The translations under genes were made by a program, and so were the position numbers. A DNA stretch of 39,921 nt, from IMG/VR virus record IMGVR_UViG_3300037313_000660, positions 1-39,921 of that record, one strand, 5' to 3'. The DNA is from a virus (taxonomy: Duplodnaviria; Caudoviricetes). A model generated the notes under the pieces. That model ran no database searches and was not told the origin of the DNA. It saw only the letters and a list, made by a program, of their open reading frames with translations. Position 1 is the stretch's first letter, and each line of letters opens with the position of its first letter. Of the stretch, positions 1 through 39,921 are shown piece by piece.

Positions 1-318
1 CCAAGTAACCTTTGCGGTAGCTTCGTGCTTTCTCGCAGATTTTATTGGTTTGATTTTTTTATACTCAATTTCTTGTTCAGAAAGAAGAAGAAGGTCGTTG
101 TACTGTTTGTCTAGGGATTCGAAACGATTAAGGAGGGAGTTGTATTTGCTTTTGCTGTCTTCTAATCTGGCCTTATATTTCCGTTCTATTATGTCAATAT
201 CTATCGGCTCGTAGGAAAGTATTTTCTTAATATCACTTTCCTTTGAGTTTTTTAAGAATTCATAATATTCAGGTTTCCTAAAAAACTCTGGCAGGTCAAA
301 TCGGTTCCGTTTACTCAT
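1..318 (-). CDS. Partial ORF running off the left edge; possibly the N-terminus of a phage metallophosphoesterase
   Basis: Hand-translated and open from ATG 318 to position 1 (MSKRNRFDLPEFF...KHEATAKVTW). The coiled coil followed by EATAKVTW resembles the lead-in to the DxH motif of calcineurin-like phosphoesterases; the motif itself would lie outside the window. Confidence 0.5.
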   Translation of the reverse strand, partial: MSKRNRFDLPEFFRKPEYYEFLKNSKESDIKKILSYEPIDIDIIERKYKARLEDSKSKYNSLLNRFESLDKQYNDLLLLSEQEIEYKKIKPIKSARKHEATAKVTW

Positions 319-377
319 TAGCTTCTAAGTTTATAGGCCACATAGAAAATTAACATTAACAGTAATAGGCCTCCCAT
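318..377 (-). CDS. 19-aa hydrophobic micropeptide (MGGLLLLMLIFYVAYKLRS)
   Basis: Fills the gap between two genes exactly, with a TAATG stop/start overlap into the next ORF. Confidence 0.35.
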   Translation of the reverse strand: MGGLLLLMLIFYVAYKLRS

Positions 378-379
378 AT

Positions 380-859
380 TTATTTCACTGCTTTTATAAT
401 TAAGATTCCAACTAATGCCGCCTCTCCTACTCTTAAAGCTGTCTTTCCGAACTTCTTAATAAATAGACCGACCTTAGTTTTTTTCTTTTCTTCTACTCCG
501 GTACTGTCAGATTTAAATCCGGTATTGTCTTTATCAAGTTTGAATTTATTATCCTCAACTCTTCCGGAAGTATCAACCGTTTGGATATCCACCACATCCT
601 TTTTTTTATCGTATTCAATAGCAGTAATGATCTTTCCTGATTCTGCTTTCTTTCGAAGATTTTTGTCAGGCTCCTTCTGAACTTGCTTTTCAACAGGATC
701 AATGTTAGGAGTAACTGTGATATGTTTTACTTTAGAAACAGAATCTATTTTAGTAACATTATGATAATGTACTTCGGTTTTGAACTCCAACTTGAATATT
801 AACCAAGCAAGAAGTCCAAGACCTACGATAATATAAATATCTGTTTTTGTTAACTTCAT
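380..859 (-). CDS. Membrane-anchored lysis-region protein, spanin-like candidate
   Basis: N-terminal TM helix, charged middle region, hydrophobic C-terminus; lies downstream of the endolysin and holin genes. Confidence 0.45.
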   Translation of the reverse strand: MKLTKTDIYIIVGLGLLAWLIFKLEFKTEVHYHNVTKIDSVSKVKHITVTPNIDPVEKQVQKEPDKNLRKKAESGKIITAIEYDKKKDVVDIQTVDTSGRVEDNKFKLDKDNTGFKSDSTGVEEKKKTKVGLFIKKFGKTALRVGEAALVGILIIKAVK

Positions 860-1086
860 AAAGTATCTGACTTATCCTTGATTTTCTTCTCTAGGATCTC
901 TTCAAGCTTCCCAGCCGGAACCAAGAACAAAGAAAGCCCAACTAAGAACGCAATGATACATTCTGAGTTTTTACTCATGCTTGATGGATTTGGAAATACT
1001 ACTATTCCGAAGAAATGAAGTAGGACACAGACCATAATGATTAGTCCAAGTGTCGAGGTTACGTAGCCTTTATATATGTTGTTCAT
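856..1086 (-). CDS. Holin-like protein with 2 TM helices (likely start MNNIYKG at 1086)
   Basis: Two hydrophobic helices and a charged C-terminal tail, within the lysis cassette. Confidence 0.5.
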   Translation of the reverse strand: MNNIYKGYVTSTLGLIIMVCVLLHFFGIVVFPNPSSMSKNSECIIAFLVGLSLFLVPAGKLEEILEKKIKDKSDTL

Positions 1087-1151
1087 AAGTTTACAATTTG
1101 ACCCTGTATCTGAATCGAACAGATACAAGCACCATGCAGGGTAGTTTTTAG

Positions 1152-1388
1152 TTATGCATTCTCAGGTTTAGTTTCTGATTTTTTAATTGCATCCAATACA
1201 TCATCTAAATGCAGACATTCTTTTAAATTTGGACAAAGATCGTTTGGTGCTATTGGCGCAATTTTACCATTACAGAAATCATTTCCAGCAGTAGCATCAT
1301 ACAGGATACCTATAATAGGAGCTCCATATGAAGGAATTAGAACTACCTTATCTCCGTTTTTTGCTTCTCTTCCGTTTTTATAATGCAT
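1152..1388 (-). CDS. Hypothetical phage protein
   Basis: 78-aa ORF (MHYKNGREAKNGDKVV), co-oriented with neighbours. Confidence 0.7.
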   Translation of the reverse strand: MHYKNGREAKNGDKVVLIPSYGAPIIGILYDATAGNDFCNGKIAPIAPNDLCPNLKECLHLDDVLDAIKKSETKPENA

Positions 1389-1430
1389 ATAATTAATTCG
1401 GTTAACCTATTTGCCGAAAGGTTTATAATT

Positions 1431-1652
1431 TTAACATATTTGTTCTGTTCCGCATAATGGCGTGTCTATTTCTAAGGGAGGAAAAGAACTAGGCCATTTT
1501 TCTCCCTTGATGGGTCTATTATAAACAGGAGTTTCTTTCTTAAAGACTAATTGTAAGTGATCTTTAATAATTTCCCATTGTTCTTTTGTAGGTGCTCCCT
1601 GATTTATCTCTGCAAATCCTTGAAGCCAATAAGCAAATTGTTCTGGTGTCAT
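1431..1652 (-). CDS. Hypothetical phage protein (MTPEQFAYWLQGFAE type)
   Basis: N-terminal F-x-YWLQGF motif is familiar from small phage proteins; starts 2 nt after the endolysin stop. Confidence 0.75.
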   Translation of the reverse strand: MTPEQFAYWLQGFAEINQGAPTKEQWEIIKDHLQLVFKKETPVYNRPIKGEKWPSSFPPLEIDTPLCGTEQIC

Positions 1653-1654
1653 AT

Positions 1655-2176
1655 TTATTTTATTACCTCCAATGCTTTATTGTAAAATGATAATCTTGAA
1701 TCATAGTGTTTATATCCACCATTAATTCTGTGGGTGATTTCTTTAAAGTCTCCTTTGTCGGCCAATTCGTTTAATCCTTTAGTTTTCCAGAACCATGCAG
1801 AACTTTTACATCCATTTTCAGGAGTTTCTAATAATTCCGGTTTACTTACAAGATCTAACCCTAATGCTTTGCCACAATCACGATAATTATATTTGCCTGT
1901 AATTTGAAGCGGGCCTCTTCCTTTATACCTTACTCCGTCTCCAGGTGAAGTATTACCAAGGTCTTTGCGTCCTTCATATTCTTCTCCTGTTGCTAATTCA
2001 TGAGTATAAACTAAAGAACAACTTTCATGAGCTACTTGAGCAAGAAAGGCACAAACTCTTAATCTTGTGTTTATGTCGAACTCTCTCGTTGCTTCATTCA
2101 ACGGATCGACATACAAAACAAGTTTTTGCTTAATCGAAAATGGCATTATTGCCTTTAGTTGTTCGTATGTTATCAT
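1655..2176 (-). CDS. Endolysin, glycoside hydrolase family 19 (likely start MITYEQLK at 2176)
   Basis: GH19 motifs FLAQVAHES, YKGRGPLQITGKYNY, SAWFW and ITHRINGG. Confidence 0.92.
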   Translation of the reverse strand: MITYEQLKAIMPFSIKQKLVLYVDPLNEATREFDINTRLRVCAFLAQVAHESCSLVYTHELATGEEYEGRKDLGNTSPGDGVRYKGRGPLQITGKYNYRDCGKALGLDLVSKPELLETPENGCKSSAWFWKTKGLNELADKGDFKEITHRINGGYKHYDSRLSFYNKALEVIK

Positions 2177-2270
2177 TGTCAAATCCTCAAGTTTAATCAT
2201 TCTATAACAATACTGATAGTTATAAGTAAGCTCTCTTATATATACAAATCCTCCATATCCGATATAGAAC

Positions 2271-2459
2271 CTACTTTTTCTCACCTTTCTTTGATTTCAA
2301 GTATTCATGCCTCCACTTCCAGACATAATAACAAATAGTAAGAAATGTGAGGATTGCTCCTAAAACCTTGTCATAGTTAATAACTAGGTAACTTCCTATA
2401 TTAACAATAACTGTTTGAAGGAATAAATAAACCAAAGAATGTGGATGGTGTGACATCAC
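2271..2459 (-). CDS. Putative holin
   Basis: 62 aa, two hydrophobic segments and a basic C-terminus, directly upstream of the endolysin. Confidence 0.55.
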   Translation of the reverse strand: MMSHHPHSLVYLFLQTVIVNIGSYLVINYDKVLGAILTFLTICYYVWKWRHEYLKSKKGEKK

Positions 2460-2824
2460 TTAGGCTCCTCAATTGATTTGTCGCAAAACTTTTCTTCTAT
2501 AAAATCAAAGTCATAAACATTCTCACTTTGGAAGTCAAGAACCATTTCTAGCTTGCACCCTTCCCAATTAAAAGTGCTTTCGTCGTTTAAAAACTCTTCT
2601 TTTTCTTTTTCATCTTTAAGAGTACTCAATGTTTCTTCCACTTTGGAATATTCTTCTGCTAATTGCTTATGAATTTTCTGTAATCTATGTTTTACAGATG
2701 CCTTAAGATTCTCATGTAAAAGCCCTGATTCGGAGACAATTTTTCCGTCTTTAATTTGAAAGCTTTTTATGGTTAGCAATGCAAGCTTTAAATCACCTTT
2801 TTTAATTTTTACTTCCATTTTCAA
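2456..2824 (-). CDS. Hypothetical protein with coiled coil, downstream of the tail fibre
   Basis: 122-aa ORF with 4-nt overlaps on both sides. Confidence 0.7.
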   Translation of the reverse strand: MKMEVKIKKGDLKLALLTIKSFQIKDGKIVSESGLLHENLKASVKHRLQKIHKQLAEEYSKVEETLSTLKDEKEKEEFLNDESTFNWEGCKLEMVLDFQSENVYDFDFIEEKFCDKSIEEPK

Positions 2825-3369
2825 TTTATCTTATATTGATTAAATAATTTAGATGTATATAAGTCTAGCGGATTTATTCTAGGCCAGTCAGTAAATAATC
2901 TTTCTCTAGTGCCCTTATGATAAATATATCCTACTGCTTTAGTACAGAATACTTTTTTGTTTTTATTCCCTCCAATCCACACTCGTTCATCTGACCCTAA
3001 ATAGGCAGTCTCGGCAAGTAATCCAAGCCAGTCATAACTAGTGCCACAAAGTCCATTTGCGTAAGTAATTAGAATCTGTGAATCATAAACAAAATTTGGC
3101 CTTAAGATTAAAATATTGTCCTTAGTATTTTCTAGTAAGTACTGCTCTATCCTTTTTGTCCTATTAAAGCCATTTTCTGTAGCTTCATAAACATATTTTC
3201 CATCGATACATTCAACAACCAATAAACTATGACTATATCTACAATAAGGTCTTCCTAATAATCTATTCCAGATATTATCAAAGAACCTAATAAATGGAGC
3301 CAGCCATGTTCCAGGATCATTCCATTTGAAAGGAGTATATTGTAGTATGCAATCTCCGTGTTGTATCAT
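2821..3369 (-). CDS. Permuted papain-like amidase (YiiX/YebB-type NlpC/P60)
   Basis: GD near the N-terminus, His motif YSHS, YEA, YDW and C-terminal catalytic Cys in VFCTKAV: the permuted His-before-Cys order. Confidence 0.8.
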   Translation of the reverse strand: MIQHGDCILQYTPFKWNDPGTWLAPFIRFFDNIWNRLLGRPYCRYSHSLLVVECIDGKYVYEATENGFNRTKRIEQYLLENTKDNILILRPNFVYDSQILITYANGLCGTSYDWLGLLAETAYLGSDERVWIGGNKNKKVFCTKAVGYIYHKGTRERLFTDWPRINPLDLYTSKLFNQYKIN

Positions 3370-3791
3370 GATAATTGTTCTTTAATAATTATTTGATTCA
3401 AAAAGAACTGATAAAGAGCAAGCGGAACATTATTCAAATTCTTCCCTATGTTATTTATAAAGAACTGAGCCGATGAGATTGCCATTGGATCTGATTCTGT
3501 GGTATCTTGTCCATTTGAAGCATTTAAATATCTGTTGTCATCTGAAACAAATGTATACTCTTCATCAAAGCTCCAATTAGTCCTTCCTTTTGCTTTTACA
3601 AACTTGAAACATTTTATTTCAAATCTTCTAAACATTAAGCTTGGATAGAAATCAGTAACAATGCTTTGAAAAGTATTGCCATTACTATCGGTCCACTCAA
3701 TTCCCGGATGTGCGCCGTTTACATCTTCCTCGAAAACAGGAAAATTATTTACGTGAGTAGTGTATGAATAATATTTTATTGTGTATGCCAT
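3366..3791 (-). CDS. Hypothetical tail-associated protein
   Basis: 141-aa ORF directly after the tail fibre gene. Confidence 0.65.
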   Translation of the reverse strand: MAYTIKYYSYTTHVNNFPVFEEDVNGAHPGIEWTDSNGNTFQSIVTDFYPSLMFRRFEIKCFKFVKAKGRTNWSFDEEYTFVSDDNRYLNASNGQDTTESDPMAISSAQFFINNIGKNLNNVPLALYQFFLNQIIIKEQLS

Positions 3792-3793
3792 AT

Positions 3794-5725
3794 TTATACT
3801 ACTGTTTTAGTCACCCCACCTATTCTTGCCTTAAAGTTTGTCCCATCAAACCAGAAATCACCGTCATTTGGAGAAGTAGGCGCAGATCCAGAAATAAAAT
3901 TCATTGCTGCCTTTGCTGTTGTTGCTGCCGCAATTGTCAGGAATGCAGTTCCTAAACTTGATGTTCCTATTCCTGTATTCCCAGCCAAATAATTGCTCGC
4001 AGTTCCATCTGCATAAATATTCCATGCAGTTCCTCCTCCTAATGGTATTGTTGCAGATAATTGAGATCTTAAGCCATATATTTTACCCGAAACTGAGGTA
4101 ATAATTGGATTGGCATTAAACATTACTATATCACCATTACCAGAAGTACCAGATTGGTTGACAGCATAGTTTGCGTTAATGAAGTTAAAGTTTGCACTTC
4201 CAGAAGTAGGAGCAAAACTTCCCGTATATGGGACAATTATATTCCTCGTTCCTGAAGTTATTGTTATGTTAGTACTGTTACCAACCTGAAAAATATCTGC
4301 TGCTGCTGTTGATCTTATAACAACAGCCCCTGAAGGTTGCCATGTTACAGAACCTGAATTTAAAACAATGCCCGATGTAGATATTGTAGTAGGCGCAATA
4401 GTTAATGCTGTAAATCCTGCTCCTATTCTTAGGTTATTTCCTGAAGCAATTGTTAATGCATCCTTATATGTCGTATCTAATAATTGCAATGTTGCAACTT
4501 GTGTCGCACTACCAGTAAATGTTTGTTGTGCTGTCCATGATTGAGCAATATCTAAACCTGCTACTGTATAACTTAAATCTTGCCATGTGAAAACTCTATT
4601 AGATGTTAAAGTACCTGAAAAGCTTCTTCTAAAAGTATCAGTTCCTCCATCATTTTTAGTCCATCCGAAGTTTCCTGTAGATCCTGCCGATAATCTAAAC
4701 CCAGCTACCGAAGGAGCAGAAGGAGCAGAAGATTGAGCAATGAATTCACCATAGCCAGCACCAGCAGTTCCAGAAATTGCAAAAGATTTAATTCCGGTTA
4801 TACTGAAGGTTCCTACGCCCCAATCTCCTGTTAGTGCCCTTGTTCCATCTGCATATAAATAAGAAGATGCTAGTTTACCATCAGCTATACTTCCTGCTAA
4901 CATTGCATTGGTAATACCTAATGCCTTAACTGAAATAGTCTTAGCCGCACTTCCATCAAATGTAGTTCCTGAATTTAATTGAAGGCTTGAATTGTCTACA
5001 GATAAAGAGTTGGTTGTTGTGCCGCCTCCAGAGGCAGAGGCCCAAACGTAATTAGTACCATCATACTTTAAATAAGTATTAGTTCCTGGGGCTGAAGAAG
5101 GAAGTTTCGCAGTATATCCATGAGATATTAAATTTATATCTCCAGTTGTTGATTCAATGTTAACATTATCAGCACTAGAAGCAATATCAACAGCTCCAGG
5201 AGTAGAAAGTGAAATTATCTTCCCAGATACTACACTGAATATGGATATTCCGCTATTATCTACTTTTACTTGTCCTACGTTATTAAATCCTAATGCAGAA
5301 TAAGTAGGAGCCACACTTAACCATCCTTGTGTAAAATCAGTGGCAGCAGTAATATCAATTTCAGACCCTGATACTCCAGATATTAAACTAACATTTTTAA
5401 TATTGTGTCCATTGTGATCTGAATCTCCAGTCCATAAAACAGAACCGTCTTTTTTGATATATGGAGTAAAATCTATAGCTGAAACAGCAGAAGTTATTGA
5501 ATCGTCTACATACTTTTTATGTGTCAGATCTCCTGTGTTGGATATAGAAAATAAAGAAGAATATGTGAGTTTACCCTGAACGGTATCTCCAAGTATGTTA
5601 ATAGCAGAATCAGCCAAATCTAACAACTTTGACTGAAGAACAAGTCCAGTGACTAGCTCTGATCCATTATTGGTTATATCTGTGGTTATCTCATTGGATA
5701 AATCAGAATGATTCTTTACTGACAA
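3794..5725 (-). CDS. Tail fibre / receptor-binding protein
   Basis: 643 aa, rich in G/S/T/A beta-strands; fibre-type motifs THKKYVD, GITNAMLAGSIADGKL, GNTGIGTSS and PTSPNDGDFWFDG. Confidence 0.8.
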   Translation of the reverse strand: MSVKNHSDLSNEITTDITNNGSELVTGLVLQSKLLDLADSAINILGDTVQGKLTYSSLFSISNTGDLTHKKYVDDSITSAVSAIDFTPYIKKDGSVLWTGDSDHNGHNIKNVSLISGVSGSEIDITAATDFTQGWLSVAPTYSALGFNNVGQVKVDNSGISIFSVVSGKIISLSTPGAVDIASSADNVNIESTTGDINLISHGYTAKLPSSAPGTNTYLKYDGTNYVWASASGGGTTTNSLSVDNSSLQLNSGTTFDGSAAKTISVKALGITNAMLAGSIADGKLASSYLYADGTRALTGDWGVGTFSITGIKSFAISGTAGAGYGEFIAQSSAPSAPSVAGFRLSAGSTGNFGWTKNDGGTDTFRRSFSGTLTSNRVFTWQDLSYTVAGLDIAQSWTAQQTFTGSATQVATLQLLDTTYKDALTIASGNNLRIGAGFTALTIAPTTISTSGIVLNSGSVTWQPSGAVVIRSTAAADIFQVGNSTNITITSGTRNIIVPYTGSFAPTSGSANFNFINANYAVNQSGTSGNGDIVMFNANPIITSVSGKIYGLRSQLSATIPLGGGTAWNIYADGTASNYLAGNTGIGTSSLGTAFLTIAAATTAKAAMNFISGSAPTSPNDGDFWFDGTNFKARIGGVTKTVV

Positions 5726-6192
5726 CTTTCATAGCAATTATCTGTCTTGTAAAGTATTTGGTAATTAACCACGAATAAATTATTATGAAAATTAAATGTT
5801 TTTTTTGCCGTTTCTTCAGAGATGATTTTTTGTGCATCATCATCTTTATTCTTAATTGTTAACAGCCTAACATTGCTTAATCTATTTAAAATATGTTCAT
5901 CAAAATCTAATTGATTAGAAAAACATACAAGCCTAATTGAAGTAGTTGCATTATATAGTTTCTTTTTCCCTGGGGCTCTATCTTCTGTAAACTCCGTTCC
6001 TATTAAAACATGGTAAAAAGTTGAACTATATGTATCATCTACAATAACTTGATTTTTTGTTTCTATTTCAAATGTCTGAGTTTCGCTTTCTCTCACTGTT
6101 CTTTTACACAATCCAAACATTTTATAAGTATCCTTAATACCTATTATTAAGCTTTCATTTACTGACTTAATTTCATTTATTAAGGATTGCAT
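5716..6192 (-). CDS. Putative tail completion/terminator-like protein
   Basis: 158 aa, follows the neck-like gene; call is positional. Confidence 0.45.
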   Translation of the reverse strand: MQSLINEIKSVNESLIIGIKDTYKMFGLCKRTVRESETQTFEIETKNQVIVDDTYSSTFYHVLIGTEFTEDRAPGKKKLYNATTSIRLVCFSNQLDFDEHILNRLSNVRLLTIKNKDDDAQKIISEETAKKTFNFHNNLFVVNYQILYKTDNCYESCQ

Positions 6193-6640
6193 TGATTCTT
6201 TTTCTAATTATATCTTGAATTAATTTAGATTCGTCTTTTGATAATTGATAAATCTTTCCAAATCTTCGCTCGTTCCATTCAGCTTTGTCACTTGCTGTTT
6301 TGCCTCTAAATCCTATTACATAGCTTTTTTCACCTTCTGGAGCTAGTGTAAAGTCTCCCAACATATCCCCAGTAAATGTCTGGTCTATTATTTTAGTTTG
6401 AAGTCCTTTTGACGCTCTTTTTTTACCGTATTGATAACTATAAGCACCAAATCTTTTCTTCGAAGTAGTAGTTATTTTTGAGCCATCAGATTTTTTGCCA
6501 TCCTGTTGTACTCGATGAGAAATCAAAACTATGGCATCTAAGCAAACCTCTCTAAGAACTTTATCAAATTGAATAGCATTTTCTAGTTTAGTAGTTAATG
6601 TTTTTTTAACTTCTTCTAGGTTGCTATCTATTTTGAACAT
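6173..6640 (-). CDS. Putative neck / virion morphogenesis protein
   Basis: Basic 155-aa protein with Y..KKR..G....D.TFTGDML pattern resembling tail-completion proteins. Confidence 0.6.
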   Translation of the reverse strand: MFKIDSNLEEVKKTLTTKLENAIQFDKVLREVCLDAIVLISHRVQQDGKKSDGSKITTTSKKRFGAYSYQYGKKRASKGLQTKIIDQTFTGDMLGDFTLAPEGEKSYVIGFRGKTASDKAEWNERRFGKIYQLSKDESKLIQDIIRKRINAILNK

Positions 6641-6789
6641 TTTGGTTTAATCTTTACTTTTATTTTTTTTCCTTCTTCTTCTATAAAAGCTTTCTTTTTT
6701 ATATTCCCCTTCCCCATCTTTTGTTTATGATACTCTTGATGAATTTCAGAATTATCTTCTTCCCAACTTAATTCTATTACTTTTTTCAC
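6628..6789 (-). CDS. Small basic hypothetical protein (53 aa, GTG start)
   Basis: Hand-translated; GTGA overlap with the upstream stop, and it fills the intergenic gap. Confidence 0.4.
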   Translation of the reverse strand: MKKVIELSWEEDNSEIHQEYHKQKMGKGNIKKKAFIEEEGKKIKVKIKPKCSK

Positions 6790-7823
6790 GGCAATTGCGA
6801 TTTAGTAGTTACTTTAAATGTTTCTTCACAGTCAAAACACAATGACTCCCCATTGAGCGGAATAGCATTCAAAGCCCTTTTTAAATTACTCTTATATCTA
6901 TCTTCAAATATCAACCTGGTGTTTTCAGTTTGTTCTAAATTTGAAGCAGTATAAAAGTTTAATCTAGGGCTTGCTTGCTTATGAAGAAGCATTTCAGCTC
7001 CTAGTAAATATAATAAACTTGTCTTTAAAAATTCTCTGTTATCGTAAATAAATTGATCCACACTACATCTGATTTCTGCATCTACAGTTACTCCTTTTCC
7101 TAGTCCAGTTTTGTTGATATTTGAGAGCTGAAGTGTAGTATTTGGATCGTAAGTAGCAGGATAAAATTGGAAAACTCCTCTTATTGCGCCGTATCCAAAA
7201 GTGCTTTGCATTGCACATGCAAGATCTGCCGTATACCAGTAATAAAAGTCGTTAAGTGTCTGAATTGAATCGAAATTAGTAGTATCTACACCAATGAAGA
7301 ATTCTTGAATTCTGTATTTCATTGGGAACACTTGTTTGATTTCTACATAATTTAATCCAGGAACTAAATCAACAGACTGAGAATATAGTTCTACACCATC
7401 GTTAACATCCCAAACTTTCGCTGTCGTTGTAATGGTTTGATAAGAATAAACCCATAACCCGTTAAGTCTGTACTCGGTATATTTACTTTCCGGCACCATT
7501 TGATAAATCCCAGTATAAACAGGAGACTTATCAATTTTAATTAATTGGTTTACCTGACTTTTTAATAGTCTTCTTGTCTGGTAAATTATAGAGTTAAATT
7601 TGATGTACTCATAAAGAGTATTAATTACATCATCTTTTAATCTTAAAAAAGCATTTGCTTGAACATCCGACCAAACTCCAGCAAAATTTATTTCTTCAGA
7701 ATTAGCAATTTTATCCACTAACTCAGTACTCATTCCAGGAAGTTGATTAATATATAATCCACTCTCAGGAGTAGGTAAGTTACAGTTTTTTAACCCGATA
7801 TAATTTGTTAAGTCTAAAGACAT
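6786..7823 (-). CDS. Virion structural protein, possible head-tail adaptor
   Basis: 345 aa between tail tube and neck genes; helical C-terminal region. Confidence 0.55.
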   Translation of the reverse strand: MSLDLTNYIGLKNCNLPTPESGLYINQLPGMSTELVDKIANSEEINFAGVWSDVQANAFLRLKDDVINTLYEYIKFNSIIYQTRRLLKSQVNQLIKIDKSPVYTGIYQMVPESKYTEYRLNGLWVYSYQTITTTAKVWDVNDGVELYSQSVDLVPGLNYVEIKQVFPMKYRIQEFFIGVDTTNFDSIQTLNDFYYWYTADLACAMQSTFGYGAIRGVFQFYPATYDPNTTLQLSNINKTGLGKGVTVDAEIRCSVDQFIYDNREFLKTSLLYLLGAEMLLHKQASPRLNFYTASNLEQTENTRLIFEDRYKSNLKRALNAIPLNGESLCFDCEETFKVTTKSQLP

Positions 7824-7825
7824 AG

Positions 7826-7848
7826 AAAAAGCCCCGTGTTAAGGGGCT
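7826..7848 (-). terminator. Rho-independent terminator
   Basis: AGCCCC-N7-GGGGCT hairpin followed by a T-run on the minus strand, just after the 7854 stop. Confidence 0.75.
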
Positions 7849-7853
7849 ATTAA

Positions 7854-8798
7854 TTATGAAATGACAAATTTTACAGTTTTTTGACCTGCAACCCCTACAG
7901 AGTTAGCTCCTTTAATTACTACAATATAAGTTCCCACTGCTTGTGTAGCAGTACCTGTTAAAGTAATATAAGGCCCTGTATAAGATAAGGTCAAACCAGC
8001 TGGAAGTGAACCGTCAATTACTGAGACAGAACTTAAATTAAATCCAGTTTGCAAATGAGCGTTCAAAGAAGAACTGTTTCTTACTAGGTCAATCTCATCT
8101 GTAGAAGATGGGATAATCGTTCCAGTAGATCCAGAAAGATTACTAAAGCTTACTGCTGTTCCATCGAATAACTGTTGACAGTTAGACAATGAATCAACAT
8201 CAGCAGAATAATTAATAGGATTACTCTTATAGCTCCATGTTACACTTACTGAAGCCTCGATAAATGTTTGGTTATCGTCTGTAATTGTTCCTTTGGCTTC
8301 GATTGACAAGTAAGCATTGGTTTGAATCCATGCCTGAGTATCGGTAAAGAAATAAAGATCATAGTTTGCAGCTTGATCTTCCATGTCTGCCCAATACTGA
8401 ACATTTGAAACGTAATTAAAGTCAATAAATGTTAGTGTGTGTTTTTTGGCTAGTTTTCTTTGTACTTGTTTACCAAGACCTTTTCCAAAAGTTGCAGCAC
8501 CCCCATCGTAAGCACCTGAAACGTTTCTAATGACATAAGCAGTGCCAGCTAATTCGGCTGCTAGAATATCAGTAACAGAATTTGAAGTAGAAATTGATGT
8601 ACCTCTTTTTACAAAAGCAACATGTACAACTTTATTTCTTTCATCTGCAACGCAATCTTCACAGGCCCTAGCTGGAGTATTAAAGCAAGAGAAAAGCGTA
8701 GTAGCAAATCCAAACATTATAAGATTTGAATCTACACCTAAAATTGCAAGGGCTAATAATCCAATCATTAACCCCAAAACTATTTTTTTATCTTTCAT
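7854..8798 (-). CDS. Putative major tail tube protein with C-terminal Ig-like domain
   Basis: Follows the capsid gene; beta-rich core; C-terminal GSLPAGLTLS...LTGT...GTY.VVIKGANSVG is a He_PIG-like Ig fold pattern. Confidence 0.6.
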   Translation of the reverse strand: MKDKKIVLGLMIGLLALAILGVDSNLIMFGFATTLFSCFNTPARACEDCVADERNKVVHVAFVKRGTSISTSNSVTDILAAELAGTAYVIRNVSGAYDGGAATFGKGLGKQVQRKLAKKHTLTFIDFNYVSNVQYWADMEDQAANYDLYFFTDTQAWIQTNAYLSIEAKGTITDDNQTFIEASVSVTWSYKSNPINYSADVDSLSNCQQLFDGTAVSFSNLSGSTGTIIPSSTDEIDLVRNSSSLNAHLQTGFNLSSVSVIDGSLPAGLTLSYTGPYITLTGTATQAVGTYIVVIKGANSVGVAGQKTVKFVIS

Positions 8799-8809
8799 AG
8801 TTATGTTAT

Positions 8810-8827
8810 GGGGCCTGTTACGGCCCC
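8810..8827. promoter_or_regulatory. GC-rich hairpin between capsid and tail tube genes
   Basis: GGGGCC-tgttac-GGCCCC with no U-tract; possible mRNA stabiliser or attenuator. Confidence 0.5.
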
Positions 8828-8839
8828 GTTAGGTTAAGA

Positions 8840-9970
8840 TTAAAGTGTACCTGCAATTCCTTTGAATACTCCGTTTACTTGATACAATCTGTCAGCAGAT
8901 TGGAACATAGTATTAGGGGCTACCCAAAGATCAAAGTGAACGCCTATGATAATATCATAAGATTCAGTTACTGAACTTCCTGAACATGCATTAGGAATAA
9001 CCCTCATGTCATATTTAAGACCAGGTATAGCAGGGTCAGGAATAGTTCCTCTTTCTACAATACCCATTGGCCTTGCAAATCCACCTACATATTCGTTGTA
9101 GTCTGCAAATTGTAGAGTTCCAGGCATGAAAGCAGCGAAACCATCTGCACTTCCAACTGCATCAGTTCCGATGGTGAAGTCAGTGTAATATTTAAAGCCC
9201 GGGTTTTTAGCCATAGCTCCAAAATCATTACCGTTCAGGTTGCAGCAGCCATATTCTAAAGCTCCTATAGCAAGATCTAAAGCACCTTCACCAACAACGA
9301 TAGGCAAACCTGTCATTGTGGTACGTCTCATTTCTTGCTTGAACTTATTGAACCCTGAAAGAACTGGAGCACCTTCTTGTAAACCTGTAGCGTTATTAAC
9401 ACGATACATATTAAATGTATTGATGTCGGAACCGCCTACATACTTTCCGAATTGAAGGTTAAGAGCAGTGTGAAGATCTTTATTGATAGCTTGACGCAAT
9501 GCATCAAAATCCATCATAATTTCCATTACAATCTCAGCCATCAACTGAAGATTATAAGCGTTACCTTCCCAAGCATTAAAAGAAGCTCCTGGAACTGGAG
9601 TTAATTTGCTTGAAGCATCACATAGTTTTCTAATGTCAGATTCTCTAACATTAATTGTATGTTGACGGTATTGGTTTACTGTGAAGGTTTCTTCAAGGTA
9701 AGGTTTAGGAGTACCAGAAGCACAATCTTTGGTAGTTCCTGTATCGTTAATTGTTGCTCTTTGTTTGTGTTTGATACGAACGGTTTTAGGGTGTCCGTTT
9801 TCTGCTCCAACGTTTTGCACAACCGTATTAGGCTGACGGTTCATTGGATCATAAAGAGCTTGTAATAAACCTACTTGAGTGAATAATTCATAAGGAGTGC
9901 CATCTTTTACGATTTCTTCGAGGCCCACCAGTATTGCGGGACATACCGCATTTAATTGGGTGATTGACAT
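8840..9970 (-). CDS. Major capsid protein (putative)
   Basis: 376 aa, directly downstream of a scaffold-like gene and followed by a hairpin. Confidence 0.75.
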   Translation of the reverse strand: MSITQLNAVCPAILVGLEEIVKDGTPYELFTQVGLLQALYDPMNRQPNTVVQNVGAENGHPKTVRIKHKQRATINDTGTTKDCASGTPKPYLEETFTVNQYRQHTINVRESDIRKLCDASSKLTPVPGASFNAWEGNAYNLQLMAEIVMEIMMDFDALRQAINKDLHTALNLQFGKYVGGSDINTFNMYRVNNATGLQEGAPVLSGFNKFKQEMRRTTMTGLPIVVGEGALDLAIGALEYGCCNLNGNDFGAMAKNPGFKYYTDFTIGTDAVGSADGFAAFMPGTLQFADYNEYVGGFARPMGIVERGTIPDPAIPGLKYDMRVIPNACSGSSVTESYDIIIGVHFDLWVAPNTMFQSADRLYQVNGVFKGIAGTL

Positions 9971-10018
9971 TGTGATTTGACGGTAAAAAACGTCAAAGCG
10001 AGTAAATCCAAATAAGTA

Positions 10019-10924
10019 TTAGCCTTGTTGATCCTTTAAGGATTGTTGTAAAAGTCCAGATACTGAATTTGGTCGCTTGGTGGTGTTTGGCTGTCCTGTT
10101 ACAGGGGCCACGAGAGGTTTTATTGTGGTGTTCGGTTGTACTGGAGTACTTACCGCCAAAAATTTGTTTTCGCTCAAAGTTTTTGTAGCGAACTCTGTAA
10201 AGTTAGGAATTTTATTTGAAGAATCAAAATATGGCATGTCTGGATTATCAGCACGAACTATTTTTATTTCGTCTTTTTCATCCAATGCCAAAGTAGCTCC
10301 TTCTTTTTCTAATTTCTTTTGAATGGCAAGAAGTCCAAGTTCGTTTCTCAAATGTTCTGGATAGTTATCACTCCATTTTTGAGAATTTAGAACTGAACTG
10401 ATTCTTGAATTCTTTTTGAAATTATAGATTTCCTGATCTTTAGCCTTTAAAGCATTTTCGTGTTCTTCTTTCTGCTTGTTTAGCTGGCTTCTGAGCTGCT
10501 TTTGTTCTTCGATGAACTTAGCTTCAAGTTCAGGATCTTTATCCTTCTTAGCAGTTGCAGCGTTCTTTTTGGCTTCTTCTAGTCTTGAGTTTAGAATAGC
10601 AGTAAACATATCTTGTTTCTTGCCTGTATTTCTTTCCGCTTTAAGCTGTTCAATTTCGTCTTCAGAGAATCCGAACTTTTCAGCATTAGAAATAATGTTT
10701 TTATCAATTCCATTGTACGCTTGCGCTGTATAATGATTTTTGATAGAAACCTGACCTTTTGCCCACGCTTCCGCTTCCTGGTTGTTCATTAAACTTGACA
10801 AAGCTTCTTCGACTTCATCAGGAACCGGAGTTGTTAAGGCTGCAATCTCTTTTAGATTTGCGTCTGTATGTGGGAATCCTGTTTTCTTAACAAGATTCAA
10901 AATTACTTCTCCTAATCTATTCAT
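10019..10924 (-). CDS. Capsid scaffolding protein (putative)
   Basis: Charged coiled coil with a P/T-rich C-terminal tail, immediately upstream of the capsid gene. Confidence 0.7.
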   Translation of the reverse strand: MNRLGEVILNLVKKTGFPHTDANLKEIAALTTPVPDEVEEALSSLMNNQEAEAWAKGQVSIKNHYTAQAYNGIDKNIISNAEKFGFSEDEIEQLKAERNTGKKQDMFTAILNSRLEEAKKNAATAKKDKDPELEAKFIEEQKQLRSQLNKQKEEHENALKAKDQEIYNFKKNSRISSVLNSQKWSDNYPEHLRNELGLLAIQKKLEKEGATLALDEKDEIKIVRADNPDMPYFDSSNKIPNFTEFATKTLSENKFLAVSTPVQPNTTIKPLVAPVTGQPNTTKRPNSVSGLLQQSLKDQQG

Positions 10925-11225
10925 TTACTACCTCCTCTCTAGGTTTTCTTCCTCTTCTAGTTCTGCCCTCTTCTGCTGCTGGCTCGTCAGAAGTAACTTC
11001 TTCTACTTTTGCTGATTCTTTGATTCCGTAATATTCATTGTATTCTTCTTTAGTAGCATATCTTACTCCTCTCCAATGAATATTTCTTTCCATTTCTGCT
11101 TTTGAAAGCTGATCATTCGCGGTATCCTCTGATACCTCCCTGGTATCATAGGTATACACTCGTTTTTGTGGATCGTGAATTGCGTTCACAACCAAAACGG
11201 TTCCTGGTGTTGGTTTTCTTTTCAT
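10917..11225 (-). CDS. Hypothetical protein with charged, likely disordered C-terminus
   Basis: 102-aa ORF overlapping the scaffold start. Confidence 0.7.
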   Translation of the reverse strand: MKRKPTPGTVLVVNAIHDPQKRVYTYDTREVSEDTANDQLSKAEMERNIHWRGVRYATKEEYNEYYGIKESAKVEEVTSDEPAAEEGRTRRGRKPREEVVNE

Positions 11226-11235
11226 CTTTATTTAT

Positions 11236-11886
11236 TTATCTTAAACTTGAAGCTGTACCATCCTGAGTAATTATGTTCGGATAGACAGCGTATACTTTTA
11301 ATTTTTCTTTTTCTTGAATGTCAGATAGAACGTGATCAATTGAAGCGTAAAGATTTTTTGTTTGATCAAGTAGGGTCTGGACAACTGAACTATCAACTAC
11401 ATAAGCATGAGTTAGCCAGCATCTTTCTGCCTTATAAATTCCTATTCCATCTACCTCTGACACTTTTTCTTTTAATGCTTTCTTTTCTCCTTCGATCACT
11501 CCTTTATCGTAATTCCATTGGCCTAAATAAAGCATGTCATATTCTGGAACTTCTGTATAAACCTTATTAATCACATTTAAGAAATCAGTACAGAAAAGGG
11601 CATCGTCTTCTAGGATTAAAGTTTTCTTCCATCCATTCTTTTTAATCAACTTGTAAATTGTCCGGTGGCTTAAGAAACATCCTTTTTCTCCGTTGTTAAG
11701 TTCTTTCTTAACATCTTGTATATAATATTCTTTGTATTCTTCATTATTCCAGTCAACAGCTCCTCCGTGTATCGCTTCAAATCTTTCAGCAACTATTCCA
11801 AGCGTTGTTAGCCGTTCTTTCATATTCCTGAATCGGTCAGCTCTGTTCTTAGAATTAATCCAGAATATCTTATCAAACATTTTCAT
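11236..11886 (-). CDS. Glycosyltransferase family 25
   Basis: IFWIN....DR, ERFEAI.G, GEKGCFLSH, LILEDDA, THAYVV and IDH motifs. Confidence 0.9.
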   Translation of the reverse strand: MKMFDKIFWINSKNRADRFRNMKERLTTLGIVAERFEAIHGGAVDWNNEEYKEYYIQDVKKELNNGEKGCFLSHRTIYKLIKKNGWKKTLILEDDALFCTDFLNVINKVYTEVPEYDMLYLGQWNYDKGVIEGEKKALKEKVSEVDGIGIYKAERCWLTHAYVVDSSVVQTLLDQTKNLYASIDHVLSDIQEKEKLKVYAVYPNIITQDGTASSLR

Positions 11887-12542
11887 CTTTTCTTCTCTCC
11901 TATATGAAGTATTCTGTGATTGTCTTCTTTGGTTCCTAAATAGGAAAAGTAAAGTCCTGGATTCTTTCTTAGATAGAAATCCTTAAGTTGATACTCTCCA
12001 AAAGGAAATACATCTTGCACCCAATGCTTTTTATATAATGATGGATTAAATGTGAAATGATCTCTGTGGATTACTATATCAGTGCCGGACACGTTTGCGC
12101 TTCTCCATCTTTCGGGTCTGGTTTTCATTAAAGAACCTGCATGTTTTTCGTCATCAAACCACGCTTGTCTAACTAATGCACATTGAACAATAATTGGATT
12201 ATCTAAAACCTTCATTAAAGTTTTGATTTCTACCTTTTCTAAATAGACAAAATCGTTCTCCTGGTGAAATACATAGTCAACATCTTCAGGAATAAGTGAC
12301 CATACTTTTCTTACTGTCTCGTTTACTCCTAAATTAGTTTCGTTAAATACAACCTTATCAACTTTGTGCTTTTTGCAAAGTTTCTTAATTGTTTGTTCGT
12401 CTCTTTCTTCAGGCCAATCATCAATAAGAATTTTAGTCACCTCTGAACCTTCTGGAAAAATTACATTCTCACTAAAGCTTTTTAGGCTTTGAGCTAAATA
12501 ATCGTTCCGTCCGTCATTTATAATTATTACACAGAATTTCAT
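11883..12542 (-). CDS. GT-A fold glycosyltransferase (GT2-like)
   Basis: ILIDD, NLG and YVFHQENDF (DxD-equivalent) motifs; C-terminal HIG. Confidence 0.8.
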   Translation of the reverse strand: MKFCVIIINDGRNDYLAQSLKSFSENVIFPEGSEVTKILIDDWPEERDEQTIKKLCKKHKVDKVVFNETNLGVNETVRKVWSLIPEDVDYVFHQENDFVYLEKVEIKTLMKVLDNPIIVQCALVRQAWFDDEKHAGSLMKTRPERWRSANVSGTDIVIHRDHFTFNPSLYKKHWVQDVFPFGEYQLKDFYLRKNPGLYFSYLGTKEDNHRILHIGEKKR

Positions 12543-13153
12543 TTCTTAAAAATTAGGTTTTCGTAATTCTTATAATGTACCTTCATACCAAACTTTGCAC
12601 AGTATTGAATAAATTTTAAATCACATACCGAATTAGTCTCAACACACAAAAGTTTACATCCAACTTCATTAAGATCTATCTGAGAAAGTATTTCGAAGTC
12701 AAGACCTTCTGCATCTATAGTTATAAAGTCGAATTTCTTATAGGATGATTTTTCAAGAAGAGTTTTAAATGTGATTGCCTTACAAGTTGAATTTGAAAAC
12801 TGATTATTAGATCCTTTCCATCTTTCTAACTCTTCTTTTTTAAGAGTACTTAGTAGTGACGAATCCCCTTTATTTAAATGAGTGCCAGATTCAAAAAACT
12901 CAAACTCCCCTTCTTTATCTGAAATGGCTACATTAAAAACCTTAATACTTTTTCCTTGGTGAACTTCGAATATTTTATTGTATGCTTCCTTGCTAGGCTC
13001 TACCAAAACTCCGTTCCAACCTTGTTGAATTAAAGCGTATGAATTACTTAAAGTAATCCCATCATTACTACCAATATCCAAAACAGTCCCTTTGTAGTCT
13101 CCAAAGAAATCAAGTATTATCTTTTGTTCTCCGTTCTGTGAATAATCTTTCAT
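12539..13153 (-). CDS. FkbM-family SAM methyltransferase (likely start MKDYSQNGEQ at 13153)
   Basis: YSQNGE, LDIGSNDG..LSNS, GVLVEP, FITIDAEGLDFEIL and LCVE motifs. Confidence 0.9.
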   Translation of the reverse strand: MKDYSQNGEQKIILDFFGDYKGTVLDIGSNDGITLSNSYALIQQGWNGVLVEPSKEAYNKIFEVHQGKSIKVFNVAISDKEGEFEFFESGTHLNKGDSSLLSTLKKEELERWKGSNNQFSNSTCKAITFKTLLEKSSYKKFDFITIDAEGLDFEILSQIDLNEVGCKLLCVETNSVCDLKFIQYCAKFGMKVHYKNYENLIFKK

Positions 13154-13154
13154 A

Positions 13155-13826
13155 TTACATTCCCCTACAGCTAAATATGACATTCTCTAAATTGTCCGGA
13201 TAGTATGAAACAAACTTATTAAAGGCATATAGTTTCATTCCTAGTTTACCAGCTATTAAAGAGGCGCATGATTGATCTTGTCTGTGAAATTGAAATCTTG
13301 GATCAGTGCTTTGATTATCATGTAATCTTGAACCTAGAAAGGCTCCATCTTTTGCAGCTTGAATCCATGTTTCTATAAATTGTTTTGCTAACGGATTATC
13401 CACATAGACTCCAAATAACCCAGTTTGACAATCAGGAATAAATTCAGCCTCATCTCTTGTTAATCCGAAATACTCAATGCATTTATCTGAGCAAGATTGG
13501 GCGCAATTATATCCTGACTGCCCTAAGTAATAACCATGATGATTAATGTGATCAAATAAAGGCTCTACAGGATTGATTAACCACATTGAACAATCAGCCC
13601 AGATAATGTGAGTATAGCCAGCTTTTAAAGCCTCTTCAAAGGCAGCAGCTTTCACATTATAAGGGCATGATTTATCATAATTATCGTTAGGCCATTCATT
13701 AGTCCAGGTCATAATATCCCACGGATACCCATGAACATTAAGAGACTTTAATAATCTCTTTTGTCCTTGTGGATACCATCCTCCAAGTGCTGCATTAATA
13801 ATGACCGCTTTATTATTTGAATCCAT
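13155..13826 (-). CDS. GT-A fold nucleotide-sugar transferase
   Basis: K...F.EA...GY.HIIWADC and HRQDQS motifs. Confidence 0.7.
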   Translation of the reverse strand: MDSNNKAVIINAALGGWYPQGQKRLLKSLNVHGYPWDIMTWTNEWPNDNYDKSCPYNVKAAAFEEALKAGYTHIIWADCSMWLINPVEPLFDHINHHGYYLGQSGYNCAQSCSDKCIEYFGLTRDEAEFIPDCQTGLFGVYVDNPLAKQFIETWIQAAKDGAFLGSRLHDNQSTDPRFQFHRQDQSCASLIAGKLGMKLYAFNKFVSYYPDNLENVIFSCRGM

Positions 13827-14437
13827 TATTTAATTCCGTATTTCTTATTATGGTCTTCGTGTTCGTATCTGTAGTAATAAAGAACTCTATCAATGAAGTT
13901 CTCAGACTTGATAAAAGGTTTTAATCTCATACAGTAATCATAATCTTCTCCGTACCTCATATCTTTAAACCCAGCTTTTAAAGCGAGTTCTCTTTTTACT
14001 GGAGTCTTATGATAAATAGTCCTTACATACTTAAACCCGTCCTGATTTTCTCCCCAGTTTGCGTATGAGTTAGAAGCTTTTGCTCTTCCAGTATATCTTC
14101 CCTCTTCAAAACAGTCAATCAAAAACCCTACTGCATCAGCACCCAGGTTATTTAAGATTTGATCCATGTAGTCATCGCTTACTAAATCGTCATCGTCTAT
14201 GAATACCACATAGTCTCCAAGGGCATTTTCTAATAATCTTTGACGTTTGGCACCAATTGAAACTTCTTTATTATCCTTATCGATTAAGATTTCAACTGGC
14301 ATTACTCCAGAATGAATGGCTAATTGAACTAACTTGTCTAACTGAGGATCAAGGATATTTAATAATTGCTGAAGTTTAGCTTCTCTGCCTTCGACAGTTG
14401 GAATCAGAATAGATAAGGCTGTTTTATTTGTAGCCAT
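13826..14437 (-). CDS. Glycosyltransferase family 2
   Basis: LSILIPT, GAKRQ.L...A.GDYVVFIDDDD, GEDYD and LYYY motifs. Confidence 0.9.
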   Translation of the reverse strand: MATNKTALSILIPTVEGREAKLQQLLNILDPQLDKLVQLAIHSGVMPVEILIDKDNKEVSIGAKRQRLLENALGDYVVFIDDDDLVSDDYMDQILNNLGADAVGFLIDCFEEGRYTGRAKASNSYANWGENQDGFKYVRTIYHKTPVKRELALKAGFKDMRYGEDYDYCMRLKPFIKSENFIDRVLYYYRYEHEDHNKKYGIK

Positions 14438-15107
14438 TCGCCCTCCTTGTTATAAAGTTGTTTTCGTCGTGAGTCCAGTACTTATCATTCCTTAAATACA
14501 AGGAATCAAATTGAACTTTTCCACCCCAGGAAGGATGTTGATGTTTAACTATTACTGTTTCTATGAATTTTATTTTCTTAAGTGCTTTTGCAACTTCCGT
14601 GTATTCGTTGTCACAAAAGAAAGATTTATAGGAAGGATGATAGATGTACCCGAAGCGGTTATAATACTTATTGCCAATACACGAAAGCGTACTTATAAAC
14701 CTTTGATCTGATCCATCATGAAACCATAAGCACCCGTCTGTATCTGGATATTCTACTTTCATTGATTCTCTGATTAGATTATCCCATCCTTGCGCCTTGC
14801 ATTCCATATCATCAGAGATCAATAATAAAATATCCCATTTGTCAGCCTTTTCAATATCCCTATTACAAGCTTCAATTTTACTTATTCCGTGTCCTGCGAA
14901 AACTTTGACATTAGGATGAAAATACATAGCGGTTTCGATGACTTCATGAGTCATTGACTTGTCATCTATATCGTAGGAGATTATATATTGAATGGAATCG
15001 TTATCAGATGCCTTGGCAATGTATTCTGATAGAGTTTTGAGAAACAGTTGAGGTCTGCTTCTTGTGGGATATTTAACTAAAATATTGTATTTGTTTTGTG
15101 TTGGCAT
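14424..15107 (-). CDS. Glycosyltransferase (GT2-like)
   Basis: PTRSRP, YDIDD, ACN, LLISDD, FFCDNE and H.HP motifs. Confidence 0.85.
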   Translation of the reverse strand: MPTQNKYNILVKYPTRSRPQLFLKTLSEYIAKASDNDSIQYIISYDIDDKSMTHEVIETAMYFHPNVKVFAGHGISKIEACNRDIEKADKWDILLLISDDMECKAQGWDNLIRESMKVEYPDTDGCLWFHDGSDQRFISTLSCIGNKYYNRFGYIYHPSYKSFFCDNEYTEVAKALKKIKFIETVIVKHQHPSWGGKVQFDSLYLRNDKYWTHDENNFITRRANGYK

Positions 15108-15171
15108 ATTGCCCTAGTATTGGTTATTTTTATTGTAAAATTTTATTAATACAATTGTAAACCCGTGTGGA

Positions 15172-15221
15172 CAAATATACGTGTAAAAGATTGTCTAGAA
15201 TACGCGTTATTGTTATATTTG
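15172..15221. promoter_or_regulatory. Divergent Bacteroidota-type promoters
   Basis: TATATTTG on the minus strand at 15172-15179 faces the GT/capsid operon. TTG(15191-93)-N20-TATATTTG(15214-21) on the plus strand faces the accessory operon. Confidence 0.6.
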
Positions 15222-15247
15222 ATATATAAAGCGTATCAAAAAAATTT

Positions 15248-15406
15248 ATGGAAAACATGGATGCAAAAGAATGCGTGAAAGTACAGTTTACCTTATGTAA
15301 TGAAGCATTACGAAGAGTAAAAGAAAAGCAGGAAGATCATTTTAGGTCAACTGGAATTAAACTATCCAAAAGATTGGCAATCATAAAACTCATACTAGGA
15401 AAATGA
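15248..15406 (+). CDS. Small ribbon-helix-helix-like regulator (52 aa, not in the ORF track)
   Basis: MENMDAKECVKVQFTLCNEALRRVKEKQ...GIKLSKRLAIIKLILGK: alternating beta-strand then two helices; ATGA overlap with 15403. Confidence 0.55.
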   Translation: MENMDAKECVKVQFTLCNEALRRVKEKQEDHFRSTGIKLSKRLAIIKLILGK

Positions 15407-15720
15407 ATACAAACAAAAGTGTTTATATTTTACTATTAATGCTTGCCCTGTTTGGATGCATTAAGAAGGAAAAGCCAGATAGTCCTCAACCTGAGAGAAG
15501 ATATATGGTAGAATTTTATTCAGATTCAGGTCAAAAACTTGAAACATTTTATTGTGATACCTATAGACAGGAAGTTAAGATGTTTGGCTCTATAGAAAAT
15601 TATGTTTTTGAATGTTATGAATGGGAATGGAATCCTTATCACGGCGTATGGAATCATCATTATGATGTTTGGAGACAAAAAGAGAGGCCAATGAAAAATT
15701 GTAAGATTATTAGACAATAG
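15403..15720 (+). CDS. Lipoprotein
   Basis: Signal peptide ending in lipobox LFGC. Confidence 0.7.
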   Translation: MNTNKSVYILLLMLALFGCIKKEKPDSPQPERRYMVEFYSDSGQKLETFYCDTYRQEVKMFGSIENYVFECYEWEWNPYHGVWNHHYDVWRQKERPMKNCKIIRQ

Positions 15721-15740
15721 AATCAAACGAATACGGCTAA

Positions 15741-16094
15741 ATGAATATAGAATCAATTGAGAAAAAGGCTAAGATCCTTGAAAGGATTAAAGACTTAGAT
15801 ATGGTGATCCTAAATTTAGGAAAGATGGCAAATGAGATTGAGTTTAATAATAATAGTAATATTAAAATTAAACTTGAGATTGAAAAGGCCATTACGGAAG
15901 TTAAGGAAGTGGAAGAAAACTATAATATTGGTTTTTTAACCCGGATTATGAATTGGGATCATTTGGATAAGAAATGCAAAAATGAAAATGATGTGCTAGA
16001 GCTTTTTATTTCTGATGTGTTCACTTATGAAATTTTTGCACTAATAATGAAAACAGCACAGATTGAAAGAGAAAGATTACTAAGACAACTATGA
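15741..16094 (+). CDS. Hypothetical protein
   Basis: 117-aa ORF, coupled to the next gene by overlap. Confidence 0.7.
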   Translation: MNIESIEKKAKILERIKDLDMVILNLGKMANEIEFNNNSNIKIKLEIEKAITEVKEVEENYNIGFLTRIMNWDHLDKKCKNENDVLELFISDVFTYEIFALIMKTAQIERERLLRQL

Positions 16095-16276
16095 AACCAA
16101 CAATCATAATTACTCAGATAATAATGTTCGGAGCTGGTGCCTTTTTACTAGGCAACGAACGAGCTACCAGTATAAGTGATATGACTATTGTGTCCTGGAC
16201 TGGATTTATTCTCTGTATAGGAGCCTTATCTTTAGTTTTTATAATGTCATTAATAAGTAAGGTTAAAAAGAAATAG
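16091..16276 (+). CDS. Small 2-TM membrane protein
   Basis: Two hydrophobic segments and a basic tail. Confidence 0.6.
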   Translation: MKPTIIITQIIMFGAGAFLLGNERATSISDMTIVSWTGFILCIGALSLVFIMSLISKVKKK

Positions 16277-16279
16277 TAT

Positions 16280-16732
16280 ATGGAAATAGTTAAGTCTGAC
16301 CATTGCCATATAATTACAATTCCATTAAATGAAATAAGAGAACGATATGCTTATATAGCATACACAGAATTAGAAAATAAAATAATTGAAATGGTTCCTG
16401 ATAAATACAAAGTAATAGAATATATAATAAGAGAAACCCCTATGGGAACTCAAATTTGTATTGCCTGCGAAGAGAAAACAGAGGATGAAATTTATTTAGA
16501 GCAGTTAGAATCATTCATTGATAGACTTGAAGTTTCACATACTATAAACTCCGTTAGTGATAAACGTGAAAGACTTACAAGAGAAGGAAGATGTTTGCAT
16601 TGTGAACAAAAGGTAAAAGACTGGGAAATTCCTTCTGGATCTTTTGGGCCTGAAATGAGGGCTACTCTAACTAAGGCTGGTATTGATCCATATTCGGGGC
16701 ATGCATTAAGTTGTAAATATAAATCTTTATGA
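16280..16732 (+). CDS. Hypothetical protein with possible Zn-binding C-terminus
   Basis: CLHC...GHALSC motif. Confidence 0.65.
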   Translation: MEIVKSDHCHIITIPLNEIRERYAYIAYTELENKIIEMVPDKYKVIEYIIRETPMGTQICIACEEKTEDEIYLEQLESFIDRLEVSHTINSVSDKRERLTREGRCLHCEQKVKDWEIPSGSFGPEMRATLTKAGIDPYSGHALSCKYKSL

Positions 16733-17094
16733 TCCTAACCATACTCCTACTAATAATTTCCGCTGCTACATTCTCAGTAATGTATACTTTATTGTTTCAT
16801 TTTAAAGTATCAATATTTAAGAATTTAGATGAGAATTATTGGTATCCTACAGTTAGTAGTAAGAGAAAATACAAGCCAGGAACAGAAGAACCTAAATTTT
16901 GGGGGAGTACGACAATCTTTGCTTGGACTTCTGATTGGTTTCACAGATTCCAATTAGTAGCTCTTAACTCGCTTATTCTGTCTATTGCTATTAACATAGA
17001 ATCTTATCCTTGGTATTTAAACTTCATTGGATTAAGACTTATTTATGGAATAGTTTGGTGGATATTGTTTGAAAATTTATTAATTAAGAAATAG
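16729..17094 (+). CDS. Phage membrane protein
   Basis: About three hydrophobic segments and FWGSTTIFAWTSDWFH motif. Confidence 0.7.
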   Translation: MILTILLLIISAATFSVMYTLLFHFKVSIFKNLDENYWYPTVSSKRKYKPGTEEPKFWGSTTIFAWTSDWFHRFQLVALNSLILSIAINIESYPWYLNFIGLRLIYGIVWWILFENLLIKK

Positions 17095-17095
17095 T

Positions 17096-17503
17096 ATGAA
17101 CAGAAAACAGAAATTTTGGCTAATTGTAGTAGTAGCATATACTTTAATAACTACTTATTTTGCATATCCTTTATTTATAGAGTTCCCATCTGAGTGCGGA
17201 ACAGTAATTGATAAAAAGCAACCTGATGCAGTTAACTTAGGAAGGAACTCAGGAAGGCTGTATGTTGACAATATATTAGTTGTGAATTATAATGGTAAGA
17301 TCCAGTCAGTATCAGTTGATGACAATACATTTTATTCGTACAATAAAGGACAAATAGTTTGTTTTGATAGGTCATATTATAACTATCATCCAACTAAGGC
17401 AACAATAGGATCAATACTTCTTTTTATATATGGCATTGCGGCTGTATTTATTATAATATTTGGAATAGCTGATCTTTATACAACATTTATTAATAATAAA
17501 TAA
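17096..17503 (+). CDS. Membrane protein (TM, small beta domain, TM)
   Basis: Terminal TM helices flanking G.VIDK...Y....GQ.V. Confidence 0.7.
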   Translation: MNRKQKFWLIVVVAYTLITTYFAYPLFIEFPSECGTVIDKKQPDAVNLGRNSGRLYVDNILVVNYNGKIQSVSVDDNTFYSYNKGQIVCFDRSYYNYHPTKATIGSILLFIYGIAAVFIIIFGIADLYTTFINNK

Positions 17504-17529
17504 TGTTAAAATAAACAGTAGAATAAAGT

Positions 17530-17718
17530 ATGGAGTTAAACTTAAAAATATTCTGGTTCAGATTTACGACATATACCTTTACTTTTAGGTGGTATAATTC
17601 AAAAGGATTTCATATTAAACTCTTCAAATCATATAAAGATCTTTTATTTGGATACCGCAATAAACTTCATAAAAACTGTTGGTATTTTAAATATGTGATT
17701 ATAGAAAAACTAAAATGA
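17530..17718 (+). CDS. Hypothetical protein
   Basis: 62-aa aromatic/basic ORF, co-oriented. Confidence 0.4.
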   Translation: MELNLKIFWFRFTTYTFTFRWYNSKGFHIKLFKSYKDLLFGYRNKLHKNCWYFKYVIIEKLK

Positions 17719-17845
17719 TAAATATTTAACTCGACCTGTAATTTTTTTTCATGAATTTTATGGGTAATTATTTAAATAACAAATAAGGTTCGATTCCCCT
17801 ATTGATTGTTGAAAGTTTTCTCTTTAATCTCTATTATGATATTTG

Positions 17846-17853
17846 TATATTTG
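17846..17853 (+). promoter_or_regulatory. Bacteroidota -7 promoter element upstream of the HTH/RAMP operon
   Basis: TATATTTG ends 23 nt before ATG 17877; no clean -33 TTTG seen. Confidence 0.45.
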
Positions 17854-17876
17854 TGTACTATAAAACAATAAAGAAC

Positions 17877-18059
17877 ATGAACACTGAAAGGCCGATACCA
17901 ATTACAGAAATATACAGTGGTGATAAAAAATTAATGTCACGAACAGCCTTATATAATCTAAAAGAAAAAGGCGTAATTAAGTTTTATTATTTAGGCAACA
18001 AGCCTTTTGTATACATGAGTGAAATTAATGCTGCAATGACACTCAAAGAGAATATTTAA
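17877..18059 (+). CDS. Small excisionase/MerR-like winged-HTH DNA-binding protein (start corrected to ATG 17877)
   Basis: MSRTALYNLKEKGVIKFYYLGNKPFVYMSEI matches the HTH_17-like S..T.Y.....G.I.....G pattern. Confidence 0.7.
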   Translation: MNTERPIPITEIYSGDKKLMSRTALYNLKEKGVIKFYYLGNKPFVYMSEINAAMTLKENI

Positions 18060-18081
18060 TTAAAACAAAAAAAATAAGCAT

Positions 18082-18657
18082 ATGGCAAAATTAAAAGTAA
18101 GTATTAAAGGGACAGCTCCATTGCTAATGCATAATGGACAATTAGCAGATCCAACAAATCAACATGCTCAACTCCTAAAAGAGTTAAACTCTAAAAGAAA
18201 GAAAACAGAAGAAGATCTAAGGGCAATAGCAGATGCTGAATGGAGAGGTGGTCTTTATGTAAATGAAGATGAGGAAATAATTATACCTGCCCTAAATTTT
18301 GAAGCATCAATAAAGAATGGAGCAAAAAAATCTAAACTTGGCAAGCAAGTACAGGCAGGTTTGATGGTTGATCAGGATGCTATTCTAGAATTCAAAGGGT
18401 CTAATAAAAAAATAGAAGACTTAATAATAGATAAAAATTACAGATTATATATTGGAGTAAAAGTAAATATGGGATCTCGGATAATGAGAACGAGACCTAT
18501 GTTTAAAGATTGGGGAGCTACATTTGAAATTATTTACAATGACAATGTATTGGATAAAAAACAAGTAATTAAATCAATTGAAGATGCTGGAATGTATTGT
18601 GGAATTGGAGATTGGTTGCCTAGATATGGTAGATTTGAAATACAAAACATTGAATAA
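18082..18657 (+). CDS. Stand-alone Cas7/RAMP-like RNA-binding protein (Vipr-like)
   Basis: RAMP-like hallmarks: first strand VSIKGTAPLLMH, IIIPALNFEASIKNGA (compare the IPGSSLKG motif), RTRPMFKDWGATFEI, and C-terminal glycine-rich loop GIGDWLPRYGRFEI. Confidence 0.8.
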   Translation: MAKLKVSIKGTAPLLMHNGQLADPTNQHAQLLKELNSKRKKTEEDLRAIADAEWRGGLYVNEDEEIIIPALNFEASIKNGAKKSKLGKQVQAGLMVDQDAILEFKGSNKKIEDLIIDKNYRLYIGVKVNMGSRIMRTRPMFKDWGATFEIIYNDNVLDKKQVIKSIEDAGMYCGIGDWLPRYGRFEIQNIE

Positions 18658-18659
18658 CT

Positions 18660-19115
18660 ATGGTAGAAAAATTAGAAAAGACAATTGGCTCTTTCGAGAA
18701 AGGCCAATTCATTTCTCCAGAAATAATAGAAAACATTTTAGGAGAGCAAAGAACTAGTCCAAGTTATCAATTTGGAAGCATGAAACTAGTAAAGGATATT
18801 AAAAAGCATATGTCAGATCATGGAATACATGTAACTGTTATCTCTGAATCTTATGGTATTAGAATTTTAACGGATAGCGAGGCAAGTGCATACAATACAA
18901 AAAGATATTGCAAAGGACTTGAGATTATAGAAAGATCTTATGATGACGCAAAATCTGTTGACGCAAATAATTTAACCAAGGAAGAAGAGGAAATTCATAA
19001 TAAAAGACTTGTATTTATAGGACGAGGAATTGACTCTATAAAACAAGAATATAAAAAAGACATTAAAATACCACTAGGACATTATAAAAATAATCTTCCT
19101 AGAATGTTGAAATAA
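18660..19115 (+). CDS. Accessory protein of the RAMP/pentamer-array locus, function unknown
   Basis: Starts 2 nt after the RAMP-like gene and ends 16 nt before the first repeat tract; GIRILTDSEA followed by long helices. Confidence 0.7.
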   Translation: MVEKLEKTIGSFEKGQFISPEIIENILGEQRTSPSYQFGSMKLVKDIKKHMSDHGIHVTVISESYGIRILTDSEASAYNTKRYCKGLEIIERSYDDAKSVDANNLTKEEEEIHNKRLVFIGRGIDSIKQEYKKDIKIPLGHYKNNLPRMLK

Positions 19116-19131
19116 TTTCATATGTGGCTCC

Positions 19132-19186
19132 GGTGGGGCTTGGTGAGGTACGGCGAGGTTCAGTGGGGTATGGTTCGGCATGGAAT
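19132..19186 (+). repeat. GGY-NN pentamer tract 1 (putative guide RNA)
   Basis: GGTgg GGCtt GGTga GGTac GGCga GGTtc AGTgg GGTat GGTtc GGCat, closed by GGAAT; 9 of 10 units start with GGY. Confidence 0.9.
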
Positions 19187-19232
19187 TACTCAGTCAATGG
19201 TGATTTATCAGGTTCGATTCCTGACTGAGTAC
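19187..19232 (+). ncRNA. Mini tRNA-like element 1
   Basis: 7-bp stem TACTCAG/CTGAGTA, mini hairpin TCA-ATGG-TGA, T-arm TCAGG-TTCGATT-CCTGA. Confidence 0.85.
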
Positions 19233-19238
19233 AATTTA

Positions 19239-19293
19239 TGTGCGGCAGAGAATGGCGGGGTGCGGTGTTGTATGGCTTGGTTAGGTATGGAAT
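19239..19293 (+). repeat. GGY-NN pentamer tract 2 (putative guide RNA)
   Basis: TGTgc GGCag AGAat GGCgg GGTgc GGTgt TGTat GGCtt GGTta GGTat, closed by GGAAT; 7 of 10 units start with GGY. Confidence 0.88.
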
Positions 19294-19339
19294 AAGACAG
19301 TATGTGGATATTTACCAAGTTCGATTCTTGGCTGTCTTC
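19294..19339 (+). ncRNA. Mini tRNA-like element 2
   Basis: 7-bp stem AAGACAG/CTGTCTT, mini hairpin TAT-GTGG-ATA, T-arm CCAAG-TTCGATT-CTTGG. Confidence 0.85.
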
Positions 19340-19342
19340 TTA

Positions 19343-19417
19343 AGTCTGGCTAGGTATGGTTTGGTTTTGTATGGTACGGTTCCGTGTGGTGTGTCACGGT
19401 TCGGTACAGTTCTGATT
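19343..19417 (+). repeat. GGY-NN pentamer tract 3 (putative guide RNA)
   Basis: AGTct GGCta GGTat GGTtt GGTtt TGTat GGTac GGTtc CGTgt GGTgt GTCac GGTtc GGTac AGTtc, then TGATT; 9 of 14 units start with GGY. Confidence 0.88.
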
Positions 19418-19448
19418 AGACCTATATTAATTTATAGGTCTTTAATTT
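19418..19448 (+). terminator. Hairpin closing the array
   Basis: AGACCTATA-ttaatt-TATAGGTCT (9-bp stem) followed by TTAATTT. Confidence 0.65.
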
Positions 19449-19473
19449 ACTATTAAATATTAATAATTAATAC

Positions 19474-19568
19474 TGTGGTGTGGCGGAACTGGTAGACGCT
19501 AAATGTTGTGATTCTGTAGCTAAACAACTGAGTATACAGATTTGGAGGTTCGAATCCTTCCACCACAG
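19474..19568 (+). tRNA. tRNA-like gene or pseudo-tRNA, anticodon undetermined
   Basis: Acceptor stem TGTGGTG/CACCACA, Leu-like D-arm GCG-GAACTGGTAGA-CGC, T-arm GGAGG-TTCGAAT-CCTTC; no canonical anticodon arm. Confidence 0.7.
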
Positions 19569-19584
19569 CAAAATAAAATGAAGT

Positions 19585-19833
19585 ATGGAAACAAAGAAAA
19601 TAAACGAGCGATTAAATTATATCATTACAAAAGATGGTAATTATGTTGGCTATCCAGTTAATATAACAGGGGTAGTTGTTCAGGCTAAATCTAAAGAGGA
19701 TTTGATAAAAAATGCCAAAGAATCTGCATTGGCATATTTAGAATTCTTAAAAAGACTTATTGATCAAGATGAGCCGTTCGAATTAAAAGAATTAAATATA
19801 GAAGAATGGGAAAACTATAAAAGTAGATTATAG
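19585..19833 (+). CDS. HicB-like antitoxin domain protein (solo)
   Basis: YIITKDGNYVGY....GVVVQAKSKEDLIKNAKESALAYLE follows the HicB N-terminal domain pattern. Confidence 0.7.
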   Translation: METKKINERLNYIITKDGNYVGYPVNITGVVVQAKSKEDLIKNAKESALAYLEFLKRLIDQDEPFELKELNIEEWENYKSRL

Positions 19834-19835
19834 AA

Positions 19836-20012
19836 ATGAATAAATATGATCCAAAATTTACTCCTCCTTTTAGAGTAGGAAGAAAACAAAATAGAGCAGT
19901 ATTAGACTCTAAAGGATTAGAAGTAGTAATATTTCCAAAAGGGAATGAATTACAGGCAAAGCTATATGTTGATTATTTGAACCAGCATGAGTCAAAATAT
20001 GGACTACAATAA
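19836..20012 (+). CDS. Hypothetical protein (58 aa, not in the ORF track)
   Basis: MNKYDPKFTPPFRVGRKQNRAVLDSKGLEVVIF...; starts 2 nt after the previous stop. Confidence 0.6.
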   Translation: MNKYDPKFTPPFRVGRKQNRAVLDSKGLEVVIFPKGNELQAKLYVDYLNQHESKYGLQ

Positions 20013-20214
20013 AAAAACAGATGAAATTTACGATGCTTTAGCAGAAATAGATAAAGTCATATATCAATTTCCTTTGTTAATGGAAATGAAGAGAAGGAAA
20101 AGGGCGTTAGCTAAAAAATATTGGGCTAGGGTTAATTATAATATGACAATGTACGGAAAAACTAAATTGGTTTTTGATGATATTGATTATAGTCCATTTA
20201 AAGATAAATACTAA
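19987..20214 (+). CDS. Hypothetical protein
   Basis: 75-aa ORF, last gene of the plus-strand island. Confidence 0.6.
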   Translation: MSQNMDYNKKTDEIYDALAEIDKVIYQFPLLMEMKRRKRALAKKYWARVNYNMTMYGKTKLVFDDIDYSPFKDKY

Positions 20215-20291
20215 ACATTAAAACAAATTTATTAGCTAGTAGTTATTATATATACGTTACTATTTTAGTCAACTACATAACAATAAAAGCG

Positions 20292-20328
20292 AACCTCAGA
20301 GATGATCGCACTATCTTTGAGGTTTTTT
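20292..20328. terminator. Terminator between convergent operons
   Basis: AACCTCAGAGAT...ATCTTTGAGGTT stem followed by a T-run. Confidence 0.7.
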
Positions 20329-21208
20329 ATCCTTGCCATTTTGCAGATTCACTGGTAGCATCATAAATTTCTTTAGACACTGGAATTAAATAGTGTCTAC
20401 ACTGATAACCACCTCTATAAATTTTGAAGTTACTCCAGTTTTCCCCTTTAACCATTCCTTGCCACCCCTTGCCTTTGTTTAATTGACTTTGTTGAGTTAC
20501 AAATTCTTTCAATTGTTCTTCTGTAATGTACTTTCCGGCTAGTTGATTACAAAATGGTCGGGTATCTGATATTTTTGTTCCCTTGTAAAAATAGTATGTC
20601 AGTCCAAGATCCTTGCTTATTGTATTTGTATAATTGGCGTTGAATTGATAAATAGAATCATGTGCAACCTGTTTAACATATCTACTTAACAGGCCTGTTT
20701 CATCATTTAAATTAGCTGAAATACTTTTTATGAAATCGGCTTTATTACTTCCTGAGGTAACGTTGTCTTTTAGAACTTTTAAAATAGAGTCGGTAAAATT
20801 TGCATCTATCCCTGAATTTAAAAGTGAATTCGCTGTTGTATCAACATTAGATTTTAAAATAGATGTATAAAGCTTATCATTAGCTTTAAAAGTGTTAACT
20901 ATTGTTCCGAAATAATCATTTAGATATTTAGAACTGGAAGTGTAAGATGAAAGATAATCGTTTACTGATTCTCCATAAGTTCCGTCCATTAAAGTTTGAT
21001 CAATTCTGGATCTAAAATTATTAATTAGATTAAGGTTTTTTACTGAAGCTTCTATTGTTCCCGTACTGCTTTTATCTAATTGATAATAGAGTTCTAAAAA
21101 CAAATCTGTTAACTCCGAATTTGCCTTTGGAATCATTTTATTAAGGTCATTTAATACCTCGTCAACATGATCCTCTAAATCATCAAAAATATTAATCGGA
21201 TTAGCCAT
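20327..21208 (-). CDS. Minor head morphogenesis protein (SPP1 gp7/MuF-like)
   Basis: Y.Y.G....DTRPFC and RGGYQCRH.LIPV motifs; directly after the portal. Confidence 0.8.
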   Translation of the reverse strand: MANPINIFDDLEDHVDEVLNDLNKMIPKANSELTDLFLELYYQLDKSSTGTIEASVKNLNLINNFRSRIDQTLMDGTYGESVNDYLSSYTSSSKYLNDYFGTIVNTFKANDKLYTSILKSNVDTTANSLLNSGIDANFTDSILKVLKDNVTSGSNKADFIKSISANLNDETGLLSRYVKQVAHDSIYQFNANYTNTISKDLGLTYYFYKGTKISDTRPFCNQLAGKYITEEQLKEFVTQQSQLNKGKGWQGMVKGENWSNFKIYRGGYQCRHYLIPVSKEIYDATSESAKWQG

Positions 21209-23144
21209 TCAACCTCTTATTAGTTGGTTTGTTAGCTGTTTTAGTTGGCAAAGCGTTACCGTCTGGAGTATCATCTAAAGCCGAATCGTCGCTTCCTTCC
21301 GCTCCTATGGATGGATTGTTTGGATTTGGTTCGTTTTCTTCATCCTCATCTTCTTCATCTGGATTTTGAGGTGCTGTATTAATTACTATCGGTACTTTAG
21401 CGGCTGCCTGTGAATCCACAACTTCTTGAACATATCCGTTTAAAATATCCATTTTTTCAGCATAATTTAAATCAAAAAACTCTTCATTTTCAGAATATGC
21501 TCTATTTACGAAAGCCTGGATGTTACAAGAAAGAATATATTTCTCCAGTGTTGTTCCTTTGTTTGATAGAATGGTCATTTTAGACTGATCATCCTTATTA
21601 GGAAGAGGATCTAACTGAGCAATAGTTTCTAATATCTCAACTTGTAAACTATCATCCCCAAATTCTTTTCTTGCATAGTCAATTTCTAGTTGTGCCATTA
21701 AAGAAGGGCTCAAGCCAGCAGTTTTAGCATTAGAAAGCCTTTGCGCTAAAATATCCTCAGTTAATATATCGTACTTAACAGGAACGTTTCTTTGTGGAAG
21801 AATTGCTAAAATATCCTCTTCTGAAGAAATTAAACCATATCTCCACATAGCAACAAAATAATCAACTGGCCTAAAAATATTATGAACAATATGACGGGCA
21901 ATAGTATAAAAGAAAGTGTTCATTTCTTGCCTGTCAAGCGTTTTCGCTATTCCTGAATTAACCTCTGGCTCAAACATTAAGAACTCCATATTAATTGCAG
22001 ACAGGCCGCTCTTAATATTTTCTTGTACTTGGTCGTGAATAAACTGAGTTTGCTCAATAGGCTTGTCAATATAACCCATTGGAGGAATCGGAACATTAGC
22101 CGCTTCCGATGGGCCAACTTTGTTAGACGACTTAATTGTTTTTACCCCAAAAGGAGATCTAGGTGAGTAGGTTCCACGTCCTCCACAAGTTCCGCAGGTT
22201 CCCATTCCGGTTTTGCCTCCCATGTAATTATGAATGACCTGGCCCTGTCCACTACATGTTTTGCATGGAGTATCTTCTACTTCCCACTTCTCAGAGTGAA
22301 CATGAAGAACCATTTGAACCTGCTGATCTGAGTATCTTCTTAATGCCTCATCCCAAAAAGGAATACAATCCCCAATAAAAGAATCGTAAAGCATTTGATC
22401 GTTTTGGAATTCCTCAATGATACCCCCTATCTTTAAACAAGGTAAATGACCTATCCAGTGAGGTTGAATATCATAAGTAAAAGTATAATCTTTAAGTTCT
22501 CCTGTCTGAACACATTTAGTCCAGGAATCTTTATCAAAAATATAATAAACAATTCCCTTAGGAGCGGATTCGCCATTTTCAAGTACTATACTTTTTTCGG
22601 CTGATCTTAATACCGCTAATTCTCCCTCTTTATAATCTATTACATCCTCTGATTCAAACCAAAAAGTAAATGGTCTTAACATTTCGCTGTCATCGTCTGG
22701 ATTAATCTTAGGATAAGGGAAGACAGCTACTACTCCATTAGGATCGTCGCACATTTCTCTTAACTGTAAAGAAAAAAACCAGTTTTCAAGACTGTCGAAA
22801 TTAGGATAGTTATTTTGTAGATATTCTTTTAAACTCTCTTCCTCGTCGATGTTTTTTTGTTCTGGCCATTCTACTTTATAATCTTCAGCTCTACCTATCT
22901 TAGAAATTGTGCTAACTACCTTTGAAAAATAAGTTTGAGTTATTGGAGTATAAACAGACTTTCTATACTCAACCTGATCAAATGATTCGTTTGGGCGGGC
23001 AACTTCTATAACATCCTTAGGATACTTACCTTTTGAGTGAGCTTCTAGTTTGTTTGTAATAATTACAGATCTATTATAAAATGGATGCTTTGGAAGCTTG
23101 GCAGGTTCTACAAAGTATTGCTTTAATATATCAATCGTTAGCAC
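21201..23144 (-). CDS. Portal protein (putative) with DnaJ-type Zn-finger insertion
   Basis: 647 aa, upstream of the gp7-like gene; SGIAKTLDR, acidic C-terminal tail and two CxxCxGxG motifs. Confidence 0.75.
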   Translation of the reverse strand: MLTIDILKQYFVEPAKLPKHPFYNRSVIITNKLEAHSKGKYPKDVIEVARPNESFDQVEYRKSVYTPITQTYFSKVVSTISKIGRAEDYKVEWPEQKNIDEEESLKEYLQNNYPNFDSLENWFFSLQLREMCDDPNGVVAVFPYPKINPDDDSEMLRPFTFWFESEDVIDYKEGELAVLRSAEKSIVLENGESAPKGIVYYIFDKDSWTKCVQTGELKDYTFTYDIQPHWIGHLPCLKIGGIIEEFQNDQMLYDSFIGDCIPFWDEALRRYSDQQVQMVLHVHSEKWEVEDTPCKTCSGQGQVIHNYMGGKTGMGTCGTCGGRGTYSPRSPFGVKTIKSSNKVGPSEAANVPIPPMGYIDKPIEQTQFIHDQVQENIKSGLSAINMEFLMFEPEVNSGIAKTLDRQEMNTFFYTIARHIVHNIFRPVDYFVAMWRYGLISSEEDILAILPQRNVPVKYDILTEDILAQRLSNAKTAGLSPSLMAQLEIDYARKEFGDDSLQVEILETIAQLDPLPNKDDQSKMTILSNKGTTLEKYILSCNIQAFVNRAYSENEEFFDLNYAEKMDILNGYVQEVVDSQAAAKVPIVINTAPQNPDEEDEDEENEPNPNNPSIGAEGSDDSALDDTPDGNALPTKTANKPTNKRLNG

Positions 23145-23590
23145 GTTACACTAGTAAGATTGAATCCTTGTTTTAGTATTGCCGCTTTGGCCGTTGTTAG
23201 GTTGGTTAAAGTTTCATCATCATCTCCCTCTAACTCATATTCTCCCTGATTAAAATACTTAACTCCATCTATATAAAAATCAGAATGTTTTAATGCTACC
23301 ATTAACCCTTTATGAGTTGTTGAGTCAAAATATCCAGTCTTTAATGTTTGCTGTTCATCAAGGCTAACATTAGTATTTCTAAAGTTTCCGTCTTGTTGAC
23401 GGTATACTTTTTCAATTACTGGATATTTTATTATTCGGCTAAATACTAACTCTATCCTAAACTGCTGGTAAAAGGTTGGATTGGATGAATATTGAAAATT
23501 ATAAGCATCTTGAACATGCTTATACCTAATCACTTTAGTTTGAAGTGATTTATTAACTTGTAAATTATTTGATATAGCCAGTACTTTCAT
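23138..23590 (-). CDS. Putative tail structural protein
   Basis: 150 aa, beta-rich, within the structural operon. Confidence 0.55.
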   Translation of the reverse strand: MKVLAISNNLQVNKSLQTKVIRYKHVQDAYNFQYSSNPTFYQQFRIELVFSRIIKYPVIEKVYRQQDGNFRNTNVSLDEQQTLKTGYFDSTTHKGLMVALKHSDFYIDGVKYFNQGEYELEGDDDETLTNLTTAKAAILKQGFNLTSVTC

Positions 23591-23592
23591 AG

Positions 23593-24189
23593 TTATACAG
23601 CATCAAATGATTCAGTGAGTAATATATAAGAACTAACCGTTTGTGAATTTGAACACTGAGCAGTAGCCGTTATAATATCACCTGCCGAATAGGTAGTATA
23701 CCAAATTACTGTGAAGTTGTCCTGGCCTCCTACTGGTGGAGCAATTACGGTTTTCGCTACTTCTGTTCCGTTCTTTTTAATTCTTAGTGTAGATCCAGCA
23801 ACAGAACCCGCTCCATTAGTTACATATCCTGCAAAAGTAATTTTCATTACTGAGCTTGCCTTAGACGCACTAGGAGTTAAAGTAAGAACTGTTGTTTCTG
23901 CCTGAAAGCTTGTAGGCCCTGGTGCATTTGTACTTGCAATTAGAATCTTTGAACTATCGAGTTTATTTCCAAGTGTAGGTACATCAATAGAAATAATCTC
24001 ATTTCCTCCTGCATTGGTTTTGGTGACCGTTACATTAGAAGAACCCGCAGCAATTTTATCAAATAGGTAACCAAATGTGGTATCTGTTCCAGAAACTAAA
24101 ATCTTGCCAATAGTATTTATAGCTGTGTTTGTCTTATCTCTTATTGAAGACCATAAATCACTATTAGACCAGTTTTGAAGTAATGACAT
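23593..24189 (-). CDS. Putative virion fibre/decoration protein
   Basis: S/T/G-rich with a beta-sandwich-like C-terminus. Confidence 0.55.
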   Translation of the reverse strand: MSLLQNWSNSDLWSSIRDKTNTAINTIGKILVSGTDTTFGYLFDKIAAGSSNVTVTKTNAGGNEIISIDVPTLGNKLDSSKILIASTNAPGPTSFQAETTVLTLTPSASKASSVMKITFAGYVTNGAGSVAGSTLRIKKNGTEVAKTVIAPPVGGQDNFTVIWYTTYSAGDIITATAQCSNSQTVSSYILLTESFDAV

Positions 24190-24190
24190 T

Positions 24191-24700
24191 TTATAGGAAA
24201 TCGTTTAACATACATGTCACTACCTGACCTAGAGTTACATTATCATCAATAACATCTTGTAGAGTTGTTCCTGCATAAACTCCGCAATCTAATCCAGGTG
24301 TAATTGATTCATCGTAAATGACAAATTGATAATTACATCCTTCAGATAAACAAGGAATAGAAGCCGAACAAAACAACTGGTTACTTCCACCATCGGTTAT
24401 AGTTCCAACATTAGCACTTATCAAAACTCCTTCTTGTACTATACCTATTCTAAGATTAGCCACATCACTTCCTGAATCTATTTCTGACTTATTCATTATC
24501 CAGGAAATAGTATCTCCTGACTGAATAGGTAGTTGATATGATTCTGAAGTATCTGGGAATTGATAAACACAAGGATCTGTTGAGTCTGGACAAATCTCTA
24601 TAGGGGTTGTTTGATCTTCAAGGAAGTAAGCTATTGGAGTCCATTGAAGAAAACGACCGTCAAAGTTTTGCGGAACCTTATAAGGTGAAATGCAACTCAA
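24191..24700 (-). CDS. Acidic Cys-rich putative structural protein (TTG start)
   Basis: 169-aa ORF abutting the next gene. Confidence 0.55.
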   Translation of the reverse strand: MSCISPYKVPQNFDGRFLQWTPIAYFLEDQTTPIEICPDSTDPCVYQFPDTSESYQLPIQSGDTISWIMNKSEIDSGSDVANLRIGIVQEGVLISANVGTITDGGSNQLFCSASIPCLSEGCNYQFVIYDESITPGLDCGVYAGTTLQDVIDDNVTLGQVVTCMLNDFL

Positions 24701-24869
24701 ATAATGCCATTGGTAATAAAGATCAGGTAATTGTATTTCCCAGGAAGGGACGGAATGTTATGTAAATATAGTTTTTTTATAGGGAATTATCAAATTTTTA
24801 ATAAAATTGGATGGTTTTTGCAAATTGTGTCCAATTATTTATTTTTAAATCAAATTCATTATATTTTTT

Positions 24870-25328
24870 ATGAAAAAACAATTATTCGCACCATTAATAA
24901 TAATTTTGCTTTTACTTTCTTGTGAATCCAAAAAGGGAATAAGTATAAAATTGGGAGATAGTATCTTTGTTAAAGATCCATCATATTTCCAGGTTTATAA
25001 AAAGGGTGACATAATCTATTACAAAGAAGAATGGGAAAAGAAGAAATTGAAAGATGGCGGAATTTCAAAGAATTCATTGATTAATTTTGGTACCATAAAA
25101 GAAAAAGACTTCTATATCCAGTCAAAATCATTTCTTGGAATATGCAAAGGATTCGACTCTTCTGGAACAGAAAGAAGAAAGAAGTACTACATAAAAATAG
25201 CGGAACCAAAGAGATTTAAGATTGACAAAGACTATCAATCAAATAAAATTGAAAATTTAGATAAAAATTTTATATATGTTGAATATGATAAAATAAGTAA
25301 TATTAATAATGATTCTATTTTTAGATAA
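24870..25328 (+). CDS. Lipoprotein (moron)
   Basis: MKK followed by a hydrophobic core and LLSC lipobox; very AT-rich; opposite strand to neighbours. Confidence 0.75.
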   Translation: MKKQLFAPLIIILLLLSCESKKGISIKLGDSIFVKDPSYFQVYKKGDIIYYKEEWEKKKLKDGGISKNSLINFGTIKEKDFYIQSKSFLGICKGFDSSGTERRKKYYIKIAEPKRFKIDKDYQSNKIENLDKNFIYVEYDKISNINNDSIFR

Positions 25329-25329
25329 T

Positions 25330-25354
25330 AAAAAAGGGGCTTAATTTGCCCCTT
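25330..25354. terminator. Terminator between convergent genes
   Basis: A-run followed by AAGGGGC-N7-GCCCCTT. Confidence 0.7.
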
Positions 25355-25398
25355 AAACTATCCTAAATCACATATGGCGCACGCTCTCCGATTGGATC

Positions 25399-25599
25399 TC
25401 ACATTGGAGTAATAACAGGAACAATATTATTTTCCTTAAATACTCGATCCATAAATCTATCACTGATAACAAGGTCGCACCATCCATCTTTCCAGGACTG
25501 ACTAACATCGTCGCTGTCATTTTGCTTTAATTTTTCGGCTACCAATTCAATATCTGATAAGGACTGAAGCCATGAATAATATTCTGTAGGTGTATTCAT
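25399..25599 (-). CDS. Hypothetical protein
   Basis: 66-aa ORF abutting the KilA-N gene. Confidence 0.6.
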   Translation of the reverse strand: MNTPTEYYSWLQSLSDIELVAEKLKQNDSDDVSQSWKDGWCDLVISDRFMDRVFKENNIVPVITPM

Positions 25600-26334
25600 T
25601 TAAATAGTCAATTCATTGCTCGCAATAACAAATATTTTATCTAAGAATTCGTTTCTTTCGGCTACATCTAACCAGCTTTCATTTGGCTTTTTCTTATACT
25701 TCTTTATTTGAATGTGGTAGCGATAGTATAGCCGGTCATATATTAGGTTCCATACTTCCTGATTATGTTTAAGTTTCGCCCTACAGTAAACATTAACCAG
25801 TTTTCTAATTTTTGCCCTTAATGTTTCTTCTGGCATTCTTTCCTCCGATCTCTCCACATAGTCAATTTCGATCGTAGCATCTTTTTGAATTTTAAGGATT
25901 TCTCCTACTTGGCTTTCAACTGTTGCTAATCTTTCCTCTTGAGCAACTAACGCTTGTGCCATTTGTAATACCATGTGAGCCTGAGAAACTGGTTTTATTT
26001 CTACTTTTCCATTCTTGAGCAATTCTGCTATTCTATCATTACACCAAATCGAAAACTTAATATTGCATCTCCTGGCATATTCGATTGTTAGTTCTTGATG
26101 TATCCAAGTACCCTGATTATTACCACCTTGTATAGCGTACCGAAGATATTCGGAACGGATTCCTTTCTCCTCTTTTATTGCATTTTCATACTCTTTCCAG
26201 GTTTTGGTTTTTAATATATCATCTGGATCTTTACCAAATGCCTTAGCCATCAAGGTAGCATTTGCCATAATCTGTCCATTCACTTCCTCGAACTGAATTG
26301 GACTACCATTATATTGAAATATTTGTATACTCAT
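25600..26334 (-). CDS. KilA-N domain antirepressor-like protein
   Basis: F.YNG..I.F...NG..M.NAT.MAKAFGK...GTWIH..L..EYAR....KFSIWCNDRI, followed by a coiled coil. Confidence 0.9.
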   Translation of the reverse strand: MSIQIFQYNGSPIQFEEVNGQIMANATLMAKAFGKDPDDILKTKTWKEYENAIKEEKGIRSEYLRYAIQGGNNQGTWIHQELTIEYARRCNIKFSIWCNDRIAELLKNGKVEIKPVSQAHMVLQMAQALVAQEERLATVESQVGEILKIQKDATIEIDYVERSEERMPEETLRAKIRKLVNVYCRAKLKHNQEVWNLIYDRLYYRYHIQIKKYKKKPNESWLDVAERNEFLDKIFVIASNELTI

Positions 26335-26418
26335 GCTTATATATTGTATCGGTTACAGTATTATTGATTAAAATTACCTACTTAATCAAGAGGTATCGTT
26401 GGATTGTGCTATGCAATT

Positions 26419-26601
26419 TCATTTAGCGGCCCCTGGTTGCTGTAAATTGTTTTGCTTGCAATCCCCTAATTCCTTTTTGAGGTTAACTATTTCCCGTAAT
26501 TGATTTATATTCTCGGTTCTGAGATGAAAGTTTTCTTTCATTAGCTGCATAAATCCATCCTCGTTGAATTTAATTGGCTTCTTATAGTCTGGAGCATTCA
26601 T
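26419..26601 (-). CDS. Small coiled-coil protein (likely start MNAPDY at 26601)
   Basis: ATGA overlap with the upstream gene. Confidence 0.55.
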   Translation of the reverse strand: MNAPDYKKPIKFNEDGFMQLMKENFHLRTENINQLREIVNLKKELGDCKQNNLQQPGAAK

Positions 26602-26903
26602 TTGGCACCTCCCATAGTAACAGTTAAACACATCCTACTTAAATTGTCAGGGGGACATCTCCTGCTTTCTAATTCTTGAATGTATAGATCTTGATAATGG
26701 GAAATTTCCTTGTGAAGTGAGATTACTGATTCTCGTAGGCGAATAATTTCCAATGCCATACTATCAAAGTTTCTTTGGGTAAACTCCATAGTAAATTTAA
26801 TTGGCTTATCCAGTCTAATTGGCGGAACTCCTTTAAAGTTGTCTTTTTGGGGAGAAACAGGCGTAGGTTTGCCTATTTCATGGGAAATAGCTAAATTTGT
26901 CAT
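26598..26903 (-). CDS. Coiled-coil hypothetical protein
   Basis: 101 aa, first gene downstream of a consensus promoter. Confidence 0.6.
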   Translation of the reverse strand: MTNLAISHEIGKPTPVSPQKDNFKGVPPIRLDKPIKFTMEFTQRNFDSMALEIIRLRESVISLHKEISHYQDLYIQELESRRCPPDNLSRMCLTVTMGGAK

Positions 26904-26938
26904 AAATGTTAGATTTTGAAGAGTTTGACATTTTACTG

Positions 26939-26973
26939 GCCCTAAGGAATTCGTAGTTCTTTAGGGCTTTTTT
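26939..26973 (+). terminator. Terminator-like hairpin
   Basis: GCCCTAAGGAAT-tcgta-GTTCTTTAGGGC followed by TTTTTT on the plus strand. Confidence 0.6.
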
Positions 26974-26985
26974 ATTTTATTAAGA

Positions 26986-27017
26986 CAAATATATGGTTAG
27001 TATGTAGTAACTACAAA
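26986..27017 (-). promoter_or_regulatory. Consensus Bacteroidota housekeeping promoter
   Basis: Minus-strand TTTG (27014-17)-N20-TATATTTG (26986-93). Confidence 0.75.
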
Positions 27018-27081
27018 CTTTTTTTAATATTTTTTTTATTAGTTAATAACTTGTAACTTTACAACTAGTAACTAGTATATA

Positions 27082-27309
27082 ATGCCAAAGGATTACGAAA
27101 TATCAGATACAAGGAATTTAGTAAAGGTGTCTACATTTGCCAGAATATATAAAGGAGGGGTTAGTACCGTTTACGTGTATAAATTAAGAGCGCAAGGAAA
27201 AATTGATTTCGTTACTCTTGACGAAGTGCATTTTATTGACTTGTCTAAATTAGATCCAGAAATAAAAAAGGATGTTGATTTTCCAGACAAAAAGAATCTT
27301 AAAAAATAA
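27082..27309 (+). CDS. Small winged-HTH DNA-binding protein
   Basis: VSTFAR...GVSTVYVYKL...GKIDFV.LD..HFID pattern. Confidence 0.65.
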   Translation: MPKDYEISDTRNLVKVSTFARIYKGGVSTVYVYKLRAQGKIDFVTLDEVHFIDLSKLDPEIKKDVDFPDKKNLKK

Positions 27310-27317
27310 CATTTCTT

Positions 27318-27947
27318 ATGAAAAGGATTATATTGATTTTATGTATGATTCCATTTATGTCTTTAGGACAAACAAGAATTGGTTTAAAAGTAGGATATGG
27401 AATTTCTAATTTTACCAAGAATCCTGATCATATAAATAGATTAGCTCCTTCAATTGGATTTATTGGGAATTTTCCTATTTCAAAATCTATCTCTATTCAG
27501 TCCGAGATAATTTATACTTTAAAGGGTGCTGGAAATTATATAAATGATCAGGCTAGATATGGAGGTTATGGAGCTGCCGACACTGTTTTAACCAGGCCAG
27601 CAGGAATTCATAGATATGATTATGAATTAAACTTCCTTGAAATTCCGTTATTATTCAAATATAACAACAAAGGATTTTACGCTAATGCAGGAATTTCTTT
27701 ATCATTCTTAATTTTCGGTAAAAAGAAATATGATTGGTATTTCGATTCAAAAGGAAAGGTATATGAAAAATTAGACAATTTGACTGGGGTTGATATTCCG
27801 TTTATTGTCTCAATAGGGTATGAGTGGAAAATAAAAAAAGAAAGATTATTTATTGAAGCACGATTCACAAAAGGAAACATAAATGTATTTACTGACTCCA
27901 ATTATAAATTAAATAATCTTTCTCTTATCGCAGGATTTTATTTTTAA
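27318..27947 (+). CDS. Outer-membrane beta-barrel protein (PorT-like/OMP_b-brl_2)
   Basis: Signal peptide, IGLKVG, SIQSEIIY..KG, LNFLEIPLLFKY and C-terminal GFYF beta-signal. Confidence 0.85.
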   Translation: MKRIILILCMIPFMSLGQTRIGLKVGYGISNFTKNPDHINRLAPSIGFIGNFPISKSISIQSEIIYTLKGAGNYINDQARYGGYGAADTVLTRPAGIHRYDYELNFLEIPLLFKYNNKGFYANAGISLSFLIFGKKKYDWYFDSKGKVYEKLDNLTGVDIPFIVSIGYEWKIKKERLFIEARFTKGNINVFTDSNYKLNNLSLIAGFYF

Positions 27948-30151
27948 CAGTTGCCTATACTAAAATCATTATTGAAGTCTTCATTAAAGTTTCCTGGTAT
28001 ACACTGACCTCTTAGAAGTTTAAATGTACCCATCCATCCATCAGATGTTAATCCGTATTTTAAACTTTTTATAAATCCAATGTACTGACCTGTACTACTA
28101 CAACCAACCTGGATAGCCTTTTCAGAATTATCAAGAATGTTTAAAAACTGGTCAAATGTTAATGGATATGTAAATTCTAAATATTCAGGAATGAACAAAA
28201 TATTTGCATCTTCTCCTGTTATGTCAGAAGCTAAAAGGTTTTGATTTTGTAAAACCGATCCAATAGAAATACAACCATTATCTAAAGTGTCTCCTTCCTG
28301 ATAATTGCCGTCTCCTGAAACAAACTTAATTGGAGTGGTTGGTGATTTCCAAACCGATGCACCAATGTATTTATACCATCTTACTGCATTTCTAAAAGGT
28401 GAAATTCTATAGTTATAATTTGTGGCAGCGTCTAATACGTTAGTAATAGAATTGAAATTTTCATTTCTTTCTGATATGGTTCCTGCTGGATAAGTTGTAC
28501 TAACTGGAGGAGTGGTATAATCGCTTGATGTTACGGGCTCAATGTTAGTACATATTACGAATAGATCATTATCTGTTTCAAAGTCATTTGTAGGCAAAGA
28601 ATTAAATTGAAGCCTCCTGGTTTGCTCAATTACATACCCTGAAGCTATGAACTTGGATAGATTCTGGTATGTTTTATCTGCTTTTTTGACCGGAACATTG
28701 TATGTCCTGGTGCTATTAAACTCATCAATCGCATTCTTTCCAGAAATATTTAAATTCCATTTATCATAGCCTATTTTGAAATTATTATAGATTAAATCTA
28801 TAGCAGGAGATCTTTTAAGATCAGAAACAGATAAGGCCGTATAAATTGTTTTTGCTTTATAAAAATATTCCTTAGGTTCTACTCTGATATATTCTTTTCC
28901 AGAATCATCTTTTTCCATCCTCATACCTAGATTCCATATTGCGTCTGCTGCCTGAAACACTTGGTTAAATGAGGCTGTAATTGGATAATACTCTGCATTT
29001 TTATCTAGCATTTTACGAATATTCAATCCATTGGTAATAGCTACCCATGCCCCACATCCGTTTTGGTCATATTGATGAGGCGAAGAATTTGTTCTTCCAA
29101 AAAAATCAGATCTGAATGAGTCTTGAATTCCTGTTATTGATTCAGCAATCTTTGCAAATACCTCATGAATTAAAAATGCTTTTGTTGTAGATGGATTAAA
29201 ACTTGAAACATCCTGAATGGTTAAATTACTTAGCGACGAATCAAAACTCCAATCTGCACTATATGAATTTAATGGAGCATAAACACTATTAGCATAATAA
29301 TCAAAGAACTCAAATACCATTGAAGACATTGGAGCAATAGTAACTGTCTGATCAATTGTAAAATCGTATGTTACTGGACTAGAACCTCCATTATAAGGAG
29401 CAGTATATAAAAGTGTTGTTCCTGCAAACACTTGAAATCCACCGGCATAAGTGTATGTTGTTGGGCCAGCATTACTAATAGCTAATGAATGGTGAGATAC
29501 AACTATTCTGCCTGTAATGTGAATTGTTCTAGTCTGAGAGGTGTTATTTTGGATTAACGCTACCAAAGGTTGGTAAGATGACATTTCCGTTATGTCTGAA
29601 ATATCCGTTCCTATAATTGTGAATGGCGGATTAAATGGAGCTGGATCAGTTAGGTTAAATGTCTTGATAGGATCATTAACCAACATATTCGCCACATATA
29701 ATATGGATTTTCCGTGTAGGTGGAGATCAAAAGGAACAATTGATGACATTGTATTTCCATCAATTGAAATATTTGAATTAAGATTAACAGGTGTATCTAA
29801 TCTATTTTTTGCAGTCCTTTGGAAATCAGAATAGTCAATTTTTATACTTACCTCATTGTTAACTACAGAATAGGAATAACAATTAAGTATCCCACTAAAG
29901 AAAACAGTATAAGTATCTCCTCCATCGCAGGAATAGTTAATTACAAAATTCAATTGGGCATCTATTCCATACGTTTCATAAGCCTCACTAATTATATCTG
30001 CTCCAGTTCCCCAGAATTTAATATTATCAGAAATAACATTCTCTAGTCCATGATAATTATCACTTCTTTGAAGGGTAAGCTCTACTGCATCCCATCCAAT
30101 AGGCTCATCTATTTCTGTGCCATTAATAGTAAACTTCCAAATGGTTTGCAT
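27944..30151 (-). CDS. Large tail/baseplate protein
   Basis: 735 aa immediately after the tape measure gene; N-terminal EPIGWD, C-terminal FNEDFNNDF. Confidence 0.7.
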   Translation of the reverse strand: MQTIWKFTINGTEIDEPIGWDAVELTLQRSDNYHGLENVISDNIKFWGTGADIISEAYETYGIDAQLNFVINYSCDGGDTYTVFFSGILNCYSYSVVNNEVSIKIDYSDFQRTAKNRLDTPVNLNSNISIDGNTMSSIVPFDLHLHGKSILYVANMLVNDPIKTFNLTDPAPFNPPFTIIGTDISDITEMSSYQPLVALIQNNTSQTRTIHITGRIVVSHHSLAISNAGPTTYTYAGGFQVFAGTTLLYTAPYNGGSSPVTYDFTIDQTVTIAPMSSMVFEFFDYYANSVYAPLNSYSADWSFDSSLSNLTIQDVSSFNPSTTKAFLIHEVFAKIAESITGIQDSFRSDFFGRTNSSPHQYDQNGCGAWVAITNGLNIRKMLDKNAEYYPITASFNQVFQAADAIWNLGMRMEKDDSGKEYIRVEPKEYFYKAKTIYTALSVSDLKRSPAIDLIYNNFKIGYDKWNLNISGKNAIDEFNSTRTYNVPVKKADKTYQNLSKFIASGYVIEQTRRLQFNSLPTNDFETDNDLFVICTNIEPVTSSDYTTPPVSTTYPAGTISERNENFNSITNVLDAATNYNYRISPFRNAVRWYKYIGASVWKSPTTPIKFVSGDGNYQEGDTLDNGCISIGSVLQNQNLLASDITGEDANILFIPEYLEFTYPLTFDQFLNILDNSEKAIQVGCSSTGQYIGFIKSLKYGLTSDGWMGTFKLLRGQCIPGNFNEDFNNDFSIGNC

Positions 30152-32724
30152 TATTTGAAATAATAGTTATTCTCTAATTGGGTTTTTGATGTTTCGGATT
30201 TAACATAAGTTGAAAATCCTTTTGCATCCATATTCACCTGAAGAACCTGTAGCTTATCAAGCTTTTTACCTAATGATCGTATTTCTGATTTCAATCCTGA
30301 AGTATCTGGTTGACTAGAAGCTGGTATCATTTTACCCATTCGATCATAATCCATTACTATTGAATTAATGAGTCCTGATGGGATTCTTTCATCGAACATA
30401 GCTTCAAATGCAGGTCTATATTTTGCCATTTTTTCTACTGGCATAATTCCTTCTCCTGGTCTAAGCATAGCCACAATAGAGTCTCCACCAGTGTCTACTC
30501 CTGGAACTGATTTAGTACCTTTATTAAATTTTGGAAGTGGCTTAGCAGCAATTGCTCCCGCTTGTAATGCACCTGTAGCTATTGCCAAAGCAACCCCTGC
30601 GATACCTGGAATATTTGGAGGAACTGGAGGCCCTAATGTGGCGATTGATTTAACTATTGCCTGAGCAGTGTTGATAGCTATGTTAAATAAAGCCTGTTCT
30701 TTATCAAGTTGGGCAGCTTTCTTTTTTAATTCAGCTTCTTGTTTGGCGTACTTAGCATTAATTACTGCTTGAGCTTGTTTATTATCACCTACAGCAGCTA
30801 ATTCTTTTTGTTGTTTATTTTGAAGGTCTGTTAAATCTTGAGCATTTACATCTTTTTGATATTGGAATACATCATTTATAAGTCCTATGACAAATTGTGA
30901 AGCCTCTTGATTTACTTGCTTCCATTTCTGGGCTGTTTCTTTGTCTGTTTTTTCCTTTTCCTTACTTGCTTCCTCGTACTGTTTTACCTGAAGATCAAGA
31001 ATCTGCTTATCGATCTCTGTTACATCTTTTCCGTTTTGTATATAGAAATCACGGAGTTCATTAAGTCCGTTTAATTGAATCTGAGCAAGATCTTTTTGAT
31101 ATTGTTTAGCATCTACTTTCCCGTCTATGTAATATTGCTTTTCCTGGTTCTCAAGGTCTGTATAGCCAGCCTTGATTGAATCAGAAATATTTTTAAAATT
31201 CTTTTCCCTATCCTCATCAGCTTTTTTATCTGCATCTGATTTAGCTTTATCAGCATCAAGCCTTTGTTTAACTAATATATCTTCAATTGACTTATTAATA
31301 TCAGTTATATCTTTGCCGTTCTTTATTAAAAAGGCCCTTTCCTTCTTTAGTCCTTCTAATTGAATATTAAATAGGTTATCCTGTAATTCCTTTTCGCTAA
31401 TCTCTCGATCTATATAGCGTTGCTTTTCAATATTTTCTTCTTCAACTACCTTTCTTTTAATGCCCGCAAGTTGTTTCTGTATAGAAGCTTCTATTAACGC
31501 ATCTCTCCTGTTTTGTAATCGCTCTTGTAGATCTCCAGACTCTTGCTGTAGTTTAAATATTTTAGCAATCGCATCCGCTTCCTTCTTAGCATCGTCATCC
31601 ATCAACTGGCCTTTTTGCTCTAAAGCCTCTCCAGTCTTAAGGATATTTTTTAATTCTTCTTCAGCTTGTTTCTGACTTAATTCAGTACCATCTCTTTTTA
31701 GTTGGTTTTCCTTTAATATTGCAATAGCCGTTCTTTCGGCAAGTTCCAATGAAGTCCTTAATAATGCTGTCTCTTTCTGGCTAGCTTCGTCAATTAACGA
31801 GATTCTTTCCTTCTCTGATAAAGTTCTATTTTTAGCCTGGATGATTAATTGGCTGATTTCTTTTTGACTCTTAGCTAATTGAATTGAAAAGGCTCTTTCT
31901 GCGTCACTAATAGCATCAAATTCTAAGGCTAATTCATACGCTTGCTTGGCTGCTTTACTAATTTCTTCGCCATAGGCAATTAGTTTATCAGTACCATCCG
32001 TAATACCTAATGTCATTTGAATCTGAGCGTCAGTAGCCTTCTTCATAGCTTCTGTAAACTTGCCTTCAAATAATAATCCTATGGCTTCACCCAGGACTAA
32101 GATAGATTTAAACCTATTTAAAACATTTTGAACAATTAGGTTTCCTAGATCTGCTAATGCCTCTTTAAAGTTTTCAACAGATGAAACAGCCTTAGATAGA
32201 TAAGATCCAAAAGTAAGCACTGCGTCAACTAGCTTTGTAAATATTGCACCCAAAGCACCCATTGCACCCTGCAACTTAGTTGCACCTTCGTCAGTCTTAA
32301 AAAAATATGCCGATAAAGTAGTTAGTGCAATAACTAAGGCCCCAATTCCAGTTGCAGCAATAGCTGTTTTTAGTATTCCAAAAGAAGAACTTAACGCACC
32401 TACTCCAGAAGATGCTTTCTGTGCCGCTCCTGTCCATTCAGCTATCTCTTGTACAGCGAACGCTCCAGGTATTTGAGAAGATAAACCCTTAACCTTACCA
32501 ATAAGACCGTCAAAAGCTTTGGATGACTCGCCAACTGCTTTTTGTGACTTATTAGACTCGTCTTGTAATGTCTTTCCTGTTTGTTTTGCTTGATTGTCTA
32601 CCTCTTTTAGCTGGGTGACTAACTTTTGCTCTGACTGCGCTAGTTTTTGAAATCCCTGATCAACTTGTGATAGGTCTACTTCTCCAACTAAACGGATTTT
32701 TATGTTTTGGATGTCCTCTGACAT
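30151..32724 (-). CDS. Tape measure protein
   Basis: 857 aa, A/K/E/Q-rich helical; LKTAIAATGIGALVIAL and C-terminal KFNKG....G....DS..AML.PGE.I motifs. Confidence 0.88.
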   Translation of the reverse strand: MSEDIQNIKIRLVGEVDLSQVDQGFQKLAQSEQKLVTQLKEVDNQAKQTGKTLQDESNKSQKAVGESSKAFDGLIGKVKGLSSQIPGAFAVQEIAEWTGAAQKASSGVGALSSSFGILKTAIAATGIGALVIALTTLSAYFFKTDEGATKLQGAMGALGAIFTKLVDAVLTFGSYLSKAVSSVENFKEALADLGNLIVQNVLNRFKSILVLGEAIGLLFEGKFTEAMKKATDAQIQMTLGITDGTDKLIAYGEEISKAAKQAYELALEFDAISDAERAFSIQLAKSQKEISQLIIQAKNRTLSEKERISLIDEASQKETALLRTSLELAERTAIAILKENQLKRDGTELSQKQAEEELKNILKTGEALEQKGQLMDDDAKKEADAIAKIFKLQQESGDLQERLQNRRDALIEASIQKQLAGIKRKVVEEENIEKQRYIDREISEKELQDNLFNIQLEGLKKERAFLIKNGKDITDINKSIEDILVKQRLDADKAKSDADKKADEDREKNFKNISDSIKAGYTDLENQEKQYYIDGKVDAKQYQKDLAQIQLNGLNELRDFYIQNGKDVTEIDKQILDLQVKQYEEASKEKEKTDKETAQKWKQVNQEASQFVIGLINDVFQYQKDVNAQDLTDLQNKQQKELAAVGDNKQAQAVINAKYAKQEAELKKKAAQLDKEQALFNIAINTAQAIVKSIATLGPPVPPNIPGIAGVALAIATGALQAGAIAAKPLPKFNKGTKSVPGVDTGGDSIVAMLRPGEGIMPVEKMAKYRPAFEAMFDERIPSGLINSIVMDYDRMGKMIPASSQPDTSGLKSEIRSLGKKLDKLQVLQVNMDAKGFSTYVKSETSKTQLENNYYFK

Positions 32725-32769
32725 GATGCAATACTGTTAGAGGTCGTATTCAGTATTGCCTTGTGGGCC

Positions 32770-33057
32770 TTATTTATTATCATCTTTGATAATTTTTGTT
32801 GCTTGATCAATATATTGGAAATAGTCATATATTGTCATTTTACATAATTGGTCGTAAGTAATACCTCCAATTCCTTTATTCGCAATTCTAAGGTTGAAAC
32901 TAACTCTTTGTTCTTCGATTTTCCTGACAACCTCAACAAATGATCTTTTAGGATTTGGCAATCTCTTATTAGCTGGCCTTTTGTGTACTCCTTGATACCT
33001 ATGTCCAATCCATTGAAAGAGGGCAGATAATCGTCGAACGGAATCTTCAAAAAAAAA
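32770..33057 (-). CDS. -1 frameshift extension (gpT-like) of the tail assembly chaperone
   Basis: The -1 frame is open from the T9 run (33049-33057) to the stop at 32770 and includes the tracked ORF 32770..32961. Confidence 0.7.
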   Translation of the reverse strand, partial: FFFEDSVRRLSALFQWIGHRYQGVHKRPANKRLPNPKRSFVEVVRKIEEQRVSFNLRIANKGIGGITYDQLCKMTIYDYFQYIDQATKIIKDDNK

Positions 33058-33485
33058 GCCTCTATGTCATTTTCTTGCTTCCATTTTAGGATTTTTCTTT
33101 CATTGAATTCCCTATCGTAATAATATGGATTCTCATCAGGAGCAATAAAATAAACCGATGCCAGCTTATAAACTATTTCAACATTGGTTATATTATTCAT
33201 TCGGTCTAAAGCATTGTGACATACTACTGCTGCCCTATCATTATAACCTTGGCGTAAATATTCTAATACTGTATTGTAAGATATTTTATGGTATTCTGCA
33301 TCTGTCTTTTCTTCAAGCTCTACATAAATATCTAAAGCAGCCATAGCCCTCATATAAGGGATTTTTTGTTCGTTCACAAAACAGCGATACACAACTCCTC
33401 CACTTTCAAAGGCTTCGACTGTTTCATGTTCTGGCTTAATATGAAACTTAGTTGGATAGAATATTTTCTTAAGCCATTTAATCAT
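32835..33485 (-). CDS. Tail assembly chaperone (gpG-like)
   Basis: Directly upstream of the tape measure gene; contains the slippery sequence GCT TTT TTT TTG. Confidence 0.7.
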   Translation of the reverse strand: MIKWLKKIFYPTKFHIKPEHETVEAFESGGVVYRCFVNEQKIPYMRAMAALDIYVELEEKTDAEYHKISYNTVLEYLRQGYNDRAAVVCHNALDRMNNITNVEIVYKLASVYFIAPDENPYYYDREFNERKILKWKQENDIEAFFLKIPFDDYLPSFNGLDIGIKEYTKGQLIRDCQILKDHLLRLSGKSKNKELVSTLELRIKELEVLLTTNYVK

Positions 33486-33667
33486 ATAGTTCTAAAAACA
33501 AAGAACGGTTTAATTACACCAGGAATAAAAATCAATTGAACAAACTGGACTTTGTTATCAATTTCATACTTATCAACCCATGCCCAGAATTTATCATCTT
33601 TTTGAATGTCATCAATAAAGATGTCTTTTAATTCGTTCGGTATTCCTATTCTAGTGTATGTTGTCAT
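33482..33667 (-). CDS. Hypothetical protein
   Basis: 61 aa with 4-nt overlaps on both sides. Confidence 0.6.
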   Translation of the reverse strand: MTTYTRIGIPNELKDIFIDDIQKDDKFWAWVDKYEIDNKVQFVQLIFIPGVIKPFFVFRTI

Positions 33668-34095
33668 TTCTTTATCTTATTAATCACTTCAATCCAAAAG
33701 TAATTCATGCCCATACCTAAAAACAATCCTATTAAAGTTGGTATCGAATACTGGTTTAGGCTTGACACTACTAAATAAAGTACAATAAATATCCATGTTC
33801 CAAAGCAAAAAACGCATCCGCCTAAGATCTTCCATAGCCATTGGTATTTATTTTTATGAAAATAAGACCAGGCGTATAGAGTTTCGGTTGTTCTACCGCT
33901 AATCATTATTTCTTTATTAGGCAACCACAACCAATAGGTTATCCAGTTGTAATACCTCCTGAAGATCATTCCCTTCTCCATACACTTCACCAGAAAGGTC
34001 GATAATGCCGCTGTCATGAGGCTGAATAGTATTAAGCTGCATAAGCTCGTTAGATTCAGAATATCCACAAGCTCCACATGATTTTTTTCTACCAT
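33664..34095 (-). CDS. Membrane protein with CxxC (DUF1360-like)
   Basis: TM helices and LGGCVFCFGTW motif. Confidence 0.6.
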   Translation of the reverse strand: MVEKNHVELVDILNLTSLCSLILFSLMTAALSTFLVKCMEKGMIFRRYYNWITYWLWLPNKEIMISGRTTETLYAWSYFHKNKYQWLWKILGGCVFCFGTWIFIVLYLVVSSLNQYSIPTLIGLFLGMGMNYFWIEVINKIKK

Positions 34096-34116
34096 TATAA
34101 ATTTCCTGTCTAGTTT

Positions 34117-34608
34117 TTAGATATGTTTCCATGTTTTTCCTTTTTTTATACTGTAAATTGTATCCTTACAAACATTAAACTTTTTTGCTATCATATATCC
34201 ACTCAATCCATCTTTTAATAAAGCTTTAATATTTTCTACTTGATTGGATTTTAATTTAGCAGAATGTATCTTTTCGCCTTTAGCATTTAGACCATTAACA
34301 ACGGAGTGTCTTTTGTTTTCTAAGTCTGTAACCCACTCCAAATTATCTATTCTGTTATTTGCCTTATTTCCGTCTTTATGATTTACATAAAACTTATTAT
34401 CTGGATTTGGAATGAACACCTCTGATATTAATCTATGAACTAAAAACGATTTCTTTTTTCCATCGTCTGTATTTAAAGTTACTCTCAAATATCCCTTTTC
34501 AACTTCCTGTAAATTCATATATGTTTTCATATACTTACTCTTAATATTTCCATAATTAGAAATAAGGTATTTTGAAAAATTAGGCAATTCTCTATATTCT
34601 TCTATCAT
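34117..34608 (-). CDS. NUMOD4-HNH homing endonuclease
   Basis: Y.ISNYGNIKS, GYLRVTL, VHRL....FIPNP, VNHKDGNKANN..DNLEWVT..EN..H, and a C-terminal HTH. Confidence 0.92.
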   Translation of the reverse strand: MIEEYRELPNFSKYLISNYGNIKSKYMKTYMNLQEVEKGYLRVTLNTDDGKKKSFLVHRLISEVFIPNPDNKFYVNHKDGNKANNRIDNLEWVTDLENKRHSVVNGLNAKGEKIHSAKLKSNQVENIKALLKDGLSGYMIAKKFNVCKDTIYSIKKGKTWKHI

Positions 34609-34609
34609 A

Positions 34610-35029
34610 TCAATATTGTCCTACTGTGCCTTCTAAATAAGTTGGATCTAAAGTAAATGTGTCCATAACTGGAGTTATGTTCATTACCTCAAATCCCAAA
34701 GCATCATAATCAATAGATGATATAGTCCACTTTTTCTCTGAGTTGTTATTATCTAATAAGGTTAATTTAAACTGTCCTGCATACTCGTTTAATAACCCCG
34801 TTGGAAGATCTGCCGTAAGTGGATTTAAAGGATCTGAATTATCATCCTGCAATTGAACAGTTATCTTTCCTTGATCGTCTGCCGTCTTACTCACATAGTA
34901 AACTTTATTAAACTTATCCGTAATTCTTAAAGTCAGTGATGCAGAAACAATTGGTGTTTTTATTACCAACTGTTTCAAGCATGCTGGGACAGAATCACAG
35001 AGAATATAAATAGTTTTACAGCAAGTCAT
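34610..35029 (-). CDS. Hypothetical, likely structural protein
   Basis: 139-aa beta-rich ORF within the late operon. Confidence 0.6.
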   Translation of the reverse strand: MTCCKTIYILCDSVPACLKQLVIKTPIVSASLTLRITDKFNKVYYVSKTADDQGKITVQLQDDNSDPLNPLTADLPTGLLNEYAGQFKLTLLDNNNSEKKWTISSIDYDALGFEVMNITPVMDTFTLDPTYLEGTVGQY

Positions 35030-35171
35030 TTTTAGGTAATGTTAATTTCACATTGAATTTTTTTAGTGCCATTCTAGCTACCTGCCTAACACTCTTTCCT
35101 GCCTGAGTCATTTTAAATATCTCGGCTCTTAGTGCTTTTCGCTTTGCCTCGCTTAATTCTTCTAAAGCCAT
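35016..35171 (-). CDS. Small basic HTH-like protein (51 aa, not in the ORF track)
   Basis: MALEELSEAKRKALRAEIFKMTQAGKSVRQVARMALKKF...; overlaps both neighbours. Confidence 0.5.
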   Translation of the reverse strand: MALEELSEAKRKALRAEIFKMTQAGKSVRQVARMALKKFNVKLTLPKNDLL

Positions 35172-35296
35172 AAGTTCCAGATGAATTTAATGTATTGAAC
35201 TATCCAAAAAGCTAAAGAGACTAAAATTCCAATAAGTACAGCAACTGTTATTAGCCCCAAAACTACTTGAAATCCAACCTTTATTCGTTTAAACAT
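35162..35296 (-). CDS. Small membrane protein (44 aa, not in the ORF track)
   Basis: MFKRIKVGFQVVLGLITVAVLIGILVSLAFWIVQYIKFIWNLWL. Confidence 0.5.
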   Translation of the reverse strand: MFKRIKVGFQVVLGLITVAVLIGILVSLAFWIVQYIKFIWNLWL

Positions 35297-35323
35297 ATTC
35301 TTATAACCGTATAAGCAAATATA

Positions 35324-36577
35324 TTAAATTTCAGGTTCATTTGAAACAATATTTAAATGTTTTAATTTATCCTGATGCTCTGCATTAAAGTGATACCTTA
35401 GACAGTCTAAATGGTGGGTTAATTTCTCATCTGTCTTAATGATTTCGAACTTGTTGTTCTTCTTTTGTACTTTAACTTTCTTAATGTCATTAACCAAACC
35501 CTCGCAACTTGAATCTATCTCAATATTTAGATTCTTAAATAGGTAGTTAGAGAGCAAGTAACTGTTTAAATGTGATGGATTAACTGAAGGTACGTTGAAT
35601 TGCTCCCAAATGAATCTCCTTTTTTCTTTAATTATTTCATAGGCCGATCTATTCCCTTTTGTTAAAGCACTCCCTGAAGATCCAGAAGCGTCTCCGTTTA
35701 CCACAGTAAGAAACCCTGGGAAATCCAATACTATCTGCTCCTGGAGTGTCTCTAGGTCGAATAAATCTGCATGGTATTCCTTTAAAACTCTTATTGTTTT
35801 ATGGTCTGGATTCTGAATAATCAATACAGTGTTGGCAATGTTAAAATCGTAGCACTCAAAAAGATCAAGTCCTTTAATTGGAGTTAATCCAGGTTTAACA
35901 TTAACATTATAATCAAAGTATTGAATAAAATTCTTGCCATCGAAATTAACATATTCCGCACCGTACTCCTGATTAAAAACATCTTCTGGAAACTCAGCTT
36001 TGATTTCCTCAATCTCATCTTTGGATATATAAGGGTTTGACCAGGTAGGATAGTGAAAAGATGCCCAATTATCTCTTTTTTGTGACCGTTCATCTAATTC
36101 TTTAAAATCGTTGTCTCCGTTTGGTGTGGATAGAAAGTATGCATCGCCTCTAAAATCAGTTAAGAATGCCCTTAATACCTTATTCCAAACATCTTTTAAA
36201 ACCTTAACATAGGCTGCCTCATCAACTATAACTCTTTTGTACTTTCGGCCCCTTGGAGCGTTTCCATCCTGTAATGACCAGAAATCTATCTGACCACCTC
36301 CGAGTATTTTAATGTATTTTAATTGCGAGTTCTTTTTAACTATGATTGGCTCAAGGATATTAACCACCTCATTCCATACCTCTTCTAATGTTTTGTATTG
36401 AGGCGTAAAATATGCAGATGGGAAGCCTTCTAAAGCAGTTTCAACAAGTAGGTCGGTAGCTATAACGGTTTTACCAAACCGCCTTCCACAACGAACTGTA
36501 TTGAATCTTTTCCTTTTATTTAATATTTCTTGCTGCTTCTGGTGTAATTCAGGAAGCTGTATCTGAATCGTTGGCAC
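35324..36577 (-). CDS. terL: Terminase large subunit
   Basis: H.KQ adenine-binding motif, Walker A GRRFGKT, Walker B VIVDEAA, coupling motif STP, QEYGAEY, and nuclease residues YDFN and HHLDCLRY. Confidence 0.95.
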   Translation of the reverse strand: MPTIQIQLPELHQKQQEILNKRKRFNTVRCGRRFGKTVIATDLLVETALEGFPSAYFTPQYKTLEEVWNEVVNILEPIIVKKNSQLKYIKILGGGQIDFWSLQDGNAPRGRKYKRVIVDEAAYVKVLKDVWNKVLRAFLTDFRGDAYFLSTPNGDNDFKELDERSQKRDNWASFHYPTWSNPYISKDEIEEIKAEFPEDVFNQEYGAEYVNFDGKNFIQYFDYNVNVKPGLTPIKGLDLFECYDFNIANTVLIIQNPDHKTIRVLKEYHADLFDLETLQEQIVLDFPGFLTVVNGDASGSSGSALTKGNRSAYEIIKEKRRFIWEQFNVPSVNPSHLNSYLLSNYLFKNLNIEIDSSCEGLVNDIKKVKVQKKNNKFEIIKTDEKLTHHLDCLRYHFNAEHQDKLKHLNIVSNEPEI

Positions 36578-36998
36578 GTTTTACCCTTACAACCTCGATT
36601 TTGATAGGGTCTTTATCAGTGTTCCCGTCAGGCTTTTCTTTCCATTGTTCGGGCCGTCTATTTTTAAGCCAAAATATCATTGAAGTTGCGTCAGGGGGAT
36701 AGTATTTAGTTGTAGGAATAATCTGTACTCTGCCTTTTACAACCACTATTTTGTCTTCTGGGTGCGAATATCCCTTTGCTCTTTCATAAAGTGACTTTTC
36801 GATTATCTCGTCAGCCTCTTCTTTCCAGGACTTTAGGGACTCAAAAAATTGGGGATGCTCTTTCTTATAATTATTAAAAGATTGTTCTGTGACTCCAAAA
36901 AATGAAGCCATTTCGGCATCAGTAAATCCCTTTTTTGCTAAGATTTCTAATTGCCTTAAATCTATTTGATTAAACTTACTAGGTCGTCCTGCTCCCAT
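36549..36998 (-). CDS. terS: Terminase small subunit
   Basis: GRPSKF, HTH, SLYERAKGY and PPDATSMIFWLKNRRPEQW motifs; overlaps terL. Confidence 0.92.
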   Translation of the reverse strand: MGAGRPSKFNQIDLRQLEILAKKGFTDAEMASFFGVTEQSFNNYKKEHPQFFESLKSWKEEADEIIEKSLYERAKGYSHPEDKIVVVKGRVQIIPTTKYYPPDATSMIFWLKNRRPEQWKEKPDGNTDKDPIKIEVVRVKRANDSDTAS

Positions 36999-37305
36999 AT
37001 TGTCAACTGAAGCAAATTACAAAATAATTAGATTAAAACCTAATAAATAGGTGTTATAAGCTCAAAACCTAATACCCATGCCCTATTAGCCAATAACCTA
37101 GCTTTTATCGAAAGCTGGAATAGTTTGCAAGAATATCTTATTCAAGAAGTAAACGAAGGTAAAACAGAATTTAGAATCTCATTCCATGGCAAAGAAAATT
37201 TTATTATTCATCCCTTGAATAAAGACGGCAAAACGATTGATTTAAAAATTATCAATTGAATCTAAATTAGTTAAAGCAGTAATAATTAAAGTAAATAAAT
37301 AGAGT

Positions 37306-37455
37306 ATGGAAAAAGAAAAACTTGAAGAGCTTATTACCCAATTAGAAAAGGAAATGCCATCTTTAATTGATATAGATTCAGACCTTATGGATAATGCAGA
37401 AAGGATTAATCTTTATCTCGCTTTAAAGAAATATTTAGAAAGATATTATTGGTAA
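37306..37455 (+). CDS. Hypothetical protein (49 aa, not in the ORF track)
   Basis: MEKEKLEELITQLEKEMP...ERYYW with an AT-rich leader. Confidence 0.5.
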   Translation: MEKEKLEELITQLEKEMPSLIDIDSDLMDNAERINLYLALKKYLERYYW

Positions 37456-37534
37456 TTTAGTGGACAACTCCCCTATGAAATACTAGGTTAAATAGTTAAT
37501 AATTAGTAAATTAAAGGTATGAAAGTAATATAAA

Positions 37535-37720
37535 ATGACTGTATTAGATTTGATAATAAAACTTCAACAATTACCTCCAAATATGGAAGTAATGATTGAT
37601 CACACAAGAGATGAATCGAACATGTTTAAATTCGTTGAGATTAATTTTGCAGGAGAAGTAGAAACCTCTTTAAATGAAAAGTTGGTAGTTTTATCTCCAC
37701 TAGAATTAGACTTTGCTTAA
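37535..37720 (+). CDS. Small phage protein (MTV.DLI.KLQ.LP...EV type)
   Basis: N-terminal motif common in small phage proteins. Confidence 0.7.
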   Translation: MTVLDLIIKLQQLPPNMEVMIDHTRDESNMFKFVEINFAGEVETSLNEKLVVLSPLELDFA

Positions 37721-37804
37721 ACTCTTGTAATTCTTCTGTCTCTAAAATATGTTTTGTTTCTTCTTCTTTCATCTCTATTTCTTATTTAGTAAATACCTGA
37801 TTAA

Positions 37805-38089
37805 TTAATTATTTTTCTTTCCGTACTCACAATACTTACCGCAATCGCATCTTTGACTTAAATATTCATCACATCCTTCAGAAAGTATTAACATAGAATC
37901 AGATTTTTCACTATTTATCAATTCTACATTTTCACAACGTACCCAGTCAATACTTTGCCCGTCTTCTACAATATCCAAACCAATTAAATTTTCTTGAAAG
38001 TCTACTGTTATGATGCCATACTCTTGTTCTTTGTACTTGGCTCTCATTCCTGATACCCATCTTGTATTGTTAAATTCTTCTATTGTCAT
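37805..38089 (-). CDS. Hypothetical protein (SH3-like pattern, Cys-rich tail)
   Basis: 94-aa ORF. Confidence 0.65.
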   Translation of the reverse strand: MTIEEFNNTRWVSGMRAKYKEQEYGIITVDFQENLIGLDIVEDGQSIDWVRCENVELINSEKSDSMLILSEGCDEYLSQRCDCGKYCEYGKKNN

Positions 38090-38117
38090 ATAACTTTCCG
38101 TTTAGTTAAATACTGTA

Positions 38118-38429
38118 TTACTTCTTAAAAATTATTTCAGACATTCTTTCAAGTCTCTTTTTTCGATTTTCATTAATCGTTTCATGTATATCATAAAAAT
38201 TAACATCTGCCCTTGATTTTGATAGTGTGTATCCATGCTGAGCCATGAACCATAAGAAGTAATCTATAATGTAAATTTGTTCGTTCACCCAATTTCCATT
38301 TTCTTGATACCATTCGTTTTTTGAGTAATTTTCACTAATTGCTTTGAATAGATCTTTTTGATCATGGAAATCCTGCATAAACTTAGGTAGATGCTTTCCG
38401 GTTTTTACATATTCAAATGGCTCTTTCAT
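38118..38429 (-). CDS. Phage hypothetical protein
   Basis: HLP.FM.DFHDQKDLFKAI...Y.IDYFLWFMA.HGYTL.KSR motif. Confidence 0.75.
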   Translation of the reverse strand: MKEPFEYVKTGKHLPKFMQDFHDQKDLFKAISENYSKNEWYQENGNWVNEQIYIIDYFLWFMAQHGYTLSKSRADVNFYDIHETINENRKKRLERMSEIIFKK

Positions 38430-38631
38430 ATTACCTTCTTATCGTTTAAATATTTAATTACTTCTTTAAAATCCTCTGTTGTTAACTTTATAAATGTTTT
38501 CTTCTTTACTACATACCCAGTTTTTAAATCATCTATTACTTCCCAGTCTCCTTTTTATAAGCTACTGCTGTATCATGGTTGTAGTATTCTATAAAGCCGT
38601 GTTCTCGGAGGTCAAATATGGAGGTTATCAT
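38426..38631 (-). pseudogene. Possibly frameshifted small gene
   Basis: ATG 38631 frame stops soon after TAT AAA AAG GAG. The -1 frame continues to TGA 38426, overlapping the next ATG. Confidence 0.35.
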
Positions 38632-38634
38632 AGT

Positions 38635-38907
38635 TTACTCAATTATTGATAATTCTGACATATAATTACACCTCTTGTCATTTCCAGTTTCAGCATAAAA
38701 CCATTTATTATATGCCATGTCTGGAAACCTTACAGCACACCCTTTGTAATTTCCACAATTCTTTATTTCAACTATTATTCCATCTATAGCTTTTGAATTC
38801 TTAACAGGTGTTTCAATTCTTACTTTTGGTAAAGTTCCTTTTCCGCAAGCCTTTAATAGTTCTTCAAATGTCATATGTATATAATTTATTTTGTTATCTC
38901 TTTCCAT
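38635..38907 (-). CDS. Hypothetical protein
   Basis: 90-aa ORF. Confidence 0.6.
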   Translation of the reverse strand: MERDNKINYIHMTFEELLKACGKGTLPKVRIETPVKNSKAIDGIIVEIKNCGNYKGCAVRFPDMAYNKWFYAETGNDKRCNYMSELSIIE

Positions 38908-39125
38908 TCTGTTGTACTGTCTGAGTTCTTTTCTAATCGGTATTTTATTTTACCATTTATTGCGTCGATCTGGCCTTTTCGGTATCCATCATTCTCTTTA
39001 ATAATTATCGTACAAACAATAACCATAAGACTAATTACGCATCCTACAATCTTTCCAGTTTCTGATTCGCTTAAACCGATTATTGAAAATCCGATTACTA
39101 TTAAAATTACAAATACTAGTTCCAT
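38886..39125 (-). CDS. Small membrane protein
   Basis: Two TM segments followed by GYRKGQIDAINGKIKYRL. Confidence 0.65.
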   Translation of the reverse strand: MELVFVILIVIGFSIIGLSESETGKIVGCVISLMVIVCTIIIKENDGYRKGQIDAINGKIKYRLEKNSDSTTEWKEITK

Positions 39126-39212
39126 ATTCTATTTATTTTCTGTCTGTAGGTATCTGATTAATTACTTTATTCTCATTTCAAAAGGCTCAATAATTGCAGT
39201 AATACAATATTT

Positions 39213-39425
39213 TTATTTCCATTCATTGGCCCAATCTTCATACTTAAATATTGCCAATGGTTCTTTAGATTCTTTATAACATACCATAAACCATTTTTCC
39301 ACATTTATTCCTATGTGTGAAAGCATACCTCTTTCTTCTGGTGTAAGCTCTTCAAAAGGTTCTGGTTTACCTCCTATACCCTCGGTAGTGTCTCTTCCGT
39401 TATTAAATCCGTTAAGCTTTTTCAT
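39213..39425 (-). CDS. Hypothetical protein
   Basis: 70-aa ORF. Confidence 0.6.
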   Translation of the reverse strand: MKKLNGFNNGRDTTEGIGGKPEPFEELTPEERGMLSHIGINVEKWFMVCYKESKEPLAIFKYEDWANEWK

Positions 39426-39443
39426 CTGTCCTTATCTTATTAG

Positions 39444-39905
39444 TTAGTAAATAGGTTTGGTTAATAGTTCTGGATTTTGATAAATATTACCTATCACCTC
39501 TGAATATCTTGTAGGGTCATAAACATTCATAAAGCAACAAAAATAGTCTCCACAAGTTGCGCCCCAGGCAGACATAAAAGGATTTTCATAATTATTTTTA
39601 AAACATCCTCTTGCATCCCATTCGAGCGTATGCATTACTTGCATATTTTTAGGTGTCATATTGAATTCAGCTTTCAAAATATCTCCTTCATAGATATCTA
39701 CCCCATTTTTATCTTTTAATCCTGTAAGCTCTCCAACTGTTTTAGGATCTACATCATAATGTTTAATTGAAAAATCATTGGCAAACCTTTCATGAATCTG
39801 ACATTTAACTGATAATTCATTAACATCTATTTCTGATTGTAGTAATGAGCCATATACCCACTCTCCATTATCAAGTCTTTTTCCCCTAAATTTTATTTCT
39901 CTCAT
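39444..39905 (-). CDS. YopX family phage protein
   Basis: MREIKFRGKR..NGEWVYG, TGLKDKNG.DIYEGDI and EVIGNIYQNPELL motifs. Confidence 0.92.
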   Translation of the reverse strand: MREIKFRGKRLDNGEWVYGSLLQSEIDVNELSVKCQIHERFANDFSIKHYDVDPKTVGELTGLKDKNGVDIYEGDILKAEFNMTPKNMQVMHTLEWDARGCFKNNYENPFMSAWGATCGDYFCCFMNVYDPTRYSEVIGNIYQNPELLTKPIY

Positions 39906-39921
39906 AATTATTATCTGTTAT

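Follow-up and report, generated by a model that had tools for sequence, protein, structure and literature searches.

Putative mini-tRNA separators between the guides of a phage VIPR array

Two small tRNA-like elements in the array described here may explain how VIPR arrays are resolved into single guides, with predictions that are exact to the base. The array is located in a 39,921-nucleotide stretch of Caudoviricetes DNA (IMG/VR record IMGVR_UViG_3300037313_000660, positions 1 to 39,921), hereafter the window, a phage contig with a G+C content of 33.5% which encodes terminase, portal and endolysin proteins and for which the matching reads derive from soil and rhizosphere DNA runs. The best matches of the terminase reach only 26-30%, and a phage-match search with one ORF of the window returned no match. 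An initial annotation of the sequence proposed that the two elements recruit host tRNA-processing enzymes and thereby release individual guides from a precursor. On the comparative evidence presented below, they are probably anticodon-less mini-tRNAs which are likely to serve as cut marks for the host tRNA-processing machinery, a reading to which we assign a probability of roughly 0.65.

The presence of a SUSP1-like vipr gene and of vap, with three tracts of GGYNN units behind them, identifies the locus as a phage VIPR locus and the array as a vrRNA array. It is the sole GGYNN array in the window, and the following features are distinguished:

18082-18657, + strand: vipr, coding for a RAMP-like guide-binding protein of 191 aa (phmmer, PHROG)
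18660-19115, + strand: vap, coding for a protein of 151 aa (homologous ORFs beside vipr elsewhere)
19127-19186, + strand: guide 1, a GGYNN tract of 11 units ending in GGAAT (5-nt GGY phase)
19187-19232, + strand: putative mini-tRNA 1 (covariation with element 2; 26.7 bits with covariance model R1, in whose training set it was included)
19187-19193/19225-19231, + strand: acceptor stem of element 1, with GG at 19199-19200, T stem at 19208-19212/19220-19224 and T loop at 19213-19219
19233-19293, + strand: guide 2, a short leader followed by 10 GGYNN units and GGAAT (5-nt GGY phase)
19294-19339, + strand: putative mini-tRNA 2 (covariation with element 1; 20.8 bits with model R1, in whose training set it was likewise included)
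19294-19300/19332-19338, + strand: acceptor stem of element 2, with GG at 19306-19307 and T stem at 19315-19319/19327-19331
19340-19412, + strand: guide 3, about 14 units, several of them degenerate, with no mini-tRNA behind it
19418-19449, + strand: terminator-like hairpin (9 pairs, 19418-19441) with a T-rich tail, at the end of the array
19474-19569, + strand: tRNA-like gene called as tRNA-His (ARAGORN; Rfam tRNA, 33.8 bits)

The vipr product matches SUSP1 Vipr (PDB 36pp) over 186 residues (residues 3-188; phmmer E-value 6.1e-34), with 34% identity between the two proteins in tblastn, and ORF 18082-18657 is assigned to PHROG 4652, while a Pfam search with the protein returned no match. The relatives of vap detected with phmmer are ORFs adjoining vipr in many other loci (E-values down to 2e-20), and an iterated vap profile reaches the gene neighbouring vipr in SUSP1 (E-value 1.4e-29). 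Pairwise BLASTP of vap against this neighbour gave no match and the sole match of vap in a database search is vap itself; its product is likely a vap1-like accessory protein. SUSP1 and a P. fulva prophage serve as the reference for VIPR type II (bioRxiv 10.64898/2026.04.26.720920), in which a vipr-vap operon is likewise phage-encoded and followed by GGY/NN tracts of 9-16 units. With 11, 10 and about 14 YNNGG units, the three tracts beside vipr fall within this range. With regard to type II, the iterated vap profile reaches the SUSP1 neighbour while pairwise BLASTP does not, and the window Vipr falls outside any supported clade containing SUSP1 in the Vipr tree. Where the described SUSP1 guides retain a 3' pseudoknot tail, the window carries spacers between the guides which fold as an acceptor and T arm, while the SUSP1 spacers are about 73 nt long, differ in sequence and do not score with the mini-tRNA model. 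Four terminator-like sites occur in the region against 0.6 expected. Promoter-like sites are at chance level (11 versus 11.1 expected), and a Bacteroidota promoter motif shows no enrichment (51 versus 57 expected).

Both spacers are 46 nt in length and directly follow GGAAT, as first described, and they share one architecture in differing sequences, being identical at 31 of 46 positions. Each can be drawn as a 7-bp acceptor stem, a 3-bp hairpin with an NTGG loop, TTTA, a 5-bp T stem with the loop TTCGATT and a final C, so that a coaxial acceptor-T helix of about 12 bp (7+5) carries a 7-nt T loop. The assertion that every stem difference is compensated holds throughout: seven of the 15 pairs are changed on both sides (three in the acceptor, two in the D-like hairpin and two in the T stem), none on one side alone and none is broken, and one of the 16 unpaired positions differs. 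An anticodon arm is indeed absent and the tRNA cloverleaf (RF00005) is not formed. Neither element is called by ARAGORN or at the Rfam gathering threshold, no Rfam family covers them, and the mascRNA-menRNA family (RF01684) has no match in the window. When the two inter-tract spacers were each shuffled 20000 times with their dinucleotides preserved, an equally good acceptor and T-arm fold arose 0 times for one and once for the other. The folding z-scores are -1.87 and -1.36, with a minimum structure that lacks the T arm. The drawn folds are 2.3 and 0.1 kcal/mol less stable than the minimum, with a further cost of 0.3 and 0.7 for the D-like hairpin, and when the naked 326-nt array is folded to its lowest energy, element 1 pairs with guide 2 instead. 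The fold cannot be picked out by thermodynamics alone, and the case for it is built on covariation and conservation. The array sequence is identical in four DNA runs where covered, a single G>A change being located in vap, and there is thus no covariation at the strain level.

Scans with Vipr proteins yielded 116 loci, and scans for a T arm followed by a tract yielded 124 viral, 121 genome and 119 metagenome loci, with Vipr present in only three of the 121 genome and 20 of the 119 metagenome loci. A covariance model was trained on 77 elements chosen for their pairing and run over the 116 protein-found loci and seven named phages. This search of phage genomes, which the initial annotation had called for, recovered related elements in eight of the 64 protein-found Vipr clusters (80% identity), the other 56 being without an element. 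The carriers are the cultured phages LittleE (four elements), Trine (three) and MakoManhole (three), as well as clusters L009, L023, the L028 group, L041 and L181, while SUSP1, Medea1, phiHSIC and LESphi2 gave no match with the model. From 53 sources, picked as known or suspected carriers, 129 model matches were obtained, and three were excluded: the 3' part of a real tRNA (L122), a truncated match (L157) and a match at window positions 1097-1145 (- strand), dropped as a chance hit with no tract nearby. Across 127 distinct model matches 94.5% of the cells form pairs, compared to 61.7% when shuffled and 40-57% when slid, and double changes are seen in 10 of the 11 pairs, in an alignment that is fitted to, and leans towards, the model. 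These family counts are partly circular, as the training elements were picked for pairing and the pattern scans required a T arm and then a tract. Next to tracts, the metagenome set contributes detector calls of 48 mini, four full and four intermediate elements, although in a few cases one element is counted in two registers. The elements form a family recurring in dozens of loci. On the Vipr tree the trait requires 10-11 changes, of which 4-5 are forced by well-supported branches, and the rows nearest the window Vipr are without an element, suggesting that elements have likely been gained, lost or exchanged repeatedly.

Several of these loci show distinct arrangements. Those at L023 (3573-4330), L028 (3579-3746) and L060 (2350-2660) are AT-rich phage VIPR arrays with mini-tRNAs and degenerate units, (A/T)G(T/C)NN; in L028 a single guide with elements on both flanks is located between vipr and vap. 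The seven guides of L029 (2318-2960) are separated by spacers of 34-40 nt with a T-loop-like hairpin but without a mini-tRNA model match, and these are possibly a further reduced form of the element. In Trine (MH271318.1; L363, 3075-3354) the annotated start of the vap-like gp40 (locus position 3085) spans the array and its three mini-tRNAs, and the true start of this gene probably lies further downstream.

The features conserved across the family are those of a tRNA elbow. A GG dinucleotide, requested by no search pattern or detector, occurs at -14/-13 from T54 in 63 of the 86 detector-found elements, with an identical offset in both window elements. A hairpin of 2-3 bp closes around this GG in 94 of 121 cases versus about 53 with the halves swapped; two registers of the D hairpin exist, and a single-register D hairpin is 54% paired. 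The T stem and acceptor strand together measure 11-13 nt in 85 of the 86 elements, although many members pair 5+6 rather than 7+5. The T loop, the G53-C61 pair and the D-loop-like GG are kept across distant loci, and the conserved GG could contact the T loop to form a putative tertiary elbow.

Conservation extends past the helix, where a purine (118/127) and then a C (116/127) follow in the family sequences, and this R-then-C trailer is kept in 11 of the 11 listed elements that have no guide behind them. The family trailer is mostly RCGC, the window elements have C followed by AAT or TTA, and CCA does not appear among the common trailers. The final C noted in the initial annotation is present, but its register may differ from the one assumed, as the conserved C of most members is located one base past the discriminator, which would make it C74 rather than N73. 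Bacterial RNase P is described as contacting RCCA, tolerating hairpin substrates composed of acceptor and T stem and preferring U(-1) and A(-2) (PMC4919922, section 5.1), and the R-C trailer of the family matches two of the RCCA contacts. The leaders of both window elements end in A(-2) U(-1), while a family-wide preference for U(-1) is absent (A 46, C 37, T 30 and G 12 of 127). C74 is described as the main RNase Z anti-determinant (PMC3161902), and the RNase Z of Bacillus subtilis as being inhibited by CCA (PMC7479834). Given the C past the discriminator in 116 of the 127 sequences, a role for RNase Z appears less sure than one for RNase P.

The location of the elements with regard to the guides is equally informative. 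After the three exclusions, 101 of 126 matches are located between tracts, 14 after the last tract (mostly ahead of a gene), nine before the first (mostly just past a stop codon) and two at locus edges, while none (0/126) lies away from a tract. Among 35 arrays, called at a level of periodicity which random windows (arrays included) also reach in 369 of 3000 cases, 27 end with a guide that lacks an element and eight with an element, and eight begin with an element; three or four of these calls are borderline, L062 ends on an element when inspected by eye, and the pattern scans favour the order element-then-tract. In the 12 arrays found outside the T-arm pattern scans, including that of the window, eight end without an element and three begin with one (L028, Trine and MakoManhole). 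In most cases a stop codon precedes the first guide, and the last one often enters the next gene without an element. In L009 and L118 each guide is followed by its own hairpin tail, with a mini-tRNA between guides and none after the last. An element without an upstream guide cannot be the tail of that guide, and the elements behave as separators, not obligate tails. Their placement thus supports the punctuation of the array by the elements, as originally claimed, while the part assigned to RNase Z in releasing the guides is the weaker half of that claim. The last guide often abuts the ribosome-binding site of vipr or vap (L041, L057, L064, L073, L098, L102 and L128), an arrangement that could allow autoregulation of the operon by Vipr.

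In some arrays the separator slot is occupied by complete tRNA genes, namely tRNA-Met in L122, three tRNA-Arg in L155 and tRNA-Ile in L169, the latter heading an array in which the remaining separators are mini-tRNAs. The loci L155 and L169 are short, and a vipr gene was not observed in either. A real tRNA in this position is expected to be excised by the host. In polycistronic tRNA-gRNA multiplexing, tRNAs alternate with guides and the host enzymes release the guides; this design is synthetic, with full-length tRNAs and Cas9 guides, and L122, L155 and L169 look like its natural equivalents. Linkers of 17-25 nt and full or near-full tRNAs also occur beside tracts in L396 (1470-1714), L482 (265-322), L395, L399 and L452. 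These forms are consistent with a stepwise shrinking of tRNA genes, and real tRNA genes which once served the same role are the likely source of the elements. In the window itself, the tRNA-His call at 19474-19569 retains intact acceptor, D and T arms in the Rfam alignment, with 40 unaligned nucleotides replacing the anticodon arm. It could represent either a degenerate tRNA or, downstream of the terminator, a third tRNA-like element of greater length.

From these observations a route to single guides can be proposed. The genes vipr and vap and the whole array would share one transcript that ends at the terminator (19418-19449), in which each element would adopt an acceptor-T helix and an elbow formed by GG and T loop. 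Host RNase P, which we consider rather likely to cut at the 5' ends of the elements, would cleave at 19186/19187 and 19293/19294, leaving guides 1 and 2 with a 3' end directly after GGAAT; with an 11-bp register both cuts would shift by one base downstream. On the 3' side, past 19232 and 19339, RNase Z may cut, other nucleases may trim, or the mini-tRNA may be kept as a 5' cap; this step is the least certain part of the mechanism. The predicted product for guide 2, if cut at both sides, is 61 nt. Once separated, each GGYNN tract would be coated by Vipr as a filament of its own. The suggestion that the elements stand in for a Cas6-type nuclease fits VIPR loci, which are without Cas6, with the cleavage on which it depends being a prediction. 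Several observations count against this mechanism. The naked minimum-energy folds favour neither the T arm nor element 1, and a cut at the 5' boundary would strip guides 1 and 2 of a structured tail. The missing U(-1) preference of the family, the 5+6 pairing of many members, the lack of CCA among the common trailers and the C74, which would hinder RNase Z, likewise speak against it. Array ends are, moreover, often without an element, and guide ends can thus form without one.

One alternative is that the element is cut on its 3' side only and retained as a structured 3' tail of the upstream guide, capping the Vipr filament and protecting the RNA. The window elements start 5 nt past the last unit, right behind the tract, which is the known position of the SUSP1 pseudoknot tail; that tail is described as capping the Vipr filament in cryo-EM, and no other tail is present on guides 1 and 2. 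Such retention is nonetheless unlikely in view of the 27 of 35 arrays that leave their last guide bare and the eight that begin with an element, the separate tails of L009 and L118, the substitution of full tRNAs for the element, and the spacers of merely 6-14 nt in the VIPR arrays of L001, L019 and L043, which show long tails to be dispensable. A separator could also work uncut, as a compact insulator that halts the growth of the Vipr filament, with the guide ends arising by trimming to the Vipr footprint or through Vipr/Vap. Array ends formed without elements, the 56 of 64 protein-found clusters which have none and the plain hairpins or short spacers of many VIPR arrays would accord with this. 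An insulator would, however, need to be no more than a plain hairpin, and recognition by an enzyme that handles tRNA is indicated by the length of the helix, by the R-C trailer and by the interchange with complete tRNAs. We regard an insulating role as decidedly unlikely, and just as unlikely that the contact between GG and T loop which it entails serves stability alone.

Integration sites in tRNA genes duplicate the T arm and the 3' strand of the acceptor, the very part from which att-like 3' halves would be left by integration or recombination, and the patchy distribution of the elements on the Vipr tree (10-11 changes) would also be compatible with such remnants, or with handles for guide acquisition, that play no role at the RNA level. 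Yet the two strands of the acceptor and the GG show covariation or conservation even where copies within the same array differ in sequence, and no match among 126 is located away from a tract, which makes this origin very improbable. Least probable of all, with a chance we consider slight in the extreme, is that excised mini-tRNAs have a function of their own, as effectors or as decoys directed at translation factors or tRNA-binding defence of the host. Their products would resemble mascRNA, and two elements of L432 score 27 bits with the Rfam mascRNA model (gathering threshold 42.5), but they lack an anticodon, occur only beside guide tracts in the examined loci and are present as one copy per junction, which fits punctuation. 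Cleavage by the host tRNA-processing machinery is the reading followed here, and at the level of the family we lean, somewhat more cautiously, towards the view that phages of several host phyla have repeatedly turned tRNA genes into anticodon-less marks of about 40-46 nt for guide maturation by RNase P.

Cut marks between VIPR guides have a precedent in the hammerhead-interspersed arrays which, together with staggered arrays and pseudoknot tails, are described in passages of the VIPR discovery preprint that name no host enzyme (10.64898/2026.04.26.720920). Those arrays likewise place a processing signal between adjacent guides, in the form of a self-cleaving ribozyme or an overlap, whereas the window elements are predicted to need a host enzyme. 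Engineered t-elements flanking a guide release crRNA through RNases P and Z in Haloferax, where they replace Cas6 (PMC6546412); that system is archaeal and engineered, while the window holds a natural phage arrangement with predicted cleavage. The mascRNA/menRNA and plant mitochondrial t-elements described in PMC4919922 are small tRNA mimics that mark cuts by RNases P and Z within transcripts other than tRNA, but they are eukaryotic and occur at single sites, in contrast to the shorter, repeated and anticodon-less phage elements of about 40-46 nt. The term tRNA has no occurrence in the main texts of the VIPR preprints or in the supplement text searched, none of its 13 occurrences in the language-model preprint concerns VIPR, and a literature search confined to text found no report of tRNA-like VIPR spacers. 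The feature is real and belongs to a system, VIPR, that is itself published. If the proposed route is correct, the mini-tRNA separators would add to the natural substrates of RNase P a new family of very small size, and would represent a guide-processing route for RAMP proteins that needs no Cas6, and a minimal natural tRNA-guide polycistron, the counterpart of engineered tRNA-guide arrays, with its full- and mini-tRNA stages visible in one array. They would also be of use where several guides are to be expressed together in bacteria, as separators that are compact and diverse in sequence. The cultured phages LittleE (on M. smegmatis) and Trine and MakoManhole (on Gordonia), whose hosts are harmless, make the answer testable.

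Exact matches to guides 1-3 (10, 10 and 11 dinucleotides, allowing for the 1-nt skip rule) number zero in viral contigs, and the best results of a local mismatch scan (16/22, 16/20 and 19/28 for the three guides) are not above background. If the skip is placed at the wobble position, the reverse complement of 19130-19412 translates into a plausible peptide string for each of the three guides, which is what targets within coding genes would lead one to expect. Elsewhere in the window, positions 11236-15107 (- strand) contain a cluster of glycosyltransferase-like genes together with a methyltransferase-like gene, according to their PHROG matches.
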